A program made the translations under genes and the position numbers. This document shows, piece after piece, positions 1 to 64,000 of a DNA stretch of 64,000 nucleotides. The stretch comes from an uncultured virus (IMG/VR IMGVR_UViG_3300037440_000397). Its lineage: Duplodnaviria > Heunggongvirae > Uroviricota > Caudoviricetes. Positions within the stretch are counted from its first letter, which is position 1, and every line of letters begins with the position of its first letter. Under the pieces are notes generated by a model. The model was not told the DNA's origin. It worked only from the letters and a program-made list of their open reading frames with translations, and made no database searches. The stretch lies in the IMG/VR virus record IMGVR_UViG_3300037440_000397, positions 1 to 64,000 of that record; one strand, written 5' to 3'.

Positions 1-163
1 GGGGTCGCAGTGGGGGCAGGCGTCGGGCTGGATGTCGGTCATCGGGTGCTCCTGTGTGCGCGTGCGGTTTGGTAGAGGGCGCGGCCTGCCCAGCGGAGGG
101 CGAGGAGGATCGCGGAGATGAACGGGGCGCAGACGATGCCGACGCCGAGGCCGTAACCGGGGT

Positions 164-913
164 TCACGACGCCTCCAGCGTGAGATGAGAAAGCCGCTGG
201 GCGGCCAACTCGCAGTACTTCTCATCGGCTTCGATCCCCACGGACCGGCGGCCGATCATGCGCGCTGTCATGAGCGTCGATCCGCTCCCGGCGAAGGGGT
301 CCACGACCAAACCGCCCGGCGGGCACGCGTACTGGATGAGTGGCTGCAAAATCCCGGAAGGCTTCTGGGTCGGATGAACGGCGTGGCCGCGCAAGTTCTT
401 GACGTCGATGACGCTGGTTGCGAGGCGAGTGCCGTCATCCACCCAATCGGCCTTGCCGATCTCCCCGGTGTGCATGCCCGAGGTGACGGTCCGGCGGACG
501 GCACCTTCGTTGCGGCCGCGGTGCGCCACGCGAACGGCGTCGTGGTGTATGGCGTTCCACTCGCCGCGGTACCAGTGCAGAGCGTGCTCGTGGACTCGCC
601 TGAAGCGGTCGGCGGCGAAGCCTGTTCCGGCGTTCTTCTTCCACACCACGTCTTGACTGAGCTTCCAGTCGGTGAACTCCGGGCTGCGGTTGAGGAACAT
701 GCGCATGCTGCCGAAGCACCACATCGAGTTGGCGACGGCCGCGGCGAGGGTGGGCCAGCCGTCGGGCCAGCGGTCCCACGTCAGGTGGTGGGTATCGGCA
801 TACGGCGGGTCGGTGACGATGCAGTCGGCGCGCAGGCCGAGCGCGGGGAGGATCTCGCGCATGTCGCCCAGGTGCAGGGTGACCGACTCGTCCTCGTAGT
901 ACGGGGTGTTCAT
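164..913 (-). CDS. Orphan beta-class N6A/N4C DNA methyltransferase
   Basis: Motif order DPPY ... HPTQKP ... DPFAGSGST; ATG at 913. Confidence 0.9.
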   Translation of the reverse strand: MNTPYYEDESVTLHLGDMREILPALGLRADCIVTDPPYADTHHLTWDRWPDGWPTLAAAVANSMWCFGSMRMFLNRSPEFTDWKLSQDVVWKKNAGTGFAADRFRRVHEHALHWYRGEWNAIHHDAVRVAHRGRNEGAVRRTVTSGMHTGEIGKADWVDDGTRLATSVIDVKNLRGHAVHPTQKPSGILQPLIQYACPPGGLVVDPFAGSGSTLMTARMIGRRSVGIEADEKYCELAAQRLSHLTLEAS

Positions 914-1203
914 GCGGTCTCCTCGTAGTCGAGTGGCTGGCTGTGGGCCCAGGAGGGCGCGCGCGGCCCTGTGCGGTCGCCTGAGGGCTTCCGGGGCCCG
1001 TGAGGCTCCCGACCCCCATTCGGGGCGTGCGGGGCGCCAGGAGCCGCACTGTGGCCTCGTGACGGGCGCAAGGCACGCCACGCCCACGCGATGCCCGCCG
1101 CCATGCTGAGGAGCAGCAGCGTGCCCACGACCGCGAAGACGGCAATCCAGGCGAGGAGCGCCCACAGCATGCGGTCGACGGCCTCGTACACGTCGACGAT
1201 CAC
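910..1203 (-). CDS. Small membrane protein
   Basis: Hydrophobic segment LWALLAWIAVFAVVGTLLLL; overlapping start/stop with neighbours. Confidence 0.6.
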   Translation of the reverse strand: MIVDVYEAVDRMLWALLAWIAVFAVVGTLLLLSMAAGIAWAWRALRPSRGHSAAPGAPHAPNGGREPHGPRKPSGDRTGPRAPSWAHSQPLDYEETA

Positions 1204-1421
1204 GGCGACCGCCTGCTCGGGTCCGTCTCGACGGCGAACGTGGTCGTGACTCGCACGAGCCGGTACCGGCACTTCGGGCTGGCGCCCCGGCGCTCGGCCA
1301 TGAACTCGGCCGCGCGGCTGAGCGGGAACAGGTTGCTGGTGTGGTCGCTCCAGGCGCCGCCGGGCTTGTACTGGATCTGGAGCATCCACGACGTCTGAGG
1401 CGGGCGTTCGTGTCGCGCCAT
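1200..1421 (-). CDS. Hypothetical phage protein
   Basis: ORF packed in the operon with GGAGG RBS. Confidence 0.6.
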   Translation of the reverse strand: MARHERPPQTSWMLQIQYKPGGAWSDHTSNLFPLSRAAEFMAERRGASPKCRYRLVRVTTTFAVETDPSRRSP

Positions 1422-1423
1422 GG

Positions 1424-2197
1424 TCAGGCCTCCTCGTCGGGCTGCGCCACAACAGCGGGCGCGGCTTCGGCAAGTGCTGCACCCAGGGCGTCACGGAGCT
1501 GGCCAGCGGCCTGGACCTGGAGAATCAACTGCCCGGCAGGAGCGAACTCGGCGAGGTTGACGGCCTTGTTGATCCACACGGCTACCCGTCCGTCGTGGTG
1601 GACGGCACCGGCGGACTCGTCCCAGAACAGCAGCGGCGGCTCGGTCTCGGGCTGTGGCGTCTCGTCGGCCATGCGGTCGAAGGTGTCGGCGAAGGCTCCG
1701 CGCCTCACCGCTACGGCAGCTTCACGGAATGCCTCGGCGCGGACGGCGGCCTGGTCGATGCTCGCGGGCAGCACGGACAGGACCGCGTCGGCGATCTCGT
1801 AACTACGGGCCCTCGCAATGACCTTCGGCAGCGTGTCGAGCAGGATCGGCACCGCCACATCGGCGATGTGGTCGCGGAGGTCGGCCCGGTCTGTGGCAGG
1901 CGCAGGCCCGGCAGACACGACGGCAGGCTCGTAGGTCTCCGCGAGCACGTCCTCAGCGACCGGATAAAACTCGCCCTTCACACCACACACGACGTGCTGC
2001 CCGGTGTACACGCCGACCCACGTGGAGTGCAGGACGTCGAAGACCTGCGCGGTGATCTCCGGGTCCTCGGCGCGGTCCTCCGGCGGGACGGCCTCGAAGC
2101 GGTGGTTGGTGAAGGCGATCAGCTCGGCTTCGTTGCTGCCAGTCCACTGGACGGTGTCGACCTCGATGGGGCGTTTGCGGTAGCGGGTGATGGTCAC
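1424..2197 (-). CDS. Conserved phage protein (YRKRPIEV...QWTG N-terminus)
   Basis: N-terminal motif common in phage early genes; GGAGG RBS. Confidence 0.7.
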   Translation of the reverse strand: MTITRYRKRPIEVDTVQWTGSNEAELIAFTNHRFEAVPPEDRAEDPEITAQVFDVLHSTWVGVYTGQHVVCGVKGEFYPVAEDVLAETYEPAVVSAGPAPATDRADLRDHIADVAVPILLDTLPKVIARARSYEIADAVLSVLPASIDQAAVRAEAFREAAVAVRRGAFADTFDRMADETPQPETEPPLLFWDESAGAVHHDGRVAVWINKAVNLAEFAPAGQLILQVQAAGQLRDALGAALAEAAPAVVAQPDEEA

Positions 2198-2236
2198 GGT
2201 GTGGCTCCTCCGGTGTGGGTGTGCGGGGGCGGACGA

Positions 2237-2590
2237 TCAGACGGCGGCGGGCGGGTTGCGGCGGTAGACGTCGAGTGCGGTGCGCCCGTTGACGATCAGG
2301 TGCGGGGCGGCCTGCTTGGCGAGCTGCTGCGCAGTGCTGAGGCCGAAGCGATGCGTGGCGATCCACGCGTCATCGCGCTCCGAGGGCCGCGGCTCGTACT
2401 CCCACACGCCATCAGCGCCGAGACAGAACGGCCGGTCGAGGACCGCCCACGAGTCGGGGCCGCGCCACTCGATGCTGATCGTGAAGTGGCGGCGGGGCTC
2501 GGCGTCGGCGGGGAAGATCGACACCTCATAGCGGGTGGCTTCGACGAACGGGATGGGCGGCTGGTCGTGGTGTTGGGGTGTGGTGGGCAC
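2237..2590 (-). CDS. Hypothetical phage protein
   Basis: ORF with RBS and protein-like composition. Confidence 0.65.
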   Translation of the reverse strand: MPTTPQHHDQPPIPFVEATRYEVSIFPADAEPRRHFTISIEWRGPDSWAVLDRPFCLGADGVWEYEPRPSERDDAWIATHRFGLSTAQQLAKQAAPHLIVNGRTALDVYRRNPPAAV

Positions 2591-2630
2591 GGCGTGGCTC
2601 CTCGCGCGAGGTAGTGATCGACTTGCGGGT

Positions 2631-2825
2631 TTAGGCGGCTTCGGGCTGGTCGACGAGGTGGAGGTGCGGCCGGCGGTCGCGGTGGTAGGTCCAGTCGTCG
2701 AGGGCTTCTAGGAGGGCGGCGACGTGGGCGGCTTGCTGGTCGGGCGTCCATGTGGGGCGACGGTCTGCGGGTGCGGGCCTGGTCGGGATCGCCTCACTCA
2801 TCAGCCGCTCGTACGGGCTCGTCAT
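2631..2825 (-). CDS. Hypothetical protein (MTSPYERLM...)
   Basis: ATGA overlap with the upstream gene. Confidence 0.6.
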   Translation of the reverse strand: MTSPYERLMSEAIPTRPAPADRRPTWTPDQQAAHVAALLEALDDWTYHRDRRPHLHLVDQPEAA

Positions 2826-3085
2826 GCGACGGCCTCGGCTTCCTGGTAGCGGCGGTGGTGGACGGCACGCAGCGGCATGGGGTGGCCGCTGGCGGTGCGG
2901 CAAGCAATGCCGGGGGTGACTTGGCATTGGGGGCAGCAGGCGGTTTCGCGGGCCCATTGGGCGGCGCGGCGGGGGTGCGGCTGGTTGAGGGGGCGGCCGA
3001 GGAGGGTTTTGCAGGGTTGGCCGGTGGGGGCGTGGCAGCCGGGGCAGGGGATGGTGTGGGCGTGGTGGGTGGTGTGGGTGGTCAT
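2822..3085 (-). CDS. Double zinc-finger protein
   Basis: Two CPxC-x7-C...H motifs. Confidence 0.7.
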   Translation of the reverse strand: MTTHTTHHAHTIPCPGCHAPTGQPCKTLLGRPLNQPHPRRAAQWARETACCPQCQVTPGIACRTASGHPMPLRAVHHRRYQEAEAVA

Positions 3086-3258
3086 TCGGGTTCTCCGGTC
3101 TGCTGGTCGCGGGCGGCGGCGGTGTGGGCGGTGTGTGCGGTTTTGCGTGCATCGTGGGATGCGATGGCGAGTTTCCGGCCGCGGGGGCTGGTGCAACGCT
3201 GGCCGGGCGGGGCTTGGCACCAGGGGCAGCGGATGGACCACTCGGGGAGCTGGGTCAC
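3082..3258 (-). CDS. 58-aa zinc-finger protein (below ORF-track cutoff)
   Basis: VTQLPEWSIRCPWCQAPPGQRC...SHDAR; 4-nt overlaps on both sides. Confidence 0.65.
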   Translation of the reverse strand: MTQLPEWSIRCPWCQAPPGQRCTSPRGRKLAIASHDARKTAHTAHTAAARDQQTGEPE

Positions 3259-3986
3259 GACGTTTCGGTCTCGCGGATCTGGTCCTGGAACTCCTGAAGC
3301 TGAGCGCGCTCCTCGGGGGGAAGCTGGCTGAGGTAGGCGGCTGCGGCTTCCTTACGGGCGGCGATCTGGTTGGTGTCTTCGCGAGGGAGGTCGTGGGCGT
3401 CGCGGGCTGCGCGGCGGCGGACGGCATGCGGGACGGTGCGCGGGCTGCCGTTGCTGCGGCAGTGCCTGCCGAGGGGGGCGAGGCAGGCGGGGCATGCCAC
3501 GGTGAGGGGGCCGACGCGTACCGGCCGGCGGCTGCCGCTCGCATCGTCGTCGGGTACGTCGTGGCCGACTGCGGCAAGTTCACGGAGCAGCCGCGGGTCG
3601 GGAGTACCTGGGCCGAGGGCGCGGAGTCCGGTGTCCGGTCCGATGCGGCCGTCAGCAAGGGCAGCGGTACGGGCGCGGAGCCGGGCCAGGTACTGCTCCG
3701 GAGTCTCGTCCGGGTCGCCGTCGTAGCGGAGGTTGGCTACGCGTTCGCGGCGGGCCCGCTTGGCGATGTCGATCAAATCGACTGCGGTTGCCCGGTAGCG
3801 GTCCTGCGGCTGGCGGCGGGCCATCTCCTGGTAGAAGGCGGTGAGTGCGGTTTCGGCGTCGGCGCGGGTGAGTCCTGCGGCGGACAGGTCGGCGTGCCAG
3901 GCGAGGATGTCGGCTCGTCCGACGGTGCGTTGGTCGCGGGCGGCGGCGAGGCCGAGGAGTGTTGAGGCGTCTTCGTAGGTGATCAC
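3255..3986 (-). CDS. Putative helicase-loader-like replication protein with C-terminal zinc finger
   Basis: Directly follows rep; AAARDQRTVG...W N-terminus; CPAC...C...H. Confidence 0.6.
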   Translation of the reverse strand: MITYEDASTLLGLAAARDQRTVGRADILAWHADLSAAGLTRADAETALTAFYQEMARRQPQDRYRATAVDLIDIAKRARRERVANLRYDGDPDETPEQYLARLRARTAALADGRIGPDTGLRALGPGTPDPRLLRELAAVGHDVPDDDASGSRRPVRVGPLTVACPACLAPLGRHCRSNGSPRTVPHAVRRRAARDAHDLPREDTNQIAARKEAAAAYLSQLPPEERAQLQEFQDQIRETETS

Positions 3987-4954
3987 TGGGCCTCCTTGTG
4001 GGCGGCTTCGTATTCGGCTTGCATCTGCCGGCCGAGGTCGAGGGCGGCTTGGACGCGGGCGTCGGTGGTGGAGGGGCGGGGCTGGGTGAAGGGCACGACG
4101 TTGGTGCTGGGGCGGGTGGCGCGCTCGGACGCGTACTTCGCGGAGCGGCGGATCCACTTCTGCCATTCGGTCGGCCAGTTGGGGCGGCGGACGTTTTGGG
4201 CGCGGAAGTGGTCGACGAATTGGGCGGTCTCGTAGTCGAGGTCGAGGTTGGGGCCGAAGGTGCGGAGGGCCCAGGCGCGCATGGCGTCGGTGAGTTGGAA
4301 GCCGTCGATGTCGATCGGGGAGGGCGCGTCAGCGTCAAGATCGGGCGCGCTACTAACCGCACCTTCCCCACCTACATCAGCCATAGAAGGGGTTGGGGTC
4401 GGGACGGGACGGGACGGGGCGCCGTTAGTAACGCCGTTACGAATCTCTGTGACCTGCGGTTCTGTCTTCAGAACGGAGCGACTTGGGGTCGCCGTCGTGT
4501 CGCCGTCGTGTCGCCGTCGTGCTGCGTTCGTGTCGCCGTCGTGCGTTTCTCCGGTGCGCGTAACGCCGTTACTAACGCCGTTACTTGACGGGGCGCCGGG
4601 GCCCGGCGGGACCGGCTTTCCGTTCTTGCGGCGGCGGAACTTCTCCTGTCTTTCGGCGTTCTTCTTCCGCTCGGCGATCACCTGTTCGCGGGACGGGTTG
4701 TAGTCGAGGAAGTCGTGGATGGCCCAGCCGTCGTCGGTGCGGTCCCACAGGCCGGCGTCTTCGAGTTGCTTCGCGGTCGCCTTCAGGCCCCGGATGTGTG
4801 CGACGAGAGTCAGTTCGCGGTCGGTGATGCGTCCGTCCGTGAGGTTTTCGGAGCACCAGCAGATCGCGGAGATGTGCAGCCGGAACGCCCGGTCGGACAG
4901 CAAGGCGATCTTGCGGTGCGACGGGAACCGGTCGTCGAGCTTGACCCAGGGCAT
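3983..4954 (-). CDS. Replication initiator (actinophage RepA-like, wHTH)
   Basis: MPWVKLDDRF...W...NLTDG N-terminus; C-terminal F.DHF...W...W..W motif; internal iterons. Confidence 0.8.
   Translation of the reverse strand: MPWVKLDDRFPSHRKIALLSDRAFRLHISAICWCSENLTDGRITDRELTLVAHIRGLKATAKQLEDAGLWDRTDDGWAIHDFLDYNPSREQVIAERKKNAERQEKFRRRKNGKPVPPGPGAPSSNGVSNGVTRTGETHDGDTNAARRRHDGDTTATPSRSVLKTEPQVTEIRNGVTNGAPSRPVPTPTPSMADVGGEGAVSSAPDLDADAPSPIDIDGFQLTDAMRAWALRTFGPNLDLDYETAQFVDHFRAQNVRRPNWPTEWQKWIRRSAKYASERATRPSTNVVPFTQPRPSTTDARVQAALDLGRQMQAEYEAAHKEAQ
4421..4584. repeat. Putative replication origin iterons inside rep
   Basis: Palindrome GTAACGCCGTTAC at 4428 and 4560 (variant at 4572); GTCGCCGTCGT at 4488, 4499, 4510 and 4532. 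Confidence 0.7.
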
Positions 4955-5023
4955 CTGCACTTCTTTCGGTCGTGCTGGTCGGGGAAAGCGGTGGGCCGCC
5001 CGCGGTGGACGGCCCGGGGCGGT

Positions 5024-5665
5024 CTAGGGCTCGTCGAGGAGGAGCTTGATGAGGCGGGCGATGTCGTCCGGGCCGAGGTGCTTGCGCAGGGTGCGGGCGA
5101 TCGACTCAGGCGACGTGAGGACGACCCGGGGCTTGCGCCAGCCCTTCTCGCGGGCGGCGGCATTCGCGGTGACCTCGCCGTTGACGACCTGCTCGGCGAG
5201 GGCGGGATCGTCACGCTTCAGCCGGGCGACGACCTTGTCCTTGGTGTCCGGCCTACCGACAGAAATGAACGTGTCACGTTCTTTTTGGGGGCGCCCCTGA
5301 GGGAGGGCAGGCTGCGTCTCATCCGCGATGAGTCGGGCGACCTCAGCGCGCATCGCGTCCATCCGCTCACGGACCGACGCCGCACCCTCACCCGGGTGCT
5401 GAAGCTGGAGGAGCGCCCGGAGTTGCTTGATGGAGTAGCCGAGACCGAATGGCGGGTTCGCCTCCACGAACCGGCGGAACGACGCGAACGGCTCCGGTCG
5501 GTCGGGCCCGGACGGGACCTTGCGCCACGTCCCGTCTTCGACGATCGCGGCCAGCCCCTCCAGCGCGCTTCCAGGAGAACCGCCGTCCCTGCGAAGGATG
5601 TGCTCCACCCGGTGTACGCGGCGCTGCTCGGGCGTCAGATCGCCGCCAGACACCACCCGGGTCAC
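5024..5665 (-). CDS. Hypothetical protein coupled to the HNH-helicase
   Basis: GTGA overlap at 5662-5665. Confidence 0.7.
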   Translation of the reverse strand: MTRVVSGGDLTPEQRRVHRVEHILRRDGGSPGSALEGLAAIVEDGTWRKVPSGPDRPEPFASFRRFVEANPPFGLGYSIKQLRALLQLQHPGEGAASVRERMDAMRAEVARLIADETQPALPQGRPQKERDTFISVGRPDTKDKVVARLKRDDPALAEQVVNGEVTANAAAREKGWRKPRVVLTSPESIARTLRKHLGPDDIARLIKLLLDEP

Positions 5666-7686
5666 GACCGCCCCCGGATCGTCTTGGCTGCCCGCAGGCG
5701 AGCCTCAGCGTCCTCGACGGTACGTACTTCGTCAGAGCTGAAGCCGGCCATCTCGTTCACCCGCTTGGTGGTCTTGCCGATGAACTTTCCGTAGTCAGTC
5801 CGGCCGCCGGTGATGCCGCGGTCCGCGAGGTATGCCTTGATCTGCTCGTAGGTGTCGCTGTTCAGCTTTTCGATCTGCTGCTTGTCCGTCATGGGGGGCG
5901 CCGGCTGCGCTGTATCGGGCATGGGCTGCTGAGGGAACTCAACGGACATGACGTCTTCGGGTACGGAGGCCTTCGACCACTGGCCGAGCAGTTCAGCGAA
6001 CGCCACCAGCTTCGTCACGTCGTCGACCATGCCAAGGTGCGACTTCGCCGAGTTGATAAGCAGCCGCTGGTCGTGATCCGCCTCGGCATCGTTGCTGACG
6101 GCCCGGATCTTCGTGATGTCTGTGGACTCGATATACGTCAACTGATCGTGCTCGGCCGGCTTGCGGCTGGAGTCATCCTCGTCCCGAGTGCGCTCCTGGC
6201 GGCGGCGCATGCCCTCGTCCTGCTCCTCGCGGAGCTGACCGAGGAACTCCTGCATCTGCGGGTCGTCCGGGGCGATGATGTGACAGGTCTGCTCGTCGAA
6301 CGGCTCGTCGTCCCACACGCGCAGGCCGCGGCCGACGAGCTGCATCAGGTGACCCTGATCCCGATAGTGGGTGAGGACACCGACGACGGTAATGGGCTTG
6401 CAGTCGTAGCCGATGAACGCCATACGGACCGTGACGAGGATGTCTGCCGGCTGGGTCTTGAAGTCCTGCAAGGCCTTCTGGGCCGCGGCGCCATCGGCAG
6501 ACACGGCGATGTGAACACGCAGACCCGGGTACTTGGCCAGCAGGTAGTCCCTGACGGTCTCGGCGTCCTTCTTTTCCATGCATGAGATCAGGCCGCGATA
6601 CGCCGGGTTAAGGACCTGCTTTTCCCGCACGCTCCGGACGACCATGTCCGCCATCGGCTGCCAGGTGGTAGGCATTCGAAGGATCGGCTGGAGGTTGGAC
6701 TCCCGGCTTGAGAGCTGGTACTCAACGGACCACTGGCGGCCGACATCGGTTTCCTTCACGGGACCGTCGTGCAGCAGCATCTCAAAGCGGCGCAGGTACT
6801 CGCCGTCGATGCCGTCGGCGTAGGTGGCCTCGGCGTGGCGGATGAGGCGCTCCTTGCCTTTCTCGTCCGGGTCGGCGTAGTCGGCGAGGATGAGCTTGCG
6901 ACCGTCGGAGCGGTAAGGCGTCCCGGTGAGCAGAACGGTGTGGGCAGCGTGCTCGTGCATCTCCTTGATGAAGTGCCCGGCGCGGGTGCCTCCCCCGTTG
7001 TTGTTCTCGTCGCCGCAGAATTGGGCCTCGTCGGCGACCAGCAGGAACCGACCCTTGTGCTCCTCAGCCCAGCCAATGAATTCCTCAGGACGGGTGGCGA
7101 GTGCGGCGTAGGTGGAGACGAAGCCGGTGCCGACTGCTCCGGGTTGCGTCAGCGGCGGCCGGGCGTCGCTGTGCCGGATCTTCCCGAAGTGTGACTTCGC
7201 GTCGAACAGCTTGAAGTGTCCGTACAGCTCTCCGGTGTCCTTGTCCCGGCGCATCCAGTCGAGTTCGCACTGCTGGGCCAGGCTGATACGAGGAACGAAC
7301 ACGGCCAGATAGTCGATATGCCCGTGCCGCACAAGGTGTGTGGCTGCGGCCTGGTATGTGAGTGTTTTGCCAGTGCCGGGCGTTCCGAGCGCGACGGTGA
7401 AGCGGCGGTCGGTCGCGAGCCCGTCGAAGATTGCTTCGATGACGTCGGCCTGGAAGGGGCGTGGGTCGAAGGTGTCCGTGTAGGTCAAGGTTGATCCTTT
7501 GGTGAGGTTGCAGACCGGGCAGAGAGCACGGCCGTTCTGGACTCGGGTCGATCCGCCTTTGCTCCACGGGGTGTCGTGGTCGGCGTGCCAGCCGTGGTCG
7601 AGGGGCGTGGCGCAGGATTCGCAGCGGCCGTTTGCGCGCCAATACAGGTGAGCTCGCTGCCTTCGCGAGAAGAGGCGCCTGGCCAT
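5662..7686 (-). CDS. HNH endonuclease-SF2 (ResIII-like) helicase fusion
   Basis: CESC...HADHDTPWSKGG...N...LCPVCN; Walker A GTPGTGKT, DEAQ, TGTP, QLVGRGLR. Confidence 0.85.
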   Translation of the reverse strand: MARRLFSRRQRAHLYWRANGRCESCATPLDHGWHADHDTPWSKGGSTRVQNGRALCPVCNLTKGSTLTYTDTFDPRPFQADVIEAIFDGLATDRRFTVALGTPGTGKTLTYQAAATHLVRHGHIDYLAVFVPRISLAQQCELDWMRRDKDTGELYGHFKLFDAKSHFGKIRHSDARPPLTQPGAVGTGFVSTYAALATRPEEFIGWAEEHKGRFLLVADEAQFCGDENNNGGGTRAGHFIKEMHEHAAHTVLLTGTPYRSDGRKLILADYADPDEKGKERLIRHAEATYADGIDGEYLRRFEMLLHDGPVKETDVGRQWSVEYQLSSRESNLQPILRMPTTWQPMADMVVRSVREKQVLNPAYRGLISCMEKKDAETVRDYLLAKYPGLRVHIAVSADGAAAQKALQDFKTQPADILVTVRMAFIGYDCKPITVVGVLTHYRDQGHLMQLVGRGLRVWDDEPFDEQTCHIIAPDDPQMQEFLGQLREEQDEGMRRRQERTRDEDDSSRKPAEHDQLTYIESTDITKIRAVSNDAEADHDQRLLINSAKSHLGMVDDVTKLVAFAELLGQWSKASVPEDVMSVEFPQQPMPDTAQPAPPMTDKQQIEKLNSDTYEQIKAYLADRGITGGRTDYGKFIGKTTKRVNEMAGFSSDEVRTVEDAEARLRAAKTIRGRS

Positions 7687-7745
7687 GGAGCTGCCTTTCT
7701 GCTCGGTCTGGTGGTTCGGTCCGGCGTACTGCCATACTACTTTAA

Positions 7746-7769
7746 AGATTGGCCAGATTGGAGAGATTG
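7746..7769 (+). promoter_or_regulatory. Three AGATTG direct repeats at 9-bp period in a divergent promoter region
   Basis: Copies at 7746, 7755 and 7764. Confidence 0.5.
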
Positions 7770-7790
7770 ACCATGACTTACACTCTTGCC

Positions 7791-8069
7791 ATGGGTGCTG
7801 ACCAGGAGATTCGGATTGCGGACGACGGCGTCGCGGAGGTGTCCATGACCGGCGCGCGCGCGAACCTGACGCGGCTGATCCGCATGGTCCGCGAGCGCTC
7901 CACCCGGGCTGCTGCGTTCACTGAGCGCAAGGAGCGCCGGGTGTACGTCGTCACGCCGGAGTTCTACGAGGAAGCCGACCAGGCCCGGCCGCTGGTTCAG
8001 GCGTTCGCGCACATGCCGGAGAGCGAGCGCGAACAGGTGCTGAAGCTTGTGCGGCCCTATTGGCCGTAG
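7791..8069 (+). CDS. Phd/YefM-like DNA-binding protein
   Basis: VSMTGARANLTRLIRMV...AFTER...VYVV Phd-like pattern; start could be 7773. Confidence 0.7.
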   Translation: MGADQEIRIADDGVAEVSMTGARANLTRLIRMVRERSTRAAAFTERKERRVYVVTPEFYEEADQARPLVQAFAHMPESEREQVLKLVRPYWP

Positions 8070-8103
8070 CGCTGATCGCACCGTCTCCTCCTCTCTTCCC
8101 GGG

Positions 8104-8128
8104 GCCCCGCACTGTGCTGGTGCGGGGC
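8104..8128. terminator. Hairpin terminator between convergent genes
   Basis: GCCCCGCAC-loop-GTGCGGGGC. Confidence 0.6.
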
Positions 8129-8140
8129 TTCGTGCTGCGG

Positions 8141-8338
8141 CTACTGCGGGTGGTCGGCTTCAGCGAGCGGCCCGTGTTCGGCGACGAGGACCCGCCACCG
8201 GATGTAGTGGCTGCCGGTGCACGTCCAGCGGGCCCGGTGGCGGGTCCACAGGCGGCCGGTCCGGTCACGCACCTTGTGCACGCCGGCCGGAGCCTGGAAG
8301 GAGCCGGGACCGTCCGGCTTCCAGATACGGGCGGCCAT
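8141..8338 (-). CDS. Small phage protein (VRDRTGRLW...W..L..EHGPL)
   Basis: Motif common in small actinophage proteins. Confidence 0.65.
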   Translation of the reverse strand: MAARIWKPDGPGSFQAPAGVHKVRDRTGRLWTRHRARWTCTGSHYIRWRVLVAEHGPLAEADHPQ

Positions 8339-8538
8339 CAGCCGTCCGTCTTTCGGATGCCGCCGCCGGGTGCCCGCAACGTCACGCCGGCCTCCAGCAG
8401 CAGTGCACGGGTCCCGCCGTATGAGCGGCCGAGTTGGTCGGCGACGGATCGGATGGTGGCGCCTTGCGCGTACAGGTCCGCGGCTTGAAGGCGGACTCGT
8501 ACGCGTTCGGCGCCTTTGGTGTAGGGGCGTTTCTCCAT
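8338..8538 (-). CDS. HTH DNA-binding protein
   Basis: YAQGATIRSVADQLGRSYG...LLEAGVTLR. Confidence 0.8.
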   Translation of the reverse strand: MEKRPYTKGAERVRVRLQAADLYAQGATIRSVADQLGRSYGGTRALLLEAGVTLRAPGGGIRKTDG

Positions 8539-8657
8539 GGGTGGTGCCTTTCTCGTGGTGGATGGGGGTCCCGGGCCTCGCGCCGGGGGGAGGGGTCGCG
8601 AGGCCCGGGAGGGCGGTCGACGCGTGGGGGTGCGAGCCGACCGCCAGTTCGGGTGGC

Positions 8658-9098
8658 TTAGAGGTGGGCGTCGATGGCTTGGCCGATGCCCTGCACCAGC
8701 GCGGTGCGCATCTCGTCGGGTATGCCGGGTTCGAAGGCGAAGTGGATGCGGGCGATGGGTTTGCCGTCGCCGTCGAGGGTGATGACGTGCTCGTCGCTGG
8801 GTTCGAGGTCGTCGGCGCCGAGGTTGATGGCCCACTCGGACACGTCGGCCGCTTTGCCGAGCAGGTCGTCGATGGCGCGCTGGGCGTTGTCGTAGGAGTC
8901 CTCGTCGAGTTCGTCCCACGTGCGACCGGTGACCGGCTCGGTGCCCGTCGACGGGTCGGGGTCGACGATCGTGGAGTCGATGAACTCGCCCTCCATGCGC
9001 TCGCCGATGCCCATGTAGTCGGGGTCGGTGAGGAGGGTGGCATGCTGGCGGGCGGCCTCAAGGCGGAGGTCTTCGTCGGTGTATGGGCGGTCGGTCAC
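8658..9098 (-). CDS. Hypothetical acidic protein
   Basis: AAGGAG RBS, GTG at 9098. Confidence 0.65.
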   Translation of the reverse strand: MTDRPYTDEDLRLEAARQHATLLTDPDYMGIGERMEGEFIDSTIVDPDPSTGTEPVTGRTWDELDEDSYDNAQRAIDDLLGKAADVSEWAINLGADDLEPSDEHVITLDGDGKPIARIHFAFEPGIPDEMRTALVQGIGQAIDAHL

Positions 9099-9162
9099 GG
9101 TGTTCTCCTTGTGGTGGGTGCCCCGGCCGATTCGCCCGGCCGGGGCGTTCTTGTGTGGGCGG

Positions 9163-9381
9163 TCAGGCGAGGTGTTCGTTCTCGTACGCCTCCGCGGCTT
9201 CCGCAGCCCGGACCGCGAGGGCCTCCTCTGCGCACGACTTGTGCGCTGGAGACCGTTTCGAGTCGCGGAGGTTCGTCGGCCGCTGGCAGTACCGGCACGG
9301 CTTCTCGGTCCAGGACCAGTGCGAGGCGTCACGCCAGTCGAGGAGCGGCGGCGGGTCCGGGCCCGCGGGTTCGCCGGTCAC
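9163..9381 (-). CDS. Small zinc-binding protein
   Basis: CRYC...HKSC. Confidence 0.6.
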   Translation of the reverse strand: MTGEPAGPDPPPLLDWRDASHWSWTEKPCRYCQRPTNLRDSKRSPAHKSCAEEALAVRAAEAAEAYENEHLA

Positions 9382-9680
9382 GGTCGCCTGCCTGCGTCGC
9401 GGAGCTTCACATACAGGCGGACCCGCTGCCGCGGCGTGAGCCCCGCGTACACGCCCCAGCGGGACAGCGACGACCGGCCGCCCTCATGGCGCAGGCAGTC
9501 GGCCAGACACATCCGCCACACCGGGCACGTTGCGCAGATCCGGCGGGCGGCCGCGATCCCGTGGACGTTGTTGTCCGGGAAGAAGGTGTCCGGCTTCACC
9601 CCGCTGGCGCGGCAGGCGGCGTGTTGCAGCCAGGCGCGGGCGGGTTCGGTGTCGGGGACGGCGCCGGTGTAGTTGTTCAC
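9378..9680 (-). CDS. whiB: WhiB-family transcription factor
   Basis: W..AAC...FFP...ICATCPV...C...GVYAGLT. Confidence 0.9.
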   Translation of the reverse strand: MNNYTGAVPDTEPARAWLQHAACRASGVKPDTFFPDNNVHGIAAARRICATCPVWRMCLADCLRHEGGRSSLSRWGVYAGLTPRQRVRLYVKLRDAGRRP

Positions 9681-10729
9681 GACGCCACCCCTAGCGCGGC
9701 CTCGACCCGCCCGGCTGCCTCGTCGAGAACAACCTCGGCGAGGGGCGGCGGCATGGCGTTGCCGATCTGCAGGGAGATCTGGCCCTTGTTGCCCTGGAAG
9801 CGGTAGCCGTCCGGGAACCCCTGGAGGCGCGCGAGTTCAGGCAGCGTCACCCGCACGGTGCCCTCGGTGAACTGCCGCTCCCCGCCTGCCCGGTTGCGGT
9901 GCCCAGGCGGGGCGATCCGGCTGTCCGCGCACACAGTCGTGGCCGGCCGTTGCCATGCCCAGTGCCCGGGGTCGTCCATTGCGGCGCGCATCGCCGCGCG
10001 GGAGGTGGACGACCAGGGTTCGGCGCCTCCGCCCTCCGTGCCGCCGCCGGTCACTGTGGGCGCGGGCCGGGTGGTGTAGCCCCAGCCGAGCGCCTCGGCC
10101 ATCGTGACCCACGGCTGGCCCCAGAACTGGAGGCCCTTGCGCGGGTCGTAATGGGTGGCCTCCGGGCGGCCGACTCTGCGGGCACAGGAGGCGATCAGGA
10201 TCGCTCGGCGGCGGCCCTGGCCGAGGCCGTAGTCCGCGGTGTTGAGGATGCCGGCCCAGACGCTGTAGCCCCAGCTTGTGAGGATGCTGGCGTACTGCTG
10301 CCAGAGCGGCAGCACCGCGGGGACTTCCTCCATCGCGATCCACTCAGGCCGCAGGTCGGCATGCCAGCGCATCGGCTCGGCGGCGAGCAGTGACCGCGGG
10401 TCCTTGCATGCGGTGAGGAGCCTGGCGCGCGTGTCCCGGCCGGCTGCGAGGTCTTCGACGGCCTGGTGTACGAGCGGCTGATCTTCGAGGCCGAGTTGGT
10501 GCCCGGACTGTGACCAGGCCTGGCAGGGCGGGGAGTCGACCTTGCCGGTGATGCGGCCGCGGAACGGTGCGGTCGGGTAGGCGGTGACGTCGCAGCGGAT
10601 GGTGGGGTGGCCTTCGGCGGCGCGGGTGGCGCACGCCCACTGGTCGAGTTCCATGCCGACGTGCGGGGTGGGGCGGTCGCGGAGTGCGACGGCCCAGCCT
10701 CCGGGGCCGCCGAAGCCTTCGAGGATCAT
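9677..10729 (-). CDS. DNA cytosine-C5 methyltransferase
   Basis: FGGPGG, SPPCQ, EEV (ENV variant), QGRRR, RLQGFP, QIGNA. Confidence 0.9.
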   Translation of the reverse strand: MILEGFGGPGGWAVALRDRPTPHVGMELDQWACATRAAEGHPTIRCDVTAYPTAPFRGRITGKVDSPPCQAWSQSGHQLGLEDQPLVHQAVEDLAAGRDTRARLLTACKDPRSLLAAEPMRWHADLRPEWIAMEEVPAVLPLWQQYASILTSWGYSVWAGILNTADYGLGQGRRRAILIASCARRVGRPEATHYDPRKGLQFWGQPWVTMAEALGWGYTTRPAPTVTGGGTEGGGAEPWSSTSRAAMRAAMDDPGHWAWQRPATTVCADSRIAPPGHRNRAGGERQFTEGTVRVTLPELARLQGFPDGYRFQGNKGQISLQIGNAMPPPLAEVVLDEAAGRVEAALGVAS

Positions 10730-10998
10730 TCGGTGCCCTCCTGCTCGCGGTGTTCGTGGATGGCGGTGCGGAGCCGGTCGAGGCTGGCGGGGTCGGGTGT
10801 GGCCCAGATGAGTTCGCACTCGTCCTGCCAGCCCGCATCAATGCCGCGCGCGGTGTCGTCGAGGGCGAGACCGCGGGTGGGTTCGTCGTCCTCGGCGGTG
10901 GTCTGTTCGCCCTCCCAGGCGGTGAGGATCTGCCACGCCAGGGCGAGCGCGGCGAAGACGGCGATCGTGGTGATGGTGAGGGCCTGACTGGTGCTCAC
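10726..10998 (-). CDS. Membrane-anchored hypothetical protein
   Basis: N-terminal hydrophobic helix. Confidence 0.55.
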   Translation of the reverse strand: MSTSQALTITTIAVFAALALAWQILTAWEGEQTTAEDDEPTRGLALDDTARGIDAGWQDECELIWATPDPASLDRLRTAIHEHREQEGTE

Positions 10999-11615
10999 CG
11001 CGCGATCACCTGCTCGCGCTCCGGCCACTGGCAGCCAGCCAGCGCCGCAGCATGCTTGGCCGGAACCTCAGCCAGCGGGTGACCGAGCCAGTGCAGGCCC
11101 ATCGCCAACATCACGTAGGCGTCCGCCTCGTCGGACTTCGCGGTGCCCTCGGTGTGGATGCCGTACCGCTCGCCGACCGCCGCGCGGACCAGCGCTTTGA
11201 GCGCGGTCCCCTTCAGCCGGACGTTGTTCTCGTCGTAGTGCACGGTCGTGCCGGTCGCGTAGGTGATCCGCTTGGACGGCGTGATCACGGTGTAGGGGAT
11301 GCCGTGTTTCCATAGGTCGTGGCGGACCATCCACCGCATCGCGGCCAGTGCGTCGGCGCCCTGGTTGTTCTTGGAGTAGGCGGCGCCTTCGATGACGACG
11401 AAGTCCGCGTTGCGGTAGAAGGAGGCGAGGCCAGCGAGTTGGGCGGCGAAGCGCTCGTGCTGGCTGTCGGAGGTGCAGCGGACGTGGTCGGTCCAGCCGA
11501 CTCCGGCGACGCCGGAGATGCCCATGGCGACGTCGAGGCCGATGACGAGGGGCCGGGGCCCGGTCGCCGTGGTGGCGGCCGGAACCTGCGGGGTGAGCTC
11601 GAACAAGGTCGTCAT
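10995..11615 (-). CDS. RuvC-like Holliday junction resolvase
   Basis: IGLD...SG, VVIE, DEADA acidic motifs. Confidence 0.8.
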   Translation of the reverse strand: MTTLFELTPQVPAATTATGPRPLVIGLDVAMGISGVAGVGWTDHVRCTSDSQHERFAAQLAGLASFYRNADFVVIEGAAYSKNNQGADALAAMRWMVRHDLWKHGIPYTVITPSKRITYATGTTVHYDENNVRLKGTALKALVRAAVGERYGIHTEGTAKSDEADAYVMLAMGLHWLGHPLAEVPAKHAAALAGCQWPEREQVIAR

Positions 11616-11899
11616 GCGGCACCTGCCGGAGTCGTAGCCCCGCAGTCCCAGCAGCGCCGGGACGTGTCGCGGTTGACGGCGTGGGCGGTGGCCCGCTCGC
11701 AGCGCGGGCAGTCGGCGTCCTCGTGGGTGGCGATCTCGTCCGCGTCGAGGAGCTGTGTCAGCTCCGTCTCGTTGAGGACCACGTGCGGGATCGGCACCGT
11801 CTGTTCGACGAGCGGCTCATCAGGCAGCAGCACGGGCTTTGGCCGGTGTCGGCCGGTGGGGGCGACGATCTGCCGCAGGACACGCAGTGGGCTGGTCAC
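11612..11899 (-). CDS. Zinc-ribbon protein
   Basis: CPRC...CWDC. Confidence 0.6.
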   Translation of the reverse strand: MTSPLRVLRQIVAPTGRHRPKPVLLPDEPLVEQTVPIPHVVLNETELTQLLDADEIATHEDADCPRCERATAHAVNRDTSRRCWDCGATTPAGAA

Positions 11900-12261
11900 G
11901 AGACGTCCGCCTCCTTCCGGGGGTGGGGCTTGTCCATGCGCCGCGACTGCCAGGCCGCGCCCGCGCGGACGGCGGGATCGTTGAGGCCGAGGGCGTCGTC
12001 GAGCTGCTGCTCCAAGTGCTCGATCCGGCGCTCCAGGCCGGCCATGTGGGCGACGTCGGTGCTGTCGTCGAGGCGGCGGGCCAGTTCCGTGTTGCGGCCT
12101 TGAAGGCGCAGGTTCGCGGCGTGGAGGACGGCGTTCCGGGCGGCGAGGACGCGCCGCTCGCCTTCTGCGTCGTCGTGGCGCGCCTCGGTGTCCAGAACGC
12201 GTTGGCGTAGCTCGGCGATCTCGGCGTCGCGCAGACGGCGGGTGACGAATGGCCAGTTCAC
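11896..12261 (-). CDS. Coiled-coil hypothetical protein
   Basis: Heptad-rich; GTGA overlaps. Confidence 0.6.
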   Translation of the reverse strand: MNWPFVTRRLRDAEIAELRQRVLDTEARHDDAEGERRVLAARNAVLHAANLRLQGRNTELARRLDDSTDVAHMAGLERRIEHLEQQLDDALGLNDPAVRAGAAWQSRRMDKPHPRKEADVS

Positions 12262-12563
12262 AGGTCGGCTCCTTCCAGGCGTGCGAGCTCGATCTGCAGG
12301 TCGACTCCGGCGTCGGTGAGGGCCTGCTGGAGTGCGTCGGCGAACGCCTGCGGGCTTTGCCACGCGGTCGACGGATGACCCGCGGCGGCGATGCGGGAGG
12401 CGATGACGTCCTTCGCGCGGGACAGCTCCCCGGCCACCTGACCGAGCGCGCGGCCGGTCGCGTCGGCGTCCGCCTTCCAGGCGTCCCGGTCTGCGATGAG
12501 TGCCTCGTTGCGGGTGGCGAGGCTGCGGACGCGTTCTTCGAGGCGGCGACGGGACACGATCAC
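12258..12563 (-). CDS. Coiled-coil hypothetical protein
   Basis: GTGA overlaps. Confidence 0.6.
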   Translation of the reverse strand: MIVSRRRLEERVRSLATRNEALIADRDAWKADADATGRALGQVAGELSRAKDVIASRIAAAGHPSTAWQSPQAFADALQQALTDAGVDLQIELARLEGADL

Positions 12564-13285
12564 GTCGCACCCCCACGCTGAGCCGGAATCAGTGGCCACT
12601 CCGGTGCGCAGTACGCCTCCGGATCCGACTTCCGCAGGAAGGCTTGCAACCCGGTCTGCTGCTCCGCTCGCCACGCCTTCTGAGCCGCGTACAACTGCTG
12701 CGGGCCCATCGCTGCGAGTTGCGGGTGGTAGTCGAACTGGGCGTCCGTCAGCAGCAGCGCGGCGAGCGCGTCAGCCTCCGCGGTGTGCCAGTCGGTGAGG
12801 GCGACGCCGTAGCGTTCGCACGTCGGCTTCAACTTCCGCAGCCCGGCCCCGCGGAGCCGCTGGACGCACTGCCGGTCGATGACGTGCGGGTCCAGCAGTG
12901 TGAGCGGCTCGCCGTCGAGATGCTCGGCCATCGTCGGCAGGCCGTGCCGTACGAGGTCGTAGTGGAGGATGCTCCAGTCGAACGACTGGTTGAACGCGAT
13001 GACCGGCATGCCGTAGGCCAGGGCCTCGGCGAGGCGTCCGGCGATCTCGTCGAGCGTGGTCTTCGGGTCGGTGCCCTCGGCTTGCGCTCGCTCGTCGGTG
13101 ATCCCGTGCACGGCACTCGCGGCCGGCGGGATCGGAACCTTCGGATCGATCAGATAGGAGAAGGTTCGGTCGGGGAGCCCGCCGCCGCGTACGACCAGAG
13201 CAGCCGTCACAATGCGGGCCTCAGTCGGACTTACCGACGTAGTTTCCGTGTCCCACGCAAGTCGACGAAGCTGATTGAAGTTCAT
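12560..13285 (-). CDS. DnaQ-like DEDDh 3'-5' exonuclease
   Basis: WDTETT, FNQSFD, HTAEADA. Confidence 0.9.
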   Translation of the reverse strand: MNFNQLRRLAWDTETTSVSPTEARIVTAALVVRGGGLPDRTFSYLIDPKVPIPPAASAVHGITDERAQAEGTDPKTTLDEIAGRLAEALAYGMPVIAFNQSFDWSILHYDLVRHGLPTMAEHLDGEPLTLLDPHVIDRQCVQRLRGAGLRKLKPTCERYGVALTDWHTAEADALAALLLTDAQFDYHPQLAAMGPQQLYAAQKAWRAEQQTGLQAFLRKSDPEAYCAPEWPLIPAQRGGAT

Positions 13286-13809
13286 GCGGACGTGCCCTTC
13301 GGAAGGAACCGGCCGGTCTCGGGGTCGTGTCGACTACCCGCGTACGCCGACGGGCGACGGTTCTTGGCTTGCGTGGAGTAGTCCGTCCAGCGGACGTTGT
13401 CCGGCTCGTAGCCGCGGTCGTTGTCGATGCGGTCGAGAGTCATGCCGGATGGCCGGTCACCGACGTCAGTAAGGAAGTTGGCGAAGTCCCGCCACCGCTC
13501 GCACACGGTGATCCCACGACCGCCGTAATCGGCCCACCTCTTATGCGTGGGGCGCGTGCAGCGGCCGACGAGGTCGGTCCACGTCATGTAGATGGAGGTG
13601 CCGCTGTAGCCGTGCCTGGTGTGCCGTGCGAGGAGGATCTCACTACGCAGGCACCCGCAGGACTGTGTGCGCCCCCATTGCCCGAGAGGGAGGGAGTGGT
13701 CCTTGCCGCAGTCGCACCGGCACTGGATGCGCGGCTCACACGGGTTGCGCTGGACGGTGACGACGAGGCGGCCGTATCGCTCGCCAGCGGGGATGATGCG
13801 CGGGGTCAC
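13282..13809 (-). CDS. Free-standing HNH homing-type endonuclease
   Basis: CRCDCG...SCGC, YGGRGITVCERW, TLDRIDNDRGYEPDNVRW. Confidence 0.85.
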   Translation of the reverse strand: MTPRIIPAGERYGRLVVTVQRNPCEPRIQCRCDCGKDHSLPLGQWGRTQSCGCLRSEILLARHTRHGYSGTSIYMTWTDLVGRCTRPTHKRWADYGGRGITVCERWRDFANFLTDVGDRPSGMTLDRIDNDRGYEPDNVRWTDYSTQAKNRRPSAYAGSRHDPETGRFLPKGTSA

Positions 13810-14324
13810 TCGGCACCGCCTGTGGTGATCTGCGGCAGCGCGAGGTGCGAGAGCGCCCCGGATCGCCAGGCCTCGGCGATGGCCTCGCGGCCGCCGTCGA
13901 CCGGCCGCACCGAATGCGTACGGCCGCGGGTCGCCTTGATCTCCACGCCTGGCACGTCGAAGACTTCGCCGGTCTCCTTGTCGGCCCACTGCGCAGTGCC
14001 GGCCGCGGTCATCTCCGCGAGGAGCGCGGTGGTGTACGCGGGCCGGACCTCGATGACGAGGCGGGAGACGATGTTGGCGGGACTGTGCTCGCGGACCCAG
14101 GCGAGGAACTTGTCCGGGTCGGTCACGGTGGCAGCGGGCTTCGGTTCGGTGCGGGAGATGGTGGCGACCTTCGTACCGTCGGGGAGCTTGGCGGTGACGC
14201 GGGTGGCGCCGTTGGTGTCGAGGGCTTCCTGCATTTCGGCCTTCACCGCCTTGAGGCGGTCGCCGATCGCATCGACGAGGCTCTTCAGCGCGGCCTCTTC
14301 GAGCGCGAGTTGCTGCATGTCCAT
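13806..14324 (-). CDS. Recombination-module hypothetical protein
   Basis: Follows recT; coiled-coil N-terminus. Confidence 0.65.
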   Translation of the reverse strand: MDMQQLALEEAALKSLVDAIGDRLKAVKAEMQEALDTNGATRVTAKLPDGTKVATISRTEPKPAATVTDPDKFLAWVREHSPANIVSRLVIEVRPAYTTALLAEMTAAGTAQWADKETGEVFDVPGVEIKATRGRTHSVRPVDGGREAIAEAWRSGALSHLALPQITTGGAE

Positions 14325-14386
14325 GTGGTCTCCTGGAAGGCGGGGCGCCCTCGATTGCCGCGAGGGCGCCCCGTGTTCGGGGTGGG

Positions 14387-15445
14387 TCAGGCGGCGCTGT
14401 TGCGGAGCTGTGCGGTGAAGCCGCGGATCGCGGCAGGGGACACGTCGTCGAGCGGCGCCCCGAGGGCGGGATAGGCGGCGGCGTCGATGTCCGTGATGCC
14501 GTTCTCGGCGGCGAATTGCCGCAGCTCGGCTACGGCGGCGGCGTGCTCGTCGGGCGCGGGCTCGTCGACGGTCTCGACGTCCACCACGTCGCCGTCGTCG
14601 CCGGCCGGGGCCTGCTCGGCGGCCGCCTTCTGCTTCCCGATCTCCACGATCTGTGCGAGGTACTCCGGCACCGCGCCGTCGGCTGCGGCCTCGCGGTAGA
14701 TGCCGCGTACTGCCTCGGCGTCCGGTGCTTCGCTCGCCTCGTGGAGGTAGTCGCGGCCCTGCGCCGCCGTCTGCGGGGCGGGCGTTTGCTGGACGGCGTG
14801 CAACTGCTGCACTGGCGCAACCGGCGGCTCTACCGGGTGGCCGTCCTGGTCCACCCACGCGCCGACTTCCTCCGGCGTGTAGATCGCGCCGTGCAGGACC
14901 TCGGGGCACGCCGTGCGTACGCACTCGGAGATGGCGCGCGCCCGCAGCATCGCCCGCGGGTACTTCTCCCAGTTCTGCTTCTCGCCCTTCTGGCTCCGGG
15001 AGTAAGGGCGGTTGTTGCGGAGCTCGCACAGTCCGGCGGTGACTGCGTCGTCGTAGGTCCAGGTGATGACGTTCTCGAACTCGGGGTCGTCGGACCGCCA
15101 GATGCTGACGGTGCACTGGCCCGGCTCCTGCCGGATGCGGACCTTGTGGCCGGCGTCCCGGGCTCGGGACAGCATGAGGTCGGCGGACTGGGTGGGCTTG
15201 CCCTTGATGACGTGGATGGTGTTGATCGTCGTCACGACGTCGAGGCCGAGGGCGCGGCCGTACTCCATGGCCCACAGCACGGAGGCGGGGTTGCGGCGGT
15301 AGGCGTCGGGCAGGAGCGGAGTGTCGGCGAGGGACTGGCAGAACAGCCACGCCTCGTGCGGGCTCATGTGGCCGAGGGAGAGGGCGCCGCCGCGTTGGGC
15401 GATGGCGGGCGCGTTGCCCTGGCGCTTGACGATTTCGGCGTTCAC
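14387..15445 (-). CDS. recT: RecT-like ssDNA annealing protein
   Basis: LLPDAY...GRALGL...IHVIKGKP...WEKYPRAML.ARA...YTPEE. Confidence 0.8.
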   Translation of the reverse strand: MNAEIVKRQGNAPAIAQRGGALSLGHMSPHEAWLFCQSLADTPLLPDAYRRNPASVLWAMEYGRALGLDVVTTINTIHVIKGKPTQSADLMLSRARDAGHKVRIRQEPGQCTVSIWRSDDPEFENVITWTYDDAVTAGLCELRNNRPYSRSQKGEKQNWEKYPRAMLRARAISECVRTACPEVLHGAIYTPEEVGAWVDQDGHPVEPPVAPVQQLHAVQQTPAPQTAAQGRDYLHEASEAPDAEAVRGIYREAAADGAVPEYLAQIVEIGKQKAAAEQAPAGDDGDVVDVETVDEPAPDEHAAAVAELRQFAAENGITDIDAAAYPALGAPLDDVSPAAIRGFTAQLRNSAA

Positions 15446-15831
15446 TTGCTGCCGTCCTTCCGGGTGGTGCGGGAGGCGCGGGTGTAGAACCTCACGCCGG
15501 CGGTGTCGTGTTGGGTGATGGCGCCGGAGTCGCGGAGGGTCGCGAGGTCGTGGCGTGCCGCCCGGACGTCGAGCCCGGTGAGGCCTTGGGTCTGGTACCA
15601 GCGGGCGACGTCGCCGGACTTCCACCGGCCGCCGTCGAAGGTGATTTCGTGGAGGAGGCGGGCGCGGCGGTTGGTGTCGGTGGGAGTGGCCGTCGGCGCC
15701 TGGGCGCTGGCCTTCTCCTCGGTCTTGGTCGCCCGCTCGGCGTCGTAGTTCGCGAGGAGCTTCCCGACCAGCTCGGCGTTGCCGTCGTAGTAGACGGTCA
15801 GCGCGTGCTCGATCACACTGCGGGCGCTCAT
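15442..15831 (-). CDS. Winged-helix hypothetical protein
   Basis: ARHDLATLRDSG wHTH-like segment. Confidence 0.6.
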   Translation of the reverse strand: MSARSVIEHALTVYYDGNAELVGKLLANYDAERATKTEEKASAQAPTATPTDTNRRARLLHEITFDGGRWKSGDVARWYQTQGLTGLDVRAARHDLATLRDSGAITQHDTAGVRFYTRASRTTRKDGSK

Positions 15832-16208
15832 TCGTCGGCCTCCGGGTCGTACTTGGCGGCGACTTCCAGGGCGGTCACGACGTAGCCCGTCGTGCACTCC
15901 TCGCCGCCGACCCAAGCGGTCATCTCGGCGACGCCGTCCTCTTCGTCCTCGATCCAGTCGAGGCTGCTGTCCGGCTGGTCGCGGCGCTCGTACGCCTCGC
16001 AGTGCTCGCGGGCAGCCTCGGCCGTGGTGTAGAGGCCGAACACGATCGAGTCGTGGGAGGCCCGGAACACCGTCAGCGGGCCGGTCTGCTGCTCGGCGAG
16101 GACCTCGTCACGGAACGCATCGAGCATCGAGCCGATGCGCTCCCAGCGGGAGGACATCTCATGAAGGCCCTCGCCGAGGGCGGCTTCGAGTTCATCGCGG
16201 GCGCTCAC
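15828..16208 (-). CDS. Hypothetical phage protein
   Basis: Coupled ORF. Confidence 0.6.
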   Translation of the reverse strand: MSARDELEAALGEGLHEMSSRWERIGSMLDAFRDEVLAEQQTGPLTVFRASHDSIVFGLYTTAEAAREHCEAYERRDQPDSSLDWIEDEEDGVAEMTAWVGGEECTTGYVVTALEVAAKYDPEADE

Positions 16209-16648
16209 GCTGTCCGCCTCCCGTCCTGCTCCGGAAGCGGGTTCGCCTTCAGGTGACGGCGGGTCGCCGCGTGCGACGGATGCTTGATCAGCGACGCGCC
16301 CTGCGACCGCTCCGGGTTGAAGCGGGACAGCGACCGCTCCACCTCGGCCAGTTCAGCGGCCAGACGGTGCACGTCCCGGATCGAGACTTCGACCTGCGCC
16401 GTGTCCATCCCGGCGACGTCCTCGACCTCTTCCAGCACGGCATCCAACTCGCCCTCACGGGCCACGCCCTGCACGACAGCGGCCAGTTCGTCGAGTGCGT
16501 CGAGGACCTGGTCGCGGGTGTCGGGGTCACCCCACTTGGCGACGAGGGAGACGAGGGTGTCGGTACGGATGGCGTCGAACCGGGCGACGCCGTGGAGGTG
16601 GTTGGAGCCGAGGTGGAACGACTGCTGCGGCTTCGACGAGTGGTTCAT
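16205..16648 (-). CDS. Hypothetical phage protein
   Basis: Coupled ORF, ATG at 16648. Confidence 0.6.
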   Translation of the reverse strand: MNHSSKPQQSFHLGSNHLHGVARFDAIRTDTLVSLVAKWGDPDTRDQVLDALDELAAVVQGVAREGELDAVLEEVEDVAGMDTAQVEVSIRDVHRLAAELAEVERSLSRFNPERSQGASLIKHPSHAATRRHLKANPLPEQDGRRTA

Positions 16649-16899
16649 CGGGCGCTCTCCTCGGTGATGTAGTCGACGGGGCGCACCGAACGCTGCGTCC
16701 ACGAGAACCGGCCGCCTCGGGCCGTCCGGCGCTGCATCAGCCGCAGCACACCGTGGTGGTACTCGTCCCAGCGGTGCTCCCACTCGCCGGCCTTCTGGTG
16801 CTGGGACTCGGCGGCGAGCGCGTAGGCCTGCGCCAGTTCCAGGCTCGGCGTGGCGGCAGTCGGGAATTCGCCGACCATGACGACGTAGACGGTCTTCAT
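16645..16899 (-). CDS. Hypothetical phage protein
   Basis: Coupled ORF, ATG at 16899. Confidence 0.6.
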   Translation of the reverse strand: MKTVYVVMVGEFPTAATPSLELAQAYALAAESQHQKAGEWEHRWDEYHHGVLRLMQRRTARGGRFSWTQRSVRPVDYITEESAR

Positions 16900-17234
16900 C
16901 GGGTTGCCTCCGGGCGGGTGGTGAGGAGGATGAGGAGCGCGGCCATGTCCCGGCACGCTTCGCGGGCGGTGAACAGCGCGTGCCACACCCAGGCCGCGAC
17001 CGGGGCCAACTGGTGGTGGGCGGAGGCGTACGCGCGGTTCAGGTTGTTGCCCGCGCACACGGCGCCCTCGTGCACCGTCCTGGCCGTACGGCGCAGAGCG
17101 GGGCGCGGGTCGAGGTCGCAGTCCAGCAGCGGTTCGAACAGCAGCAGCCACAGCAGCCAGCCGGTGGCGGTGATACCGGTGCCAAGCGACAAGAACGCCG
17201 CCCACTCAGACAGGTCGTGGGTCTGGTAGCTCAT
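16896..17234 (-). CDS. Membrane protein
   Basis: Hydrophobic segments. Confidence 0.6.
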   Translation of the reverse strand: MSYQTHDLSEWAAFLSLGTGITATGWLLWLLLFEPLLDCDLDPRPALRRTARTVHEGAVCAGNNLNRAYASAHHQLAPVAAWVWHALFTAREACRDMAALLILLTTRPEATR

Positions 17235-17647
17235 GCGCCACCACCCGTCTCGGCCATCGCCTTACGCCGACGGCGGCCAGCCCGGTACTCGTTGATCGCG
17301 ATGCGGTTCGCCTCGCGGCACTCCTCGCACCGACAGGCGTGGTTGCGGTAGGTCGTCGACTTGCCGTGCCCCGCCCGGTCAGCGCTGGACGGGTCGGCCT
17401 TCCACTTGGCCCGCAGCTCTGCGGCGTACACGCGGTATGCCTCGCGGCAGGCGGCGCAGCGGCAGCCCTTGTTGTAGGTGCGGTGGTCGCCGTGCCCGTG
17501 GTCCACCGGCGGCCGGCCGGGCTTCCGCTTCGGCTTCGGCGGGGTGATGTCGAGCATGGCGAGCAACTCGCGGCAGTCGTCGGCGTCGCGGGCGTGGTCG
17601 GCCACGGTGAGCGCGGCACGGCGGGTGGTGTCAGCCACGACCGTCAC
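17231..17647 (-). CDS. Protein with two HG-x4-Y-x4-CRCxxC zinc motifs
   Basis: HGDHRTYNKGCRCAAC and HGKSTTYRNHACRCEEC. Confidence 0.7.
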   Translation of the reverse strand: MTVVADTTRRAALTVADHARDADDCRELLAMLDITPPKPKRKPGRPPVDHGHGDHRTYNKGCRCAACREAYRVYAAELRAKWKADPSSADRAGHGKSTTYRNHACRCEECREANRIAINEYRAGRRRRKAMAETGGGA

Positions 17648-18371
17648 CGCCCGTCTCGGGCTCGACGTCGGCCCCGGTCAGGCCGCAGGTGCAGCCCGGC
17701 GACTTCGGGAACCGGCACGGCACAGGATGCGCGGGCTCGGGCAGGTCGTGCGAGACCCGGTAGTTGTGGTGCAGCGGCGACTCGTACGCGTCCTCACGCA
17801 ACACCTGTGACGGCGCCAGCAGCCGCGTCAGCCTGTCCGCCGACACCTCCACCGACGAGCCCGCGACGAACCCCTCACACACGCAGAGCCGGATCGGGTC
17901 GCCGTGCCCCTTAGGCAGGCGCGCCCAGCACTTCGTGTCCCCGTGGTGATGCTCGGCACCGGAGTGACCGCAGCGCGCGCAGGCCGCGTCACGCGGCGGC
18001 AGCAGACGACTGACGTACGGCGGGTCGCAGTCCTTCGCCCCCGCCAACCGCGCCGTCGGACACGGGAACGGAACCGTGTAGTCCTCACCCCGGCCCATCG
18101 CATCCGCGTCGACACACACCGGGCACGGACCCATCGGCGAGTCAGTGTGCAGATGCCGGATTGCCTTCGCCGCGGCCTCCAACTCGGCGACCCGAGCCCG
18201 CAGCGTCTCCAGCTCGGCCGCCGTCTCCGGCGACTGCACCAACTGCGCGTCAGCGAGCCGATCCGCCATCGCCGCGTACAGATCGGACGGCTTCTTGTTG
18301 TAGCCGTTCCAGTGCAGGCTCACGCCCGCGATCGTGTTCGCGACCGTCCGCTTCAGGTGCTCGGCGCTCAT
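17631..18371 (-). CDS. Cys/His-rich hypothetical protein
   Basis: CPVC...FPCPT; CARCGH...C. Confidence 0.6.
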   Translation of the reverse strand: MSAEHLKRTVANTIAGVSLHWNGYNKKPSDLYAAMADRLADAQLVQSPETAAELETLRARVAELEAAAKAIRHLHTDSPMGPCPVCVDADAMGRGEDYTVPFPCPTARLAGAKDCDPPYVSRLLPPRDAACARCGHSGAEHHHGDTKCWARLPKGHGDPIRLCVCEGFVAGSSVEVSADRLTRLLAPSQVLREDAYESPLHHNYRVSHDLPEPAHPVPCRFPKSPGCTCGLTGADVEPETGGDGRG

Positions 18372-18667
18372 GCCGGCACCCCCGCCGCGTCCGCGTCCAG
18401 CGCCGCCAGCAACATCCGCAGCCGGATCTCCAACGTCACCGCCGCCCGGACCATGGCCTCGCGGTCATGGATGTTCGCACCCTGCTGCACGGCCAAGTCC
18501 TCCCGCGCAAGACGCACCGCGAGGTCCAGCGGCGGCGCATACGCATCGGACGGCAGCGGCTGATACAGCGCCTCCACCGGCGGGACAGCCTTCGGCCGCG
18601 CCTGCGGCTTCTGCGCCAGCGTCATCACGGCGATCGACGCGCCGGGGAGATCAGTAGGATTACTCAA
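18368..18667 (-). CDS. Hypothetical phage protein
   Basis: Coupled ORF. Confidence 0.55.
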   Translation of the reverse strand: MSNPTDLPGASIAVMTLAQKPQARPKAVPPVEALYQPLPSDAYAPPLDLAVRLAREDLAVQQGANIHDREAMVRAAVTLEIRLRMLLAALDADAAGVPA

Positions 18668-18752
18668 GGTGATCCACTTCCTTCTCTGGGTTCAGTGGGT
18701 TGCCGAGGGGCTGTCGGGACCGGGCATGGTCCGGGCGGCCCCGTCTTCTTGG

Positions 18753-19010
18753 TCAGGCGGCCGACGTGCGCTCCCGGCGCCTACGCGCCGACTCCAGCCC
18801 CATCCGCCTGAAGTGCGCCCGCCGCAGGTTCTCTGCGACCTTCGCGATGAACTCGTCACCGGCGTCCGGGTGCAGCTCGCGGGCCTGCTTCTCGAAGCGG
18901 GCTTCGGCGGCGCGGTTGCCGGGTGCGGTGCGGGCGGTGCGGTCGGGGGTTTTCGCCCAGCTCATCTCTGCGCCGAGTTGGGCGCGGAGCCGGCGTTCTT
19001 CGGCGTTCAT
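18753..19010 (-). CDS. Conserved actinobacterial MGE protein (SWAKTPDRTART)
   Basis: Recognisable motif; follows cro. Confidence 0.7.
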   Translation of the reverse strand: MNAEERRLRAQLGAEMSWAKTPDRTARTAPGNRAAEARFEKQARELHPDAGDEFIAKVAENLRRAHFRRMGLESARRRRERTSAA

Positions 19011-19291
19011 CTCTCTTCTTCCTCCGTGTTCGCGTTCTTGAACGTGTATGCGATGGGCGTGAAAAGCCAGCCCTGTTCGGCGTCGACTTCGTTGAGGACG
19101 GCGTGCATCTTGCTCTGAGGGAGCTTGGGCTGCCGTCCGTGGATCATGTGCCAGATTTTGCTTTTGCTGATGCCGGTTGCGTCGGCGAGGCTGCGTGCCG
19201 TGTGGCGGCGGCCGTTTTCGGTAGGGCCTCGCATGAGCCGCTTCAGGAGCGGGGCGTTTGTGAGGCGGTAGATGGGTTCGGCGTCGGGCAC
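19007..19291 (-). CDS. Cro-like XRE HTH regulator
   Basis: TARSLADATGISKSKIWHMIHG; first gene of the leftward early operon. Confidence 0.8.
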   Translation of the reverse strand: MPDAEPIYRLTNAPLLKRLMRGPTENGRRHTARSLADATGISKSKIWHMIHGRQPKLPQSKMHAVLNEVDAEQGWLFTPIAYTFKNANTEEEER

Positions 19292-19304
19292 CAGTTCCTC
19301 CCGT

Positions 19305-19460
19305 GGCGTCCACGTTCGTGAACATGAACAAGCTAAGCATGGCGTTGCTCTGCTGTCCAGTGCTGTGCGGGAATCGTCCGATCCTGTCCCCGTTTTCCGT
19401 AGCGTTCGGCTTGAACATTCGAGGCTGGGGGCGCGTGAGTGTTCTTGAACGTGGACAATG
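19305..19460. promoter_or_regulatory. Lysis/lysogeny switch: divergent promoters and GTTCnnGAAC operators
   Basis: Inverted pair TGTTCnnGAACGTGGAC at about 19308-19324 (minus) and 19440-19456 (plus); minus-strand TGGACA-N18-TAGCTT promoter. Confidence 0.6.
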
Positions 19461-19531
19461 ACGCTGACTCGGGCGGAGGTTCGCCCCCCACACCGACCAA
19501 CCCGCCGGCCCCCGCAAGCGAGGACACGACC

Positions 19532-19900
19532 ATGCAGACCCTCACCGAACTCGTAGCCGACCGCCTCGGCCCGGGACGCCCACTCACCTACGACAAGTTC
19601 GAAGAACAGGCCATCGACGAACGCACCGGATACCGGCCCAGCAGGGGAGTCCTGTGGAAAGTCGCCCACGGTAAAAAGGTCCACATCGATCCGCCGCTCA
19701 TCCGGGCCATCGCCGCCGGCCTCCGCATCCCCGAAGCGCAGGTGCAGGCGGCTGCGGCTTACCAGTTCCTCGGCCTGGTCGTCACCCAGACCGCCGAGGG
19801 GATCGCTCTCACCATGCCCGGCACCAGAGATCCGGACGCGGACGCAGTGCTACGGCAGGCCGAGCGCGCGCGGAACGAGGGGGAGGACGACTCGAACTGA
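19532..19900 (+). CDS. Putative immunity repressor (XRE-like)
   Basis: Divergent from cro, upstream of int; LIRAIAAGLRIPEAQVQAAA; start could be further upstream. Confidence 0.7.
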   Translation: MQTLTELVADRLGPGRPLTYDKFEEQAIDERTGYRPSRGVLWKVAHGKKVHIDPPLIRAIAAGLRIPEAQVQAAAAYQFLGLVVTQTAEGIALTMPGTRDPDADAVLRQAERARNEGEDDSN

Positions 19901-20063
19901 CTGCCTGTTTACATACAACCGACATGTGTTGAAAGGGCATGCATTTATGCATTGCGGGTTCTGTGGCGGTCGGGATGCGGCGTACAGTTCCTGGCTCGAC
20001 AACGGACGTGCGTGCGGCTTTTCGGACGTTGTGCGGCCAGCACGCACGAGACAGGGGGATCCT

Positions 20064-20306
20064 GTGGTCGCGCTGACGCTCAATCTTGAGGCGCGCGAGC
20101 ATGCGCCCGGCACGGCTGTCGCGCTTCACCCTGGCGGCCGCGGCGTGTACGCGTCGTACGACCCGGCGCAGATCAGTGAGGCGGATGCGGTTCGGGCGAT
20201 CGGGCTGGTTGCCAAGGGCTGCCCGGATGCGCTGGAGGTGTGTGCGGCGGGTGGCCGAGAAAGAAGTTCAGTCGAGGGTATTGCAAAGCATGGCGGCTCT
20301 TTGTGA
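20064..20306 (+). CDS. Hypothetical protein in the immunity cassette
   Basis: AGGGGG RBS before GTG. Confidence 0.5.
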   Translation: MVALTLNLEAREHAPGTAVALHPGGRGVYASYDPAQISEADAVRAIGLVAKGCPDALEVCAAGGRERSSVEGIAKHGGSL

Positions 20307-20348
20307 CCCCCAACGATAGGCTTAAGCATGGCGTTAATCGCTGTGTAG

Positions 20349-20368
20349 TGCGCGACTACCTCGACTGA
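20349..20368 (+). other. Putative attP core matching the 3' end of hrdB/sigA
   Basis: TG CGC GAC TAC CTC GAC TGA = RDYLD-stop, intergenic, upstream of int and followed by a hairpin. Confidence 0.75.
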
Positions 20369-20380
20369 GTGACGTCACGG

Positions 20381-20421
20381 AAAGCGCCCCTGACCTTTAC
20401 AAACACGGTCGGGGGCACTTT
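20381..20421 (+). terminator. Hairpin after the attP core
   Basis: AAAGCGCCCCTGACC / GGTCGGGGGCACTTT stem. Confidence 0.7.
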
Positions 20422-20489
20422 GCTGTCCGAAGCATGGCGCTCCCAGTGGAAATACCACTCGGACGAAAGACCATGCGCAGGGGGCAACC

Positions 20490-21383
20490 ATGACCACCGA
20501 CGACATGCGCAGACTCCTCGACTCCTGGACCCTCCACCTACGCGCCGAACGCAAAAGCCCACAAACCGTGAAGACGTACACCGACGGCATCAAACGCTTC
20601 ATCGCATGGTGCGAGCGCACCGACCGCCAGCCTGACCTCACACGAGCCGTAGTGAACGCCTTCGTCGCAGACATCCTCGACGACGGCGCAGAGGCTGCCA
20701 CAGCCCGCTCCCGACAGTTGTCCCTCCGCCGGTTCTCCGCATGGCTGGCCGAGGAGGGAGAGCTCGACAGCGACCCGCTGGTGGGCCTGAAGCCGCCCAA
20801 GCTCGATAGCAAAATTATCCCTGAACTATCCGACGACCAGCTCCGCGCGTTGATCAAGGCGTGCGCCGGCAAGGACTTCTGGGAACGCCGCGACGAGGCA
20901 ATCATCCGGCTGATGATCGAGACCGGGGCGAGGATCGGTGAAGTCGTCGCCATGGAAGTGGACGACATCGACCTGCCCGCCGGCACTGTGATCGTGCGCC
21001 GCGGCAAGGGAGGCAAGGGCCGCAGGGTGCCTATCGGGCCGCAGACGTCTCGCGCGGTTGACCGGTATCTGCGGTTGCGGCGGGCTCACAGGCTTTCCGG
21101 GACGCCGGATCTGTGGCTCGGTGACCGGGGTAAGACGATCGGATATTCGGGTCTCTACGACAGTCTGGTGCGGCGTGCGAGGATCGCGGGTGTTGGGGAC
21201 TTCCATCCGCATGTGTTGCGGCATACGGCGGCTGGGAGGTGGCTTCAGCGGGGTGGGTCGGAGGGGGGGTTGATGGCGGTGGCTGGGTGGTCGCGGCGGG
21301 ACATGATTGATCGGTATACGCGGGCGACGGCGGCGAAGCGTGCTGCTGATGAGGCGCGGGGGCTGAATCTGGGTGATCTTTGA
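20490..21383 (+). CDS. int: Tyrosine integrase (297 aa, no obvious arm-binding domain)
   Basis: TGARIGE, RGKGGK, HVLRH, GW, DRY catalytic residues. Confidence 0.95.
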   Translation: MTTDDMRRLLDSWTLHLRAERKSPQTVKTYTDGIKRFIAWCERTDRQPDLTRAVVNAFVADILDDGAEAATARSRQLSLRRFSAWLAEEGELDSDPLVGLKPPKLDSKIIPELSDDQLRALIKACAGKDFWERRDEAIIRLMIETGARIGEVVAMEVDDIDLPAGTVIVRRGKGGKGRRVPIGPQTSRAVDRYLRLRRAHRLSGTPDLWLGDRGKTIGYSGLYDSLVRRARIAGVGDFHPHVLRHTAAGRWLQRGGSEGGLMAVAGWSRRDMIDRYTRATAAKRAADEARGLNLGDL

Positions 21384-21401
21384 TCGCCGTAGGCTGTCTG
21401 T

Positions 21402-21590
21402 ATGCCCTTGAACTTTCCCGCCTCTGGTTCCGTGCGGTCTGCTGCCGTGGTGAACGAGGAGATCCGTGCCCTGTGGGGAGACCGGGGAGATCCGCGCGTG
21501 CAGCTCGTCGGCGAGGCACGGGACCGGTACGAGCGGCTGTATGCGGAGTGGGCGGCAGCGGTACGGGCCGAGGTGGTGGAGGCGGCGTAG
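21402..21590 (+). CDS. Small Streptomyces MGE protein (VRSAAVVNEEIRALW)
   Basis: Recognisable motif. Confidence 0.65.
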   Translation: MPLNFPASGSVRSAAVVNEEIRALWGDRGDPRVQLVGEARDRYERLYAEWAAAVRAEVVEAA

Positions 21591-21613
21591 CTTTTCGTGC
21601 TGTCACGAAAAAG
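21591..21613. terminator. Bidirectional hairpin
   Basis: CTTTTCGTG-CTGT-CACGAAAAAG between convergent genes. Confidence 0.55.
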
Positions 21614-21692
21614 CCTGGTCAGCCAGGTTCCCCGCATGGGGAAGCTGAGGTCAGCGCATCACTTCGCCGTCTGGCGAAGTGATGTCCCGCCG

Positions 21693-21950
21693 TCACGACG
21701 AGTCGTCGCCCGCGGACAGGTGTTCCTCGAAGCGTTGCTTCAGTTCGCAGAGTTCCCGCGACGTCTCATCCATCTTCCGTTCGGTGCGTGTCACGGTGTC
21801 TTTGATCGAGTGGCCGCCGTTCGGCGACAACTCCTGCACTGCGGTCACGATCGTCACGATCCGCCGGTTGATGCGCCACACGCCGCGGGCGAGTGCGCCG
21901 ATGGCGATGAGTGCGGCTGCTCCGGCGCCGAGGTAGATGAGTAGGTCCAT
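21693..21950 (-). CDS. Membrane protein of lysis-cassette type (PNGGHS)
   Basis: N-terminal TM, ELSPNGGHSIKD, coiled coil. Confidence 0.7.
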   Translation of the reverse strand: MDLLIYLGAGAAALIAIGALARGVWRINRRIVTIVTAVQELSPNGGHSIKDTVTRTERKMDETSRELCELKQRFEEHLSAGDDSS

Positions 21951-22103
21951 GGGCCCCTCCGTGGTGCGGGCCCTCATGGTGGTGGGCCGTTCGAACGTGA
22001 GTGTGGCATTCGAACGCTCGGGCATATTCCGGCAACATGGGCCACTTGCATCCCGGCTGCATAATGGTATTCAGCCCTCCGGCGAAGTGAATGCGAGGCC
22101 AGC

Positions 22104-22349
22104 ATGCAGCAAACCGCACGACGGCCCGGACGCCCCCGCGACCCCGACGTCATCGCCCGCGACGAGACCATCTACCAACTCATCGCCGACGGACACGCCA
22201 CCCGCCGAGACCTCGCCACACAGGCCGGACTGGACCGCGACGCCGTCTACCTCTCCTGCTCCCGGCTCCGTAAGCAGGGCCGTATCCGGCAGTGCCTCCA
22301 GCACGGCGTCATCGTCTGGTCCGTCGCCGACGACACCCCGTGCCCCTGA
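22104..22349 (+). CDS. Winged-HTH protein
   Basis: TRRDLATQAGLDRDAVYLSCSRLRKQGRI. Confidence 0.7.
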   Translation: MQQTARRPGRPRDPDVIARDETIYQLIADGHATRRDLATQAGLDRDAVYLSCSRLRKQGRIRQCLQHGVIVWSVADDTPCP

Positions 22350-22360
22350 GAGGAGACGCC

Positions 22361-22600
22361 ATGGTCGCCATCGGCCAGACCATCAACATCCTCAGCGTCA
22401 CTGTGTTCCTTGCCGCCGCACTACTCGCCGCGCTCGGCAAACTGTCCGCCCGACTGTTCTTCACTACAGGCGTCGCCACCAACATCGTCGGGCTCATCGG
22501 AACCTCGATCAGCGGGAGCGTCTGGGGCGCCACGCTGCACGTGATCGCTATCGGCTGTTTCATCGCTGCCTTGGCCGTACACCGTTTGAGGTCGTCATGA
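22361..22600 (+). CDS. Small multi-TM protein
   Basis: Three hydrophobic segments; AGGAG RBS. Confidence 0.65.
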   Translation: MVAIGQTINILSVTVFLAAALLAALGKLSARLFFTTGVATNIVGLIGTSISGSVWGATLHVIAIGCFIAALAVHRLRSS

Positions 22601-22992
22601 GCATCGTCGAGTTCTTCTCCGCCGATGACGTCGCCTGGCAGGCCGACGCCCCCTGCGCCACCGTCGGCTTCGACTTCGTCCCCGACGTCGAAACGGACAC
22701 CGGTCTCACCGCCGCACAGGAGTGGTGCCAGACGTGCGATGTACGCACCCGCTGCCTGGCGTGGGCGATGCTCAACCGGGCCGAAGGGTATTGGGGTGGG
22801 ACGACCACCTACCAGCGTGACCAACTCCGCCGCGTACGGACGCGCGCGAAGTGCCCGCTGTGTCTCTGCACGGCACCGGCGCTGGTGTATCAGGGCCCGC
22901 ACGAACTGTGTCTCGCGTGCGGGATCTCGTGGGTGCGTGACGTGCGTGAGGAACCAATCGCCGCTACACCACTACCCGCAAGCGCGGCCTGA
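22597..22992 (+). CDS. whiB: Second WhiB-family protein with C-terminal zinc ribbon
   Basis: W...APC...CQTCDVRTRC...GYWGGTT, then CPLC...CLAC. Confidence 0.8.
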   Translation: MSIVEFFSADDVAWQADAPCATVGFDFVPDVETDTGLTAAQEWCQTCDVRTRCLAWAMLNRAEGYWGGTTTYQRDQLRRVRTRAKCPLCLCTAPALVYQGPHELCLACGISWVRDVREEPIAATPLPASAA

Positions 22993-23004
22993 GAAGGGAG
23001 CCAC

Positions 23005-24024
23005 ATGTCCGAGCGTGCAGGCCGGAAGACCACCCCCGGACGCACCCGTGTCCTTGAGACCAAGGGCCGGATGCAGCACGGCGACCCTAATCCCGGAAAC
23101 CGCATAACGCCGCCTAATCGTGACGCGACTAGGGAGGCGATCCTTGCTGGAACCTGTCCCATCTGCGGCAAGACGGGTTTCAAAAGGCTCGCTGGCCACA
23201 CGTACCACGCACACGGCATCGACCGCATGGAGCTACGGTCGATGGGCGGGTTCGTCCTCAAGGACAGCATCTGCGCGCCCGACGTCAGTGAAGCCTGTCG
23301 CCAACGGACGAGAGAGCGCGTGGAGGCGGGCGAACTCCGGCGCGGCAACCCTGGCGGCTCGGGCCCCTATGAGCTGACTGGGGAAGGGAAGAGGCGTCTG
23401 GCCGAACGGAATCGCCAGCGAGGCGAGCAGATCAGGGCAGAGTACGAATCCGCCCCAGACCGCTGCCGCATGTGTGAAGCGCCCATCCCATTCGACCAGC
23501 GCAGCAACGCCACTTGCGGCGAGACCTGCCGCCGTGGACTGTTGGCGGTATCGGCCCGACTCCAGGCCCGTCGCGAGGGCAAGCCGGGAAGCGACCGCCC
23601 CCCAAAGGAGTGCGTGGCGTGCGGCGCGCGATTCCGGCCGACCGGGGACTATCGGACGAGCACATGCAGCATCGAGTGCCGGACAGCTTTCCTCCGCAAG
23701 CGGGGCGCCGAGCGCCGTAAAGGGCCCGGCGAGTGCAAGGTTTGCGGCGCCCCCGTTGAGAGACGACCGGGACGCCTCCCGGCAAAGACATGCGGCCCTG
23801 GGTGCTTGAAGGCTCTGTTCGAGGCACGGGACGCCTTGCGCCGAAAGGATCGCGGAACATGCAAGATCTGCGGGACCCGGATTCCGGCGTCGATGGCTCC
23901 GACTGCTAAGACCTGCGGCAGCGACACGTGTGCGCTCGCCAGCCGAGTCGAAGCCGGTAGGCGCGGCGGGACTGCACGGCGGACGCCTGAGGAACACACC
24001 AACGGCACGACGGACAAGGCCTGA
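23005..24024 (+). CDS. Multi zinc-finger protein
   Basis: N-terminal CPIC...H...H and four CxxC...TC-x3/4-C repeats. Confidence 0.7.
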   Translation: MSERAGRKTTPGRTRVLETKGRMQHGDPNPGNRITPPNRDATREAILAGTCPICGKTGFKRLAGHTYHAHGIDRMELRSMGGFVLKDSICAPDVSEACRQRTRERVEAGELRRGNPGGSGPYELTGEGKRRLAERNRQRGEQIRAEYESAPDRCRMCEAPIPFDQRSNATCGETCRRGLLAVSARLQARREGKPGSDRPPKECVACGARFRPTGDYRTSTCSIECRTAFLRKRGAERRKGPGECKVCGAPVERRPGRLPAKTCGPGCLKALFEARDALRRKDRGTCKICGTRIPASMAPTAKTCGSDTCALASRVEAGRRGGTARRTPEEHTNGTTDKA

Positions 24025-24136
24025 CACATGGGTTACCCGACCTCCAAGCAGCGAGAACGCATGAAGGACATCAAGCCCGGCACCCCGCCGTCGGGTCCGG
24101 CGGGAGCGTCCAGCGCCAACCCGAAACCCGCACCGG

Positions 24137-25222
24137 CTACGCCGGGACCGCCGTGCGCGGCGTAGCCCGCTGCACCTCGTACGCCCTGGACCAAGCCTCG
24201 GCCCACCGCCAGGCGTTGTCGCGCAACCGGAGCTGCTCGGCGACCGCGCGCCCCGCGTCGCTCAACTCCGCCCGCAACGCCGCCGACTCCCGCAGCCGCT
24301 TCAACTCCCGATACCAGACTCGCGGCCGGTCCGCGAGGATCCCGGCGCCCATCTTGTGCAGCCGCGCATACTCCGCCCGCGGCGACGCCACCCACGGCAC
24401 ACCAGCCGCGCTCATCTCCAACGGCTTCAGCCACGACTTCGCGGCGTTGAACTTCGTGTCCGCCAGCGGCGCGATCCCGATCCCCAACTCGGCGACGGCG
24501 CGCGGCCACTCCTCGATCGGCACCGCGCCGCCCGGCGGATCCGCAGCGAGACCGAGCGCCTTCCCCGCGCCCGTCGGATCACCGCGCATCACGAACGACG
24601 CGCCCTCATCCACCAGCCGCGCGACCGCACCGCCGACCACCTCCGGGTCGTTCGGGTGGGAGTGGAACGAACCGGGCCAGCCGATGGTGTCCGAGTCCGT
24701 ACGCGGCAGCCCGTAGTACATGTCCGGCAGATAGTTCGGCAGCACATGCCCCCGCCCATGCCGCGCATACACGTCGAGGAGCGCAGGCGTCGACACCGTC
24801 ACCAACGTCGCATCCCGACACGCCGCCGCGAGATTCCGCCACGAATGCCGATGCACCTCCCGCCCCCCGGCCATCCGCTTCCCCTCGTTCCCGGGATGGT
24901 GCATCGCCCACGCCGGATTGCTCGGGTGGATCGACGACAGATCGTCGTCGACATCGACGACCACCGCGACGCCCTTCGACCGCATCACCCCCACGGCCTG
25001 CGCCATGTAGGCGTGCGTCACCCGCTGCATCACGACCACATCCACACCCGGCTCGACGAGGACGTCCTTCACAAGGTCGCCCTCCATGACCAGGCGCACC
25101 GTGCGCCGCTCCTGCGCGACCACGGTCACGTCATGCCCGGCCGCCGCGCACGCCTCGCCGGGCCAAATCATCCTAAATGAGCCACAGCCCCAACGATCCG
25201 CAGGAAATACGACGACCTTCAC
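24137..25222 (-). CDS. GT-B (family 4-like) glycosyltransferase
   Basis: DVDDD, IGWPGS, IGIAPL...FN..KS.LK.LE..A.GVP.VASP. Confidence 0.85.
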   Translation of the reverse strand: MKVVVFPADRWGCGSFRMIWPGEACAAAGHDVTVVAQERRTVRLVMEGDLVKDVLVEPGVDVVVMQRVTHAYMAQAVGVMRSKGVAVVVDVDDDLSSIHPSNPAWAMHHPGNEGKRMAGGREVHRHSWRNLAAACRDATLVTVSTPALLDVYARHGRGHVLPNYLPDMYYGLPRTDSDTIGWPGSFHSHPNDPEVVGGAVARLVDEGASFVMRGDPTGAGKALGLAADPPGGAVPIEEWPRAVAELGIGIAPLADTKFNAAKSWLKPLEMSAAGVPWVASPRAEYARLHKMGAGILADRPRVWYRELKRLRESAALRAELSDAGRAVAEQLRLRDNAWRWAEAWSRAYEVQRATPRTAVPA

Positions 25223-25509
25223 TCTTCGGTGGTCTTCCGGCGTCCACGGGTCCGCGGCGCCTCCGCCGTCGCCCCCACCAGGGTGTCGGCGTTGACCGGT
25301 CCCGCCGCTGCCTCCAGTGCGTCGATCCGCTTGCCAAGCCGGTCGATCGCGGTCGCAGCGTGGTGAAGGTGCTCATGCAGGTCGGTGATCTGCTGCTGCA
25401 GCCCGGCCGTGTCGGGCGCCGCATGGTTGGGCTGTCCGACGCCGAGGAGCGCCTGCGTGGCCTCCTCGCGGGCGAGCTTGCGGATACGTCCGTCCAAGGG
25501 GCTGCTCAT
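25219..25509 (-). CDS. Hypothetical coiled-coil protein
   Basis: Coupled to the holin gene. Confidence 0.6.
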   Translation of the reverse strand: MSSPLDGRIRKLAREEATQALLGVGQPNHAAPDTAGLQQQITDLHEHLHHAATAIDRLGKRIDALEAAAGPVNADTLVGATAEAPRTRGRRKTTEE

Positions 25510-25703
25510 GCGGTGGCGTCCTCTCCGATAGGGGTGGGCCGATTCGGCACCGCCCAGGTGAAGCCGAGCGCGACGAGCACGGCGATGCCCGCAGCCCATC
25601 CCTCGGCGGCGGTCACGGTGTCGTCGATGACTGCGACGGACAGAGAGCCGACCCCCGCGGCGAGCGCAGAGACAACGGCCTTCCAGTACTTCGAAATCCT
25701 CAT
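25506..25703 (-). CDS. Holin
   Basis: Two TM helices, YWKA...TWAVPN, follows endolysin. Confidence 0.8.
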   Translation of the reverse strand: MRISKYWKAVVSALAAGVGSLSVAVIDDTVTAAEGWAAGIAVLVALGFTWAVPNRPTPIGEDATA

Positions 25704-25718
25704 GGGGGATTCCTCTTC

Positions 25719-26606
25719 CTATTCAGCAAGTCGGGCGGCAAGCAGGTCTGCCACCCGCGAGGCGATGGCGTCCGCGAGCCCCGGGGCCACCGCAGCGCCG
25801 AGCGCGGCGAGCTGCGTGTCCGTCAGCTCGACTGGCTTCTGTGCCTCTACCGCGGCCTTGGTGGCGCGCACCAGGTTGTTGGTGTCGGTCTCGATCGAAG
25901 CGAGCATCCAGGTCGGGTTGGTTTCCCGCGTCGAGCTGGTCAGCGGCGCGGGCATCCGGTCGTTCCTGAGGACCGCGTCGTACACCGCGTCCTTGCCCGC
26001 CTTGGACTTGAGGGCGGTGAGTACGGCGTTCTGGATCTGGTCGGGGGTCACGTCAGCTTCCTGGGGTGGGGTGGGTTTGCCGGTGGCGCGGGCGACGATG
26101 CCCGGGAACACGACCTCGTTGAACTGGCGTACACGCGCGTCCCCAGGGCATGCGGTGCCTGAGGTCGACCACTGCGGGAACAGGTGGTGGTAGCCGTATC
26201 CGGGGTCGGCCCAGCTTCGGCAGACCCGCAACGGCACACCGTGCCGTTCGTGCATCCACACGCCGAGCCGGATGAGTTCCTCGACCTGCTGGGAGGTCCA
26301 CGGATCGGACGCCTTCGTGTTCGACGCCGTCTCGACAGACACGGCGCCGGTGCCGTCCGGCCGGCGGTTCGCGGCCGCGTTGGCGTCGGCGCGTGTCTCG
26401 GTGCCGATGTACTGCGCGATGTCCCCGTCATAACCAATGCCGAAATGCGACTCAAGCGCCGAGCTGTCCCGCCAGAACTCATAGGTACGCCGTGGCGTCC
26501 ACGGGGCGACGATGCTGTGGAAGATGAGCTGCGTCGGCCGGATCGCAGGCTGCTGATCGCTCTCCGGCTGGAGTTCCATCTTGGTGGCGCCCGGGTACCA
26601 GGCCAT
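25719..26606 (-). CDS. Endolysin, N-acetylmuramoyl-L-alanine amidase
   Basis: HS...SHF...SVE...YH...TACPG zinc-amidase motifs. Confidence 0.88.
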   Translation of the reverse strand: MAWYPGATKMELQPESDQQPAIRPTQLIFHSIVAPWTPRRTYEFWRDSSALESHFGIGYDGDIAQYIGTETRADANAAANRRPDGTGAVSVETASNTKASDPWTSQQVEELIRLGVWMHERHGVPLRVCRSWADPGYGYHHLFPQWSTSGTACPGDARVRQFNEVVFPGIVARATGKPTPPQEADVTPDQIQNAVLTALKSKAGKDAVYDAVLRNDRMPAPLTSSTRETNPTWMLASIETDTNNLVRATKAAVEAQKPVELTDTQLAALGAAVAPGLADAIASRVADLLAARLAE

Positions 26607-26607
26607 C

Positions 26608-27102
26608 TCAAGCCCCCGTGTGGACGGCGAGTTTGAACTCGGCGAACACCATGCGGCGCGGCACGCTGTCGTTGTGGGAAACCCGCAGTGCTAGCGGCAC
26701 CCCGGGGTGGACGAAGATCTCGTGGGCTTTGTGCCAGCACTGCATCCCCGGCGACGGCGGCCGATGCTCCGTCGCAGTCGTGTTCACCGGGTCGTTCGTG
26801 AGGCCGAGCGGGTCACGCACGAACTGATCCCGCAACTCCGTATAGCCGCCCGACTCCCACTGGATTACCGCCGTCAGCGAACCCCAGCCGTCGGCGGCGG
26901 GCCAGATCAGCCCGGACCGGTCATCGGTTGGCCAGCCGGCCACGGTGTAGCCGTCGGGCTGCTCGGCCGGGTGCATGTTGTGGGCGTCGTAGGACTCTGC
27001 GGAGCCGTAGGGGAACCGCACCACGTGGTAGCCGTTTGTGGGGATTTCCTGCGGCTGATTGGTGATCAGCGAGCACACGAGGACGGGCACGGGCGTCTCC
27101 AA
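26608..27102 (-). CDS. Tail-region hypothetical protein
   Basis: Position in the late operon. Confidence 0.6.
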   Translation of the reverse strand: METPVPVLVCSLITNQPQEIPTNGYHVVRFPYGSAESYDAHNMHPAEQPDGYTVAGWPTDDRSGLIWPAADGWGSLTAVIQWESGGYTELRDQFVRDPLGLTNDPVNTTATEHRPPSPGMQCWHKAHEIFVHPGVPLALRVSHNDSVPRRMVFAEFKLAVHTGA

Positions 27103-27103
27103 T

Positions 27104-27649
27104 TCAGTAGGGCAGCACGATCAGGCGGCGGCGGCGGAAAGTCCCCGTCCCGGAGGACACCCGGTACTTCATCGTGAACGTGTTCACCCCAGGCAAAAGG
27201 TCGATGTAGAACACTGCGTGAGACGCCTGCAAGAGTGCGCCCGCGTCGACACCACTCAGCGTCAAAGCCCGGATGTCTTCGGCGGCGATACTGCTCGCGC
27301 CGGTCACCTCCACGCTGGTCCGCGTTGACCCCGTGCCGTCGTTGCTCTGCTCGCAGCCGAAAATCACCAGGGCGAGAGTGCCGGTCGTCACGGTCACGGT
27401 CGGGCCTGCGGTCGGCAGGTCATCGAACGTCGTGGACGCGGTGGTCTCCTGAGCGGCGAACGTCTGCGCGGACCCGACGCGCTCGGCGATTTGGTTGAGT
27501 GCTGTGGAGACGAAATAGCCGCCGTTAGTTGTGGCTTTCGCTGGGGCGGTCTCGTTCAAGTTGTCGCGGACGAATGTGTTGAATTGCGCAGCGGTGTATA
27601 CCGATCCGGCGACCGCTGTCATTGGCGCTGTCCAGGCGATTTTGATCAC
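27104..27649 (-). CDS. Minor tail protein, paralog B
   Basis: AWTAPMTAV...TAAQFN.FVRDNLNET; paralog of the next gene. Confidence 0.75.
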   Translation of the reverse strand: MIKIAWTAPMTAVAGSVYTAAQFNTFVRDNLNETAPAKATTNGGYFVSTALNQIAERVGSAQTFAAQETTASTTFDDLPTAGPTVTVTTGTLALVIFGCEQSNDGTGSTRTSVEVTGASSIAAEDIRALTLSGVDAGALLQASHAVFYIDLLPGVNTFTMKYRVSSGTGTFRRRRLIVLPY

Positions 27650-27653
27650 CCCC

Positions 27654-28196
27654 TCAGAAAGGCATCACGATGATGCGGCGGTCACCGAATGTCCCGGTCC
27701 CTGAGCTGACCAGGTATTTCATCGTGAACGTGTTGCTCCCGGGCGTGAGGACGAGGCCGCCCGCGTACAGCACGGAGGTGCCTGCGCCGATGCGAGTGTT
27801 CGCGGAGTTGAAAATGTTGATGGACCGGTTGAGGGCCGGGGCGATGCTGGTCGCGCCGGTGACTTCCACGCCTGCGTATGCGGATCCGGCGCCGCTGTTT
27901 TCTACCTGCGCGTGGGTGAGGACGAGCGCGTATGGTCCGGTGTCCACGGTGACCGTCGGGCCGACGGTGGCCAGGTCGGCGAATGTGGTGGACATGGTGG
28001 TCTGGGGGGTGAGGACGGTGTCACCGTCCAGTGCGCGTTCGGCGATGGAGTTCACGCCGTCCGCTACGAAGTGCGATCCGGCGGCGGTTGCCAGTGCGGG
28101 CGTGGTTTCGTTCAAGTTGTCGCGGACGAACTGATTGAACTGTGCTGCGGTGAATATGGTATTTGCGACCGCTGTCATTGGCGCCGACCAAGCCAT
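27654..28196 (-). CDS. Minor tail protein, paralog A
   Basis: MAWSAPMTAV...TAAQFNQFVRDNLNET. Confidence 0.75.
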   Translation of the reverse strand: MAWSAPMTAVANTIFTAAQFNQFVRDNLNETTPALATAAGSHFVADGVNSIAERALDGDTVLTPQTTMSTTFADLATVGPTVTVDTGPYALVLTHAQVENSGAGSAYAGVEVTGATSIAPALNRSINIFNSANTRIGAGTSVLYAGGLVLTPGSNTFTMKYLVSSGTGTFGDRRIIVMPF

Positions 28197-28573
28197 CAGG
28201 CCACCGCCCCGGTTGGGACGCCGTGCTCGGCGTTCTCTTCGCGCAGCTCATCGACGCTCTGCCCGTGCGGGATGTTGCACTTGACCGCCTCGTCGTGCCC
28301 GGCCGGATACCAGATACGGGTTTGCGGAACCGGGCGCAGCATCAGAACGGCGGTGATGTCGGCCAGGTTGGGGGGCCACTCGACCGGCGCGGTGAGCTGG
28401 CAGTTGGTGCAGTGGAACTCGCTCTTCTGCACCACCCGGGGTGAGCGGGGGTTGCGGGGGTTGGACAGCGAGTAGAGGTGCTCGGCGCCCCCGCAGTCGG
28501 GGCGTGGGCAGTCCGCTATCCAGTCCCCGCAGTAGACGCGGGCGCGTGCCGTGTGCGCGATGAGCTGGACCAT
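28196..28573 (-). CDS. Zinc-binding tail-region protein
   Basis: CPRPDC...CTNC; leaderless after a late promoter. Confidence 0.65.
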   Translation of the reverse strand: MVQLIAHTARARVYCGDWIADCPRPDCGGAEHLYSLSNPRNPRSPRVVQKSEFHCTNCQLTAPVEWPPNLADITAVLMLRPVPQTRIWYPAGHDEAVKCNIPHGQSVDELREENAEHGVPTGAVA

Positions 28574-28615
28574 GCGGGTGACGGTAGAACCCGCACACCG
28601 AAGATCATTCCGGGG

Positions 28616-29503
28616 TCAGGTGCCGAACAGTCCCGTACCGAACTGGCCCTGCGTCGGATGGTCGAAGATGAACACCGTGTCCGGACTGTCGGCCGCAGTC
28701 GGATCGAACACCCCGTCGTCGAAACCCGCGCCCGCCTTGTCGAACGTGAACGGATTGTCCGACGCATCCGCAAGCGCCCGCTCACACCCGAACGTCGCGT
28801 AGTGCACCGGCTCCTCGCACACCTCCCCGTCGACGGTCATACGGGTCAACGTCTGCTGGATCTGCTCAATGTAGAAGTCCGCATTCAACCCCAGCTCCCC
28901 GTTGCGGATGGTGATCCGGTCCGACAGTGCGCGGGTGAGGATTTGCAGCCAGTGCGGAATGTCGCAGGACACGATCCGCAACTGCACCGTCGGGCTGCGC
29001 TCCGCATAGTGGGCGAGCAGCAGTTGAACGATCGCCGCCGAGTCGTTGGCGTTCGGCCACGGCGGATCCTGCTGGTAAGAGCGGCGGCTGTGCCGGCTGA
29101 TACTCACCGAGTCGTCTGCTGCCACCTGCACGGTGCGGGCGACCGGCACGGCACGGGCCCGCACTTGAAGGTGGGTGATGGTGAGCGCGCCGCCCGCCGC
29201 GGTGATGGTGATGGCCAGCGACTGCCCGGAGCGGCGCGACAGCAGTACGACAGGCACACCGGCGCCGGAGTAGACGATGTCGACGCCGTCCGTGAGGTCC
29301 TGTGCGTCACGGAAGGGGTCGCTGGCCTGGACGCGTACCTGTACGGACTGCCCGAGTGCGAGGGAGATGACGGTGCCGGATTCCCAGACGACGGACAGTG
29401 AGGCTTCGGGTACGCGTTCTTCGACGGCGAATGTGACGCTGTTGACGATGTCGCGCCAGCCGTTGGTGTAGCCGAAGGGTTCGATGAAGTCGAACTCGGC
29501 CAT
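28616..29503 (-). CDS. Minor tail (hub) protein, C-terminal part
   Basis: IVNSV...LSDRITI...FYIEQI; acidic F/G-rich end. Confidence 0.7.
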   Translation of the reverse strand: MAEFDFIEPFGYTNGWRDIVNSVTFAVEERVPEASLSVVWESGTVISLALGQSVQVRVQASDPFRDAQDLTDGVDIVYSGAGVPVVLLSRRSGQSLAITITAAGGALTITHLQVRARAVPVARTVQVAADDSVSISRHSRRSYQQDPPWPNANDSAAIVQLLLAHYAERSPTVQLRIVSCDIPHWLQILTRALSDRITIRNGELGLNADFYIEQIQQTLTRMTVDGEVCEEPVHYATFGCERALADASDNPFTFDKAGAGFDDGVFDPTAADSPDTVFIFDHPTQGQFGTGLFGT

Positions 29504-29505
29504 GG

Positions 29506-29688
29506 CTACTCCTTGGCGGTGAGGGTGGCGCGTCCGGGTTCGACGATGAGGCGGAAGCCGTGCCGGTCGAGGACTTCTTCGATCTCTGCGCGGCAGGCGT
29601 CCATGCGGGTTTTGGTGTCTTCCTCGACGAGGCGGTATGCCTCGGCTACGGGGTCGTGTTCAGCACTGGTGCCCGTTGTGTCTGCCAT
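29506..29688 (-). CDS. Small protein, possible spike chaperone
   Basis: Follows the spike gene. Confidence 0.55.
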   Translation of the reverse strand: MADTTGTSAEHDPVAEAYRLVEEDTKTRMDACRAEIEEVLDRHGFRLIVEPGRATLTAKE

Positions 29689-29705
29689 GACGTTGTCTCG
29701 TTTCC

Positions 29706-30773
29706 TCAAGGCCCTGCCGCCACCCACGGCCCGGCGAATCCGGTCGCGACGTTGCTGCCGGGGGTGATGGATGCGGGGAGCGCGGTCTGGCCCACGCCGT
29801 TGGTTGCGTACCGGTAGGTGCCGGAGGTGAGTCCCATGTTGACGGCTGTGGCGATCCCTGCGCTGCCGGTGGCGCGGGCGACGGTCGGCGCGGTCCCGGC
29901 GTTGAAGACCATGGCCACCCAGTAGAAAGAGCCCGCGGTCAGACTCTGGCTGGCGATGGTGGTGGTCTTCAGGCCGGTGCTGCTGATGTCCGCGTCAACG
30001 TTCGTGGCCGCCAGCAGTGTTCCGGCCGAGTTGTACAGTCCGACCTCGTTCTGTCCGGCCGTGGGGGTCACACCCACGGCGGTCACCCACCAGTACAGGC
30101 TGACCGCGGCGACCGCTTCCGAGATGTGGACCTTCGTCAGGTAGACGGTTCCGTTGGTGAGGAGGCTGGAGTTGAACGACAGGGTCGGGTCGAATGCCCA
30201 CGCTGCTACGCCGTGGTTGACGGGCTGGAACGCCCCTAGCGCACCGACCGAGGAGTGCAGGGTGCCCGCCGCGGGGACTGTGACCAGGTTCGCGCCGCCG
30301 TTGCGGAGCGTCAGCAGACGGCCCGTCGTGCCGCCGTCCGTGGCCGTGACGAAGATGCCCTGCGCCGCAGTGCCCGTCTCGCCGTCCCGGACCAGGTCGA
30401 TGGAGATGGCTGCCGCGTTGGCGTCTCCTGTTGCGGAGCCTGAGTGGTTGCGGTGGCTGATTTTCACGGAGCCGCGCGCGTTCTCCGATGCGGTGATCTG
30501 TACGGCGGAGGTGAGCGGGTTGTCGCTGATCAGGTTCAGTGCGCTCGCGGTGTCGGTGCCGGAGGTGCCTGCCTGGTAGATCGTGACCGCGTGCTCGGTG
30601 GTGGATGTCGTCTTGAAGAACGCGGACCGCACTGCGAGATCGGTCGTGATGCCGCCCGTCAGCGCGCCGCCCGTCTTGCTGTACTTGCCGTCGATCTGCG
30701 TCTGCAAGTCGTTGAGGGCATCGTTGAGGGGCTGCCCCCAAGCCGTCTGCCCGATCGTCGGTGTCGTGACCAT
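29706..30773 (-). CDS. Tail spike with phage hyaluronate-lyase (HylP-like) beta-helix domain
   Basis: ALNLIS.N...SAVQI...E...GSVKISH...DANAAAISIDL...GTAAQGIF...GRLLTLRN. Confidence 0.75.
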   Translation of the reverse strand: MVTTPTIGQTAWGQPLNDALNDLQTQIDGKYSKTGGALTGGITTDLAVRSAFFKTTSTTEHAVTIYQAGTSGTDTASALNLISDNPLTSAVQITASENARGSVKISHRNHSGSATGDANAAAISIDLVRDGETGTAAQGIFVTATDGGTTGRLLTLRNGGANLVTVPAAGTLHSSVGALGAFQPVNHGVAAWAFDPTLSFNSSLLTNGTVYLTKVHISEAVAAVSLYWWVTAVGVTPTAGQNEVGLYNSAGTLLAATNVDADISSTGLKTTTIASQSLTAGSFYWVAMVFNAGTAPTVARATGSAGIATAVNMGLTSGTYRYATNGVGQTALPASITPGSNVATGFAGPWVAAGP

Positions 30774-30782
30774 GTGCGTCTC

Positions 30783-32144
30783 TTACCCTCCGTAGATGCC
30801 GAAGCCGTAGCAGCCGTCCCCATACTCGGTGACGGGGTCGCTGCACGGGTCGCACTCCCCGATCTGCCGGGAGGCGAACGTGGCCTGCGACACGATCGAC
30901 GCGGTGCGCAGCAGCCGGTGATGGCGGTCCCGGTAGACGAACGTCCCACCCGGCGCCACATACGCGATGCTCGGCGGGCCCTCCGATTGCAGCAGATCCG
31001 TCAGCGCGTCGAACGCGTCTTCGTCTTCTGCCCACCACCAGGGCACGAACGTCGCCCCCAGGTCCAGATCCCTAGGGGCGGTCCAGCCGATCTCGTCGAG
31101 GATGACCCCGATCAGGGTGCCGGTGCGCTGCGCCTGGTACAGCTCGGTGGACAGGGATGTGCCGCGCAGCAGCGACAGATCATCCAAGGCGGTGATCTCA
31201 GCGGACCGGTTACTGCGGTCAGGGTGGACCACCAGATCGTCGATGCGCCCCCGGATCAGGGGATACAAGGTGTTGCTGTAGACGACCTCAGCTTTGACCG
31301 GTGCTGCGGGGCCCACGTCATCGACGATGGGAGACTCAGGGTTATCCGGCGAGTAGACACGGTCAGCGTTGCACAGCGTCATCCCCAGCGAGCCCACTCT
31401 GGGTGGGGACAGGGCGCGTTCCTGGTCGCGGCCGTACTGGAAGGTGACCACGCCACGCTGAAGAACATCGTCGGTGACGTTCTCATTGGTGTCGTCGAAG
31501 TCGCCGTCGCCGTTCCAGTCAATCGCCACGGTGTACCCGTCGGCGAGCGCAGGTGCGACGTTGAAGTCGTCGAACTCCGCGAACTCGCCCGTTGGTGCGC
31601 CGGTTACGGTCGGCGAGCAGTGCGCGAGGAGCTGCAGTTCCAGATCGGCGTCCGTGACCCATGCAGGAGAGGCATCGGTGTGCTGTGTCGTCCACTCGCG
31701 GCCGTCGGGCGACGTCTCCCAGTACAGGGTGCTGGACTCCTCGCGGACCCGCAGCCACGCGTGGTCGACCGGGTCGTAGGGGATGGTGCGGCCGCCCTCG
31801 TCGACGAATCCGACGTGGACGGTCATCAGCAGCAGGTTCGTGACCGGGTTGATCTCGAAGACGATCTGCGTGCCCACGACGTTCGACAGGACGAGGAGTT
31901 GGCAGAATGCTTCCGCCATTCCGGTCGCCGGTGGGGGGAATGCGCGTACGAAAGCGTACGAGTCTTGCAGGGTGTAGATGTTGTCGGAGGCGTAGGCCGC
32001 GAAGCCGGCATCGCAGGGGACGCGCGCGCGTCCGCCCGTCTCGACGGGTAGGCCGCCGGTCCCGGTGTTGTAGTTGTTGGGCCACTTGGTGGGGTCGACG
32101 GTGTTGTCGTTGAAGTCGTCGAAGAGTTCTTGTGTCAGCGGCAT
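30783..32144 (-). CDS. Minor tail protein (lectin-like N-terminal domain plus hub domain)
   Basis: Immediately downstream of the tape measure gene. Confidence 0.75.
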   Translation of the reverse strand: MPLTQELFDDFNDNTVDPTKWPNNYNTGTGGLPVETGGRARVPCDAGFAAYASDNIYTLQDSYAFVRAFPPPATGMAEAFCQLLVLSNVVGTQIVFEINPVTNLLLMTVHVGFVDEGGRTIPYDPVDHAWLRVREESSTLYWETSPDGREWTTQHTDASPAWVTDADLELQLLAHCSPTVTGAPTGEFAEFDDFNVAPALADGYTVAIDWNGDGDFDDTNENVTDDVLQRGVVTFQYGRDQERALSPPRVGSLGMTLCNADRVYSPDNPESPIVDDVGPAAPVKAEVVYSNTLYPLIRGRIDDLVVHPDRSNRSAEITALDDLSLLRGTSLSTELYQAQRTGTLIGVILDEIGWTAPRDLDLGATFVPWWWAEDEDAFDALTDLLQSEGPPSIAYVAPGGTFVYRDRHHRLLRTASIVSQATFASRQIGECDPCSDPVTEYGDGCYGFGIYGG

Positions 32145-32150
32145 CGGCGG

Positions 32151-34982
32151 TCACCGGGCCCGTGCGGTGGGAAGCCGGCCGGTGCGCTGAAGGTTTTCCA
32201 TGGCCCGGGTAAGGAAACCTTCCACCTCGAACTGCGAGCCCAGGACACCGCGGTTGGTGAGGTTGAGGCTGATGTTCACCACTGTCGGTGGAGGGGTGGC
32301 TTGCGGTGTACGCAAGGCCGACAGATTCGCGGCAACCGCAGTCGGCGACGACGGCGCCGCCTCGCCTGGCATCACCATTGAAGGGGTCAGTGCCATCTGA
32401 GTGCGCTCGGCGAGATCGAGTGCAGCACGCCGAACCATCGCCTCGCGTTGGCCGATGCCCTCCGCTAGCGCCTCGCTGATGGATCGGCCGGAGAAGAGAG
32501 TCCAGCCCTTCCCGGAGAACGGGCCCTCCTTCGCCGGGGAGAAAGGCAGCACGTCACGGGCGCTCGACAGCACGCCGCCGACCGCGTCCTTGACGCTCCC
32601 TGCGAGTGATTTGATGCCGTTGATGAGGCCCTGGATGATTGAGCGTCCAGAGCTGTACAGCAACCTGCCGAGACTGCCCAGGGCGCCTCTGATGCGGCCG
32701 GGGATACCGCGTGCGAAGCCGATCGCGCGGGAGGCGCCGCTGGAAATGGCGGAGCGGAACCGGCCGAACGCGGCAGTGGCCAGCGAGCTGATCAGGCTAC
32801 CGAGCCTGCTGAGCGCGGATCGGATGCGGCCGGGGACGCTGCGGACAAAACCGATGGTGGCGATGGCGCCCTTTACGACGGCAGAGCGGAACCGGCTGAA
32901 CGCGTCTGTCGCGATCCGGATCAGCCCGGCGGCCAGCGATGCGAGCGCGGCGAACACCTCGCCGGGCAGTCGGGCGACCCAACTGATGATTGCGTTGATG
33001 AGGTCGGGGATGATGCTGTTTCCGACCAGGACGTCGAACAAGTTTTGGAAGAACCCGATGATCCCGTCGATCAGCAAACCGATGGTGGACAGGATGTTGG
33101 TGACCGTCTCACTGATCGCGGTCCCTACCCCGCTGATGAGTTCTTTGAATGCTGCCCACGCTGCGGAGGCGTCTCCGTTGAGCAGTTCAGTGATGACGGT
33201 TAGTGCGGGGACTACGACGTTGGTGATGACGTTCGCCAGTTGGTCGGCGAGGATCGTAGCGAGTTGCCCGACCAGCTCGATCAGCGGAGTGATGACCGGC
33301 AGGAGTGCCGTCAAACCTTCTGCAATGAGGATCCCGAGTATCTCCAGTAGCGGAGCCACCGCGACGAGGAGCTCCCCGAACGACTGGCCCAGCGATGCCA
33401 GCGCCGGGGCCAGCGCGGTCAAAAGCTGCGCCACGAGGGGCAGGATGATCGCCGTGATCTCGCTGAATGTGTCGATCAGTGGTGTGAGGATCGTGGGGAG
33501 CTCCGCGATGATCGGCGCCAGCACTGCGGTGAGGATTTCCCCGAGCTGCTGCAGGATCGGCGCGGCCCCCGCGAACGCCTCCGCGATTGCCTGAATGACC
33601 GGGACCAGTGGCGGCAGCAGCGACGCGATCAACTCGCCTACCACAGGCAGCAGCGGCGAGATCGCATCGACGAGAACACCGACGGCTTCCGCGGCCACGG
33701 CGAGGACCGGCCCGAGCGCTTCGATGATCGGCGACAGTGCAGCGCCGAGGTTCTCGATCAGCCGCTCGACAGGGGGCCCGAGTGTGGTGAAGACGGGTCC
33801 GATTGCGGCGAGCGCCTGCCCCAGCAGCGGGCCGACCGTGCTGGCCAGAGTGCTCATCACCGAGGCCAGTGCGCTGATCGCGTCCTGGAATGCTTGGGTG
33901 CCGGTGGCTTCCCGCAGCACGCCGGTGATCTCCAGCAGGGTTCCGACCAGACCAGCGCCTTGTTCTTGGACCGGGGCCATGATGTTGCCGAGGATCGCGA
34001 ACACATTGCCCGCGACCTCTGCAAGGTCACGCAGCACGCCCACTGCCGTGTTGACCGCTTCTTCCAACGCACCCGACTCGAACGCCCGACCGAGCCGCTC
34101 GCCGATACTCGTGGCCGCTCTGCCAGCTCCCGCAGTGAGGCGGTCGAACGCCGGCGCGCCCGCAGCAGCGAGTTGCCCGAGTGCGGTGACGACCTGGGCA
34201 GGTACTCCTTCAAGGTTTCGCAGCCCTAGGTTGGCGCCTTCCATAGCGCGGCCGAGTGTGCCGTTGTCGGCCAGCGCGGCGGCGGCCAGTCCGGCGGAGG
34301 CGGCCATGTTGCCGAGGCTGTTCGCGGTTGTTGTCAGGTGGTTCTGCAGCTCGGGCAGCGTGGCGGTGGCCACCGTTTTCAGGACGCTGTCCAGCTCAGT
34401 GAACAGTTCTTCCTGGATGGTCTGCTGGAATTCGCGGAACGCGGGCGCAAGCTCTCGGACCTGCTCGGCGAACGCGCGTGCCGACGGCGACAGTTTTTCT
34501 AGCGCCTCCGCGAAAGCTTCCGCGCCTTCCTCGCTGGTGTCGAACGCGGCAGTGACCGCGTCCCCGACACCGGCCATGCCGAGCTTGATCGCCGCACTCG
34601 CCTGGACGACCGCGAACATTCCCGTCACCGCGACCGCCCCGGCTGGCGCGATGCTCTCCAGGGTGGTGACGATCCCCGCCAGCAGAGGCGCCGCCGAGCC
34701 CGCTGCGGCGCCGGCCTTGCCGAGGACCCCGGCCACGCTGGCGAGAGCACCGCCGACGCTGCCTGCCACGCGGGTGAGACTGCGTAGGGATCCACCGAAC
34801 TGGTCGCCGCCGTCTGCCGCGTTGATGAGTGCCCGGTTGATGACGGTGCCGTCAGCGACGAAGCGGCCACGGATGTCACGGACTCGGCCTTGGGCATCGC
34901 GTGAGAAGCGGGCGAGGGCGAGGGTTGCCGCGTCGGTATTGGCGTCGACGCGGATTTCGGCGTCGCCGATGGGGGTACTCAT
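32151..34982 (-). CDS. Tape measure protein
   Basis: 943 aa, Ala/Leu-rich helical repeats, PFSPAKEGPFSG. Confidence 0.92.
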   Translation of the reverse strand: MSTPIGDAEIRVDANTDAATLALARFSRDAQGRVRDIRGRFVADGTVINRALINAADGGDQFGGSLRSLTRVAGSVGGALASVAGVLGKAGAAAGSAAPLLAGIVTTLESIAPAGAVAVTGMFAVVQASAAIKLGMAGVGDAVTAAFDTSEEGAEAFAEALEKLSPSARAFAEQVRELAPAFREFQQTIQEELFTELDSVLKTVATATLPELQNHLTTTANSLGNMAASAGLAAAALADNGTLGRAMEGANLGLRNLEGVPAQVVTALGQLAAAGAPAFDRLTAGAGRAATSIGERLGRAFESGALEEAVNTAVGVLRDLAEVAGNVFAILGNIMAPVQEQGAGLVGTLLEITGVLREATGTQAFQDAISALASVMSTLASTVGPLLGQALAAIGPVFTTLGPPVERLIENLGAALSPIIEALGPVLAVAAEAVGVLVDAISPLLPVVGELIASLLPPLVPVIQAIAEAFAGAAPILQQLGEILTAVLAPIIAELPTILTPLIDTFSEITAIILPLVAQLLTALAPALASLGQSFGELLVAVAPLLEILGILIAEGLTALLPVITPLIELVGQLATILADQLANVITNVVVPALTVITELLNGDASAAWAAFKELISGVGTAISETVTNILSTIGLLIDGIIGFFQNLFDVLVGNSIIPDLINAIISWVARLPGEVFAALASLAAGLIRIATDAFSRFRSAVVKGAIATIGFVRSVPGRIRSALSRLGSLISSLATAAFGRFRSAISSGASRAIGFARGIPGRIRGALGSLGRLLYSSGRSIIQGLINGIKSLAGSVKDAVGGVLSSARDVLPFSPAKEGPFSGKGWTLFSGRSISEALAEGIGQREAMVRRAALDLAERTQMALTPSMVMPGEAAPSSPTAVAANLSALRTPQATPPPTVVNISLNLTNRGVLGSQFEVEGFLTRAMENLQRTGRLPTARAR

Positions 34983-35343
34983 GTGATCATCCCCTTCGCG
35001 CGGGCCATCTCCATGAACATGTCCGCCGACTGGTCGGCTTCAGTCTGGTTCCACCACCACGGCGTTGCGGCCTGCGCCGGGTCTGTCTCACGGGTTTCGC
35101 TGCCGGGTGCAGCCCACGCGCGTACGCCGAGTTGCCCGTCGAACCGTTTGCGGGCGGCGTCGGGCTTCTCGTTGTCGCGGACGTTCAGGCGCGTGAGCAT
35201 CTCGGCGTAGATGAAGTTCAGCCAGCGGTGGGCTGGAAAGTTGCTGGGATCGATGCCTGCTGTGGCTGCGCGTCCGTCGAGCTCGTGCCAGGTGCCGGGT
35301 TGGGCGCACCATTGGGCGAGGGCGAGGACGGCTGTGTAGGGCG
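34979..35343 (-). CDS. Tail assembly chaperone, frameshift extension
   Basis: -1 frame ORF overlapping the upstream chaperone gene and ending at the TMP start. Confidence 0.7.
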
Positions 35344-35667
35344 TCGGCCGTAGTGCCCCATGAGCCACTGGATGACGTCGGCGGTCTGTTCCAGTTCGAT
35401 GGGGTTTGCCAGGTCGGAGAGGCGTTTGGTGAAGCGTGTGTGGGATTCGGGGAGGAGGACGAGGGAGAGTGCGTCTTTCATGACGGCGAGTTGCTGGTCG
35501 AGTGGTGCGCTGCCGACGTCTGCGTAGCGTTTGGCGAATTCGGTGAGCATGTCGCCGGGGATGGCGGGGGTGGCTTCGAAGGTGTCGTCGTCGATGCGGA
35601 AGGTGAGGCGTTCGCGGGGGCGGCTGAAGTCTTTGACGGGGGGTGCCGTGGGTGTGGGCTGGGTCAT
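35218..35667 (-). CDS. Tail assembly chaperone
   Basis: Position before TMP; YGRRPT followed by a low-complexity tail. Confidence 0.75.
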   Translation of the reverse strand: MTQPTPTAPPVKDFSRPRERLTFRIDDDTFEATPAIPGDMLTEFAKRYADVGSAPLDQQLAVMKDALSLVLLPESHTRFTKRLSDLANPIELEQTADVIQWLMGHYGRRPTQPSSPSPNGAPNPAPGTSSTDAQPQQASIPATFQPTAG

Positions 35668-35744
35668 GGGTGGGACGGTAGGTTCCGCCCCGTCATGATC
35701 ATTCCGGCGGTTGCGCAACCATGGTTGCGCAACCGCGTAGCAGG

Positions 35745-36845
35745 TCAGCGCGGAGCCGTAAGCCCGCGCACGGCCGGGTGGTTATCGACGAGATCGAGGA
35801 CGAGAGGAAGGGCTCGGACGTGGTAGTACTCGCGGCCACGTACGGGCTCCTCGCGCGCGTCCCGCAGCGCCGAGATGATCATCCGCTCAAGCCACGGAGC
35901 CACATCGTCCGGGAGGCCCGCGTGGAGACGGACGACATGATCGAAGCCATCCTTGACGTGTTCGCCCAAGCGGCGGCTCGGGTCGCCTGACGTGACTCCG
36001 AACTTAAGCACGTCGTTCACTTCGTCGATGACGACGTAGAAGGCATCCCACTCTCTGTATGCGCAGCGTCGGCACAGAGGGCCTCCGGCAACAAGATGCG
36101 CTGGAGTCTGCCTAACCTCATGACCCTTCGCGCAGCGCGATCGATGCTTATGGCCCGCGCCCCGGTACGGCTCCAGCGTTACGCCGCCATGGGCCTTGAC
36201 CAACTCCTCGTACTGGGCTGCACACCTGTCGTGCTCGCAGCGTCGGCACGGGATCCGCTTGCGGGACGTCACCTTGCTCGGCCGGACGCTGATCGCGTGG
36301 CCGCCTGGGCAGACGATCCGGTGCGCGGTGTGGTTGCCCAGCCATTCCGCTTCCACGACCGTGCCGCCGTTATCCGTAACCAGGGCGCGAAACGTCTGCC
36401 ACGCCGCCTCACGATTCCGGCCCACGCAGACGCTGCAGAAGCTGCCAGTCGACTTCGCGTCGTGCGGTCTTGGCGTTGTGGTGTGCCCTGCCGAGCATCT
36501 CACTCTGTGAGGCACGATGGCTCCGAGCCAGCGTCCCTCCAGAACGGTCCCCCCGTTCTCTGTGACCAGCCGCTGAAAGGCAGCCCACGCCGCCTGGGGA
36601 CTAAGCCCCACACACTCTTTGCAAATCCCCTGCCCCCGGAACACGCCAGAGGGCCACGGAGCACATTCGTGCCCATTAACGCACCGGACGCGATGAGGTG
36701 CCGCGCTGCCCTTCCACTCGCCGTAGAGCGGCGTCGCGCGCAGCTTTGCGATAGCGGCAAGGAACAGCTCTTCGGCTCTGACTGACTGCGCCTGGCGTCT
36801 GGCCTGCTTGGGCACAGGGACAGAGGCTGTCGTACTCTCGGCCAT
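35745..36845 (-). CDS. Zinc-ribbon repeat protein with C-terminal GIY-YIG/T5orf172-like nuclease
   Basis: Four CxxGH...CxxC repeats; FYVV...LKFGVT...RRL..H...LE...GREY. Confidence 0.75.
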   Translation of the reverse strand: MAESTTASVPVPKQARRQAQSVRAEELFLAAIAKLRATPLYGEWKGSAAPHRVRCVNGHECAPWPSGVFRGQGICKECVGLSPQAAWAAFQRLVTENGGTVLEGRWLGAIVPHRVRCSAGHTTTPRPHDAKSTGSFCSVCVGRNREAAWQTFRALVTDNGGTVVEAEWLGNHTAHRIVCPGGHAISVRPSKVTSRKRIPCRRCEHDRCAAQYEELVKAHGGVTLEPYRGAGHKHRSRCAKGHEVRQTPAHLVAGGPLCRRCAYREWDAFYVVIDEVNDVLKFGVTSGDPSRRLGEHVKDGFDHVVRLHAGLPDDVAPWLERMIISALRDAREEPVRGREYYHVRALPLVLDLVDNHPAVRGLTAPR

Positions 36846-36972
36846 GGGCCGTACTCCTTCTCACACAAGGGGTCGGTCAGGGTCGTCGGTGTTCGCGCAC
36901 CGGCGGCCCACTCGTATGTAAGGACGTCTCAACTGCCCTGAAAGTTCCCTGCGTTGCACATAAATCCGCAGG

Positions 36973-37368
36973 TCAAAGAGCTGCGCGCAGGGCTTGCCTC
37001 AAAAAGTCGTTCGGCTTCGTGCCGGGATGAAGGGCGTACCGCGCGTACACGACGCGTCCGCCGACCGTGAACCGCAGCACGCCGCCAGGGCGGCGGGGGA
37101 CGATGCGATGGGGCCTCGTGCCGTAGACGGTAAACAGCGCGGCGGGATGCCGGACGTTCACCACCCCCCGGAACTCGCCGCCCGGGCCGCGCTGGATGGA
37201 CGCGCGGATGGTGCGGCCCATGCTGCCGGGTGCGAGGCGGATCGCTTCCCGCTCGACACGCTCCACCCGGCGCGTCATGTTCCGGTACACCAGGCCGCCG
37301 GGCAGGCGCAGCATGCGTTCCACCCGGGAGCGGTCGAGGTTGAAGCTGGTCGAGACGCTGAACACCAT
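36973..37368 (-). CDS. Neck/minor virion protein (HK97 gp10-like)
   Basis: GTRPH.I...HPGTKPNDFL..AL. Confidence 0.75.
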   Translation of the reverse strand: MVFSVSTSFNLDRSRVERMLRLPGGLVYRNMTRRVERVEREAIRLAPGSMGRTIRASIQRGPGGEFRGVVNVRHPAALFTVYGTRPHRIVPRRPGGVLRFTVGGRVVYARYALHPGTKPNDFLRQALRAAL

Positions 37369-37375
37369 GACGGCC

Positions 37376-37873
37376 TCAGTTCCGGCCCAGCGCGACGAGT
37401 GCCCGCAGCTCGTTGCCGACGCAGCCACCGGACGGTCCTTGTGGGGTGAGTGGGCGGAGGATGAAGTCGACGATGTCCCTTGCGTCGTTCATCTCGCACA
37501 GCTTCACTGACACGGCTTTCAGCAGTTCGTACGCGTCGCGGAGTACCTCTTGTGCGGACGTGTCCAGTTCGGCGGTGGTCGGTGATGTGATCTGGTCTTC
37601 GGGGTTCGGTGCGCAGCGCACGATCTGGATGATGAGTTCGCCGACTTCGTAGATGGCGTCGCAGTTGCCGGTCTTGCGTATGGCTTGGTCGGGGAAGTTG
37701 TCGCTGAGGAAGATCGGGCCGACGGTGACGGCGAGCATGCCGCAGTCGCATTCGTCCCATGCGATCGCACCGGGGACGACGCCGTGCCGGGACGGCTCGA
37801 CCGTGAGTTCGGCGTACACCGCCTGCTCCAAAGTGGATGCGACGGTGTACCACTTCAACGGGCCCGTGATCAC
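37376..37873 (-). CDS. Tail terminator-like protein
   Basis: Position; WDECDCG...GPSGGCVG. Confidence 0.65.
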   Translation of the reverse strand: MITGPLKWYTVASTLEQAVYAELTVEPSRHGVVPGAIAWDECDCGMLAVTVGPIFLSDNFPDQAIRKTGNCDAIYEVGELIIQIVRCAPNPEDQITSPTTAELDTSAQEVLRDAYELLKAVSVKLCEMNDARDIVDFILRPLTPQGPSGGCVGNELRALVALGRN

Positions 37874-38706
37874 GTCCCTGCCCTCCGCACCGTCGGCCGA
37901 TCCACGCTGTACACCCGCGAGCGTTGCCGCAGCCCGTACGGATTCCACGTGCTGACGAACATGTCCACCAGATACAACCCTGTGCGCCCCTGCCGGAACA
38001 ACTCGCCCACATCCGGATAGGAGATCGTCACGCCCTGCCGTACGAGCTGCTGCAACCCCGCAGGCAGCTTGCAGTCCCCACCCGCCGCCGCCTTCGCAAT
38101 CTCACACGCCAACTGGCCCACAGCCAGAGACGCGCCCTCCGGCAACGCCTCCCCATACGTAGCCGTCACCGACCACGTACCCACCTCAGTGTCATCCAGG
38201 TTGAGATCGTTGCAGCGCGGCCACCTACCGCCGTCCGTGCGCACCAACAGCCGGTTGTTGTCGATGCGGTACGCGCCCGACACCATCGGCGTCCCGTCGA
38301 TCTTCACCTCAACGATCGTGTTCACCGGAGCAGGCAGCCGAACCTCAGACACCTGTGTGCACGAGCAGTCACCCGCACAAGAACCGCACGTCAGGTTGTA
38401 CCAAAGCCCACCGATCAGCGCAGGCTGCGGATAAGAGCCCGACGCCCACGGAGGCCCGAAGTCGTCGTAGAACGAACCGGTCTGACACTCACGGGCACAC
38501 GGACGCAACGTCACCTGACACACCCCGAACCGCATGCCCGTCAACGCCCACAACGTCTCGGTGGCCATGCTCACGGCCAGCCCGGTGACGGCCGGATTCA
38601 ACGTGTCAACGTCGCACGTCCACGTCACAGGCCAGTCCGCACACGGGCCAGTGATATCGCCCGTGCCGCCGGGAACGGTCTGCGGGGTTGGGTTGATGAC
38701 CGGCAC
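37870..38706 (-). CDS. Head-to-tail adaptor
   Basis: LWALTG..FG.C...LACE...RQGV. Confidence 0.75.
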   Translation of the reverse strand: MPVINPTPQTVPGGTGDITGPCADWPVTWTCDVDTLNPAVTGLAVSMATETLWALTGMRFGVCQVTLRPCARECQTGSFYDDFGPPWASGSYPQPALIGGLWYNLTCGSCAGDCSCTQVSEVRLPAPVNTIVEVKIDGTPMVSGAYRIDNNRLLVRTDGGRWPRCNDLNLDDTEVGTWSVTATYGEALPEGASLAVGQLACEIAKAAAGGDCKLPAGLQQLVRQGVTISYPDVGELFRQGRTGLYLVDMFVSTWNPYGLRQRSRVYSVDRPTVRRAGT

Positions 38707-38714
38707 AAGTCCTC

Positions 38715-39893
38715 CTACGGTGCGGCGAACTTGGCGGGCGCCACGATCATGGCCTGCGTCGGGTCGGACAGGTCGGTTGCCGTACGCGTGACCGCGATCC
38801 ACGCGATGAGCGCGCCGTTACCCACGATGAGCGGGTTCACGACGTGCCCGGACTGGCCGATCGCGTTCACGGCCGCCGACAGACTGGAGTAGGTGGCCTG
38901 CCCGTACTGGAACGCCAACTGTGTGGATGCTTCGCCCGTGCCGAACAGCCACAGCCGGTGAATGCTGGACGTGTTGGCGCCTCCACCGATCGGAGTGATG
39001 ACGCCCCCGTTGTCGAAGTTCGCAACGTCCACCGTGTTGACCAGTGGACCGAACACGGTTCCCGTCGCGGTGATGTACCGGAACTGTGACGGGGACTGAG
39101 ACGGCACCGTGACGATGTGCGGGCTGTCGGTGAGAACGCCGCTGATGAAATGGGAGAACGCGCGGGCGAACATCTGCCCCGACGACTGGTCGATCATCAG
39201 GTTGGCGCCGTTCGCGGTGACGATGTTCCCTGAGATGGAGAACGGACCCAGCGAATCCATCAGATCAGCAAGCTGGTTCGCCGGCTGCGCCAGGATCACC
39301 GGCAGGGTCTGCACCACCACGACCGTGCCGGAGAAGAACGTCGTCACCCCGAGCGCGAGATGCGTACGCCGCTGCTCGGGCGTCGGCTTGGTCCCCTGCT
39401 GAATGACGTTCGCCGACGAGTCCATGAGCCACCACGTCACCGACCGCAGCAACGACGCCGCATCCAAAGCAACGGTCTGGTCCGCGGTCTTTATCCGCGT
39501 CACCGCAGGCTCGGACTGGTCGCCCGCGAGGTAGTCGACGATGTAGCCGTCCAGTGCGCTGATGTCGATCGCCGCAGGGTTGCCCGCGTTCGGGTTGAGT
39601 TCGCCGCCCGAGGCGATACCGGTGGACAGGTCGGCTTGCTCCTGCGTCATGCCTACGCTGACGAGGAAGCTTTCGGTGTCGAGGTGGACCCAGTAGGTTC
39701 CGGACTCGGCCCAGAAGGTGAGCACGCCTGCGCCATTGGTGGCTGTCGGGTTGGCCAGCGGGGTGGCGCCTGTCGCATCAGTGAACAGTGATGCGAACGC
39801 GGTCGAGCCCTCCGGGAACACCCGCGTCTCAATGTTCGCCGCCAGCGCCCCGGAGGGAAACCAGAACCGATCGCTGTACCGGGCCAGAGCCAC
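38715..39893 (-). CDS. Virion-associated hypothetical protein
   Basis: Structural operon; beta-rich. Confidence 0.65.
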   Translation of the reverse strand: MALARYSDRFWFPSGALAANIETRVFPEGSTAFASLFTDATGATPLANPTATNGAGVLTFWAESGTYWVHLDTESFLVSVGMTQEQADLSTGIASGGELNPNAGNPAAIDISALDGYIVDYLAGDQSEPAVTRIKTADQTVALDAASLLRSVTWWLMDSSANVIQQGTKPTPEQRRTHLALGVTTFFSGTVVVVQTLPVILAQPANQLADLMDSLGPFSISGNIVTANGANLMIDQSSGQMFARAFSHFISGVLTDSPHIVTVPSQSPSQFRYITATGTVFGPLVNTVDVANFDNGGVITPIGGGANTSSIHRLWLFGTGEASTQLAFQYGQATYSSLSAAVNAIGQSGHVVNPLIVGNGALIAWIAVTRTATDLSDPTQAMIVAPAKFAAP

Positions 39894-39911
39894 ACCCAAC
39901 CCCCTTTCACA

Positions 39912-40499
39912 TCACGTGGTGGTTTCGTCGACGATCAGCCCGAGGTTCGCCAGCACAGTCAGCAGCGACGCGAGCGCAGTCCCATCAGTGCGTGACCCCG
40001 TCACCGTCTGCTGGGACACTGGTGTCACGCCGTGAAAAGCAAGCTGATCGTTGTCGGGGTCGATGACATGACGGACCGCCCCGTACAAGGCGTCAACGAA
40101 CTCGCGTCGCCCCGCATGCTGCGCGTTCAGGGCGTCCGCCGAGTACCGGTCGTACGCGCGCTGCGTCCCGTCGAAACCAGTACCCGACCAGTTGGAGACG
40201 ATCAGGTCGGCGCCCGTCGCCTCCAGGTCGAGGGCGCTGCCGCCGCGGCGGAACCGGTAGCCCTTCTCCGTATCGGAAACCGTGAGATCGCCGTCGGATA
40301 CCCGAGCATTCCCCGTGACGTTGAGGCCACTCAGAGACGCGCTGCCGTCCTCAATCGCAGAGACCCGCTCACCGACACCAGTGACGGTGTCAGAGAGCGT
40401 GCTCACATCCACCTGGGTGGCGAACGTTTCGTCGGCGTACGCCCGGTCACCGTGAGGGTCCGCGACGGCGACATGCGCCTGCAGCAGACTCATGGCCAT
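39912..40499 (-). CDS. Virion-associated hypothetical (fibre-like) protein
   Basis: Structural operon; DPHGDR motif. Confidence 0.6.
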   Translation of the reverse strand: MAMSLLQAHVAVADPHGDRAYADETFATQVDVSTLSDTVTGVGERVSAIEDGSASLSGLNVTGNARVSDGDLTVSDTEKGYRFRRGGSALDLEATGADLIVSNWSGTGFDGTQRAYDRYSADALNAQHAGRREFVDALYGAVRHVIDPDNDQLAFHGVTPVSQQTVTGSRTDGTALASLLTVLANLGLIVDETTT

Positions 40500-40508
40500 G
40501 GCGACGGC

Positions 40509-41186
40509 CTAAGCGGCGAGGGTCGTCGGGTCACACGCCACCGTCGGCGGAGCGGTGGTGGTCACGTTGAACACCCAGTGCTCATCCGTATCCACGATCT
40601 CACCGGCAGGAAGCCAGTCCGCCCCCACGAGGGTGTCCCACGACGCCGACGCGCCCCGCGTCTCCGCCGTGAACTCCAACGCGGAGCGGCCGAGTTCGAT
40701 CGTGTACCCCTGCTTCTGCACCGCGCCCACGTTCGGCCACGCGTGGTAGACGTACTGCTGCTGCCCCGACGCATCACACGCCGCGGCGCCGGCGACTTCC
40801 TGCCACACCTCCAGGCTGAACCGGTTCGTCGGATTGCCCTCCGCCAGCGCGAAGCCGGTCCCGGTGGTCGGGGTACCGGTGACGAGCTCGCGGGCCGAAA
40901 GGATGTAGGCGACCGCAGACACGTTGATCTCACACAACTGCACCGTCAGCACGACCCGCTTCATCGTCGGGTCGTCTTTCTGATTCACGCACGGGGCGCC
41001 GGCAGCGTTGCGTTCGAAGAACTCCTCGCCGTCCTCGTACTCCTCCGCGGACTCGACGGAGACGAAGCTGTTGGTGACGGCGACGAGCCCGGAGGCGCCG
41101 GTGACGGGGATGCCGCAGGCGTCGAGGGCGACGATACGGAAGTGCGTGCCCTTGACGGGGACGACGCATGTGGAAGTGGCAGCCAT
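40509..41186 (-). CDS. Major tail protein
   Basis: R...LDACG...EYEDGEEFF..NAAG..C. Confidence 0.8.
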   Translation of the reverse strand: MAATSTCVVPVKGTHFRIVALDACGIPVTGASGLVAVTNSFVSVESAEEYEDGEEFFERNAAGAPCVNQKDDPTMKRVVLTVQLCEINVSAVAYILSARELVTGTPTTGTGFALAEGNPTNRFSLEVWQEVAGAAACDASGQQQYVYHAWPNVGAVQKQGYTIELGRSALEFTAETRGASASWDTLVGADWLPAGEIVDTDEHWVFNVTTTAPPTVACDPTTLAA

Positions 41187-41195
41187 GGTGTCTCC

Positions 41196-42077
41196 CTAGG
41201 TGGTGGGCACGCCGAGGTTGAGGTGAGCGCCGATCAGGCAACACTCGAAGCCGAGGACGTACGTGCGTTCGGCGATCATTCGGAGAGTGTTCGCGGCGCG
41301 GTCGATGGAGTCCCGCGGCGCATGGAATGCGACGTTGCCCCGGTAGCCGAACAGGCCACCGGTGGCGTAGATCCACGCCGTTCCCGCATCCGGTGTGGTG
41401 CCGTCGGGTGCGCTGCCGGTGTAGCCGCCGCCGACGACGACACGGTTGCCTCCGGTCGTGTACAGGGCGCCGTCGCGTTCGGCGATGAGGTTCCAGGAGG
41501 CGAAGGTGGGCAGCACTTGGCGTGGGATGTGGATGACGCCTTGTCCGGCGTAGCAGTCGCCGAGGCAGTCCTCCAGGGCGCCGAGTGCGTGGGCTGCGTC
41601 GGCTCCGGTCACGCATGTTGATGCGGTCGGCTGCAACAGGATGCTCTGCGTGTCGGATACGTCCGCTGCTGCGGCGAGGTGCGGGAACACGAGGGTTTGT
41701 GCGCCTGCGGTGCCGGTCCAGAACGCTGCTTCGAGCTGCTGGTTTTCGACGCGTGCCAGTGCGTCCGCCGCGACCTCGGCCGCGTCGCCGAGGCCGACGG
41801 GTGAGCAGTCGAACTCGGTGAACACGGTGAACGGGGTAGCGCCGCGGAATGTCTGGTCGACATTGTCGGCCTTCGCGGCAGGTTCGGGGGGTGCGCCGGT
41901 GCCGGTGACGGACAGGCACTCGTCGTACGTTGTGCCGCCGGCCGGGCAGCGTTCGATCCAGGTGACACCCTGCTGCCAGTGCGGATTGTCGATGGACGGT
42001 TTCTGTACGGCGTCCCACAGGCCGTAGGGCAGTGGGGTGAACGCCGGTGGGTCGATGATTTGGCGTGCTCCGGCCAC
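41196..42077 (-). CDS. Minor capsid protein
   Basis: Directly follows MCP; YGL...W..G...AERTY. Confidence 0.7.
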   Translation of the reverse strand: MAGARQIIDPPAFTPLPYGLWDAVQKPSIDNPHWQQGVTWIERCPAGGTTYDECLSVTGTGAPPEPAAKADNVDQTFRGATPFTVFTEFDCSPVGLGDAAEVAADALARVENQQLEAAFWTGTAGAQTLVFPHLAAAADVSDTQSILLQPTASTCVTGADAAHALGALEDCLGDCYAGQGVIHIPRQVLPTFASWNLIAERDGALYTTGGNRVVVGGGYTGSAPDGTTPDAGTAWIYATGGLFGYRGNVAFHAPRDSIDRAANTLRMIAERTYVLGFECCLIGAHLNLGVPTT

Positions 42078-42116
42078 CGGCGCTCACCCCTTCCTGCTCA
42101 CTCGGTTGGCTGCCGG

Positions 42117-43868
42117 TCAGACGCGGGCTTCGTCACCGAGGAGCGCACCCGTGGCGCCCTTGACGTTGAACGGCACCGTGTACCGACGGGACTCGTGGCC
42201 GACGCGGGCGATGAGGTGGCACTCTTCCGACCACAGCGCGGTGTGGTCGTTGGTCTGGTTGAGGACCGAGTCACGGACCACGCCGAGGTCGAGGCTCATG
42301 CCTGTGCCGCGGACGAAGGTGCCGGCCGGGTAGATGAGGAAGTCGACCGTCGTCGGCCACGCGGTCAGCGCGGTCGCGTTGCCGAACTGGCTCGTGCCGC
42401 GGACCTGCCAGTCGTCGACCCACTGGACGCGCACGTTGCGGTCGGTGAAGTAGCTGGTGATCTGCTCGTTGGACACGGCCGGGAGTTCCACCCCAGCCTT
42501 CCAAGCGAGGTCAGCGCGAAGCACTTCGCGAACCCAGGACGGCAGGACGACTTCGAGGACGTCGTCGATGCACATGCCGAACCGCTCGCGGACGTCGGTC
42601 GCGGCGAGGCCCACGCTGTTGTAGATGCGGGGTGCGGCGGAGTCGTCGACCTCGCCTCCGATGGTGATTGCGGCGGTGGAGTCGGCGACCATCTGCGCGA
42701 TGAAGCGGGCGTTCATGGCGTGGTCGTGGGCCGTCATCAGCAGCCTGATCATGTGCTGCGTCGCCTCGGGGTACGCCGAGTCGGTGAGGTTGCCTGCGGT
42801 GAGGCAGATACCGAAGCACTCCAGCCGTTCCTCCGAGAAGGTGGGGCACGGCACCCGGACGCACGGCTTCGTCGGCGAGCCGGTCGCGGCGGCGATGTCG
42901 TCGGCTTCGGTCCACAGCCACGGCGCGGACGCGTTGGTGAACTCGACGGCGAACCCGCCGAACGCGATGCTGCCGACGGTGTCCGCCAGCGACGGCGATA
43001 CGGGGAACTGGATGCCCCCCCTTGTGACACCGAAGGTCGGCAGGTCGATCATGCCGCTGGAGCAGGCGATGTTGAAGAAGTCGTAGCGGATCTCGCTGGG
43101 TGCGCACCAGCCGCCGCCCGCGACGAGCGCATCCTGCTTGTCCTGCGAGGTCAGGAAGTCGAACAGTTCCTTGACCTGCGCGGGGCTCGACCGGTCGTCG
43201 AGGGTGTGCTCGTGCTCGTTGCGGATGCTCGCGACGAGCTGGTAATTCGGGTTGCCGTTCGTCTCGGGCATCGACTTGGCCTTGCGGTTGACCACGTCGG
43301 TGAGGCCGCTGAGGCTGCGGACTGCGTCGCCGTGGGCGACGCCGGGGATGTCGACGGAGGCAGTGACCGCGAGGCGCTGGGTGGGGACCTTGGGCTTCGG
43401 CGCGTGCGCGGCGGTCTCGGCGAGACTGGCGGTCGCGCGGCGGGCGATCTCCTCGGGGCGGACGCTGCCCCCGCGTCGGTCGGTCATGAGTGCGGCCATG
43501 CCTGCAGTGACTCCGCGGGCTGCTGCGGCGGCGATGGCTTCGACGTCGATGGGTGCGGCCGGTGTGGTGCCGGGGGTGGTGGTGTCGCCGTGGACGCGTT
43601 CCTTGAGTGCGGCGAGTTGTTCGCCGACGCGGGTGCGCTGGAGTTCGGCGTTGGCCTGGGCGCGGACTTCGCGTACGGAGAGTTCGGCGCGGATGCGGTC
43701 GAGGTCGTCGGCGAGACGCATCGCGTACTGGAGGGTTTCGGGGTCGACGTCGTCGATGGCTTCGACGCGTTCGAACTCGGTGGCGCCTCGGGTTTCGAGG
43801 TCGGTGAGGTCGTCGTCGCTGACGAGGGTGAGGTCGGGTGGGGCGTTGAACAGTTCTTCTGCGGGCAC
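42117..43868 (-). CDS. Major capsid protein with N-terminal scaffold segment
   Basis: LVAGGGWCAPSEIRYD, RGGI, KPC, LGVVRDS.LN.TND. Confidence 0.88.
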   Translation of the reverse strand: MPAEELFNAPPDLTLVSDDDLTDLETRGATEFERVEAIDDVDPETLQYAMRLADDLDRIRAELSVREVRAQANAELQRTRVGEQLAALKERVHGDTTTPGTTPAAPIDVEAIAAAAARGVTAGMAALMTDRRGGSVRPEEIARRATASLAETAAHAPKPKVPTQRLAVTASVDIPGVAHGDAVRSLSGLTDVVNRKAKSMPETNGNPNYQLVASIRNEHEHTLDDRSSPAQVKELFDFLTSQDKQDALVAGGGWCAPSEIRYDFFNIACSSGMIDLPTFGVTRGGIQFPVSPSLADTVGSIAFGGFAVEFTNASAPWLWTEADDIAAATGSPTKPCVRVPCPTFSEERLECFGICLTAGNLTDSAYPEATQHMIRLLMTAHDHAMNARFIAQMVADSTAAITIGGEVDDSAAPRIYNSVGLAATDVRERFGMCIDDVLEVVLPSWVREVLRADLAWKAGVELPAVSNEQITSYFTDRNVRVQWVDDWQVRGTSQFGNATALTAWPTTVDFLIYPAGTFVRGTGMSLDLGVVRDSVLNQTNDHTALWSEECHLIARVGHESRRYTVPFNVKGATGALLGDEARV

Positions 43869-44025
43869 GGCCGCCTCCACGTTCGTCGGAGGGTTGTGTT
43901 TGCGTGCCCGCTTGTTGAGTTGCGCCGGTAGCGGGCGCATCCGGCGCAACTCAAGGCGAAGGGTATCCGCTAGCACACTGTGCTGCAATGTTCAACTATA
44001 TTGACCGGACCAGTGAACCTAATGG

Positions 44026-44088
44026 TCAGGCGCTCGGAGAGGGCGGCGGAGGGGGCGCCGGACGCCGCTTCTTATTGCAACTGCACAC
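44026..44088 (-). CDS. 20-aa micro-protein MCSCNKKRRPAPPPPPSPSA
   Basis: GGAGGTGA RBS before GTG; CxC start. Confidence 0.55.
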   Translation of the reverse strand: MCSCNKKRRPAPPPPPSPSA

Positions 44089-44094
44089 GCTTGC

Positions 44095-47000
44095 TCACCT
44101 CCCTCCCGGGTGGACGCGACGCGACAGCATCCGCATCACAATCCGTACCGCATCACGCTCGGTCTGCTCCTGCGAGCGGCCCCACGCAACCGTCGGCCGA
44201 CCAGCCGCCACCAGCGCCTGCGGCTCACCCGACGCGACACGGGCCCGCATCTTCGGCACCGGGAACCCCGGCACATTCACCGCCAGCAACCCCACCAGCC
44301 GAAGCTCCCCGCCGATCCGCCGCCAGTCCCCACTGACCTGGCCCGCGGCCTGAAGCTCGTATACCTTCAACGGATCAGCGCCCGGACGGACCGCGCCCGC
44401 GACCCAGATCCCGTGCGCGTCGTTACCCACCGCGACATCGGCGACCGCAGCACCCGTGTTGTCGTAGTGCTCCGCCGCCGGAGACGCACCCATGTGCAGC
44501 GGCGCATGCCCGGTACCGACGGTGATCTGACCGACCGCCACCCGGGACCCGTCGTCGCACTTCACCTCACCCGTCCGGTAGTACGGGTGCGCGTCTTCGT
44601 GCGGCGGCTGCACACACACACCCTCCTGCCCGATGTGGCAGGAACCCCACTGCGCAGCATGCCCGTAGATCCGGCCGTCGTCCGTGATCGTGATCGGTGT
44701 CGGCAGGCTGAGCTTCGGATCAGAGAACCAGGCGGCTTGCGGTTGCCGTACTGCTGCTGAAGCAGACATGGAGCCGCCCATGCCGTAGTCGCACCCGTCT
44801 TCTTCCGCAGCTGACATCAGGCTGCCAGCGGACACGCCAAGGGCTCGAGCGAAACCCGCCAACCGGTCCTCGGGCGGGCAGTTGATGTCTCCGGCGATGA
44901 TCTCATTGACGGTGCCGGTGCTGATTCCAGCCGCGTTCGCCATGTCGGCGATGATGTCGGCCCGGCTCGTGTCCTCATCCATCTTCCGTTCGATGGCGCG
45001 GTTCAGTGCTCCTGCCAGCGAAGAGCCGAATGCGTGACGAGAGTTTCCAGCGAGAGTTCCGGCCCTCATGTTCAGCTCGGGCGGCTCCCGGTCGGCGTCC
45101 CGCAGATGCCCGGCGAGGTGGTTGTAGACGCCTTGGAAGTCGGCCCGCGGGATCGTCGTGCCGCCGCGGCCACCGTTCAGGATGCCGATCCCCGTAGAGC
45201 AGGCCGTCAGGTTCGCCGCCCCCGGGCTGCCGTCCGCGCCGACCTCGTGATGAATGAACCGGGCGGCATCCTTGACGAGTTCACCGTCTTCGATGCGGTC
45301 GTCATCAATCCACGCGTACGCGTTCCGCGCGGTCGCCACCGTCATCGGCGACGGAAGACGCGCCTCGTTGGCCGGGCCGTCCCAGTCGCCTTCGGAGGTT
45401 GCGGTGTCGTGCGTGCCGACCGCGCCAAACTTCTCTGCCACTGCGGCTTCGCCGACCGGCTGCCCGCCGGCCACCACAGCGCCCTCCTCGTCGAGGAGCG
45501 CGACATAGGCTTCGGCGAACGCGGGGATGTCGACGAGGGTGGCGCCGCGGATGCGGCCGCCGTGGAAAATCATCTTCTCCGGCTGCGCGAACAGCATCTC
45601 GAGCAGGTCGCCCTCGTCGCCGTCTTCCATGCCGGCGTTGACGTCGTCGGGCCACACGAACTCGACGTCGGCGTCCGCGATGGAGTCGGCGTCGATGCTG
45701 ACGCCGCGGAGGAACTCGCCCTTCAACTTGTCGTAGGCCCGTTGTCCGTTGTCGTCGGACAGGTCGAGAACCCCGGCGCCCATGATCTTGTTGTCGTCGC
45801 GCCAGATGCGGTCGATGCGGCCGACGTTGACAGCCTTGGTGCGCGCCTCCCCACCGTGGGAGTCTTCGATGTTCCACCGCAGCGGTATCGGGAGGTCGGC
45901 CCAGGTGAGCGCTCCGGGTGCGAATTCGCGGCCGTCGCCGGTGACGATGCCTTCGACGGCGAGGACGCCTTCCCATGAGGGGGTCTCGCCTGTGTAGCCG
46001 ATCCTGCGGACGTCGTCTTCGTCGTCGCGCTGTGGCCGGTTGCCTTCTTCGGCGAGCAGGGTGCGGGCCTGGTCCTCGGCGTCGGTTTCGGTTGCGTGGC
46101 AGCCCATGAGTTCGTCGGTGGCTTCTTTTACGACGGCCCACGGCGTATCGGCACCGCAGTCCGGGTGGTCTTGCACGATGCTGTACGGCACGCTGCCGCC
46201 TCCTTGCTCGTGGTGTGTCGGCGGCATTGTGTCCGCGGAAGCCGCCAAGATCATTCCGGCGGCTGCTGCCTGCTCGTCTCCCTGCGGCCAGACGGTGACC
46301 AACGTGCCCCTGCAGCGGGAGCCGCCGAGGCAACCCGTGTAGCCGCCCGACGGGTAGGCGGCGCGGGCGTCGGGCAGGGTGGTGTAGCGGGTGCCGTCGA
46401 TGTCGCGACATGGGGAACATGAGTTGCGGTCGAGGATCTCGCTGGCCGTGTACTCGGCAGGCGGTGCGACTGCGAGGACGGCCATGCGGCCCTCGTTCTG
46501 CGCCGCCGACATGGCGGCGCCGACCTGCTCCTCAACTGCCGCACCCGACAGGGACGCGAGGTGCTCATCCACCTGCGCCGCAACCTGCTCCGCCGACCCC
46601 GAACCCCACACCCGCATCGCCTGACGGACCGCGGACTGCACCAGCCCCACACCCAGGTAGCGGGCTGTCGTACGGCCGACTTGGCGGAGCCGGTCCCGGA
46701 TCGCCGCGGCGGTCAGCGCCTCATCGTCGAGGGACCATTCGGGAATGTCGACGCCCTGCGCTTCGGCCTCCGCCTGCTGCTGCTCGCCTGCCTCCCGCGC
46801 GTACGCGATCATGCGGGCGATGAGGAGGCGCGCCCCGTCCTCGGTGTCGACGGTCAGTCCGTCGAGCAGGTCCAAGTTGTCAGCCTCCGCCGCGGCTTGG
46901 ATGCTGGCGGTGATCTCGGCGCGCATCGCCTCCTGCACGCTGGCCCACGCCTCGACCGTGCCGTCTACGGCTTCGTGCCAGGCCTTGTCCATCTGCGTGA

Positions 47001-47811
47001 AGTCAGCGCGGGACGCGAGTTCGAGTTCGGTGGGCTGGCGGCGCAACGGACCGGCCGCCGCGGTTCGAGCGGTGGTTCGTGTGCGGCCGGTGACGCGGAC
47101 GGGGACACCGAGTTCGGCAGCGAGTCCTTCGGCGGCCGTGCACATCGCGTCCAAGAGCAAGGCGCCGCCGCGGTTGGTCTCCACCTCGACATGGACGACG
47201 TCCTCGTCCCACCTCGGGGTGAGGACGCGGGCGGAGGCGGTGACGTCGCCGCCGAGGGGGATGTCAGTGTGCTCCCCGGCGAACGCCACGCGGACGCGGT
47301 CGAAGGTGACCGACCCGAGGCGCTCCTCCAACGCGATGATGAGATCCAGCTCGTCGGAGTACGCGGCACAGATGCGCGGCTGCCAGGGCGTGTACTGGTC
47401 GGGAAGGTTCTCCGCGTCGAGGACGTTCGCCACCGAGTAACGGGCGGCGTCGTAGGCGTTCGCCAGTGCAGGTGCTACGGCCGGGCGGCCGTCGCCGCGA
47501 TCGTCGCCGACGGCCCACACCCACGACGGGGAGTCGCCGTCGGAGTTCCAGTGGTTCGCGCCGAAGATCCGCGCCTCGATGGGCTGCCCGATCCAGTTGG
47601 CGTAGTCGGCGACTTGGTCGATGAGAGCGCGCCGCTCTTCGTCGGTGAACACGCTGCCGTCGTCGCCGAGGAAGTACAGCGTGCAGTGCAGATCCTCGGC
47701 AGCCTCGCCGCCCTCGATCGCCAGCCGCGCCGCGTCCTCCGGCGTGGGCATCAGCGCAATCATCGCGCCAGAGGTGTGCGAGCCGTCAGCGGCGGCCGTG
47801 AGCGAACCCAT
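44095..47811 (-). CDS. Head morphogenesis polyprotein: 2H phosphoesterase-like, MuF-like, capsid maturation protease and HTH insert
   Basis: LHCTL; C..C...D G...CLGG.RCRG; EG..TGDGR, GVSID, TLVDIPAF; AGISTGTVNEII. Confidence 0.8.
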   Translation of the reverse strand: MGSLTAAADGSHTSGAMIALMPTPEDAARLAIEGGEAAEDLHCTLYFLGDDGSVFTDEERRALIDQVADYANWIGQPIEARIFGANHWNSDGDSPSWVWAVGDDRGDGRPAVAPALANAYDAARYSVANVLDAENLPDQYTPWQPRICAAYSDELDLIIALEERLGSVTFDRVRVAFAGEHTDIPLGGDVTASARVLTPRWDEDVVHVEVETNRGGALLLDAMCTAAEGLAAELGVPVRVTGRTRTTARTAAAGPLRRQPTELELASRADFTQMDKAWHEAVDGTVEAWASVQEAMRAEITASIQAAAEADNLDLLDGLTVDTEDGARLLIARMIAYAREAGEQQQAEAEAQGVDIPEWSLDDEALTAAAIRDRLRQVGRTTARYLGVGLVQSAVRQAMRVWGSGSAEQVAAQVDEHLASLSGAAVEEQVGAAMSAAQNEGRMAVLAVAPPAEYTASEILDRNSCSPCRDIDGTRYTTLPDARAAYPSGGYTGCLGGSRCRGTLVTVWPQGDEQAAAAGMILAASADTMPPTHHEQGGGSVPYSIVQDHPDCGADTPWAVVKEATDELMGCHATETDAEDQARTLLAEEGNRPQRDDEDDVRRIGYTGETPSWEGVLAVEGIVTGDGREFAPGALTWADLPIPLRWNIEDSHGGEARTKAVNVGRIDRIWRDDNKIMGAGVLDLSDDNGQRAYDKLKGEFLRGVSIDADSIADADVEFVWPDDVNAGMEDGDEGDLLEMLFAQPEKMIFHGGRIRGATLVDIPAFAEAYVALLDEEGAVVAGGQPVGEAAVAEKFGAVGTHDTATSEGDWDGPANEARLPSPMTVATARNAYAWIDDDRIEDGELVKDAARFIHHEVGADGSPGAANLTACSTGIGILNGGRGGTTIPRADFQGVYNHLAGHLRDADREPPELNMRAGTLAGNSRHAFGSSLAGALNRAIERKMDEDTSRADIIADMANAAGISTGTVNEIIAGDINCPPEDRLAGFARALGVSAGSLMSAAEEDGCDYGMGGSMSASAAVRQPQAAWFSDPKLSLPTPITITDDGRIYGHAAQWGSCHIGQEGVCVQPPHEDAHPYYRTGEVKCDDGSRVAVGQITVGTGHAPLHMGASPAAEHYDNTGAAVADVAVGNDAHGIWVAGAVRPGADPLKVYELQAAGQVSGDWRRIGGELRLVGLLAVNVPGFPVPKMRARVASGEPQALVAAGRPTVAWGRSQEQTERDAVRIVMRMLSRRVHPGGR

Positions 47812-49588
47812 TGGAACTCCGGTGGGAGACGGTGGTCAGAAACCCGGTCGTATCCAGATGCGGGGACAGCCGGCCGATCGTGAGCTGCCCGAACGCAGAC
47901 AGTCGCGCCTCGTACACGCCGGACGTGCCTGGTCTGGGCAGAGTCGGGAGCTTGACCGCGGCGTGTGTGAACGGGCAGGAGTAGGCGTGTGTTGAGCACA
48001 GTGCGGGGTGGAGGAGTTCGGGCGGCCGACCGGCGGCGAATCTGACGGCGTGTAGGGCTTTTGCTTGTTGGGCCATGCGTTCGTCGCGGGCGCGTGCTGC
48101 TTCGGCGCGCGCGGCTTCGGCGGGTGGTGGTTCGCTGGGTGTGTCGGGCGGTGTCCGGTCTTCTGGCTGATCCGTCTCCGGCTCGGTGGTCTGGCCGGGG
48201 CGCGCGGCGGCGACGGGTTGGATGGTGACTTGTTCGCCGGTGAGTTCGGTGATGGCGGATGGGGCTCCGGTGGGGAGGGTGTGGATGACGATCTTGAGGG
48301 CTTGTTCCTTCAGCTCGTCGTCGCTGGGTTTGTCGGCTTCGGTGAAGCCGGTTTCGCGGCGGAGTGCGTCGCCGTTGATTTCGAGGCGGTCGTAGAGCTG
48401 GATGGCGTCTTGGCTGCGGTCGGGGCGGAGGGTGAGTTCGGACATGTCGTACCAGACGACCCAGCTCGCCCAGTCTTCGACGCGGGAGGCTTGAAGCCGG
48501 GGCTGGAGGTAGCCGGTGGTGAGGGCTTGGGCGATGAGTTCGGCGTCGGGGGCGACGTTGACTTTCAGGTTGGTTTCGTCACTCAGCCAGCCGTTCCAAT
48601 GGTTCAAATCGGACATGCCGAGCAGCACTTCGGGTGGGATGTTGAGCTGCGAGGCGAGGCGTTTGATGGCGCTGTCGCGCTTCTCGATGATCTTGTCGTC
48701 GATGCGCAGCGTGAAGTCGAGGTGCTGGAACTTCCCGATCAGTTCTTCCGGCACCTTGATCGGGATTGGCACGATGGCTGCCGCTGTCCCTGGCGTACGG
48801 ATCGCCTCAGCAGCGAGCTCGATCCACTCGGCCACGAACGGGTCCGGCGCGTCAGCGAACTCTTCTCGCACCGGGAAGGTGGCCTCGGACGGAATGAACC
48901 ACACGCCAGCGCTGGCAAGTCGGCTGAGGTACTGGCTGATGATGTGCCGGTTCACCAACTCCAGCTCGCGCATGGTGGTGCGGGCCGCGCGGGCGGGGCT
49001 GTCGGCAACATGGTGGTAGCGCTTGTTGGGGCGCCATACCCGGATGGGGGCCATGGAGTCGGGGGCGAGGGGGCGCCAGTTGTAGCCGTCGCGGGGGTTG
49101 TTTTCGTCGATGACTTCGTAGTGGCCGCGTGCTGCGCGTACTTCGTCGATGGACCGGACAGCCCACTTCTCGATGCCGCCCACGTTTTCGACGATGACGT
49201 AGCCCTCACCGGGGACTGCGAGTTGGGTGCCGAGGCCGTTCATGATTTGGGCTTGTCCGGCGACGCCTCCGGCGAAGGTGGTCATCAGCTCGACGGCGGT
49301 GCCTGCTTCGGCGCGTACGGGTTCGTCGGCTCCGGGTTCGAGTTTCGCGGCGTAGAAGCGGATGCGGGAGAGCATGTTGGCTTCCCAGTCGGCGGCGTAT
49401 CGGAATTCGCCGAGGTCTGAGTAGTACTGCCAGGCTTCGTTTTGCCAGGTGTCGGGGGTGCGGATGAGTTCGGTGCGGGGGCTGGTGGTGGGGGTGGCGG
49501 CGGCCGTGAGCGCGGCGGGTTCTGGGCGTGGCGGGGGTGTGGGTGTGGGCATGACGCCACGGCGGGTGAAGGCGTGATACCAGGCCAT
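47786..49588 (-). CDS. Portal protein
   Basis: WQNEAW...GEFRY, RVWRP, ADSP.RA, SRLASAG, LG...NHW. Confidence 0.85.
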   Translation of the reverse strand: MAWYHAFTRRGVMPTPTPPPRPEPAALTAAATPTTSPRTELIRTPDTWQNEAWQYYSDLGEFRYAADWEANMLSRIRFYAAKLEPGADEPVRAEAGTAVELMTTFAGGVAGQAQIMNGLGTQLAVPGEGYVIVENVGGIEKWAVRSIDEVRAARGHYEVIDENNPRDGYNWRPLAPDSMAPIRVWRPNKRYHHVADSPARAARTTMRELELVNRHIISQYLSRLASAGVWFIPSEATFPVREEFADAPDPFVAEWIELAAEAIRTPGTAAAIVPIPIKVPEELIGKFQHLDFTLRIDDKIIEKRDSAIKRLASQLNIPPEVLLGMSDLNHWNGWLSDETNLKVNVAPDAELIAQALTTGYLQPRLQASRVEDWASWVVWYDMSELTLRPDRSQDAIQLYDRLEINGDALRRETGFTEADKPSDDELKEQALKIVIHTLPTGAPSAITELTGEQVTIQPVAAARPGQTTEPETDQPEDRTPPDTPSEPPPAEAARAEAARARDERMAQQAKALHAVRFAAGRPPELLHPALCSTHAYSCPFTHAAVKLPTLPRPGTSGVYEARLSAFGQLTIGRLSPHLDTTGFLTTVSHRSSNGFAHGRR

Positions 49589-49670
49589 GTGCTGCTCCCG
49601 CGTTCCCTGGGGGTGGGTCTGCGGGTGACGGTAGGCACTAGCCGGGGAAGATCATTCCGGGGTGAATGCG

Positions 49671-49769
49671 GAATTGAATTAAGCGGACCGGTAAAACTAA
49701 TTGCCCTTTACTGGTTCGGGTTAATTAATTGCTGCGGCTTGCGCTTCAGGTCCCTGCATCTCTTACACT
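49671..49769 (+). promoter_or_regulatory. AT-rich divergent region with a likely sigma70 promoter for the RAMP operon
   Basis: TTGCGC (49739) and TACACT (49764), 19-bp spacer. Confidence 0.5.
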
Positions 49770-49828
49770 CACGTCACGGTTCGTGGCGCGGATGGCAGCA
49801 GGCACCCACAATTCACCTGGAGACACCC

Positions 49829-50464
49829 ATGGCTGACGCCACGATTGAGATCCACCAGATCGCCGCCGAGACCCTGCTCGTCCCCCTCGTCGGGACCACG
49901 CCGCTGATCGTTCACCGCTTCAGCGAGAAGGCGAAGCGGCAGATGCTCGACAACATGCAGGGCCGCAAGTCCCCGAAGCAGGCGAAGGACCCGCAGGCGG
50001 AGTACGAGGCCGCGTTCTACCGGCTCGGGGACGGCGGCTACGGCTTCCCCTCGCTGGCCTTCAAGGCGGCCACGGTCGGCGGTGCGCGGTTCTACTCGGG
50101 CGTGACGATGACGGCGCTCAAGCAGTTCATGTACCTGCGTGGCGAGGTCGGTGACGACGGGCGTGCGCTGACCCGTATCGAGGGCGAGCCCATCATGCGG
50201 GAGGACGTCGTCACGGTCGGTCGGAACGGCTCGGACCTGCGGTACCGGCCGCAGTTCTCGGAGTGGCGCGCCACGCTGGAAGTCACCTACGTGACGTCCG
50301 CGTTGACGCGTAACTCGGTGCTTTCCCTGATCGATGCCGGGGGTATGGGCGTCGGAGTCGGCGAGTGGCGCCCGGAGAAGGACGGCGACTTCGGTACGTA
50401 CCGTGTGGATCCGGCTCGTGAGATCGAGGTCGTGACGAGTGCGGGAGAGAAGGTGGCGGCATGA
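49829..50464 (+). CDS. Stand-alone Cas7/RAMP-like protein, 211 aa (Vipr-like)
   Basis: N-terminal strand LVGTTPLIVH, GFPSLAFKAA (RAMP PxxxxKG-like), C-terminal G-rich loop GGMGVGVGEWRPEKDGDFGTY; no other cas genes. Confidence 0.75.
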   Translation: MADATIEIHQIAAETLLVPLVGTTPLIVHRFSEKAKRQMLDNMQGRKSPKQAKDPQAEYEAAFYRLGDGGYGFPSLAFKAATVGGARFYSGVTMTALKQFMYLRGEVGDDGRALTRIEGEPIMREDVVTVGRNGSDLRYRPQFSEWRATLEVTYVTSALTRNSVLSLIDAGGMGVGVGEWRPEKDGDFGTYRVDPAREIEVVTSAGEKVAA

Positions 50465-50886
50465 CAGCGGATCTTCGAGGCCAGTTGCAGGCTGTCTATG
50501 ACCAACACTCGGAGCTGACGCCGGATCTGGTGGTGGACGTGGCGCGCGATCCGGAGCACCCGTTGCACTCGCGGTTCGAGTGGGATGACTCGGTGGCGGG
50601 TGAGGCGTGGCGGCGTCAGCAGGCGCACGACTTGATCCGCAAGGTGAAGGTCGTCTACCGCGAGGCGGATGAGTCGGGTCCGGAGAAGTCCGTCCGCGCT
50701 TTTCATGCCGTGCGGTCCGATAAGGGCCATGTCTATGAGCCGGTGGAGAAGGTCGTCGCTGATGACTTCACTCGTCGGCTTCTGCTGAACGACATGGAGC
50801 GGGAGTGGAAGGCATTGCATCAGCGGTATCAGGAGTTCGAGGAGTTCTTGTCGATGGTGCGGCGGGACGTCAGCGACGCGGCCTGA
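50461..50886 (+). CDS. Accessory protein coupled to the RAMP gene
   Basis: ATGA overlap; LTPDLVV..AR...HPLH..FEWDD motif; array starts 4 nt after the stop. Confidence 0.8.
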   Translation: MTADLRGQLQAVYDQHSELTPDLVVDVARDPEHPLHSRFEWDDSVAGEAWRRQQAHDLIRKVKVVYREADESGPEKSVRAFHAVRSDKGHVYEPVEKVVADDFTRRLLLNDMEREWKALHQRYQEFEEFLSMVRRDVSDAA

Positions 50887-50889
50887 TTC

Positions 50890-51834
50890 GGCAGGCTTGG
50901 CAGGTCTTGGCTGGTCACGTCCCAGTCCGGCATCGCGCGGCTAGGTTCGGCAGGCGAGTCATGGCGTGGCTTGGTGGAGCAACGCGGGTTAAGGCGCGGC
51001 GCGGCATGGCAGGCGGGGTCTGGTTGGGCCCGTCCTGGTGAGGCGAGTCGAGGCGCGGCAGGCTTGGCCCGGCACGGTCCGGCGGGGAAGGCATCGCTAG
51101 GCAGGGCCGGGCTTGGCAGGCTCGGCATGGCTAGTAGTGGCCCGTTCGGTCTTGGTAGGGCTCGGCGTGGATCGGCACGGCAGGCTCGGTGCGGCGGGGC
51201 TTGTCTCGGCGGAGTCTGGCATCGCTTGGTGAGGCAGGGCTCGGCAGGCTCGGCGCGGCTGGTCCTGGCCGGGCTTGGGTCGGCAAGACTTGTCTCGGCT
51301 TGGCAGGGCAGGCGTGGTCCGGCACGTCGTGGCACGTCGGAGTGCGGTGCGTTTGGGTAGGGCTCGGCAGGCTCGGCGGGGTCAGGCAGTGCTGGTTGTG
51401 GCTAGTCACGGCTTGGCAACGCGTGGAATGGCAGGCTCGGCAGCGCAGGGCGCGGCACGGCAGAGCGAGGCGCCACGTGGCATGGCACGGCAGGCCAGGC
51501 ATCGCAGGGCACGGTCGGGCAGGGCCGATCGCGGCATGGTTGGGCTCGGCAGTCATGGTGTGGATAGGCGAGGCATCGCCAGGCACGGCACGGCAGGCGC
51601 GGCAGGCGCGGCCAGGTCGGGCGCGGCATGGTCGGCAGGGCAGGCGGGGCATCGCGGGGTCCGGCGTGGCTTAGCAGGGCCCGGCCAGGCGTGGTCAGGC
51701 GTGGCAGGCACGGCACGGCAACGCAAGGCGTGGCTCGTCCTGGCCCGGCGGGGCAACGCAGGGCAGGCGTGGCTGGTTCTGGTGCGGCGTGTCTGGGCGC
51801 AGTGCGGCGGGGCGCGGACTGGCATGGCAGGCGA
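50890..51834 (+). repeat. Non-coding GGCA-(GGY-NN)n array, 17 units, candidate guide-RNA array
   Basis: GGCA delimiters at 50890, 50949, 51008, 51057, 51115, 51179, 51243, 51307, 51366, 51430, 51489, 51548, 51592, 51601, 51639, 51703, 51762, 51826; mostly 11-12 pentamers per unit. Confidence 0.92.
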
Positions 51835-51843
51835 GAGAACACC

Positions 51844-51881
51844 GAGGGCCGTTCGCGTGACGCACACCGCGAACGGCCCTC
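51844..51881. terminator. 14-bp perfect hairpin closing the array
   Basis: GAGGGCCGTTCGCG / CGCGAACGGCCCTC. Confidence 0.8.
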
Positions 51882-51919
51882 AACCTCACCCATCCCTGCA
51901 AGCCAGATGCTACGGGCTG

Positions 51920-52387
51920 CTACGCCCACTCCTGTCCGGCGAGCAACGCGCCCACGGCCCACGTCGCCAACCACACCAGCACCGGCATCGCCAAACCCGC
52001 CACCGCCCACACCCCGCCCGTCACCACAAGCGCGATCCAACCGCTCGCACACCAAGGACACGACAGCAACTCGGCCAACCAGAACGGCGACCACCTGCGC
52101 CGGTGCACGTAACGCTCCAGCACGCCGTCGTTTTCCTGTACGGAACCGAGGGCCGCGTACGCACGCCGCACCCCCAAGGGCATCTCCTGCTCACCCTCAG
52201 GACGACCCAACGGCGACCAACCCTCGTAGGCGTAGTACGCCCCACGCTCAGGCTCCGTCAGCGCCCGCCAGCCACCCGTCAGCCGGTCACGCAGCCACAG
52301 CACCGGCGGAAACGTATCCGCCACCAGCAACCGCGTAAGCCGGTACACCGCGAGCGACATCACGAGCAGCAGCAGCCAAGTCTCCAT
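51920..52387 (-). CDS. DUF1360-like membrane protein
   Basis: YRLTRLLVAD...LLSCPWCASGW. Confidence 0.8.
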   Translation of the reverse strand: METWLLLLVMSLAVYRLTRLLVADTFPPVLWLRDRLTGGWRALTEPERGAYYAYEGWSPLGRPEGEQEMPLGVRRAYAALGSVQENDGVLERYVHRRRWSPFWLAELLSCPWCASGWIALVVTGGVWAVAGLAMPVLVWLATWAVGALLAGQEWA

Positions 52388-52644
52388 CACAGAGCCGCAG
52401 GAGTCGTCTCACCCTGGAGCGACTTATACACCGACACCGTGTACGAGGTACCGCTGTTGTACGAGGACTTGAACGACACGAGCGCGCTATCCAGGTACGT
52501 CAGCAGCTCCTCCATCTCCGCCTCGTTCTCGCCGTTGATGATGGCGCCCTCGATGGAAAGCTTCGCTCCTCCCGTACTGCTGATCAGGTAGTGGACGGTC
52601 AGCGGGTTGTAACCGCTAGTCGGAAACGCCACGAGAACTCCCAT
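52387..52644 (-). CDS. Hypothetical protein
   Basis: TGATG coupling to the next gene. Confidence 0.55.
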   Translation of the reverse strand: MGVLVAFPTSGYNPLTVHYLISSTGGAKLSIEGAIINGENEAEMEELLTYLDSALVSFKSSYNSGTSYTVSVYKSLQGETTPAAL

Positions 52645-53293
52645 TGATCCAGAACTGCTTTTGATGATTCGTCGGCACCCTCGTGTCCACATGCACAGGA
52701 ACCCCCGCGCCCATCAGGCGCCAGCAGAACGACAGGTCCTCACCCACCAGCGTCCCCGTACCGTCGACGATCGGATCAAACCACGCCCCGGCATCGACGC
52801 GTTCCAGCGCCGAACGGTGCACCAGCAGACACGCCGCCCCCGTACCCGCCACACGCACCAGCCCCGAAGGAACTGGCCTCTCCCACTCCGTGAACACCTT
52901 CGCGTCATCCACCCACCCGTGCAGCGTCGGAAACACCCGCGTCGTCAAGCCGCCCATGCCGTCCGGCTCTTCCTCCACCACCCCGTAGCAGAGGGCGCCT
53001 ACCACCGGCCGCTCCACGGGGTCAGCCGACGCGAGCAGACACGACAGAGCATCCGGCCGGAACCCCATGTCCGTGTCCACAAACCACAGCCACTCCCCGC
53101 CCCCAGCGAGGAACTCAGCCACGGCCTGGTTACGGACATGGGCAATCCCGATGGGCCGGTACCGCACCGGCATGACCCCGGAGATGACAGGCTCTTCAGC
53201 CCGCCGGTCGTGGCTCATGGCGAGGAGCAGCGACTGCATGAACGTGTGGGAGACCCAACCGGGATGGACGTAGCTGACGACGACTCCGCTCAT
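52616..53293 (-). CDS. GT-A fold glycosyltransferase
   Basis: RN..V..FL, FVDTD, GAACLL, GEDLSFC. Confidence 0.8.
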   Translation of the reverse strand: MSGVVVSYVHPGWVSHTFMQSLLLAMSHDRRAEEPVISGVMPVRYRPIGIAHVRNQAVAEFLAGGGEWLWFVDTDMGFRPDALSCLLASADPVERPVVGALCYGVVEEEPDGMGGLTTRVFPTLHGWVDDAKVFTEWERPVPSGLVRVAGTGAACLLVHRSALERVDAGAWFDPIVDGTGTLVGEDLSFCWRLMGAGVPVHVDTRVPTNHQKQFWINGSSRGVSD

Positions 53294-53298
53294 GCTGG

Positions 53299-55698
53299 TC
53301 ACCGTACGCGCCCGCCAACAATCTGCTTTCTGGCCAGATCGCCACCCAACGAACCCTGACCACGCGACGCCGTCCCCACCAACTTCAGATGCCACGCGGT
53401 CCACACGCAGTTGTGCACGAGGATTCCGTTCGCATAGAACTCGTGCTCACCCTCGATCGTCAGGTCGTACACGGGCTGCCTTGTTTCGAGCGCGGAGATG
53501 CGCTCCACACGAGTTCGAGCACGTCGCCGGAACCGGCTGATACTTGCTCTGCATGAACTCCCCTCCGCAGATCGGGCAGTTCGCCGGCTTGCGATACCGG
53601 TCAGCGCGGTCAGCAACACGACGCATGCACGCAGGAGAGCAGTACCGCGACTCCTTGAAGCCGCGCGTCTCGTAAGGCCTGTCACATGCTTGGCAGACCT
53701 CCGTGCGGTACTCCTGCTTGGCGTAGACATCCTTGCCGTGCTGTCGATGCCACTCGCGTCCCTCATCGCTGCTGTGCCACTCGGCAGCCATGGGGCGAAT
53801 GCTCGCCAGGTGCTCCAGCCATTCCGGGCTATCGAGGTCCCGTTCGTGTTCGTGGAGCAGGGCGTGCTCCTTGCGGGTGACGCACCGGAGGTTGCTGGAC
53901 TCGTTGTTGAGCGGGTTGAAGTCCACGTGGTGGATGACATGGCCGCGAGGAACTTCGTCAGCGCCGTTCGCAGCCTTCCAGACCTCGACGTGGAGCTGAC
54001 CCATCCTGGGTATGCGCCGGCTGTTCGCGTAGGCAGTGAAGTAGACCCTCGACGAGCGACTCTTCGACAGAGGGAAACGAGTGAACGTGATGCCGTTGAA
54101 AACGACCGACTCAGTCTGTTTGGGCATACGTCAATTCTATCGCCCCAGACCATCTCATCCACTCGAATGAACCCATTTTGTTCGGTCCATACCTTGTGAT
54201 CTGGAGTGGCCGTGAACGCCCCGGCCGTCGTCACGACACGCATCACCTCAGCGCTCGGACGCGTCATGCCAGACCACGTCACACGGCGCCACCCGGCCCG
54301 CGTCCACGCCAAGTCGTCCGTCGTCACCTCCTCAATCGGGATCTGCCCGCGACGGGTAGTGACCAGAGTCCCGGCAACAAGGCACGCGTCCAATCGGTCC
54401 GGTGACCAGCCCGCTTCCGGGTACCAGGTCGCCATCTGGTCCTCCAGCTTCGGGAACTCGCCGGCGTGGTGCCACCTGTTCTGTGCAGTGAGCGCCGCCA
54501 CGGGCTCCGCTCGCACCGCCTTGCCCCTGGTCGCGGTGACCGTGCGGATCGGAATGTCCACGCCGAGCGCGTCGGCCGCCGTGCGCAGCGTCGCGACGGC
54601 CATGTCCCCTCCAAAATTTCGCTCTACGACCAAGTCGTCTGCTTCCCAGTCGATCGCGGCCTGCACCGCGCGCCGGCCCCATCCGTCGGGCGACAACTGG
54701 CAGGACCGGTCGTCGAGGACGTAGCCGTGATGCTGCGGCCGGCCGCCATCCCCAGGAAGTACGAGGCCGGACTTCCCGACCACGACGATGCCCTGCTCCC
54801 CGGCGCCGCCGGACGGGTCGACGCCGACGGTGATTCGTACGAGGTCGGGTACGTCGCCGGGCCGTACGCGCGCTTCGTCGATCATCGTGTGTTGCCAGAG
54901 CGCGTTCTCGTCTTCTTCGATCAGCTCGCCGTACAGTTCCTGACGGCCGAGCTGCGTGCCCGCATACCGTTCCTCGAGGGAGGCTTTGATGTCCTCGGAG
55001 ATGTGCGGGTTGTCGCGGTAACTGGCGTGCGTCAGCATGACGTTCGCGACCGCTCCGGAGTGCAACTGCTTGATGAGCGGCTTCGGCTTCGGCGTGGTCG
55101 AGGCGACCCAGTGCGGGCGCGGGCCGACACGGAGGCCGAACCGCATGTGGTCCCAGGCGTCGTCGAGGTGCCGCCACGCCGCCAACTCCTCCAGCCACGC
55201 GAGGCATCGGTTACCGCCGGACCGTAGGCGGTCGACGTCGTTGGGTCCTTCCGTGCCGAAGATCTTCGCCTCGGATCCGTTGGGCCAGCGGACGATGGTG
55301 CTGCCCTTGACGGTGGCGAGCTTCGCTTCTGGGCTGTGGACGCTCAGCCCGGATGGCCCGGAGAAGCAGGAGGTGACGGCGTCGCCTTGGGTGGGGCCGA
55401 TGATGGCGATCCAGTGCGGGATCGGGCCGGGTAGGCAGGGCGGTCCGTGGACGTGCTGGTGGACGTACGCGGCACACGCGTCCGTCTTGCCCGCCATCCT
55501 GCCGGCGAGCAACAGCCACCCGTAGAAGTCGCCGGGCGGCGGCACCTGGTGGGGAAGCGGAGTCCACCTGGGTTTCGTCAGCGCGTCGTAGAGGCTGCCC
55601 ACGTCCGCAGCCGATCGGATAGCGGCCTCCGCGAATTCGGCGCGCGTGTTCCCCCGCTCCTGCTGGAGTGGGAAGAAGCTTTCCCAGTCGACGCCCAT
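53299..55698 (-). CDS. terL: Terminase large subunit with intein
   Basis: AGRMAGKT, WLEE, VGVDP, SPDRLDA interrupted by an intein. Confidence 0.9.
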   Translation of the reverse strand: MGVDWESFFPLQQERGNTRAEFAEAAIRSAADVGSLYDALTKPRWTPLPHQVPPPGDFYGWLLLAGRMAGKTDACAAYVHQHVHGPPCLPGPIPHWIAIIGPTQGDAVTSCFSGPSGLSVHSPEAKLATVKGSTIVRWPNGSEAKIFGTEGPNDVDRLRSGGNRCLAWLEELAAWRHLDDAWDHMRFGLRVGPRPHWVASTTPKPKPLIKQLHSGAVANVMLTHASYRDNPHISEDIKASLEERYAGTQLGRQELYGELIEEDENALWQHTMIDEARVRPGDVPDLVRITVGVDPSGGAGEQGIVVVGKSGLVLPGDGGRPQHHGYVLDDRSCQLSPDGWGRRAVQAAIDWEADDLVVERNFGGDMAVATLRTAADALGVDIPIRTVTATRGKAVRAEPVAALTAQNRWHHAGEFPKLEDQMATWYPEAGWSPDRLDACLVAGTLVTTRRGQIPIEEVTTDDLAWTRAGWRRVTWSGMTRPSAEVMRVVTTAGAFTATPDHKVWTEQNGFIRVDEMVWGDRIDVCPNRLSRSFSTASRSLVSLCRRVARRGSTSLPTRTAGAYPGWVSSTSRSGRLRTALTKFLAAMSSTTWTSTRSTTSPATSGASPARSTPCSTNTNGTSIARNGWSTWRAFAPWLPSGTAAMRDASGIDSTARMSTPSRSTARRSAKHVTGLTRRAASRSRGTALLRACVVLLTALTGIASRRTARSAEGSSCRASISRFRRRARTRVERISALETRQPVYDLTIEGEHEFYANGILVHNCVWTAWHLKLVGTASRGQGSLGGDLARKQIVGGRVR
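53410..54384 (-). mobile_element. Intein, 325 aa
   Basis: CLVAGTLV...TPDH...VYDLTIEGEHEFYANGILVHN, +1 residue Cys. Confidence 0.92.
53447..54127 (-). CDS. HNH endonuclease in an alternative frame within the intein
   Basis: LHVEVW...IHHVDFNPLNNESSNL...EHALLH plus two zinc fingers. Confidence 0.85.
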   Translation of the reverse strand: MPKQTESVVFNGITFTRFPLSKSRSSRVYFTAYANSRRIPRMGQLHVEVWKAANGADEVPRGHVIHHVDFNPLNNESSNLRCVTRKEHALLHEHERDLDSPEWLEHLASIRPMAAEWHSSDEGREWHRQHGKDVYAKQEYRTEVCQACDRPYETRGFKESRYCSPACMRRVADRADRYRKPANCPICGGEFMQSKYQPVPATCSNSCGAHLRARNKAARVRPDDRG

Positions 55699-55849
55699 GG
55701 TCGGATTGTGGCTGCTGTTCGAGGGTGTGCTGTCCGGAGCGGGGGTTGGTTGTTGTCTCGTACGCTGGCCGTGCGCCAGGGCCTCATGTCCCTCATTGAC
55801 CCGTGGGCGCCCCCGGGAAGAAGCGCAAAGGGGCGCCACTCAGCGGCGG

Positions 55850-56440
55850 CTACCAGCGGTCGGGCAGACCCGAGGTGTGCTCGCCATGCCAGTGCCACAG
55901 CCACGTGCGTGCGGGGGCGTGGTGGAAGCGGGCTCCGGCTGCGAGGAGTTTGCGCCACAGGCCCCAGTCGTCGCAGGCGCTCTCCTGCTGGTCGCCGTAC
56001 GGTTCGAAGCCGCCGACATCGCGTACGAGTTCGGTGCGGGCAAGGACCGTGACGGGGATGTAGTTCCGCTGGCGGAGGTCATCCGGGTCGAAGGGACGGC
56101 CGAATACGCCGGGCCACGGATCGAACGCGCGGGACGAGACCACATCGAACCACGGATAGACCACGTCCGCGCCGGTCTCCGCGGCGCCCTTGACCAGGGT
56201 CAGGATGTGCTCGGGGCGCCACTCGTCATCGTCGTCGAGGAACGCCGAGTACTCGGTGTCGACTGCGGCGAGCGCCCGGTTGCGGGCTGCGGCTGCGCCG
56301 ATGTGCTGGTGGTCGACGTAGATGCTGGCGCCGGTGACGGGGCGGGTTTGGGCGTGGATGCTGTCGAGGGCACGGCGGAGGTAGTCGGCGCGGGGCGGGA
56401 TGGTGGGGATGACGGCGGTCACGCCTGGGTGGAGTGCCAA
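55850..56440 (-). CDS. GT2 glycosyltransferase
   Basis: AVIPT, ARN, FLDDDD, DDW. Confidence 0.85.
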   Translation of the reverse strand: MALHPGVTAVIPTIPPRADYLRRALDSIHAQTRPVTGASIYVDHQHIGAAAARNRALAAVDTEYSAFLDDDDEWRPEHILTLVKGAAETGADVVYPWFDVVSSRAFDPWPGVFGRPFDPDDLRQRNYIPVTVLARTELVRDVGGFEPYGDQQESACDDWGLWRKLLAAGARFHHAPARTWLWHWHGEHTSGLPDRW

Positions 56441-56736
56441 GGTTCGTCTCCGTCCTCTCGCTTGCGCCGTTCGCAGATGTCACAGACCGTTCCGCTGAGT
56501 GCGTAGTGAGTCCATTTCGGCTTGTGCGTGCGTCGCTTCCGGTCGGCGCGGTCGGCGAGGACGTTGATCATTCCTACGGTCTTAGGGGCCTCGCCGCTCA
56601 GTACTCGGTAGGCGTCTGCTGCGCCTTCGATGTAGGCCCGTTCTTCTTCGCCGAGGGAGTCTGACTCGTCGTCGTTGTCCAGGTCGGGGAGGCGTGCAAT
56701 GAACTGCTTGAGCGCTTCCTCGTCGGGCGCGGCCAT
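56419..56736 (-). CDS. Hypothetical protein
   Basis: GGAGG RBS, ATG at 56736. Confidence 0.55.
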   Translation of the reverse strand: MAAPDEEALKQFIARLPDLDNDDESDSLGEEERAYIEGAADAYRVLSGEAPKTVGMINVLADRADRKRRTHKPKWTHYALSGTVCDICERRKREDGDEPWHSTQA

Positions 56737-56800
56737 GGGGTTCCTCCGGGTTTCTGGCGAACGCTCCAGGATACATTGGCCGGTCCGGCGAATGCTCGGT

Positions 56801-57373
56801 TTAGCGGTGTCGGGCGTCGCCGCGGTCGGGTCGACCGGAGGTGTTCCCGCCGCCGTGATGGTGCCAGGTCCAGCTACGCACCGGTAGGTGGACGATCTTT
56901 GCTCCGGCGATGATGCAGTCCTTCGTGAACGTGAAGTCCTCCCCGGCCACGTTGCGGAAGCCGACCTGCTGCGCCAGTTCGGTGCGGACGAGGATGGTGA
57001 TCGTCGTGGAGTGGGGGTGGGCGTTGTCCCAAGGCTTGCCGAAGAACATGGGGAACGGGTCGCGGCCACCGCGTACGCGGAACCATGGGTAGACGTAGTC
57101 CGCGCCCGTCTCGGTGGCGCAGGCGAGGAGCTGCGCTAGGTGGGTGGGGTCGAGTTCGTCGTCGCTGTCGAGGAACGCCACCCATTCGGTGGTGACTTGG
57201 TCGAGGCCGCGTTGCCGGGTCGCGGCGGCGCCCTGGTGCTGGGTGTCCTCGACGGTGATCAGCAGGTGGGGGATGGTCTGTGCGTTGACGGAGTTGATGG
57301 CGCGTTGCAGCATGCCGTTCCGCTTGCGGGCCGCGTGGTACGGGACCACGACGGACACGAGCGGCTCGCTCAC
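56801..57373 (-). CDS. GT2 glycosyltransferase (paralog of 55850-56440)
   Basis: SVVVP, FLDSDD, GED. Confidence 0.85.
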   Translation of the reverse strand: MSEPLVSVVVPYHAARKRNGMLQRAINSVNAQTIPHLLITVEDTQHQGAAATRQRGLDQVTTEWVAFLDSDDELDPTHLAQLLACATETGADYVYPWFRVRGGRDPFPMFFGKPWDNAHPHSTTITILVRTELAQQVGFRNVAGEDFTFTKDCIIAGAKIVHLPVRSWTWHHHGGGNTSGRPDRGDARHR

Positions 57374-57693
57374 TGCGGCTCTCCCCCTGGGCAGTACCAC
57401 AGCCCAGTGACAGCCCCAGCGTCGCCTTCGGCGGTCTCCCATAGGTGCACCCCGTGAGGCCGCTTCTGCTGGCCGCAGTGGCGCGCAGCGGGCTCCGTGC
57501 GGATTTCTGCCATCAGCTTCGCGGCATTCGCTTCTCCGACCAAGCGAATCAGAGTTGGTACCAGGCCGTCTCGTAGCGCATCGCGTCCGATCTCCAGTGC
57601 CACTTCGTCGCGGTGTGCGTCGATGAGGGCGTTCTTCTCCGTCGCCGATCGCATGTCCCAGATGTCGTCGAACAGCCTGTCGCGCGCGCTCAC
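57370..57693 (-). CDS. Hypothetical protein
   Basis: Coupled ORF. Confidence 0.55.
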   Translation of the reverse strand: MSARDRLFDDIWDMRSATEKNALIDAHRDEVALEIGRDALRDGLVPTLIRLVGEANAAKLMAEIRTEPAARHCGQQKRPHGVHLWETAEGDAGAVTGLWYCPGGEPQ

Positions 57694-58127
57694 CGTGGCG
57701 TCCCCTTCCACAAGATCTCGTTGTCGCCCTGAATACGGAGCTCCAGCGTCTTCCAGGGGCGGAGTCCGTAGTCGGCGTGGGCGGCTTTCGTCCCGTCGAG
57801 GTAGTGGAAGCTCTCGACGCACCAGAAGCTGACGTGGGTGGGGTCGGCGAACGCGTGCCACGTCCCAGACAGGGCGTTGGGTACACGGATCTCGAACACG
57901 CCGCCGGGGCGGAGGACGCGGTGCGCTTCGTTCATCACCGCGATCCGGGCGTCTCCGGCGGGGATGTGTTCCATGACGTGGGAGGCGCGCATGGCCTCCA
58001 CGGTGTGGTCGCCGGTGGGCCATGGCGTGTCTTGTGCGAGGCGCCGCCATGGGCCGGTGCCGTGGTTGGGGTCGAGGTTGGTCCAGCCTGCTGGCAGGAG
58101 CTTCCCGCCACCGATCTCCAGTCTCAT
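57690..58127 (-). CDS. Class I SAM-dependent methyltransferase
   Basis: LEIGGG, SHVMEHI, RVLRPGG, DPTH. Confidence 0.85.
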   Translation of the reverse strand: MRLEIGGGKLLPAGWTNLDPNHGTGPWRRLAQDTPWPTGDHTVEAMRASHVMEHIPAGDARIAVMNEAHRVLRPGGVFEIRVPNALSGTWHAFADPTHVSFWCVESFHYLDGTKAAHADYGLRPWKTLELRIQGDNEILWKGTPR

Positions 58128-58402
58128 CCGACACGCTCCGGCCAGTGCCACGTGCCGCCCTGCTTGCGCAGCTCGTCGTGGCACGCGTCGTTGAAGAACA
58201 TGCCGCTCGGGTTCAGCACCGCAAGCGCCACCCACTCGGCTCCTTCGGCCTCGGTGTGTACCTCGGGGTCTGGGTGCGGGTTGTCGAGGCTGTAGACGGC
58301 GGCGACGATGGCTGCCCGGCACTGGGAGGTGTACTCGCCGCCCGGGGTGCCGTAGCTCTGATAGTGCACGATCCTGCCAACGCTCGGTACCTGCTCGCTC
58401 AT
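58124..58402 (-). CDS. Conserved phage protein (PSVGRIVHY)
   Basis: Recognisable motif, ends WHWPER. Confidence 0.7.
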   Translation of the reverse strand: MSEQVPSVGRIVHYQSYGTPGGEYTSQCRAAIVAAVYSLDNPHPDPEVHTEAEGAEWVALAVLNPSGMFFNDACHDELRKQGGTWHWPERVG

Positions 58403-58409
58403 CAGTGCC

Positions 58410-58664
58410 TCACTTGTAGTCGTCGAGGTCGTAGTGCCCGCACTGCAAGCACTGGTACTTGTGGTCTGCCGGGCGCGGGTGCGGCTTGTACCAGTCGTGG
58501 CCGTCGCCCTTCGGGCACACGCTGTGGTTCGCCGGGTCCGGGCAGTCGTCCAGCACCGAGCCGGGGCCGGGTGACCGCGCTGGTCTCCACGGTGACGGGG
58601 GCTGCTGTCCTTTCCAGTCCCGTGCACGGCGCCTGCGCTCCGCCTCCCCAGCAGCCCTGCTCAC
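58410..58664 (-). CDS. Small Cys/His protein
   Basis: Coupled ORF. Confidence 0.45.
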   Translation of the reverse strand: MSRAAGEAERRRRARDWKGQQPPSPWRPARSPGPGSVLDDCPDPANHSVCPKGDGHDWYKPHPRPADHKYQCLQCGHYDLDDYK

Positions 58665-58843
58665 AGCAGTTCGACCGTCCACACCGTGTCCGCCGCGTCC
58701 GGAGGCAGCACGTGACCGACGTAGCCGTTCGCTTCTGTGCTCAGGCACAGGACGCCGAACTCGCCCGCCTCGACGCTGATCCCTTCGGCGCCCAGCTCGT
58801 TGAGGAGGGCCGCCAGCCGCTGCGTTGCTTCCTGCGGGGTCAA
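58661..58843 (-). CDS. Hypothetical protein
   Basis: Coupled ORF. Confidence 0.5.
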   Translation of the reverse strand: MTPQEATQRLAALLNELGAEGISVEAGEFGVLCLSTEANGYVGHVLPPDAADTVWTVELL

Positions 58844-59493
58844 TGCCGTCCGCTCCCCTCGTACTTCAGCCACGCGTTCGCCAAATGCTTCCCCGGCAGA
58901 CTCGCGGGCTTCAGCTTCGCCTGCCGCAGCACGAACGGCTGCGACACCTGATCCCGCGCCGACCCGCTCTCGACCTCACGCGCCCACGCTGCGCCCATCC
59001 GCCGCACTGCCGTCGTATGCCGGCGGGCGATCACACCCGACGCCCACAGCCCCCAGCCGGTGGGGTGCCCGGCCTCGCGGTAGCGCTTCGTCTGCCACGC
59101 CGCCACGCCGTCCGGGTCCTTGCCGAGTGCGGCGATCTCGATCGCCTCGTCGTACAGGCACGACCGCCACGGGTGCTCGAACTGCGCGATCGGCTTCGCC
59201 AGAGCGAGCGCCTCAACCGCAAAGTCCGAGGAGACGACACGGAACGACGCGTCGATCCAGACCGAAGCCGCAGCGTCCGTGTACTTCCACGGCTCGAACT
59301 TCGCCACCTTCGCCGCACGCACCGGCAGCACATCCGGCTGAGGCTCCACCACCACACGCCAGCCCTTGGCGTCCACAGGCTCCGCGTCGGTGACGAACAC
59401 CCAGTCCACCTCGACGCCAGCCTGCGCCAGCACCGGCTTCACCGGGTCGTAGGCGTCGTAGCACGCGGTCACAATCGCGATATCAGCGGGCAT
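58840..59493 (-). CDS. DUF616-like glycosyltransferase
   Basis: YD, FVTD, SVWIDAS, HPWRSCLYDE, RDQVS. Confidence 0.75.
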   Translation of the reverse strand: MPADIAIVTACYDAYDPVKPVLAQAGVEVDWVFVTDAEPVDAKGWRVVVEPQPDVLPVRAAKVAKFEPWKYTDAAASVWIDASFRVVSSDFAVEALALAKPIAQFEHPWRSCLYDEAIEIAALGKDPDGVAAWQTKRYREAGHPTGWGLWASGVIARRHTTAVRRMGAAWAREVESGSARDQVSQPFVLRQAKLKPASLPGKHLANAWLKYEGSGRH

Positions 59494-60319
59494 CGCGGTA
59501 CCACCTCACAGTCTCAGCAATCCGGTCCCAATCAAGCTCCGGCTTCCAGTCCAGCCGGTCCCAGCCCTCACCCTCAGCAGTGATCTGCACCGGCACCTCA
59601 CCCGCACGCATCGGCAGGTACTCGATGCCCGCCTTCGACCCGGTCTCCTTCAGGACGAACTCCGCCAGCTCGTTCACGGTGACCGCCTGCCCGGTGCCCG
59701 CGTCGAAGGTCTCGTCGTCCCCGAACGCCGTGGCCTCAACGAGCATCCGCCCGACGTCGTCCGCGTGCACGAGGTCCATGGCCTGCTCGCCGTCACCCCA
59801 GATCGGCAGCGGCCGGTTCTCCCACGCTGCACGCGCGAAGGTGGGCACGATCTTCTGCGGATGGCCCGGCCCGTAGTGCTGGTAGGGGCCGTAGCCGTTG
59901 AACGCGCGGACCGTCGACACGGGCAGCCCGTACGCGTGATGCCAGGCGGTGGTGAGCCTGCGGGCGGCGACCTTCGTCGCGGTATACACGCTCGGGAACG
60001 GATCCGGCATGCTGATGCCGACGTAGCGGGCGTCATGATCCCGACACCACTCCAGGATGCGGAGCGTGCCGATGACGTTGACGTGGATGGCAGTCTCCGC
60101 CATGTCGAACAACTCGGACGTGCCGAGGACCCCGGCGAGGTGAATCACCGTGTCGGCGTCGCCGAGCGCGTCCAGACTGCCGAGGACGTCCAGGCCCTGC
60201 GTACGGTCGAACGCCCACACCTCATGCCCCGCCGCTTCGGCGGCTTGAATGGTGGCGCGGCCGAAGAAGCCTGCACCACCTGTTACTGCGATCTTCAACG
60301 GTTTCTCCTTGCTGGTCAC
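59483..60319 (-). CDS. NAD-dependent nucleotide-sugar epimerase/dehydratase
   Basis: VTGGAGFFG, HLAG, YTATK, NGYGP. Confidence 0.9.
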   Translation of the reverse strand: MTSKEKPLKIAVTGGAGFFGRATIQAAEAAGHEVWAFDRTQGLDVLGSLDALGDADTVIHLAGVLGTSELFDMAETAIHVNVIGTLRILEWCRDHDARYVGISMPDPFPSVYTATKVAARRLTTAWHHAYGLPVSTVRAFNGYGPYQHYGPGHPQKIVPTFARAAWENRPLPIWGDGEQAMDLVHADDVGRMLVEATAFGDDETFDAGTGQAVTVNELAEFVLKETGSKAGIEYLPMRAGEVPVQITAEGEGWDRLDWKPELDWDRIAETVRWYRDAR

Positions 60320-60993
60320 CACGGCCTCTTCCCCCACTTCTTGCCGAACGTCTCCATGTCGCGTCCGGCTTGCGTCTGAAGCTCGGGGCGCTCGTACATC
60401 GAGCCGTTGGGGCACCGGTGCTCAACCGCCAGGCCCGGGACGAGGAGCGCACCGCCCCGCTCGCGTGCAACCCAGTCGATGTCGTCGTCACTCGCCCACC
60501 AGGCCATCGACTCGTCGAGACGGAGCCCGGCCTCACCGCGGAGCAGGTAGGCGTAGCCGGTGATCCGTGTCCGCAGGTCCACCGGTTCGGCCTTCGTGTG
60601 GAGGATCTGCCGTCGGCCGCCGTGCTGGTCTGGGTAGGCGAGCACCGCGGTGGTGGAGCGCATCGCCGTGGACAGGCCGTCGATCCAACCAGCGGGGACG
60701 GTGACGTCGGAGTTGAGGACGGCGATGTCCCACCGGTCGGCGCCGTGGCTGTATGCGGTCAGGTCTGAGTTGGCGAGCCCGATGTTCCACAGCAGGCTGA
60801 TGTTCGGTGGGTCGATTGGCGCCCACACCACATGCACCTTGCCGTGCCACGGCTCGGGGTCGATGCGCGGGTCGGAGAGGTTGTCGATGACGGTGACCTG
60901 GTCGACCTGGTCGACGACGGAGTTGATGCAGTCGGCGAGCATGTCGTGCCGGTTCCGCGTCGGGATCACCGCGGCCCGGAACAGGTCACCCAT
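60316..60993 (-). CDS. GT2 glycosyltransferase
   Basis: VIPTRNR, IDN, VLNSD, SDDD. Confidence 0.8.
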   Translation of the reverse strand: MGDLFRAAVIPTRNRHDMLADCINSVVDQVDQVTVIDNLSDPRIDPEPWHGKVHVVWAPIDPPNISLLWNIGLANSDLTAYSHGADRWDIAVLNSDVTVPAGWIDGLSTAMRSTTAVLAYPDQHGGRRQILHTKAEPVDLRTRITGYAYLLRGEAGLRLDESMAWWASDDDIDWVARERGGALLVPGLAVEHRCPNGSMYERPELQTQAGRDMETFGKKWGKRPW

Positions 60994-61213
60994 CGGTCGA
61001 CTCCCGCAAGGATGCGCGCAGTACGTCGCCGATCTCCAGCAGGGCGTGTACAACGGCAGCGGTGGCGATGGCTTGGGCTTTCGCCGAGTGCGCCAGCATG
61101 ACGTCGGTCCTGACTTCGCCAATGGGGATCTCGTTGAGGGCGGAAGCGACGCCGTCTAGGCATCCCTTGGCGGACTTCCGGTGGGGCCCCTCTCCGGGGG
61201 CTGAGGCGCTCAC
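60986..61213 (-). CDS. Hypothetical protein
   Basis: Coupled ORF. Confidence 0.5.
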   Translation of the reverse strand: MSASAPGEGPHRKSAKGCLDGVASALNEIPIGEVRTDVMLAHSAKAQAIATAAVVHALLEIGDVLRASLRESTDG

Positions 61214-62232
61214 GCGGCGAGCCACTGCGGGTTGTCGGCGTACCACTTCACGATGTCCGTCAGCGTGTCGTCCAGCGGCCGCGGACCAGGCCACCCAAGC
61301 CCGGCGAGCTTCGACCCGTCGAGCGCGTAACGGTGGTCGTGTCCCGGCCGTTGCCCGTGGTAATCGACGAGCTCGTAGTCGAGGGTGCGGCCAGCCGCGG
61401 CGGCCATGCGCTGGGCGACGTCGAGGTTGGTCGCCTCCTCACCGACGATGTTGTAGCGCAGCGGGCCGGTGGGCATCGTCGGGTAGTACGTCAGCCGCTC
61501 GTCGCCGTCGAAGTGCTCGGTGAGCCACAGCCACGCGTTGGCGAAGTCGCGGGCGTCGACCCAGCAGCGGGAGCCTGAGACGCCGTCGGGGCTGGCGTGG
61601 ACAGTGAGCTTCTCCCCGCGGTAGATGGCGCGGGCGATCTTCGGAATGAACTTCTCCGCAGCCTGCGGGGCAGGGGAAAGGAGATTCATAGTGTTGGTGA
61701 CCAGCAAAGGAATCCCGAGTGCGCGCCAGTACGAGTAGGCGATTGCCTCCTGCGCCGCCTTCGACGCGGCGTACGGATTGGAGGGGCGGATGCTGTCCCA
61801 CTCGTGATGCCGGTAGCCCTCGGCAGCCGGCCCGAACACCTCGTCGGTCGACATCTGCAGGAACATCCGCGGCTTCGCCACGCGCGCGTACTCCAGCATG
61901 TTCAGCATGAGCTCGACGTTGTTCCGCACGAACGACACCGGGTCGGTGAGGGAGCGGTCGACGTGGGACTCGGAGGCGATGTTCCACACGTAGTCGATCG
62001 GGCCGATCTGCTCGGCGAGGATCGGCGTGATCGGAAGCGCCAGGTCGTGGGCGATGACGTCGACCCGGTTGCGGGCGTCGGGCTGTGCGTCGAGGACGGC
62101 GTTGATGCGGGCGCCGTCGCCGTGGTGCCGGTACGACACCGGACACGTCACATGCCAGTCCGTGTTCGCGAGGACGTGGGCGAGGACGGTCGAGCCGACG
62201 AACCCGGACGCCCCGCTCAGAAGAATGCGCAT
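61210..62232 (-). CDS. rmlB: dTDP-glucose 4,6-dehydratase-like
   Basis: GASGFVG, ASESHVDRS, STDEV, PSNPYAASK, RPGHD.RY. Confidence 0.88.
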   Translation of the reverse strand: MRILLSGASGFVGSTVLAHVLANTDWHVTCPVSYRHHGDGARINAVLDAQPDARNRVDVIAHDLALPITPILAEQIGPIDYVWNIASESHVDRSLTDPVSFVRNNVELMLNMLEYARVAKPRMFLQMSTDEVFGPAAEGYRHHEWDSIRPSNPYAASKAAQEAIAYSYWRALGIPLLVTNTMNLLSPAPQAAEKFIPKIARAIYRGEKLTVHASPDGVSGSRCWVDARDFANAWLWLTEHFDGDERLTYYPTMPTGPLRYNIVGEEATNLDVAQRMAAAAGRTLDYELVDYHGQRPGHDHRYALDGSKLAGLGWPGPRPLDDTLTDIVKWYADNPQWLAA

Positions 62233-62313
62233 GCGCGGGATGGTGCCAGCGGATCCGCGATGGTCATTCCGGACGTCGGCGAAGGGCAGCAGGGCTGGCG
62301 CCCCGAGGTGCCG

Positions 62314-62853
62314 TCAGCCCGCCTCCAGCAGGCGCCCTTGCGCCGCCTCCAGTGCTGCAACGCGCTGCTCGTGCGGCAAGTCGAGAGCATCGAGGGCAGC
62401 GCCGAGCGCGTTCGCCACCAACTCGCCTTCGAGATCCAGGCGTCGTTCCAAGGCCACCATCACTCCAGCGTCTACAGCCTGTTTCGCCGTGCTCGCGGCG
62501 AGCTTGCGTTCCTCACGGGACTGGGCGAGCCACGGCTGTAGCGCCTTGGGCGGCTGAAGCGGATCCCCGCCGCCGGCAACATGCTCGCGCAACTGCTGAA
62601 AAATGATGTTGTCGGTCCATGCCGCGCGGGCTGCGGCCGCGCGTACAAGGCCGAGCAGCGCCTCATGCGGGGTGACGTTCCGTTCGGCTGCGAGTTCTTG
62701 TGCCATGGCCCATGCCTCCTCAACGTGCTTCTGCCCGCCGCGGTGCCAGATGCAGGTTCCGTACCCGGGATGCGTGGTTCCTTGTCCGGCGGGTTTGTCG
62801 CACATGCGGCCGTTCAGGTTGCGGGCGGGGCACCGCGCCGGGTAGGCGGTCAT
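62314..62853 (-). CDS. Putative terminase small subunit
   Basis: C.A...G..C...AG.GT.H.G.G.C..H.G motif; first gene behind a late promoter. Confidence 0.6.
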   Translation of the reverse strand: MTAYPARCPARNLNGRMCDKPAGQGTTHPGYGTCIWHRGGQKHVEEAWAMAQELAAERNVTPHEALLGLVRAAAARAAWTDNIIFQQLREHVAGGGDPLQPPKALQPWLAQSREERKLAASTAKQAVDAGVMVALERRLDLEGELVANALGAALDALDLPHEQRVAALEAAQGRLLEAG

Positions 62854-62957
62854 AGGGGTGATTGTGGCCCGGCGCGCGGTGGTGATCTTCCGGGCGCATA
62901 CGGAGGCCCGGCCACGCACGGGGCGTGAGCCGGGCCAGTCGGCGGTTGCGGGGCTGG

Positions 62958-63599
62958 TCAGGACACGGCGACGCGCACCGAGTCACCGAGCCAACTGTCC
63001 GTGTAGGTCACGTACTCCGGCGTGAATTTGCCTTCGCCTGTGATGCTGCCGGAGACGTTCTCGCCCGGGGCCAGCTTCACGGTGTCGATCTGGTTCTCGT
63101 CGGCCGCGAGCTTGTGGGAGTGCTTCGTTCCCTTGCTGTCGGTGATTGCGAAGTACAGCGGGTTGACGCTGATCGTGTCGTCGCTGTTGTTCGTGACGGT
63201 CACCTTGACGCTGGTGTAGTTGCTGCCGTCGGCGAGGATGCTCGGGGCGAACGCCGTCTCCTTCGCGGTGACCTTGACGGGCGGGTCTGGCTCGGGCTCC
63301 TCTTCGGCGGGCTCCTCCTGCTCCGCCTCAGCCTCAGCCTCAGTGTCCTCGTCGGCGCCGTTGTCCTTGGCGGTGGCGCCGGAGCTGACCGTGCTGCCCT
63401 TACTGCTGCTGTCGTCGGAGCCGCCGCCGAGGGCAGCACCGATGATGCCGATGATGACGAGCAGTGCGAAGACGCCGGCGCAGCCGAGGCCGATGGTCTT
63501 CCCGGTGCTGTTCTTCTTCGGCGGGGGTGGTGGGGGTGTGCCCCATCCGGGTTGTTGTGGTCCGCCCCATCCGGGTTGCTGCGGGTATTGCTGGCTCAA
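62958..63599 (-). CDS. DUF4352-like membrane-anchored protein
   Basis: Pro/Gln-rich N-terminus, TM, VNPLYF...LAPGE Ig-like domain. Confidence 0.75.
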   Translation of the reverse strand: MSQQYPQQPGWGGPQQPGWGTPPPPPPKKNSTGKTIGLGCAGVFALLVIIGIIGAALGGGSDDSSSKGSTVSSGATAKDNGADEDTEAEAEAEQEEPAEEEPEPDPPVKVTAKETAFAPSILADGSNYTSVKVTVTNNSDDTISVNPLYFAITDSKGTKHSHKLAADENQIDTVKLAPGENVSGSITGEGKFTPEYVTYTDSWLGDSVRVAVS

Positions 63600-63712
63600 G
63601 GTTCCCCCCTTGTAGCGGTGTGCGTGAGATGGGGGACGTTATCCGATGTAGGTGGGGTGTGAAGGGGTGGGGTGTTTCTGTTACCGGGCTGGAGCGAATC
63701 GGTGAAGACGAA

Positions 63713-63742
63713 AGGGCCCGCTCCCGGGTGGGGGCGGGCCTT
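63713..63742 (-). terminator. Hairpin terminator
   Basis: GGCCCGCTCCC / GGGGGCGGGCC stem followed by TTTCGTCTT on the minus strand. Confidence 0.55.
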
Positions 63743-63756
63743 CGGCGTGCGCGGGG

Positions 63757-63963
63757 TCAGGCGTCGTAGACGCATCCCTCGTGCGGGAAGTTGCACGGCC
63801 TGGGGTGCGACTTGGAGGCGTCGCGGACGGCGATGATGGCGCCGATCTCGTCCATGCTGAGGCCCTTGACGAGGCGGTAGCTCTCGCGCCAGTAGTCGGC
63901 CTCCATGTACTGGGCGTCGTTGTCGGCGAGGAGGGTTGTGGCGATCTCGCGGAGTTCGTCCAT
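63757..63963 (-). CDS. Hypothetical protein
   Basis: ORF near the window end. Confidence 0.5.
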   Translation of the reverse strand: MDELREIATTLLADNDAQYMEADYWRESYRLVKGLSMDEIGAIIAVRDASKSHPRPCNFPHEGCVYDA

Positions 63964-64000
63964 GTCGAGGCCTGGTGTGGTGAGGCGGGCGCGGATCGCG

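What the first reader, a model, noticed from the sequence alone, without database searches (positions are those of the whole stretch)
50890..51834. Two-level array grammar: 5-nt period inside 59/64-nt units reset by a 4-nt GGCA
Seen: the array parses as GGCA + (GGY-like triplet + NN)n. Unit 1 = GGCA ggcTT ggcAG gtcTT ggcTG gtcAC gtcCC agtCC ggcAT cgcGC ggcTA ggtTC. Thirteen of 17 units have 11 or 12 pentamers; the triplet is usually GGC/GGT with variants (GTC, CGC, AGT, GTT, GGA), and the NN strings differ in every unit. Inference: constant scaffold plus unique variable positions is information storage, not a satellite; GGCAGG may mark processing sites.
Basis: seen in the sequence. Interest (0 to 1): 0.9.

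Follow-up and report, generated by a model that had tools for sequence, protein, structure and literature searches.

The report
Phage VIPR guide-RNA array, staggered type
The five-base rhythm is real and is the guide-RNA array of a VIPR system, a CRISPR-like, RNA-guided gene silencer of phages first described in 2026, so this is a new example of a known kind, not a new kind.

Summary
Window 50890-51834 parses into 173 pentamers and 20 tetramers (18 are GGCA) and no hexamers. Twelve of the 20 segments hold 11 or 12 pentamers (59 or 64 nt). Phases 1-3 carry 0.65-0.92 bits and phases 4-5 carry 1.95-1.96 bits.

It is a vrRNA array of a VIPR system (bioRxiv 10.64898/2026.04.26.720920). The gene two places upstream (49829-50464) is a Vipr protein. 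A 44-sequence profile matches the solved SUSP1 Vipr at E 2.8e-42, and its model matches Cas7/Csm3 proteins. A small accessory gene follows, then the array, then a strong hairpin.

The GGCA "reset" fits the "staggered array, 1-nt overlap" layout shown in that preprint's fig. S18 legend, which it did not confirm by RNA sequencing.

Under the published 1-nt-skip rule no guide hits the phage itself. One guide (51434-51488) matches 22 of 22 read bases in an excisionase-like gene of an actinobacterial integrative element, in 6 metagenome contigs. I treat this as a candidate target only, because chance is not excluded.

No RNA data exist. Novelty: new member of a known kind. This scan has met VIPR on other DNA before.

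The parts
49589..49828 (.). Divergent intergenic region between the portal gene (- strand) and vipr (+ strand). It is the presumed promoter region of the VIPR operon.
   Evidence: Read. The sigma-70 consensus scan found no site, so the promoter is inferred only from gene layout.
49829..50464 (+). vipr gene (211 aa): the Cas7-like RAMP protein that binds one GGY/NN repeat per protomer.
   Evidence: phrog_4652, unknown function, E 1.3e-40. Single sequence against PDB 36pp 'SUSP1 Vipr protein': E 0.0013. Profile A1 of 44 sequences: E 2.8e-42 over the full length. AlphaFold model pLDDT 93.2. Foldseek top hits are Csm3/Cmr4/Cas7, with 47 chains at E<=1e-3. The counterparts of SUSP1 RNA-contact residues H17, R138, D177, W178 and R179 are H, R, E, W and R.
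50461..50886 (+). Candidate vap (vipr-accessory protein), 141 aa. It overlaps the vipr stop by 4 nt.
   Evidence: phrog_15946, unknown function, E 6.5e-33. Homologues sit beside vipr in 20 of 81 loci. Model pLDDT 93.1. Residues 1-100 look like a winged helix only weakly (VIA Z 5.5-6.9; Foldseek E>0.28). Residues 102-140 form one long helix.
50890..51834 (+). Staggered vrRNA array: 20 segments opened by a 4-nt word (18 of them GGCA). Twelve full-length guides hold 11-12 GGY/NN repeats, one holds 9, and the rest are shorter pieces.
   Evidence: It starts 3 nt after the vap stop. As RNA it folds no better than shuffles (z -1.15).
51434..51488 (+). Guide with a candidate natural target (NN string TC AG AG GC AC AG GA GC GT AT AC).
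   Evidence: The 1-nt-skip pattern of its last 10 NN gave 10 metagenome hits. Six of them match all 22 read bases, in the last codons of an HTH_17/AlpA-like 71-84 aa gene.
51844..51881 (+). Perfect 14-bp-stem hairpin closing the array, between convergent genes. It is a likely terminator without a U-tail.
   Evidence: Fold of 51830-51895: -33.7 kcal/mol, z -6.27, and 0 of 200 shuffles fold as well. The consensus terminator scan, which requires a T-run, did not list it.

Best explanation
Window 49829-51881 is a complete VIPR (Viral Interference Programmable Repeat) locus of an uncultured high-GC phage: vipr, a vap-like gene, a 945-nt array of guide RNAs and a closing hairpin.

Shown here:
- The protein is a Vipr homologue with a Cas7-like fold.
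- The array has the GGY/NN grammar, with near-maximal entropy at NN only.
- Arrays of this kind accompany vipr genes, on the same strand, in many unrelated phages and prophages.

Taken from the preprints, not tested here:
- The array is transcribed.
- One Vipr protomer binds each pentamer, hides the GGY and presents the NN.
- The NN dinucleotides pair with a DNA strand read as NNx NNx (every third base skipped).
- The resulting filament blocks transcription of a rival mobile element.

Inferred here:
- Each GGCA is the point where one guide ends and the next begins. The last pentamer of a guide reads GGCAG, and its final G is the first G of the next guide. Guides therefore hold 12 or 13 repeats (60 or 65 nt), like the 12-repeat SUSP1 guide.
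- The one-base-short step may itself stop one filament and seed the next, since no 3' tail or pseudoknot lies between guides.
- At least one guide may be aimed at the excisionase-like gene of an integrative element in actinobacteria.
For: Protein:
- The A1 profile hits PDB 36pp 'SUSP1 Vipr protein' at E 2.8e-42, covering chain residues 1-189 of 202. The next hit has E 0.15.
- Invariant in 44 of 44 aligned sequences are G23, R141, W147, G177, R182 and G190 (numbering of the 212-aa translation from 49826). The G-loop reads GVGEWRP against SUSP1 GVGDWRP.
- Foldseek puts Csm3/Cmr4/Cas7 chains on top.

Array:
- Entropy is 0.65-0.92 bits at phases 1-3 and 1.95-1.96 bits at phases 4-5. Position 3 is a pyrimidine in 166 of 173 pentamers. 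This fits the pyrimidine-only pocket described in 10.64898/2026.04.26.720927.

Association, tested both ways:
- A scan of viral contigs for eight exact GGCNN gave at least 139 loci. Of the 81 with 3 kb or more, 66 encode a Vipr homologue.
- A protein-seeded scan of bacterial genomes gave 31 loci. Of these, 28 hold GGY arrays, all on the vipr strand.
- Across 74 distinct vipr loci, 122 of 124 arrays are on the gene's strand and 104 of 124 lie within 600 bp of it.

Stagger:
- In 221 non-redundant arrays there are 459 tetramers against 55 hexamers. Of the tetramers 332 are GGCA, and 260 stand in the context GGCA|GGC. Runs between breaks peak at 9-12 pentamers.
- The closest relative is a Thermoactinospora rubra prophage (Vipr 84% identical). 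It has the same GGCA-punctuated array.

Targets:
- No self-target reaches 80% of NN, as the preprint reports for its own systems.
- Guide 51434-51488 matches 22 of 22 read bases in 6 contigs. These hold 4 distinct gene variants, 52-83% identical to each other by ungapped comparison. The skipped bases vary at 7 of 10 columns and fall on codon position 3.
- In the one context-rich contig the gene sits beside an integrase N-terminus and an XRE regulator.
Against: - No RNA evidence exists: no RNA run holds this phage. Transcription, guide ends and processing at GGCA are therefore untested.
- The preprint says the staggered layout was not among the layouts it confirmed by small-RNA sequencing.
- Only 123 of 173 triplets are canonical GGY. 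GTC (16), CGC (11) and AGT/AGC (7) replace a G that the structure shows is read specifically, so some repeats or whole guides may be decayed.
- Eight of the 20 segments are short (1-9 pentamers).
- Seven guides were scanned as exact 1-nt-skip patterns in viral contigs, and one of them also in metagenome contigs. All of these scans found nothing.
- The pattern of guide 51434-51488 was not found, with up to 2 mismatches, in 401 genomes of the class of the closest prophage host.
- The single target match could be chance. The same scan gave 4 unrelated hits at 20 fixed bases, so about 0.25-0.4 full-length chance matches are expected per scan, and nine scans were run.
- No other guide matches the 1.6-3 kb held around each target.
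- The 1-nt-skip rule was established for type II systems and may not hold for this clade.
- No promoter was found by the consensus scan.
Confidence: 0.9

Rival explanations
1. The array is a decayed pentanucleotide satellite. It arose by slippage and higher-order duplication of a 59/64-nt unit, sits next to the RAMP gene by accident, and has no guide function.
For: Units share some letters beyond GGY. The first pentamer after GGCA is GGCTC in 6 of the 13 guides of 9 or more repeats, and 'GGCAT CGC' recurs. 50 of 173 triplets depart from GGY. Most guides have no detectable target.
Against: Entropy is near maximal only at NN. Arrays go with vipr genes in phages of unrelated hosts and GC contents from 0.41 to 0.73, and are co-oriented with the gene in 122 of 124 cases. 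Minus-one steps outnumber plus-one steps 459 to 55, and 332 of them use the same word GGCA. Slippage does not predict either of these. Array pieces are identical in contigs of three other runs.
Confidence: 0.03
2. The array is mainly a decoy or sponge. Its RNA soaks up or redirects the Vipr proteins of rival phages, or tunes its own, and does not carry 12-13 working guides.
For: 10.64898/2026.10.15.759431 (abstract and outline read) reports satellite-borne stand-alone vrRNAs that redirect a phage's VIPR to decoy sites, and phage-borne orphan vrRNAs. Many triplets here are degenerate. Seven of the 8 guides scanned had no exact target.
Against: The array lies in one operon with its own vipr and vap genes, which is the ordinary layout of working systems. 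The NN strings are all different. A sponge does not need that.
Confidence: 0.05
3. The G-rich strand acts through G-quadruplexes or other nucleic-acid structure (GG every 5 nt), as a DNA or RNA regulatory or packaging signal between portal and terminase.
For: G is 46% and C 27% on the + strand, and GG runs are spaced by 3 nt throughout. The array lies between the portal and terminase genes.
Against: The third position is held as a pyrimidine in 166 of 173 pentamers, which quadruplexes do not require. As RNA the array folds no better than shuffles (z -1.15). In other phages the same arrays lie in early or immunity regions, not near packaging genes. The Vipr association explains the grammar fully.
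Confidence: 0.02

Closest known systems
VIPR systems with 'staggered' vrRNA arrays (bioRxiv 10.64898/2026.04.26.720920, legend of fig. S18; Results and Methods sections 18, 20, 26 and 27 read; supplements closed)
   Same: - A vipr gene plus a small accessory gene plus GGY/NN pentamer repeats.
[quoted passage not shown]
- Phage-borne.
- No self-targeting at 80% or more of NN.
   Different: The preprint's main text names no actinobacterial or mycobacteriophage example (0 occurrences). It says only the ribozyme-interspersed and single-vrRNA layouts were confirmed by sRNA-seq. I could not see which of its seven types uses the stagger or whether this clade is in its tables. Here the junction word is defined: GGCA in 332 of 459 tetramers across 221 arrays.
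Type II VIPR of Escherichia phage SUSP1 (PDB 36pp; 10.64898/2026.04.26.720927, Results read)
   Same: - Homologous Vipr protein (profile E 2.8e-42).
- Conserved thumb arginine and G-loop W-R.
- About 12 repeats per guide.
- GGY/NN code.
   Different: SUSP1 has four separate vrRNAs of about 100 nt, each ending in an invariant tail with a pseudoknot that caps the filament. Here 12-13 guides run head to tail with no tail between them. The D of the G-loop is E. The accessory gene has no detectable sequence relative in the PDB.
Class 1 CRISPR Cas7 backbone with crRNA (type III Csm3/Cmr4, type I Cas7)
   Same: RAMP fold (Foldseek E 2e-5 to 1e-3). Protomers line up along a guide RNA and flip out bases at a fixed period.
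   Different: The period is 5 nt with three bases hidden, not 6 nt with one. There are no CRISPR repeats, spacers or other cas genes in the window, and the guide is read discontinuously.
TRAP-RNA recognition in Bacillus (11 G/UAG triplets with 2-3-nt spacers; recalled, not from a call)
   Same: A triplet plus a 2-nt spacer, repeated 11-12 times, read by a protein oligomer with one subunit per repeat. This was my working analogy before the Vipr match.
   Different: No TRAP-like gene is present. The fixed triplet is GGY. The variable bases carry the information, whereas in TRAP sites they are spacers.

Membership tests
VIPR system | A Vipr protein (minimal RAMP: RRM core, G-loop, thumb) encoded beside the repeats | tested here: met
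   Profile against solved SUSP1 Vipr: E 2.8e-42, full length. Model pLDDT 93.2. Foldseek top hits are Csm3/Cmr4/Cas7.
VIPR system | Residues that hold GGY in SUSP1 Vipr (H17, R138, D177, W178, R179) | tested here: met
   The counterparts are H30, R141, E180, W181 and R182 of the translation from 49826. Across 44 relatives R141 and R182 are invariant, position 180 is D in 24 and E in 18, and position 181 is W, F or Y in 34. The mapping was read off the printed alignments.
VIPR system | vrRNA of 9-16 tandem GGY/NN (YNNGG) repeats with conserved GGY and hypervariable NN | tested here: met
   173 pentamers. Entropy is 0.65-0.92 bits against 1.95-1.96 bits. Twelve guides hold 11-12 repeats, or 12-13 counting the terminal GGCAG.
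VIPR system | Repeats lie in the intergenic DNA flanking vipr, on its strand | tested here: met
   The array starts 3 nt after the vap stop, on the + strand. The same holds for 122 of 124 arrays in 74 other loci and for 28 of 28 array-bearing prophage loci.
VIPR system | A vap accessory gene in the operon | tested here: inconclusive
   A conserved 141-aa gene follows vipr here and in 20 of 81 loci. Its fold match to winged-helix domains is weak (Z 5.5-6.9). I could not compare it with vap1-6 because the preprint's supplements are closed.
VIPR system | vrRNAs are expressed and co-purify with Vipr | not testable with these tools
   No RNA run is listed for this DNA.
VIPR system | Guides find natural targets by the 1-nt-skip rule and do not target their own genome | tested here: inconclusive
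   The best own-genome match is 18 of 24, no better than shuffled guides. One of 8 guides scanned has a 22-of-22 match, to an Xis-like gene. Chance is not excluded.
Type II VIPR (SUSP1 clade) | Each vrRNA ends in an invariant 3' tail with a pseudoknot | tested here: not met
   Guides abut directly. Only the 4-nt word GGCA separates them. The single hairpin lies after the whole array.
Staggered vrRNA array (fig. S18 of the preprint) | Neighbouring vrRNAs overlap by 1 nt, so the register shifts by -1 at each boundary | tested here: met
   There are 20 tetramers and 0 hexamers here, and 459 tetramers against 55 hexamers in 221 arrays. This is met at the level of sequence only. RNA ends are not known.
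CRISPR array | Direct repeats of about 23-50 bp alternating with unique spacers, with cas genes nearby | tested here: not met
   No repeat longer than the pentamer grammar was found. No Rfam match. Of the 8 ORFs around the array scanned against Pfam and PHROGs, none matched a Cas family.

The most novel reading that the evidence does not exclude
The one-base-short GGCA step may itself be the punctuation of the system. With no tail, ribozyme or CRISPR-like repeat between guides, the missing base would break the Vipr filament's register. A single 945-nt transcript would then be parcelled into 12-13-protomer guide complexes, with or without cutting. That would be a way of delimiting guides not yet shown for any RNA-guided system.

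In addition, guide 51434-51488 may silence the excisionase-like gene of a resident integrative element. That would point to a satellite-like parasite of phages in soil actinomycetes, paralleling the E. coli SUSP1-satellite conflict.
Probability: 0.3. Interest if true: 0.6.

Novelty: new member of a known kind. Interest (0 to 1): 0.4.

Why it matters
- It extends VIPR to an uncultured 78.6-kb high-GC phage from soil and sediment.
- The same staggered, GGCA-punctuated layout occurs in isolated phages of Mycobacterium smegmatis (27 records) and Gordonia terrae (5 records). There the genes are annotated 'hypothetical' and the array is sometimes called a protein gene.
- Those lab-ready phage-host pairs would let the untested part of the system be tested directly. 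The open questions are how guides are delimited without a tail, and whether the 1-nt-skip rule holds in this clade.
- The candidate Xis-like target, if real, repeats the logic reported for E. coli: silence the rival's excision machinery by reading only codon positions 1 and 2.

Tried and rejected
- My first working idea was a TRAP-like ring protein titrated by an RNA of 11-12 triplets. I dropped it when the upstream gene matched Vipr.
- Rfam, E<=1, on 49000-53500: no match.
- Megablast of the region against phages: no match.
- No RNA holder is listed for the region.
- Laying contigs of 4 DNA runs gave identical array pieces: X9 455, 160 and 317 nt; X13 520 nt; X14 277 and 151 nt. It also gave diverged vipr pieces. 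No contig spans the array, so unit gain or loss could not be read.
- Target scans with exact 1-nt-skip patterns, viral contigs: guide 51119 (all 12 NN) and the last 10 NN of guides 51643, 51434, 51493, 51707, 51370 and 51183 gave 0 hits each.
- Target scans, metagenome contigs: guide 51643 gave 0 hits. Guide 51434 gave 10 hits, 4 of them in unrelated proteins that do not extend to the 11th NN.
- The 13 window guides against 0.74 Mb of fetched loci and against the own genome, at skips 0-3, did no better than shuffled guides. Skip 3 on the own genome scores 1.0 only because it is the array itself.
- 290 guides from all fetched arrays against all fetched loci showed no excess over shuffles at any skip. 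242 of them against the target loci reached at most 0.77.
- The pattern of guide 51434 with up to 2 mismatches was not found in the 401 genomes searched, nor with up to 3 mismatches in the two genomes holding L143 and L144.
- The Xis-like protein has only a 44%-identical relative in isolated phages (Tsukamurella phage TPA4) and none in plasmids.
- The consensus promoter and terminator scan found nothing.
- The vap-like protein has no Pfam, NCBIfam or PDB sequence match.
- I ran no complex-prediction job, because I make no protein-protein binding claim.

Full report
**The observation**

The region 50890-51834 has a strong 5-nt period. Letter identity at lag 5 is 0.51 against 0.32 expected, with further peaks of 0.50 at lags 59 and 64.

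A parse that allowed words of 3 to 7 nt returned 173 pentamers, 20 tetramers and no hexamers. Eighteen of the tetramers are GGCA. The parse cost was 115, against 288 +/- 5 for 200 shuffles.

Entropy is 0.68, 0.65 and 0.92 bits at the three scaffold positions and 1.96 and 1.95 bits at the two variable ones. The third position is C or T in 166 of 173 pentamers.

Twelve of the 20 GGCA-delimited segments hold 11 or 12 pentamers (six of 59 nt, six of 64 nt).

It is the only 5-nt-periodic place in the 78,573-base genome. The genome is a virus record with one contig.

**Surroundings**

The array lies on the + strand, between a portal gene (47786-49588, -) and an intein-bearing large terminase gene (53299-55839, -).

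Two + strand genes precede it. One is 211 aa (49829-50464, phrog_4652) and the other 141 aa (50461-50886, phrog_15946). Both are listed as of unknown function.

The array begins 3 nt after the second gene. It is closed by a perfect hairpin at 51844-51881 (-33.7 kcal/mol, z -6.3), which faces a convergent DUF1360 gene.

As RNA the array folds no better than shuffles (z -1.15), and Rfam has no match.

**How the identity was found**

- A distant BLAST brought up cluster F mycobacteriophages and Gordonia phages that carry the same kind of array in an intergenic gap.
- A scan of viral contigs for eight exact GGCNN returned at least 139 loci, with GC content from 0.41 to 0.73.
- In low-GC contigs the repeats form discrete, perfect blocks of 12-15 pentamers on both sides of one gene.
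- That gene is a homologue of the 211-aa protein. After profile iteration, 66 of the 81 loci of 3 kb or more encode one, and 20 also encode a homologue of the 141-aa protein.
- The single protein then hit PDB 36pp, 'SUSP1 Vipr protein' (E 0.0013). A 44-sequence profile hit it at E 2.8e-42 over the full length.
- A literature search on that name led to three 2026 preprints on VIPR systems. A fourth preprint recovers VIPR arrays by 5-nt entropy periodicity.

**What VIPR is, from the preprints**

From 10.64898/2026.04.26.720920 I read the whole Results, Methods sections 18, 20, 26 and 27, and the legends of figs S16-S22. I also read the Results of 10.64898/2026.04.26.720927, and section 6 and the outline of 10.64898/2026.10.15.759431.

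- A Vipr protein is a minimal RAMP related to Cas5/6/7. It polymerises on a vrRNA made of 9-16 GGY/NN repeats, one protomer per repeat.
- The GGY bases are buried. The NN bases pair with a DNA strand in which every third base is skipped.
- The complex represses transcription.
- Natural targets are rival phages, prophages and satellites.
- Seven types are described.
- Array layouts include 'staggered arrays with overlapping vrRNAs', whose legend says neighbouring vrRNAs share 1 nt. The text says that the ribozyme-interspersed and single-vrRNA layouts were the ones confirmed by sRNA-seq.

**Membership tests**

- *Fold.* The model of the 211-aa protein (pLDDT 93.2) matches Csm3, Cmr4 and Cas7 chains best, with 47 chains at E<=1e-3.
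- *RNA-contact residues.* SUSP1 H17, R138, D177, W178 and R179 correspond here to H, R, E, W and R. The thumb arginine and the G-loop arginine are invariant in 44 of 44 relatives.
- *Reverse test.* Starting from the protein, 31 loci were found in bacterial genomes. Of these, 28 carry GGY-pentamer arrays, all on the vipr strand.
- *Orientation.* Across 74 distinct vipr loci from the earlier scans, 122 of 124 arrays are co-oriented with the gene.
- *Accessory gene.* The 141-aa protein models confidently (pLDDT 93.1) as a roughly 100-residue domain followed by a long helix. The domain resembles winged helices only weakly (VIA Z 5.5-6.9; Foldseek E above 0.28). I therefore call it a candidate vap and no more.

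**The GGCA 'reset'**

After the last pentamer of a unit, the next five bases read GGCAG in the old register. The final G is also the first G of the next unit. This is the 1-nt overlap of the preprint's staggered arrays.

Guides here would thus hold 12 or 13 repeats (60 or 65 nt), close to the 12-repeat SUSP1 guide.

The stagger is general. In 221 non-redundant arrays from 153 loci there are 7,496 pentamers, 459 tetramers and only 55 hexamers. Of the tetramers 332 are GGCA, and 260 stand as GGCA|GGC. Runs between breaks peak at 9-12 pentamers.

The closest relative is a prophage of Thermoactinospora rubra, with a Vipr 84% identical. It has a six-unit GGCA-punctuated array upstream of vipr and single guides on either side of vap.

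Whether RNA is cut at these points is not known. No tail or pseudoknot lies between guides, so this locus is not of the SUSP1 (type II) kind.

**Targets**

- *Self-targeting.* By the 1-nt-skip rule no guide matches its own genome at 80% or more. The best match is 18 of 24, no better than shuffled guides.
- *Exact scans.* Only exact pattern scans of public collections were possible. Seven guides gave nothing in viral contigs, and one of them also gave nothing in metagenome contigs.
- *The one hit.* The last ten NN of guide 51434-51488 gave ten metagenome hits.
  - Six come from contigs of GC 0.66-0.69, and they also match the eleventh NN, giving 22 of 22 read bases.
  - These six lie in the last codons (peptide VVITASLVALLE) of a 71-84-aa HTH_17/AlpA-like gene, Pfam E 3e-6 to 3e-4.
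  - They represent four gene variants, 52-83% identical by ungapped comparison. The skipped bases vary at 7 of 10 columns and fall on codon position 3.
  - In one contig the gene follows an XRE regulator and lies near the N-terminus of a tyrosine integrase, with a DUF2742 gene downstream.
- *Parallel.* This resembles the reported targeting of a satellite's excision recombinase by SUSP1 (10.64898/2026.10.15.759431, section 6).
- *Caution.* The other four hits are unrelated proteins carrying the same hydrophobic peptide. They set an empirical background of about 0.25-0.4 full-length chance matches per scan, and nine scans were run.
  - No second guide hits the 1.6-3 kb held around each target.
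  - The pattern was not found in the 401 genomes searched.
  - I therefore report a candidate target, not a finding.

**Limits**

- No RNA run holds this phage.
- Contigs of four other DNA runs show identical array pieces but none spans the array.
- The preprints' supplementary tables are closed. I cannot say which VIPR type this is, or whether this clade, including the mycobacteriophages, is already listed there.
- The main texts of the two preprints I searched for it (10.64898/2026.04.26.720920 and 10.64898/2026.10.15.759431) do not mention actinobacteria or mycobacteriophages.

**Verdict**

The element is a new member of a known kind. Earlier agents of this scan reached the same family on other genomes.

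Noticed in passing
L001 2986-3237 (Mycobacterium phage Mattes), L002 3002-3347 (Donkeykong), L003 3647-3942 (Gordonia phage UmaThurman): Isolated actinophages carry the same vipr + vap + GGCA-staggered array module. 34 phage records encode a Vipr relative (27 Mycobacterium, 5 Gordonia, 1 cyanophage, 1 Pseudomonas), and all 25 rows shown are annotated 'hypothetical protein'. In Donkeykong (gene 48) and UmaThurman (gene 40) the array itself is annotated as a protein gene. In cluster F phages it sits in the early region after the repressor, cro-like and antirepressor genes.
   Followed up: partly
window 53299-55839 (-), with 53447-54127 (-): The large terminase gene carries an intein (Intein_splicing and Hint_2 hits). 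Inside the intein stretch, in another frame of the same strand, lies a 226-aa ORF with an HNH_3 endonuclease domain (E 1.2e-12). Over that part the terminase frame stays open but reads as Arg/Ser/Thr-rich low-complexity sequence. The true reading of this region is unclear.
   Followed up: partly
window 44095-47811 (-): A 1,238-aa ORF combines an RNA-ligase-like N-terminus (phrog_2659), an HTH, and a C-terminal part matching families labelled portal, head maturation protease and virion structural protein.
   Followed up: no
L016 1313-2035, L028 431-1141, L049 3001-3804: In low-GC viral contigs (GC 0.41-0.53) the vrRNAs are discrete, perfect blocks of 12-15 GGCNN. They sit directly upstream of the ribosome-binding site of the next gene. 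In two of the three contigs (L016, L049) they flank vipr on both sides. In L049 each block ends in a short hairpin-like tail. This layout differs from the staggered one.
   Followed up: no
window 50890-51834: There are regularities beyond GGY/NN. The first pentamer after GGCA is GGCTC in 6 of the 13 guides of 9 or more repeats. CGC triplets (11 in all) always follow a pentamer ending in A plus A, T or G, as in 'GGCAT CGC' and 'GGCAA CGC'. Their meaning is unknown. They could be a 5' handle, shared ancestry of units, or tolerated degeneracy.
   Followed up: no
L181 1-3029 (metagenome contig, 20.8 kb): The candidate target element encodes a tyrosine-integrase N-terminus, an XRE regulator, the Xis-like HTH_17 protein, a 245-aa protein without a family match, and a DUF2742 protein. 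The nearest relative of the Xis-like protein among isolated phages is in Tsukamurella phage TPA4, at 44% identity.
   Followed up: partly

Follow-up and report, generated by a model that had tools for sequence, protein, structure and literature searches.

A probable actinophage-borne VIPR cassette whose staggered array carries a candidate guide against a foreign tyrosine integrase

What is the role, in a phage genome, of a tract of about 950 nt made of GGC-NN pentamers, and do the variable dinucleotides of such a tract spell anything? The tract lies in a 64,000-nt stretch of DNA from an uncultured virus (IMGVR_UViG_3300037440_000397; the whole of this stretch is referred to as the window). When the complete 78,573-bp genome was scanned, a period-5 signal above 3 SD was found only at ~50851–51900. 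The autocorrelation of the array is 0.50 at lag 5, versus 0.22–0.32 at lags 1–4, with long-lag peaks at 59 and 64. Segmentation gives 172 five-nucleotide and 26 four-nucleotide units; GGC (124 of the 198 units), GGT (24), GTC (18) and CGC (11) are found as cores, GGC or GGT making up 148/198, and the composition of the NN dinucleotides is near-uniform. Eighteen 4-nt GGCA steps cut the array into 17 higher-order units of 9–64 nt, whose lengths are, in order, 59, 59, 49, 58, 64, 64, 64, 59, 64, 59, 59, 44, 9, 38, 64, 59 and 64. A length of the form 5n+4 is found in 15 of the 17, and 15 of the 17 contain 8–12 pentamers. Steps placed at 5n+4 fit a staggered layout, in which successive vrRNAs would overlap by 1 nt, with putative processing at the GGCA steps. 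A repeat coding for pentapeptides was rejected, as a 5-nt period with 4-nt slips holds no reading frame, and a search of Rfam in E-value mode gave 0 matches over 50000–52500.

An array of this kind is known from VIPR (Viral Interference Programmable Repeat), a DNA-silencing system related to CRISPR that was first reported in 2026 and is defined by a RAMP protein, Vipr, of ~20 kDa and by guides made of 9–16 YNNGG repeats (10.64898/2026.04.26.720920). Seven types (I–VII) and 667 representative loci are reported in the same preprint: the locus consists minimally of a vipr and vap gene pair flanked by long non-coding arrays and is mostly viral, and Vap is a predicted DNA-interacting protein of the winged-helix, HTH, HNH or helicase kind. 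The preprint further reports that VIPR binds dsDNA, that targets lie on both strands, the threshold for natural ones being an NN match of 80% or more, and that the 1-nt skip aligns to the wobble base of codons; staggered arrays with a 1-nt overlap are described in the legend of its fig. S18 (10.64898/2026.04.26.720920). The locus studied here shares with VIPR the small RAMP protein, the GGY/NN array, the two-gene layout, targets found in silico with a 1-nt skip, the lack of self-targeting and the stagger. It is therefore probable, at roughly 87% in our estimation, that the plus-strand cassette 49829–51881 is an actinophage-borne VIPR system with unit 9 as a guide against a foreign integrase. 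The observations behind this reading are the anatomy of the array, the fold of the neighboring protein, the conservation of the cassette and the target matches found in silico with their controls. The kind of system is already published, as VIPR, in three 2026 bioRxiv preprints, and hence not new.

Table 1. Coordinates of the cassette, of the three guides with identified targets and of the integrase of the phage (positions in the window)
Feature	Position	Strand	Description
vipr-like gene	49829..50464	+	211 aa, Cas7/RAMP fold, PHROG phrog_4652
vap-like accessory gene	50461..50886	+	141 aa, phrog_15946 by PHROG match
Staggered vrRNA array	50890..51835	+	~198 GGY-NN units (mostly GGC), 17 higher-order units
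Unit 5 guide	51115..51178	+	matches integrase motif VETDLNRGTYID
Unit 7 guide	51243..51306	+	matches N-terminal integrase motif [CRQ]KENF[EDA]KR[SG]QAD
Unit 9 guide	51366..51429	+	12 NN pairs; parse in strict 5-nt register after leading GGCA
GC-rich hairpin	51844..51881	+	closes cassette; between array and convergent minus-strand gene 51920–52390
Tyrosine integrase of the phage	20490..21383	+	PF00589 at 5e-25; not a target

The vipr-like protein matches its PHROG family at 5e-40. A Foldseek search of the PDB with its AF2 model (pLDDT 83.4, pTM 0.79) gave 44 matches at E ≤ 1e-3 (best E = 1.4e-5, TM 0.53), and the matches listed are chains from effector complexes of type III (Csm/Cmr, Cmr6 included), type VII, type I-A and type III-E (Cas7-11). 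The protein thus resembles, with its RAMP/RRM fold and TM values of ~0.5, the Cas7 subunits of type III/VII effectors (Csm3, Cmr4/Cmr6, Cas7-11), which polymerise on a guide RNA at a constant nucleotide spacing, as the protein studied here may also do. The predicted geometry differs: whereas type III/VII CRISPR-Cas has a 6-nt period and flips 1 nt, the array has a 5-nt period, and 3 nt would be sequestered, so that the target would be read discontinuously. Unlike class 1 (type III-like) CRISPR-Cas with its multi-gene effector (Cas10, Cas5, Cas11 and others), the locus has no repeat-spacer array, tandem-repeat and period scans showing only the 5-nt array, and no further cas-like family was found among the 68 ORFs scanned against PHROGs.

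The accessory protein carries an LHSRFEWDD..A...R..QA motif that is invariant in an alignment of 19 sequences. Its AF2 model (pLDDT 92) combines an N-terminal winged-helix-like domain with a long C-terminal helix; Foldseek returned nothing at E ≤ 1e-3 for this model, and the comparison of residues 1–99 with winged-helix domains by VIA-align gave Z scores of 5.5–6.3, which are middling and within the range of common arrangements. No significant Pfam family was found for either protein. The hairpin that follows the array is unusually stable (RNA fold of 51826–51900: −39.8 kcal/mol, z = −6.9, with none of 200 shuffles equally stable) and is likely the terminator of the cassette; a consensus terminator scan of 49000–53500 missed it because it has no T run, and a sigma-70 promoter scan of the same region gave 0 sites. 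A megablast of 50400–52400 against 50,697 phage records found no match. The cassette is kept as a whole: all 21 related IMG/VR loci, with accessory proteins 31–71% identical and a GC content of 0.50–0.70, contain a vipr homologue, an adjoining accessory gene and a GGC period-5 array on the same strand, and arrays of relatives have lag peaks at 5k+4.

If the array is made of guides, its dinucleotides should designate targets. The original prediction, a model's reading of the letters, had singled out the ninth unit as spelling the catalytic-tyrosine motif of a foreign integrase, and had proposed to scan genomes with the corresponding gapped pattern against a control and to vary the gap size. The pentamers of this unit are GGCtc GGCgg GGTca GGCag TGCtg GTTgt GGCta GTCac GGCtt GGCaa CGCgt GGAat; our parse returned the same NN list (TC GG CA AG TG GT TA AC TT AA GT AT), and, with the array cut at its GGCA steps, agreed on the position and on the numbering as unit 9. 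With one base skipped per pair, the reverse complement is AT.AC.TT.AA.GT.TA.AC.CA.CT.TG.CC.GA, which spells (I/M)T(L/F)(N/K)VYT(H/Q)L(W/C)P(D/E).

We searched actinobacterial genomes for this pattern, with up to 3 mismatches over the 24 read positions and the same pattern reversed as the control. Matches were found in 5/401 and 5/301 genomes, whereas the reversed pattern gave 0 in both sets. The 10 matches all score 21–22/24 (88–92%, i.e. 2–3 mismatches) and lie in codon phase 0 on the motif [MIT]TL[ND][VI]Y[AST]HL[WF]PD, and nine are located within Pfam PF00589 integrase ORFs, just downstream of HxLRH...LGH. Across these matches, conservation is 90% at the read positions versus 73% at the skipped ones. 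When skips of 0, 1, 2 and 3 were compared on 200 kb, the scores were 15, 22, 16 and 15 for unit 9 and 16, 21, 16 and 15 for unit 7, so that only a skip of 1 scores high. This control is free of bias for units 5 and 7 alone, because the regions had been picked by the skip-1 matches of unit 9.

The interpretation of unit 9 is thus supported: near-perfect matches to integrases exist, the motif read in 10 of 10 cases is the box II motif around the catalytic tyrosine, and the gapped 2-of-3 code that skips the wobble base is the one with which units 5 and 7, which had not been selected, also agree. This code, put forward in the original prediction as an inference of its own, was already in print in 2026 as the VIPR '1-nt skip rule' (10.64898/2026.04.26.720920). 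Searches for closer or other targets of unit 9 gave the following results: (i) exact matches to the full pattern numbered 0 in genome_contigs, viral_contigs and metagenome_contigs, the best score being 22/24; (ii) when either family of leucine codons was accepted, the matches in metagenome_contigs and viral_contigs were still 0; (iii) the 9-dinucleotide core gave 0 in viral_contigs; (iv) the five genomes with the closest Vipr homologues gave 0 matches at ≤3 mismatches.

The phage encodes a tyrosine integrase of its own, the C-terminus of which reads ...RRDMIDRYTRATAA... and contains the MIDRYTRATA stretch from which the target had been predicted to be non-self. Both points held. When unit 9 is aligned on the catalytic tyrosine of this integrase, it matches 10/24 read positions, and over the whole gene units 5, 7 and 9 reach 13–15/24 at best. 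More generally, no guide reaches an NN match of 80% in the genome of the phage: the best ratios are 0.64–0.78, and each was equalled by at least 17 of 200 shuffled guides.

Two other guides read integrases as well. In the integrase of genome G033, matched by unit 9, unit 7 matches 21/24 read positions, a score reached by none of 200 shuffles, and unit 5 matches 17/24. A separate search with unit 7 (≤3 mismatches) found matches in 3/121 genomes versus 0 for the control, which brought the genomes sampled to 823, and led to the integrase of genome G712. Unit 5, which played no part in this selection, matches the G712 integrase at 24/24, in phase 0 (none of 300 shuffles as good), its site lying 16 nt downstream of that of unit 7. 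Unit 7 scores 22/24, in phase 0, in the integrases of both G712 and G735, and unit 5 scores 17/24 in the latter; the exact unit 5 pattern was found 0 times in viral_contigs. The G712 integrase gene forms one edge of a small island, which also includes an HTH_17 (excisionase-type) gene, a DUF6907 gene and an IstB-like ATPase gene, with housekeeping genes adjoining. Note that, although the G712 integrase is the one best matched by units 5 and 7, its C-terminus (FTLRTYAHMMPT) matches unit 9 at only 13/24, so that the integrase family aimed at by unit 9 may not be that of the other two guides.

For 12 of the 15 guides with at least 8 pentamers, no match above those of shuffled guides was found in the regions scanned, namely the genome of the phage, 200 kb around five integrases, ten 3-kb loci and 78 kb around the integrases of G712 and G735; the score of unit 15 near the G735 integrase, 18/24, is marginal. 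The guides of the relatives (16 loci, 20 array segments, 398 ten-unit windows with at least 7/10 perfect GGY cores) were likewise compared with six integrase genes, and none matched at 17/20 or better.

How could such a locus operate? The mechanism that we propose takes over from the preprints that the array is transcribed and processed, that an RNP forms, binds DNA and silences its target, and what biological outcome would follow. The array transcript would be cut into ~17 vrRNAs at the GGCA/GGC junctions, which overlap by 1 nt, and Cas7-like Vipr protomers would polymerise along each vrRNA, every protomer holding one GGY triplet and presenting the next two bases. The presented dinucleotides would pair with dsDNA, with every third target base skipped, and binding of the Vipr–vrRNA complex would silence transcription of the target. 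The 12 dinucleotides of unit 9 would then complement codon positions 1 and 2 of (I/M)TLNVYTHLWPD, a segment predicted to surround the catalytic tyrosine of a tyrosine integrase other than that of the phage, while the two motifs read by units 5 and 7 would adjoin each other in the N-terminal part of tyrosine integrases encoded by small elements integrated into actinomycete chromosomes. The phage thereby probably shuts off the integrase of a competitor resident in the host (a satellite, an AICE-like element or a prophage) and blocks its excision or spread. Escape by synonymous mutation would be ineffective because the wobble base is skipped and the codons read are functionally invariant.

Is the decoding a coincidence, with uninformative NN positions in a simple repeat born by slippage or in an RNA bound by some other protein? 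The trp leader RNA recognized by TRAP contains 11 G/UAG triplets spaced by 2–3 nt, and the array resembles it in having triplets at ~5-nt spacing, in blocks of ~11–12. Furthermore, the reading of unit 9 was made post hoc, many units, both strands and many decodings being open to the reader, and near-uniform NN dinucleotides are what uninformative positions could also give. Unlike the situation in TRAP, the neighboring protein has a Cas7 fold, in a cassette kept in 21/21 loci, and the spacer bases carry target information. The reversed-pattern controls (0 versus 10 matches) and the presence in a single integrase of sites for unit 7 and for the unselected unit 5, at a distance of 16 nt, effectively refute a coincidence, to which we give almost no credence. 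We had also considered TRAP-like or CsrA-like protein-sponge RNAs, a minus-strand rut tract for Rho and a pac/TerS site close to the terminase gene, all of which were dropped once the Cas7-fold neighbor and the informative NN positions were recognized.

It could also be that the array is a genuine VIPR array and that the true target of unit 9 is not an integrase, the likeness to the motif being incidental or the guide being old and decayed. The collections searched contain no match at 23–24/24, all 10 matches carry 2–3 mismatches, and the integrase that is perfect for unit 5 does not match unit 9. We nevertheless regard this as unlikely, given that the 10 matches, against 0 for the reversed pattern, are all in phase 0 on one motif and in nine cases in PF00589 ORFs, that their scores of 88–92% exceed the 80% NN threshold of the preprint, and that the sister guides 5 and 7 also read integrase motifs. 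An action on RNA, as antisense to the integrase mRNA, or as decoys that soak up the Vipr of another element, is very unlikely in our view. The three guides with identified targets are all complementary to the coding strand, and hence to the mRNA, and decoy solo vrRNAs have been reported for satellites (10.64898/2026.10.15.759431). Yet the agreement of all three guides in strand counts for little, with p = 0.25 when either strand is allowed; according to the preprint, VIPR binds dsDNA and its targets occur on both strands (10.64898/2026.04.26.720920); and the array, unlike solo vrRNAs, is accompanied by its own vipr and vap genes. A VIPR system with unit 9 directed against a foreign integrase thus remains the preferred reading.

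Within VIPR, the locus is closest in layout to the staggered arrays, with which it shares (i) a small RAMP protein encoded beside an accessory gene, (ii) a long GGY/NN pentamer tract, (iii) a phage-borne location, (iv) reading with a one-base skip and (v) the 1-nt overlap, which takes the form here of a 4-nt GGCA step every 5n+4; the text of the preprint describes no natural targets for such an array (10.64898/2026.04.26.720920). Type II VIPR, known from Escherichia phage SUSP1 and a Pseudomonas fulva prophage (10.64898/2026.04.26.720920, 10.64898/2026.04.26.720927, 10.64898/2026.10.15.759431), also forms a Vipr–vrRNA filament, as we propose here, with a 1-nt wobble skip and no self-targeting. 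In SUSP1, VIPR silences the excision recombinase of a satellite (10.64898/2026.10.15.759431), and in our locus too the guides would be directed at nearly invariant codon positions in the recombinase gene of an integrated competitor. The recombinase of the F5 satellite, the target of SUSP1, is reportedly similar to the DNA invertase of P2 and to a PICI-like integrase, whereas the target here is a PF00589 tyrosine recombinase read at three motifs, including that of the catalytic tyrosine. SUSP1 has four separate vrRNAs of ~100 nt with a structured 3′ tail, whereas our array would yield ~17 abutting tail-less guides. The hosts differ as well: those of type II VIPR are Pseudomonadota, and the host phylum of our phage, judging from WhiB and the closest homologues, would be Actinomycetota. 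A tblastn of the vipr-like protein against the 50,697 phage records gave no Escherichia phage among the matches listed.

We see about an even chance that several guides of the staggered array form a programme directed at the tyrosine integrase family as a whole. Three or more of the 15 usable guides appear to read functionally invariant motifs, namely the N-terminal KENF.KR.QA, the adjacent D-L-x-R-G-T-Y-I-D and the catalytic-Tyr box. If this is true, the phage could keep entire families of resident satellites or AICE-like elements from moving, and both synonymous and most non-synonymous escape would be blocked, because the enzyme cannot change the codons read; the array would also represent an actinobacterial, tyrosine-recombinase counterpart of the conflict between SUSP1 and the F5 satellite and provide the first natural targets for a staggered array. 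The noncontiguous VIPR code, hitherto worked out in E. coli and Pseudomonas, probably also explains a long tail-less 'staggered' actinophage array, the guides of which can be decoded directly into protein motifs, and three guides on the tyrosine integrases of integrated elements, one of them on the catalytic tyrosine, constitute a testable case of competitor-recombinase silencing in Actinomycetota. Finally, homologous cassettes are present in cultured Gordonia phages, such as ODay and UmaThurman, and Mycobacterium phages, where they are annotated as "hypothetical protein" only, and these phages are experimentally tractable.

The guide array directly follows the two cassette genes on the plus strand, with the portal and terminase genes opposite, on the minus strand (see table). 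Its autocorrelation is 0.50 at lag 5 versus 0.22–0.32 at lags 1–4, and a genome-wide scan found the period-5 signal confined to this tract. Of the roughly 198 units obtained by segmentation, 172 are 5 nt long and 26 are 4 nt long; the cores are GGC (124), GGT (24), GTC (18) and CGC (11), and the composition at NN positions is nearly uniform. The 4-nt units, almost always GGCA, produce a 5n+4 spacing that divides the tract into 17 higher-order units; such steps are the expected look of a 1-nt overlap between adjacent guides. An independent parse of the array reproduced the bases and the NN list originally given for unit 9, and recomputation gave the same reverse-complement decoding with one base skipped per pair.

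Features of the cassette (window numbering) and arrays of related loci (numbering of each locus)
Feature	Position	Strand	Remark
Vipr-like gene	49829-50464	+	phrog_4652
Accessory gene	50461-50886	+	phrog_15946
Array tract	50890-51835	+	non-coding, G-rich, period 5
Unit 9	51366-51429	+	12 pentamers; exact unit boundaries by GGCA segmentation
Strong hairpin	51844-51881	+	closes the cassette
Arrays in L006	2461-2931 and 3541-4051		
Arrays in L007	2661-2911 and 3561-4011		
Arrays in L010/L011	2681-3341		
Array in L020	3021-3331		

The original prediction was that unit 9 recognises a foreign integrase by its catalytic-tyrosine motif, two bases out of three, skipping the wobble base. In its exact form, the regex proposed as a check matched nothing: neither the 185,579 species genomes nor the 2.9 million viral contigs nor the metagenome collection contained it, and allowing either leucine codon family gave no match in the last two. 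Near matches, in contrast, were found. We set the limit at three mismatches (at least 21 of 24 read positions, above the 80% line published for the phage silencing system VIPR) and sampled 401 genomes from the class and 301 from the order of Thermoactinospora rubra, the closest genome bearing a Vipr homologue (84% identity); in total, 823 actinobacterial genomes, part of the whole collection, were sampled. Five genomes matched in each sample (5/401 and 5/301), versus none in either for the reversed pattern, and the best match in all collections and genomes searched was 22/24. All ten matches, in codon phase 0, translate to MTLNVYAHLWPD, ITLNVYAHLWPD, MTLNIYTHLWPD and ITLDIYTHLWPD (once each), MTLNVYSHLFPD (four times) and TTLNIYAHLWPD (twice). 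Nine lie in ORFs assigned to Pfam PF00589, directly after the HxLRH...LGH stretch, and the tenth in a short remnant ORF. We take the tyrosine in these matches to be the catalytic residue of tyrosine recombinases; the Pfam alignments of the matched ORFs end at profile positions 168–169 of 172, which fits this assignment. Over the ten matches, conservation is 90% at read positions versus 73% at skipped ones. The target is non-self, as predicted, the phage's own integrase (...MIDRYTRATA) reaching only 10/24. Altogether, the matches support the view that unit 9 is a gapped 2-of-3 guide, with the wobble base skipped, aimed at a foreign integrase through its catalytic-tyrosine motif.

A first scan, which compared the 15 guides of at least eight pentamers with the 200 kb surrounding the first five unit 9 matches, singled out, besides unit 9, only unit 7, which scored 21/24 (equalled by 0/200 shuffles) in the very integrase gene matched by unit 9 in genome G033. 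Skips of 0, 1, 2 and 3 gave unit 7 scores of 16, 21, 16 and 15, so that skip 1 alone scores high; the same control is biased for unit 9 because the regions were chosen through its own skip-1 matches. Unit 5 reaches 17/24 in the G033 integrase, 16 nt past the unit 7 site; in this gene, units 5, 7 and 9 each run antisense to the coding strand, in phase 0. Among genomes of the G033 family, the unit 7 pattern matched 3/121, versus 0 for the control. In the integrase of a further actinobacterial genome, G712, unit 7 scores 22/24 (CKENFEKRSQAD) and unit 5, which was not a selection criterion in the search leading to this gene, scores 24/24 at a site (VETDLNRGTYID) located 16 nt downstream of that of unit 7, a score equalled by 0/300 shuffles. 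The C-terminal end of the G712 integrase (FTLRTYAHMMPT) matches unit 9 at only 13/24, and therefore unit 9 may be aimed at an integrase family different from that of units 5 and 7. A third integrase, from genome G735, scores 19, 17 and 22 with units 9, 5 and 7, respectively. Next to housekeeping genes is a small island with the G712 integrase at its edge; the island also encodes an excisionase-type protein (HTH_17), DUF6907 and an IstB-like ATPase. The other 12 guides had no target in the phage's own genome, the 200 kb, ten 3-kb loci or 78 kb around the G712 and G735 integrases. Unit 15 scores 18/24 at G735:C2:617946 (L120), about 0.9 kb 3' of the targeted integrase gene, a marginal match equalled by 1/200 shuffled guides.

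Neither cassette protein belongs to a Pfam family according to our search. The model of the Vipr-like protein is confident (pLDDT 83.4), and Foldseek returned 44 PDB matches at E ≤ 1e-3 (best 1.4e-5), those listed being chains from the effector complexes of type III Csm/Cmr, type VII, type I-A and Cas7-11; judging by its predicted fold, the protein is therefore a Cas7-like RAMP. The accessory protein model (pLDDT 92) had no Foldseek match at E ≤ 1e-3; its residues 1–99 display a middling winged-helix likeness in VIA-align (Z 5.5–6.3) and are followed by a long helix.

The VIPR preprint describes Vipr as a small ancestral RAMP encoded chiefly by viruses, and the guide RNAs (vrRNAs) as 9–16 YNNGG (GGY/NN) repeats whose NN pairs with dsDNA under a 1-nt skip rule, each third base, usually the codon wobble, being skipped; it also reports a threshold of at least 80% NN match for natural targets, an absence of self-targeting, a division into seven types that have accessory vap genes, and "staggered" arrays with a 1-nt overlap between vrRNAs (10.64898/2026.04.26.720920). 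According to two further preprints, the system has a filament and triplex structure (10.64898/2026.04.26.720927), and the excision recombinase encoded by a satellite is a silencing target of the phage SUSP1 VIPR (10.64898/2026.10.15.759431). The window cassette displays all the sequence-level features of the published definition. Its decoding mechanism, the predicted gapped reading included, is the VIPR code, and the array is a well-decoded new case of a kind of system already known. By analogy, the cassette is a plausible actinobacterial parallel to the SUSP1–satellite conflict; we infer its expression, processing, binding and silencing from the VIPR preprints.

With the accessory protein as query, an IMG/VR search gave 21 loci (31–71% identity, GC 0.50–0.70), all of which (21/21) contain homologues of both cassette genes and a same-strand GGC period-5 array. 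In most of these loci the array is located downstream; in L010, L011 and L020 it precedes vipr. L006 and L007 have two arrays each, the first ahead of vipr and the second separating vipr from the accessory gene. The arrays of 16 related loci had no match at ≥17/20 in six integrase genes. Some higher-order units are nearly identical between the window (51548-51591) and L002 (5014-5057), whose Vipr is 97% identical; the majority of the remaining units differ, and thus guide content turns over unit by unit. Homologues of both proteins are also encoded by Gordonia phages ODay, Ecliptus, UmaThurman and Pipp (MW534375, OP820472, KU963251/NC_031249 and MN234179) and in about 27 Mycobacterium phage records, with 52–64% identity for the Vipr-like protein and about 30–50% for the accessory protein; every one is annotated 'hypothetical protein'. 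In genome_contigs, Vipr-like homologues (28–84% identity) occur at 72 loci (L023-L094), many of them from MAGs, in many phyla including Actinomycetota, Alphaproteobacteria, Planctomycetota, Cyanobacteria and Spirochaetota.

The virus record is 78,573 bp long with direct terminal repeats, the window being its bases 1-64000. Judged by gene content (WhiB, RecT, tyrosine integrase, portal, capsid and tape-measure, mostly on the minus strand), it is an actinophage. The large-terminase ORF (53299-55839, minus strand) contains an apparent intein, bounded in the translation by ...DACLVAGTLV... and ...ILVHNC, and an HNH endonuclease ORF (53447-54127, minus strand, phrog_15471) is nested inside it in a different frame. 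Adjoining the portal gene, a 1238-aa ORF (44095-47811, minus strand) is an unusual fusion with PHROG matches to portal/MuF-like, head-maturation protease and RNA-ligase families.

Follow-up and report, generated by a model that had tools for sequence, protein, structure and literature searches.

A probably staggered VIPR guide array in a high-GC actinophage with one exact natural target and a guide resembling a tyrosine-integrase motif

The repeat-rich stretch found between DUF1360 and the portal gene in the phage genome analysed here belongs to a locus that we confidently assign to VIPR (Viral Interference Programmable Repeat), and two of its units, 5 and 7, are read as guides of that system, unit 5 probably being directed at a conserved motif of a rival tyrosine integrase. 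The window, that is the whole stretch of DNA analysed, covers positions 1 to 64,000 of one virus record of 78,573 bp (68% GC). It encodes a minimal RAMP protein homologous to characterised Viprs, the product of a vipr gene that lies with a vap gene beside a non-coding array of tandem 5-nt units of the form GGY/NN in a viral genome. A target read with a 1-nt skip, in codon phase and at ≥80% of the NN positions, was found for unit 17 and not for units 5 and 7, and self-targeting at ≥80% NN was absent for the 14 guides scanned. The locus adds to the VIPR systems already described, and the rule by which its guides are decoded has already been published.

VIPR has been described in 2026 preprints (PMC13142463 = 10.64898/2026.04.26.720920; 10.64898/2026.04.26.720927; 10.64898/2026.10.15.759431), in which the systems tested so far are two and both proteobacterial; the type II systems include those of Escherichia phage SUSP1 and of a Pseudomonas fulva prophage. 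According to these preprints, Vipr is a minimal RAMP with an RRM core, a G-loop and a thumb, of which one protomer occupies each repeat; the vrRNA typically has 9-16 GGY/NN repeats, with a minimum of 4; and Vipr binding to either strand silences transcription, the natural targets being rival phages and satellites. The NN pairs are reported to read dsDNA while leaving one base unread for each pair, in most cases the wobble base, and natural targets were called in a gapless nhmmer search with NNx queries at a threshold of ≥80% NN, which self-hits are stated never to have passed (PMC13142463). For SUSP1, vrRNA4 has been reported to silence the excision recombinase of a satellite at invariant codon positions, thereby immobilising the satellite (10.64898/2026.10.15.759431). 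The decoding applied to the present array in the first-pass annotation, which took the NN pairs as successive codon positions 1-2, is this published 1-nt-skip rule (PMC13142463).

The genome is that of a temperate siphovirus-like high-GC actinophage (Table 1), in which genes for the major capsid protein, tape measure, RecT, WhiB and a methyltransferase were also found. Vipr, vap and array form an accessory cassette between the DUF1360 and portal genes. The two plus-strand genes that occupy this gap were delimited by GC3 analysis together with the sequence; a 340-aa ORF opening at 49442 is an artefact of a missing stop, the real genes being those at 49829-50464 and 50461-50886. The AT-richer region that separates vipr from the divergent portal gene (minus-strand start at 49588) would hold the cassette promoter, and the vipr ATG at 49829 is preceded by GGAGACACCC. 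At the other end, a hairpin that is likely to act as a terminator sits between the end of the array and the convergent DUF1360 gene. The cassette position is variable among related phages: one relative (L004) carries other DNA there despite 99.97% identity in the terminase region, three (L006, L032 and L262) have only ~80-125 nt between DUF1360 and portal, and another (L008) has a remotely related Vipr (pairwise E=5e-8), accompanied by another second gene and flanked on each side by short arrays. A megablast of positions 48000-53000 against the phage collection gave no match, and in a search for prophage relatives of the portal as a pointer to the host, the best match among 401 Actinomycetes genomes had 40% identity, while five Vipr-bearing genomes contained none.

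Table 1. Features of the VIPR cassette and of the surrounding phage genome (positions in the window)
Feature	Position	Strand	Remarks
XerC/D-like integrase	20490-21383	plus	
Portal gene	47786-49588	minus	
AT-richer intergenic region, presumed cassette promoter	49589..49828	+	Predicted from the sequence
vipr, 211 aa, predicted RAMP/Cas7-like guide-binding protein	49829..50464	+	phrog_4652, E=5e-40
vap-like accessory gene, 141 aa	50461..50886	+	phrog_15946, E=6.5e-33
vrRNA array, probably staggered	50889..51833	+	~172 GGY/NN pentamers in ~17 units of 59-64 nt
Unit 5 guide	51115..51178	+	Target-strand reading V[DE]T[DE]L[KN]RGT[Y][IM][DE]
Unit 7 guide	51243..51306	+	Reading L[KN][DE][KN][FL][DE][KN]R[RS][HQ]A[DE]
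Unit 9 guide	51366..51429	+	Reading [IM]T[FL][KN]V[Y]T[HQ]L[CW]P[DE], resembling the catalytic-tyrosine box of integrases
Unit 17 guide	51762..51829	+	Exact natural target in the DUF1360 gene of related phages
Perfect 14-bp inverted repeat, 10-nt loop	51844..51881	.	Likely terminator, predicted
Own DUF1360 gene	51920..52390	-	Pfam DUF1360, E=7e-12
Large terminase (TerL) with intein	53299-55839	minus	

The identification of Vipr relies on profile comparison and on structure prediction. A profile built from 41 homologs matches the PDB entry 36pp, 'SUSP1 Vipr protein', with E=2.2e-20 over 182 positions, and in this alignment the G-loop GVG[DE]WRP and the strand YRPxFxxW line up; the single Vipr sequence, searched without a profile, found nothing at E≤0.001, and neither PADLOC nor NCBIfam returned a match for it. 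Residues E179, W180, R181, R140 and K34 align with D177, W178, R179, R138 and K33 of the SUSP1 protein, which have been described as RNA- and DNA-contacting residues (10.64898/2026.04.26.720927). The AF2 model (pLDDT 93.3) has as its top Foldseek matches Csm3/Cas7 proteins of CRISPR types III and VII, with E values from 3e-5 to 1e-3. The Vap model is of similar quality (pLDDT 93.8), its Foldseek matches being weak and confined to winged-helix proteins (BlaI/MecI, forkhead, MarR; all E≥0.3), and no Pfam, NCBIfam or PADLOC family was found for Vap.

The association of gene and array recurs well beyond this genome. When viral_contigs was scanned with a pure DNA pattern taken from the unit junction, GGCNNGGCNNGGCAGGCNNGGCNNGGC, at least 131 stretches were recovered, and 80 loci, some of which lie on one contig, were fetched with 2-kb flanks; 65 of these encode Vipr, 57 encode Vap, 54 encode both and 12 neither. 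The usual order among the pattern loci is vipr, vap and array on a single strand, and in the Gordonia phages UmaThurman and Ecliptus the array is placed between the two genes. A search of cellular genomes with a 7-sequence alignment as query recovered 76 Vipr loci across several phyla, the closest Viprs being those of Thermoactinospora rubra (84% identity), Nonomuraea (77%), Solirubrobacteraceae and Kribbellaceae.

The repeat structure of the array greatly exceeds what chance would give: the base identity at lag 5 amounts to 0.505 (0.32 expected), and lags 59 and 64 yield 0.499. In the 172 pentamers, G occupies the first position in 88% and the second in 85%, and the third is a pyrimidine (C or T) in 96%, while positions 4-5 are near uniform and all 16 dinucleotides occur; the triplet is strictly GGY in 122/172, the departures including GTC/GTT (12%) and CGC (6%). 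Segmentation by dynamic programming resolved most units into 11-12 pentamers, neighbouring units being separated by a 4-nt step in which GGCA abuts GGC with no non-repeat 3' tail between them. The junction GGCAGGC occurs in 17 copies, mostly 59 or 64 nt apart. These 4-nt steps between 5-nt repeats would give a 1-nt overlap and so fit the legend of Fig. S18 (PMC13142463), according to which the vrRNAs of staggered arrays overlap by 1 nt, the end of one being the start of the next; the comparison extends to that legend only. The plus strand is G-rich (GC skew about +0.26), and the array is taken as non-coding because the GC3 signal of this genome's genes is absent from every reading frame of 50889-51833. 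An Rfam scan of positions 49000-53000 at E≤1 gave no match.

The code itself could be examined on natural sequences with 14 of the guides (units 4, 13 and 14, being too short or irregular, were left out), which, following the scoring of the preprint, were converted to NN?NN? patterns and scanned on both strands with shuffled guides as nulls. The full pattern of unit 17 has one exact match in viral_contigs (24/24), in a relative that lacks VIPR (L262), and this target corresponds to the last codons of its DUF1360 gene (VWLAVWAAGALI), in frame, the NN bases of the vrRNA being identical to those of the coding strand. At the base composition of this genome, ~0.006 such matches per 100 Gb would be expected by chance. 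In 11 related loci unit 17 scores 20-22/24, and in 14 whole relatives (1.0 Mb) it reaches 22/24, a score attained by 0/100 shuffles (null maximum 21); the other 13 of the 14 guides had no match above shuffles in the relatives. The phage's own DUF1360 allele of this site (51942-51976) matches at 18/24, or 75%, which is below the published 80% threshold, and the gene as a whole is ~70% identical to that of L004 although the flanks are near identical. With the array masked, the best match of any of the 14 guides in the genome itself was 64-78%. Thus the VIPR code holds here, with one exact natural target and with self-targeting absent among the guides tested.

Unit 5 had been likened in the first-pass annotation to an N-terminal integrase motif, and both its coordinates and its decoded string, with minus-strand NN as codon positions 1-2, were reproduced exactly, as were those of unit 7. 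Unit 5 opens with GGCA (51115-51118), followed by 12 pentamers (51119-51178): GGCTC GGCAT GGCTA GTAGT GGCCC GTTCG GTCTT GGTAG GGCTC GGCGT GGATC GGCAC. Their NN pairs, reverse-complemented, read GT GA AC GA CT AA CG GG AC TA AT GA, the tenth decoded residue being Y or a stop (TA). Since the NN pair fixes the amino acid almost completely, decoded residue sets were compared with integrase proteins. Against 150 diverse representatives (50% clusters) of the integrase family to which the Thermoactinospora AICE-type enzyme belongs, unit 5 matches 10/12 residues in the N-terminal motif of one protein (P0225, VETELNRGTWRD), a match at the protein level that none of 300 shuffles reached (0/300; mean 6.3, maximum 8). 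Five further representatives match at 8/12 at the same site, where the consensus of 12 integrases of the set is VETDLxRGTWxDP; P0225 carries W-R where unit 5 reads Y-[IM]. Among 120 close homologs of the Thermoactinospora integrase the best match is 7/12 (KETEIRRGDWID), located at the predicted place and not significant (25/200 shuffles as good); a mean-profile test gave 32/500 shuffles as good, and 120 Microbacteriaceae-type integrases gave 7/12, equalled by 34/300 shuffles. The family-level signal for unit 5 is thus uneven, and the proposed likeness finds its support in the 10/12 match within the diverse set.

At the DNA level, neither unit 5 nor unit 7 had a target at ≥80% NN in the collections searched, and by the refuting test set out in the first-pass annotation no genuine integrase target came to light. 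In exact scans the full unit-5 pattern occurred 0 times in each of viral_contigs, genome_contigs and metagenome_contigs, a 9-unit core has 0 in viral_contigs and a 10-unit core has 0 in metagenome_contigs. With up to 3 mismatches it gave 0 matches in 401 Actinomycetes genomes, where a control pattern also gave 0, and the pattern had 0 matches in 15 related virus records. The best NN score of units 5 and 7 in 14 whole relatives was 17/24, at or below the shuffle mean, and in 109 integrase loci (357 kb) unit 5 reached 18/24, with 35/200 shuffles as good. On the protein comparison, unit 5 most likely targets a tyrosine-integrase gene absent from the searched collections, at the segment that encodes the N-terminal motif of the SAM-like domain.

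Unit 7 consists of 12 pentamers (51247-51306) whose NN pairs read CT AA GA AA TT GA AA CG AG CA GC GA, and had been compared with the F-x-x-K-x-x-A helix that precedes the unit-5 motif. By score this comparison fails. In the set of 150 representatives the best match, 8/12, falls at a different site in a different protein, and 21/300 shuffles are as good; in the 120 Microbacteriaceae-type integrases it is 6/12 (299/300 shuffles as good); the full pattern has 0 matches in viral_contigs and was found in 0/5 relatives; and in 109 integrase loci the best match is 16/24, with 200/200 shuffles as good. By position alone does it find support. When unit 7 is anchored on the unit-5 site, its mean peaks at -17 residues (35 representatives), on the F..K..AE helix, and in 78/120 Microbacteriaceae-type proteins, which are interrelated, the top-scoring sites of units 7 and 5 are spaced by exactly 17 residues, that of unit 7 being the upstream one; the anchored peak is as high in 295/500 shuffles, and the proposed unit-7 footprint overlaps that of unit 8. 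The likeness of unit 7, weak and consistent in position, is compatible with a target in the same gene as unit 5 and equally with chance.

Other guides also bear on the proposal that several of them converge on integrases. With the unit-5 site as anchor, unit 9 has its peak at +17 (2/500 in the shuffle test) and unit 8 at -21 (3/500), in the same strand sense. The decoded string of unit 9 is ITLNVYTHLWPE-like; 5 of its best 9 DNA matches (17-18/24) fall on the catalytic-tyrosine box LGH..T..Y.H, and on this box in the Microbacteriaceae-type family it matches 7/12 in 88 proteins (9/300 shuffles as good). The best unit-9 site is N-terminal in one integrase family and in the catalytic box in the other, which indicates that degenerate matches of 12 residues are loose. 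Single Microbacteriaceae-type proteins show weak joint matches to units 7, 5 and 9, for example 6, 6 and 7 of 12, which is far from a real target. Next to an integrase in Streptomyces caeni lies a 73-aa ORF whose 3' end is matched by unit 10 at 19/22 (86%; 0/200 shuffles as good), and this ORF has only sub-threshold Pfam matches of HTH/AlpA type. Units 8, 9 and 10 are leads pointing to integration and excision genes, to be read with the fact that ~22-28 patterns were tested and that some test windows were chosen after seeing the data. The proposed convergence draws support from units 9, 8 and 10; however, no gene at ≥80% NN came up for units 5 and 7 in the searches, so that the integrases of competing prophages or ICEs are putative targets. 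The one exact target, that of unit 17, is a DUF1360 gene of sibling phages and not an integrase.

Compared with the type II VIPR systems of SUSP1 and P. fulva, the locus shares the Vipr profile homology (E=2.2e-20), the G-loop [DE]-W-R and the thumb arginine in YRP, a two-gene phage-borne organisation of vipr plus one small accessory gene, the GGY/NN pentamer guides of 9-16 repeats with a 1-nt skip in codon phase, a genome of its own without a guide match at ≥80% NN, and targets in rival phages; a recombinase is a validated target in SUSP1. The differences lie mainly in the array. SUSP1 has four transcripts of ~100 nt, whereas here ~17 abutting guides are contained in one 945-nt array located downstream of both genes, the guides being without a separate conserved 3' tail or pseudoknot; the triplet is looser than in SUSP1, the host is a high-GC actinobacterium, and Vap belongs to no detectable sequence family. 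Because the units abut without the structured 3' tail (pseudoknot) that each type II vrRNA carries, and no Rfam structure was found, the locus was not filed under type II.

With class 1 CRISPR Cas7 proteins (Csm3, Cmr4, type VII Cas7), Vipr shares an RRM core, a glycine-rich loop and a thumb, and with Cas7 backbones a Foldseek TM of about 0.5 and the use of one protomer per guide repeat. The Cas7 guide has a period of 6 nt with one base flipped, whereas that of VIPR is 5 nt with three bases sequestered; moreover, the present locus is phage-encoded and has no CRISPR repeat-spacer array, no Cas6, Cas5 or Cas10 and no adaptation genes. Short RNA repeats in tandem, to which a protein multimer binds, are also found in ToxI of type III toxin-antitoxin systems and in TRAP-binding sites, TRAP reading triplets spaced by 2-3 nt. 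To our knowledge no ToxN-like or TRAP-like protein is present here, and the present repeats differ from those of ToxI and TRAP in having hypervariable dinucleotides with a demonstrable DNA target.

We favour, with some reserve, the reading in which units 5 and 7 are guides of the VIPR array and unit 5 addresses the motif of a rival tyrosine integrase. Its most serious competitor, which we hold to be fairly unlikely, is that both units are working guides with targets other than integrases, the resemblance of unit 5 being due to chance or to the composition of a charged 12-residue peptide. This would agree with the lack of a gene at ≥80% NN for units 5 and 7 in any DNA search, with the non-significant scores of unit 5 in two sets of close homologs and in the mean-profile test, with a unit 7 that equals its shuffles, and with a sole exact target that is a gene for a DUF1360 membrane protein. 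It accounts less well for a unit-5 match that beats all 300 shuffles by two residues at a site predicted beforehand, for the five other representatives matching at 8/12 there, and for units 8, 9 and 10, which, in the same strand sense, likewise suggest integrase or excision genes as targets.

That units 5 and 7 have ceased to guide and persist as decayed repeats or filler, either relics of old conflicts or spacers that keep the register, is in our judgement improbable. Non-GGY triplets make up 4/12 in unit 5 and 5/12 in unit 7 (strict GGY in 8/12 and 7/12), no target was found for either, and 13/14 guides lack a match above shuffles in the relatives; yet unit 17, with its exact target, is equally degenerate (8/12 strict GGY), frequent internal degeneracy of vrRNAs is noted in the methods of the preprint (PMC13142463), and unit length and borders (59/64 nt) are kept across the array. 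Far more remote is the view that the sequence is no guide array at all and works as a DNA-level protein-binding or packaging site, as a C-rich antisense tract for Rho loading or as a field of G-quadruplexes. The position between the terminase and portal genes and the G-rich strand would suit such roles, but a Vipr homolog is linked to the DNA pattern in 65/80 fetched loci, the array is absent from otherwise near-identical relatives, and the GGY/NN arrangement with free NN fits VIPR, unit 17 having an exact codon-phased target. The link between the array and a Vipr homolog was also the reason for dropping, as candidates, a wrapping site for a ring protein or TerS, a pac site, an antisense Rho-loading tract and G-quadruplexes.

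For the favoured reading, a mechanism can be sketched by analogy with SUSP1, the expression and processing of the array, its silencing action and the identity of the targets of units 5 and 7 being inferred. The array would be transcribed together with vipr and vap, and one Vipr protomer would settle on each GGY triplet, leaving the NN pairs free; these would read dsDNA with one base skipped, a guide of 12 pentamers spanning 35 bp, usually in codon phase, and guide binding would silence transcription of the rival element. The target of unit 5 would be the integrase segment encoding VETDLxRGT(W/Y)IDP in a prophage, AICE or satellite that lives in the same host, and unit 7, if its target is in the same gene, would bind 17 codons upstream, on the FxxKxxAE helix. 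A wider proposal, tentative and possible rather than probable, is that the array works on two fronts: guides 5 and 9, and perhaps 7, 8 and 10, would immobilise a rival integrative element, and guide 17 would silence the DUF1360-portal late operon of sibling phages while the carrier holds a resistant allele. The best-conserved codons of that element's integration/excision module would then be read, namely those for the N-terminal motif of the integrase, for its catalytic-tyrosine box and for an Xis-like HTH, in an element that parasitises or competes with the phage and is immobilised in the way SUSP1 immobilises its satellite. The cassette lies directly beside the target gene, and the DUF1360 allele, ~70% identical inside 99.97%-identical flanks, would have been swapped in, which may make of VIPR a strain-level 'greenbeard' weapon travelling with its own immunity allele.

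The VIPR code is now seen in a high-GC actinophage, in a probably staggered array that is unusually long with its ~17 guides, and the locus provides an exact natural target that can be checked by hand beside the phage's own diverged allele. Many annotations of actinophages may place small hypothetical genes over such arrays, as in Gordonia phage UmaThurman, where gene 40 is a case in point. Should unit 5, and unit 9, indeed be directed at integrases, recombinase silencing would not be peculiar to SUSP1, and the silencing of a rival's recombinase at invariant codon positions would recur as a strategy in VIPR systems of different phyla.

Array guides were read against integrases, and their agreement was compared with that of shuffled guides (NN, the variable positions of each guide pentamer). 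Across 35 integrase representatives the unit-8 peak falls 21 residues upstream of the N-terminal integrase motif matched by unit 5, with 3 of 500 shuffles doing as well, and partly coincides with the proposed unit-7 footprint. For unit 9, five of the nine best DNA matches among 109 integrase loci are located in the catalytic-tyrosine box (LGH..T..Y.H); the same guide fits, in a different family of integrases, a segment 17 residues past the unit-5 site (2 of 500 shuffles equal). Unit 10 matches 19 of 22 NN positions (86%) at the end of a 73-aa ORF, a score reached by none of 200 shuffles; this ORF is HTH/AlpA-like, with Pfam matches below the cut-off, and adjoins an integrase in a Streptomyces caeni element. 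The integrase of Thermoactinospora rubra used as a query is adjoined by a 332-aa ORF, which we take to resemble a pSAM2-type replication protein, that is, to belong to an AICE-like element.

GGYNN arrays are also present in other phages. In the Gordonia phages UmaThurman and Ecliptus the array is placed between the Vipr and Vap homologs. The UmaThurman array coincides in part with a hypothetical gene in the annotation, gene 40, so this is probably not a real gene. At the same DUF1360-portal hot spot, the Vipr of a related phage is a distant one of 190-202 aa, and the second gene is a different one (170 aa, helix-rich, with a coiled-coil tail). Short GGYNN arrays occur on both sides, with an inverted one across a gap that is AT-rich and promoter-like.

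Elsewhere in the phage, an intein interrupts the large terminase, its matches falling after the N-terminal ATPase domain and before the protein end. The 1238-aa protein encoded downstream of the portal gene is an unusual fusion, with RNA-ligase-like, portal/MuF-like and protease-like matches as well as HTH ones. A 691-aa ORF presumably resembles an FtsK/SpoIIIE (TraB-like) DNA translocase; the phage also encodes an integrase, WhiB and RecT.

Coordinates of the guides, targets and genes discussed (L, comparison loci; G000, whole virus record)
Feature	Location	Strand	Remark
Unit 8	window 51307-51365		target-strand reading [DE]L[HQ]AAPVTVGT
Unit 9	window 51366-51429		decoded [IM]T[FL][KN]V[Y]T[HQ]L[CW]P[DE]
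Unit 10	window 51430-51488		target L341 470-501
Unit 17	window 51762-51829		array guide
Unit-17 target	L262 611-645		DUF1360 gene 3' end, VIPR-less related phage
Unit-17 site, own DUF1360 allele	window 51942-51976		
T. rubra query integrase and neighbour	L327 87-2430		
UmaThurman GGYNN array	L001 3051-3550		
Ecliptus GGYNN array	L002 3226-3575		
Distant Vipr, second gene and arrays	L008 6150-7900		DUF1360-portal hot spot, related phage
Large terminase with intein	window 53299-55839	-	Intein_splicing and Hint_2 matches
1238-aa protein	window 44095-47811	-	PHROGs matches
691-aa ORF	G000 69178-71253, beyond window	-	translation judged by eye

In a related phage that lacks VIPR, the DUF1360 gene matches unit 17 at its 3' end in all 24 of 24 NN positions; 11 other related loci match in 20-22 of 24. 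The phage's own DUF1360 allele, about 100 nt away from the array, is only about 70% identical, though its flanks are near-identical. This diverged own allele matches unit 17 in just 18 of 24 NN positions. Taken together, these data suggest that the VIPR weapon and its immunity allele travel as one package.
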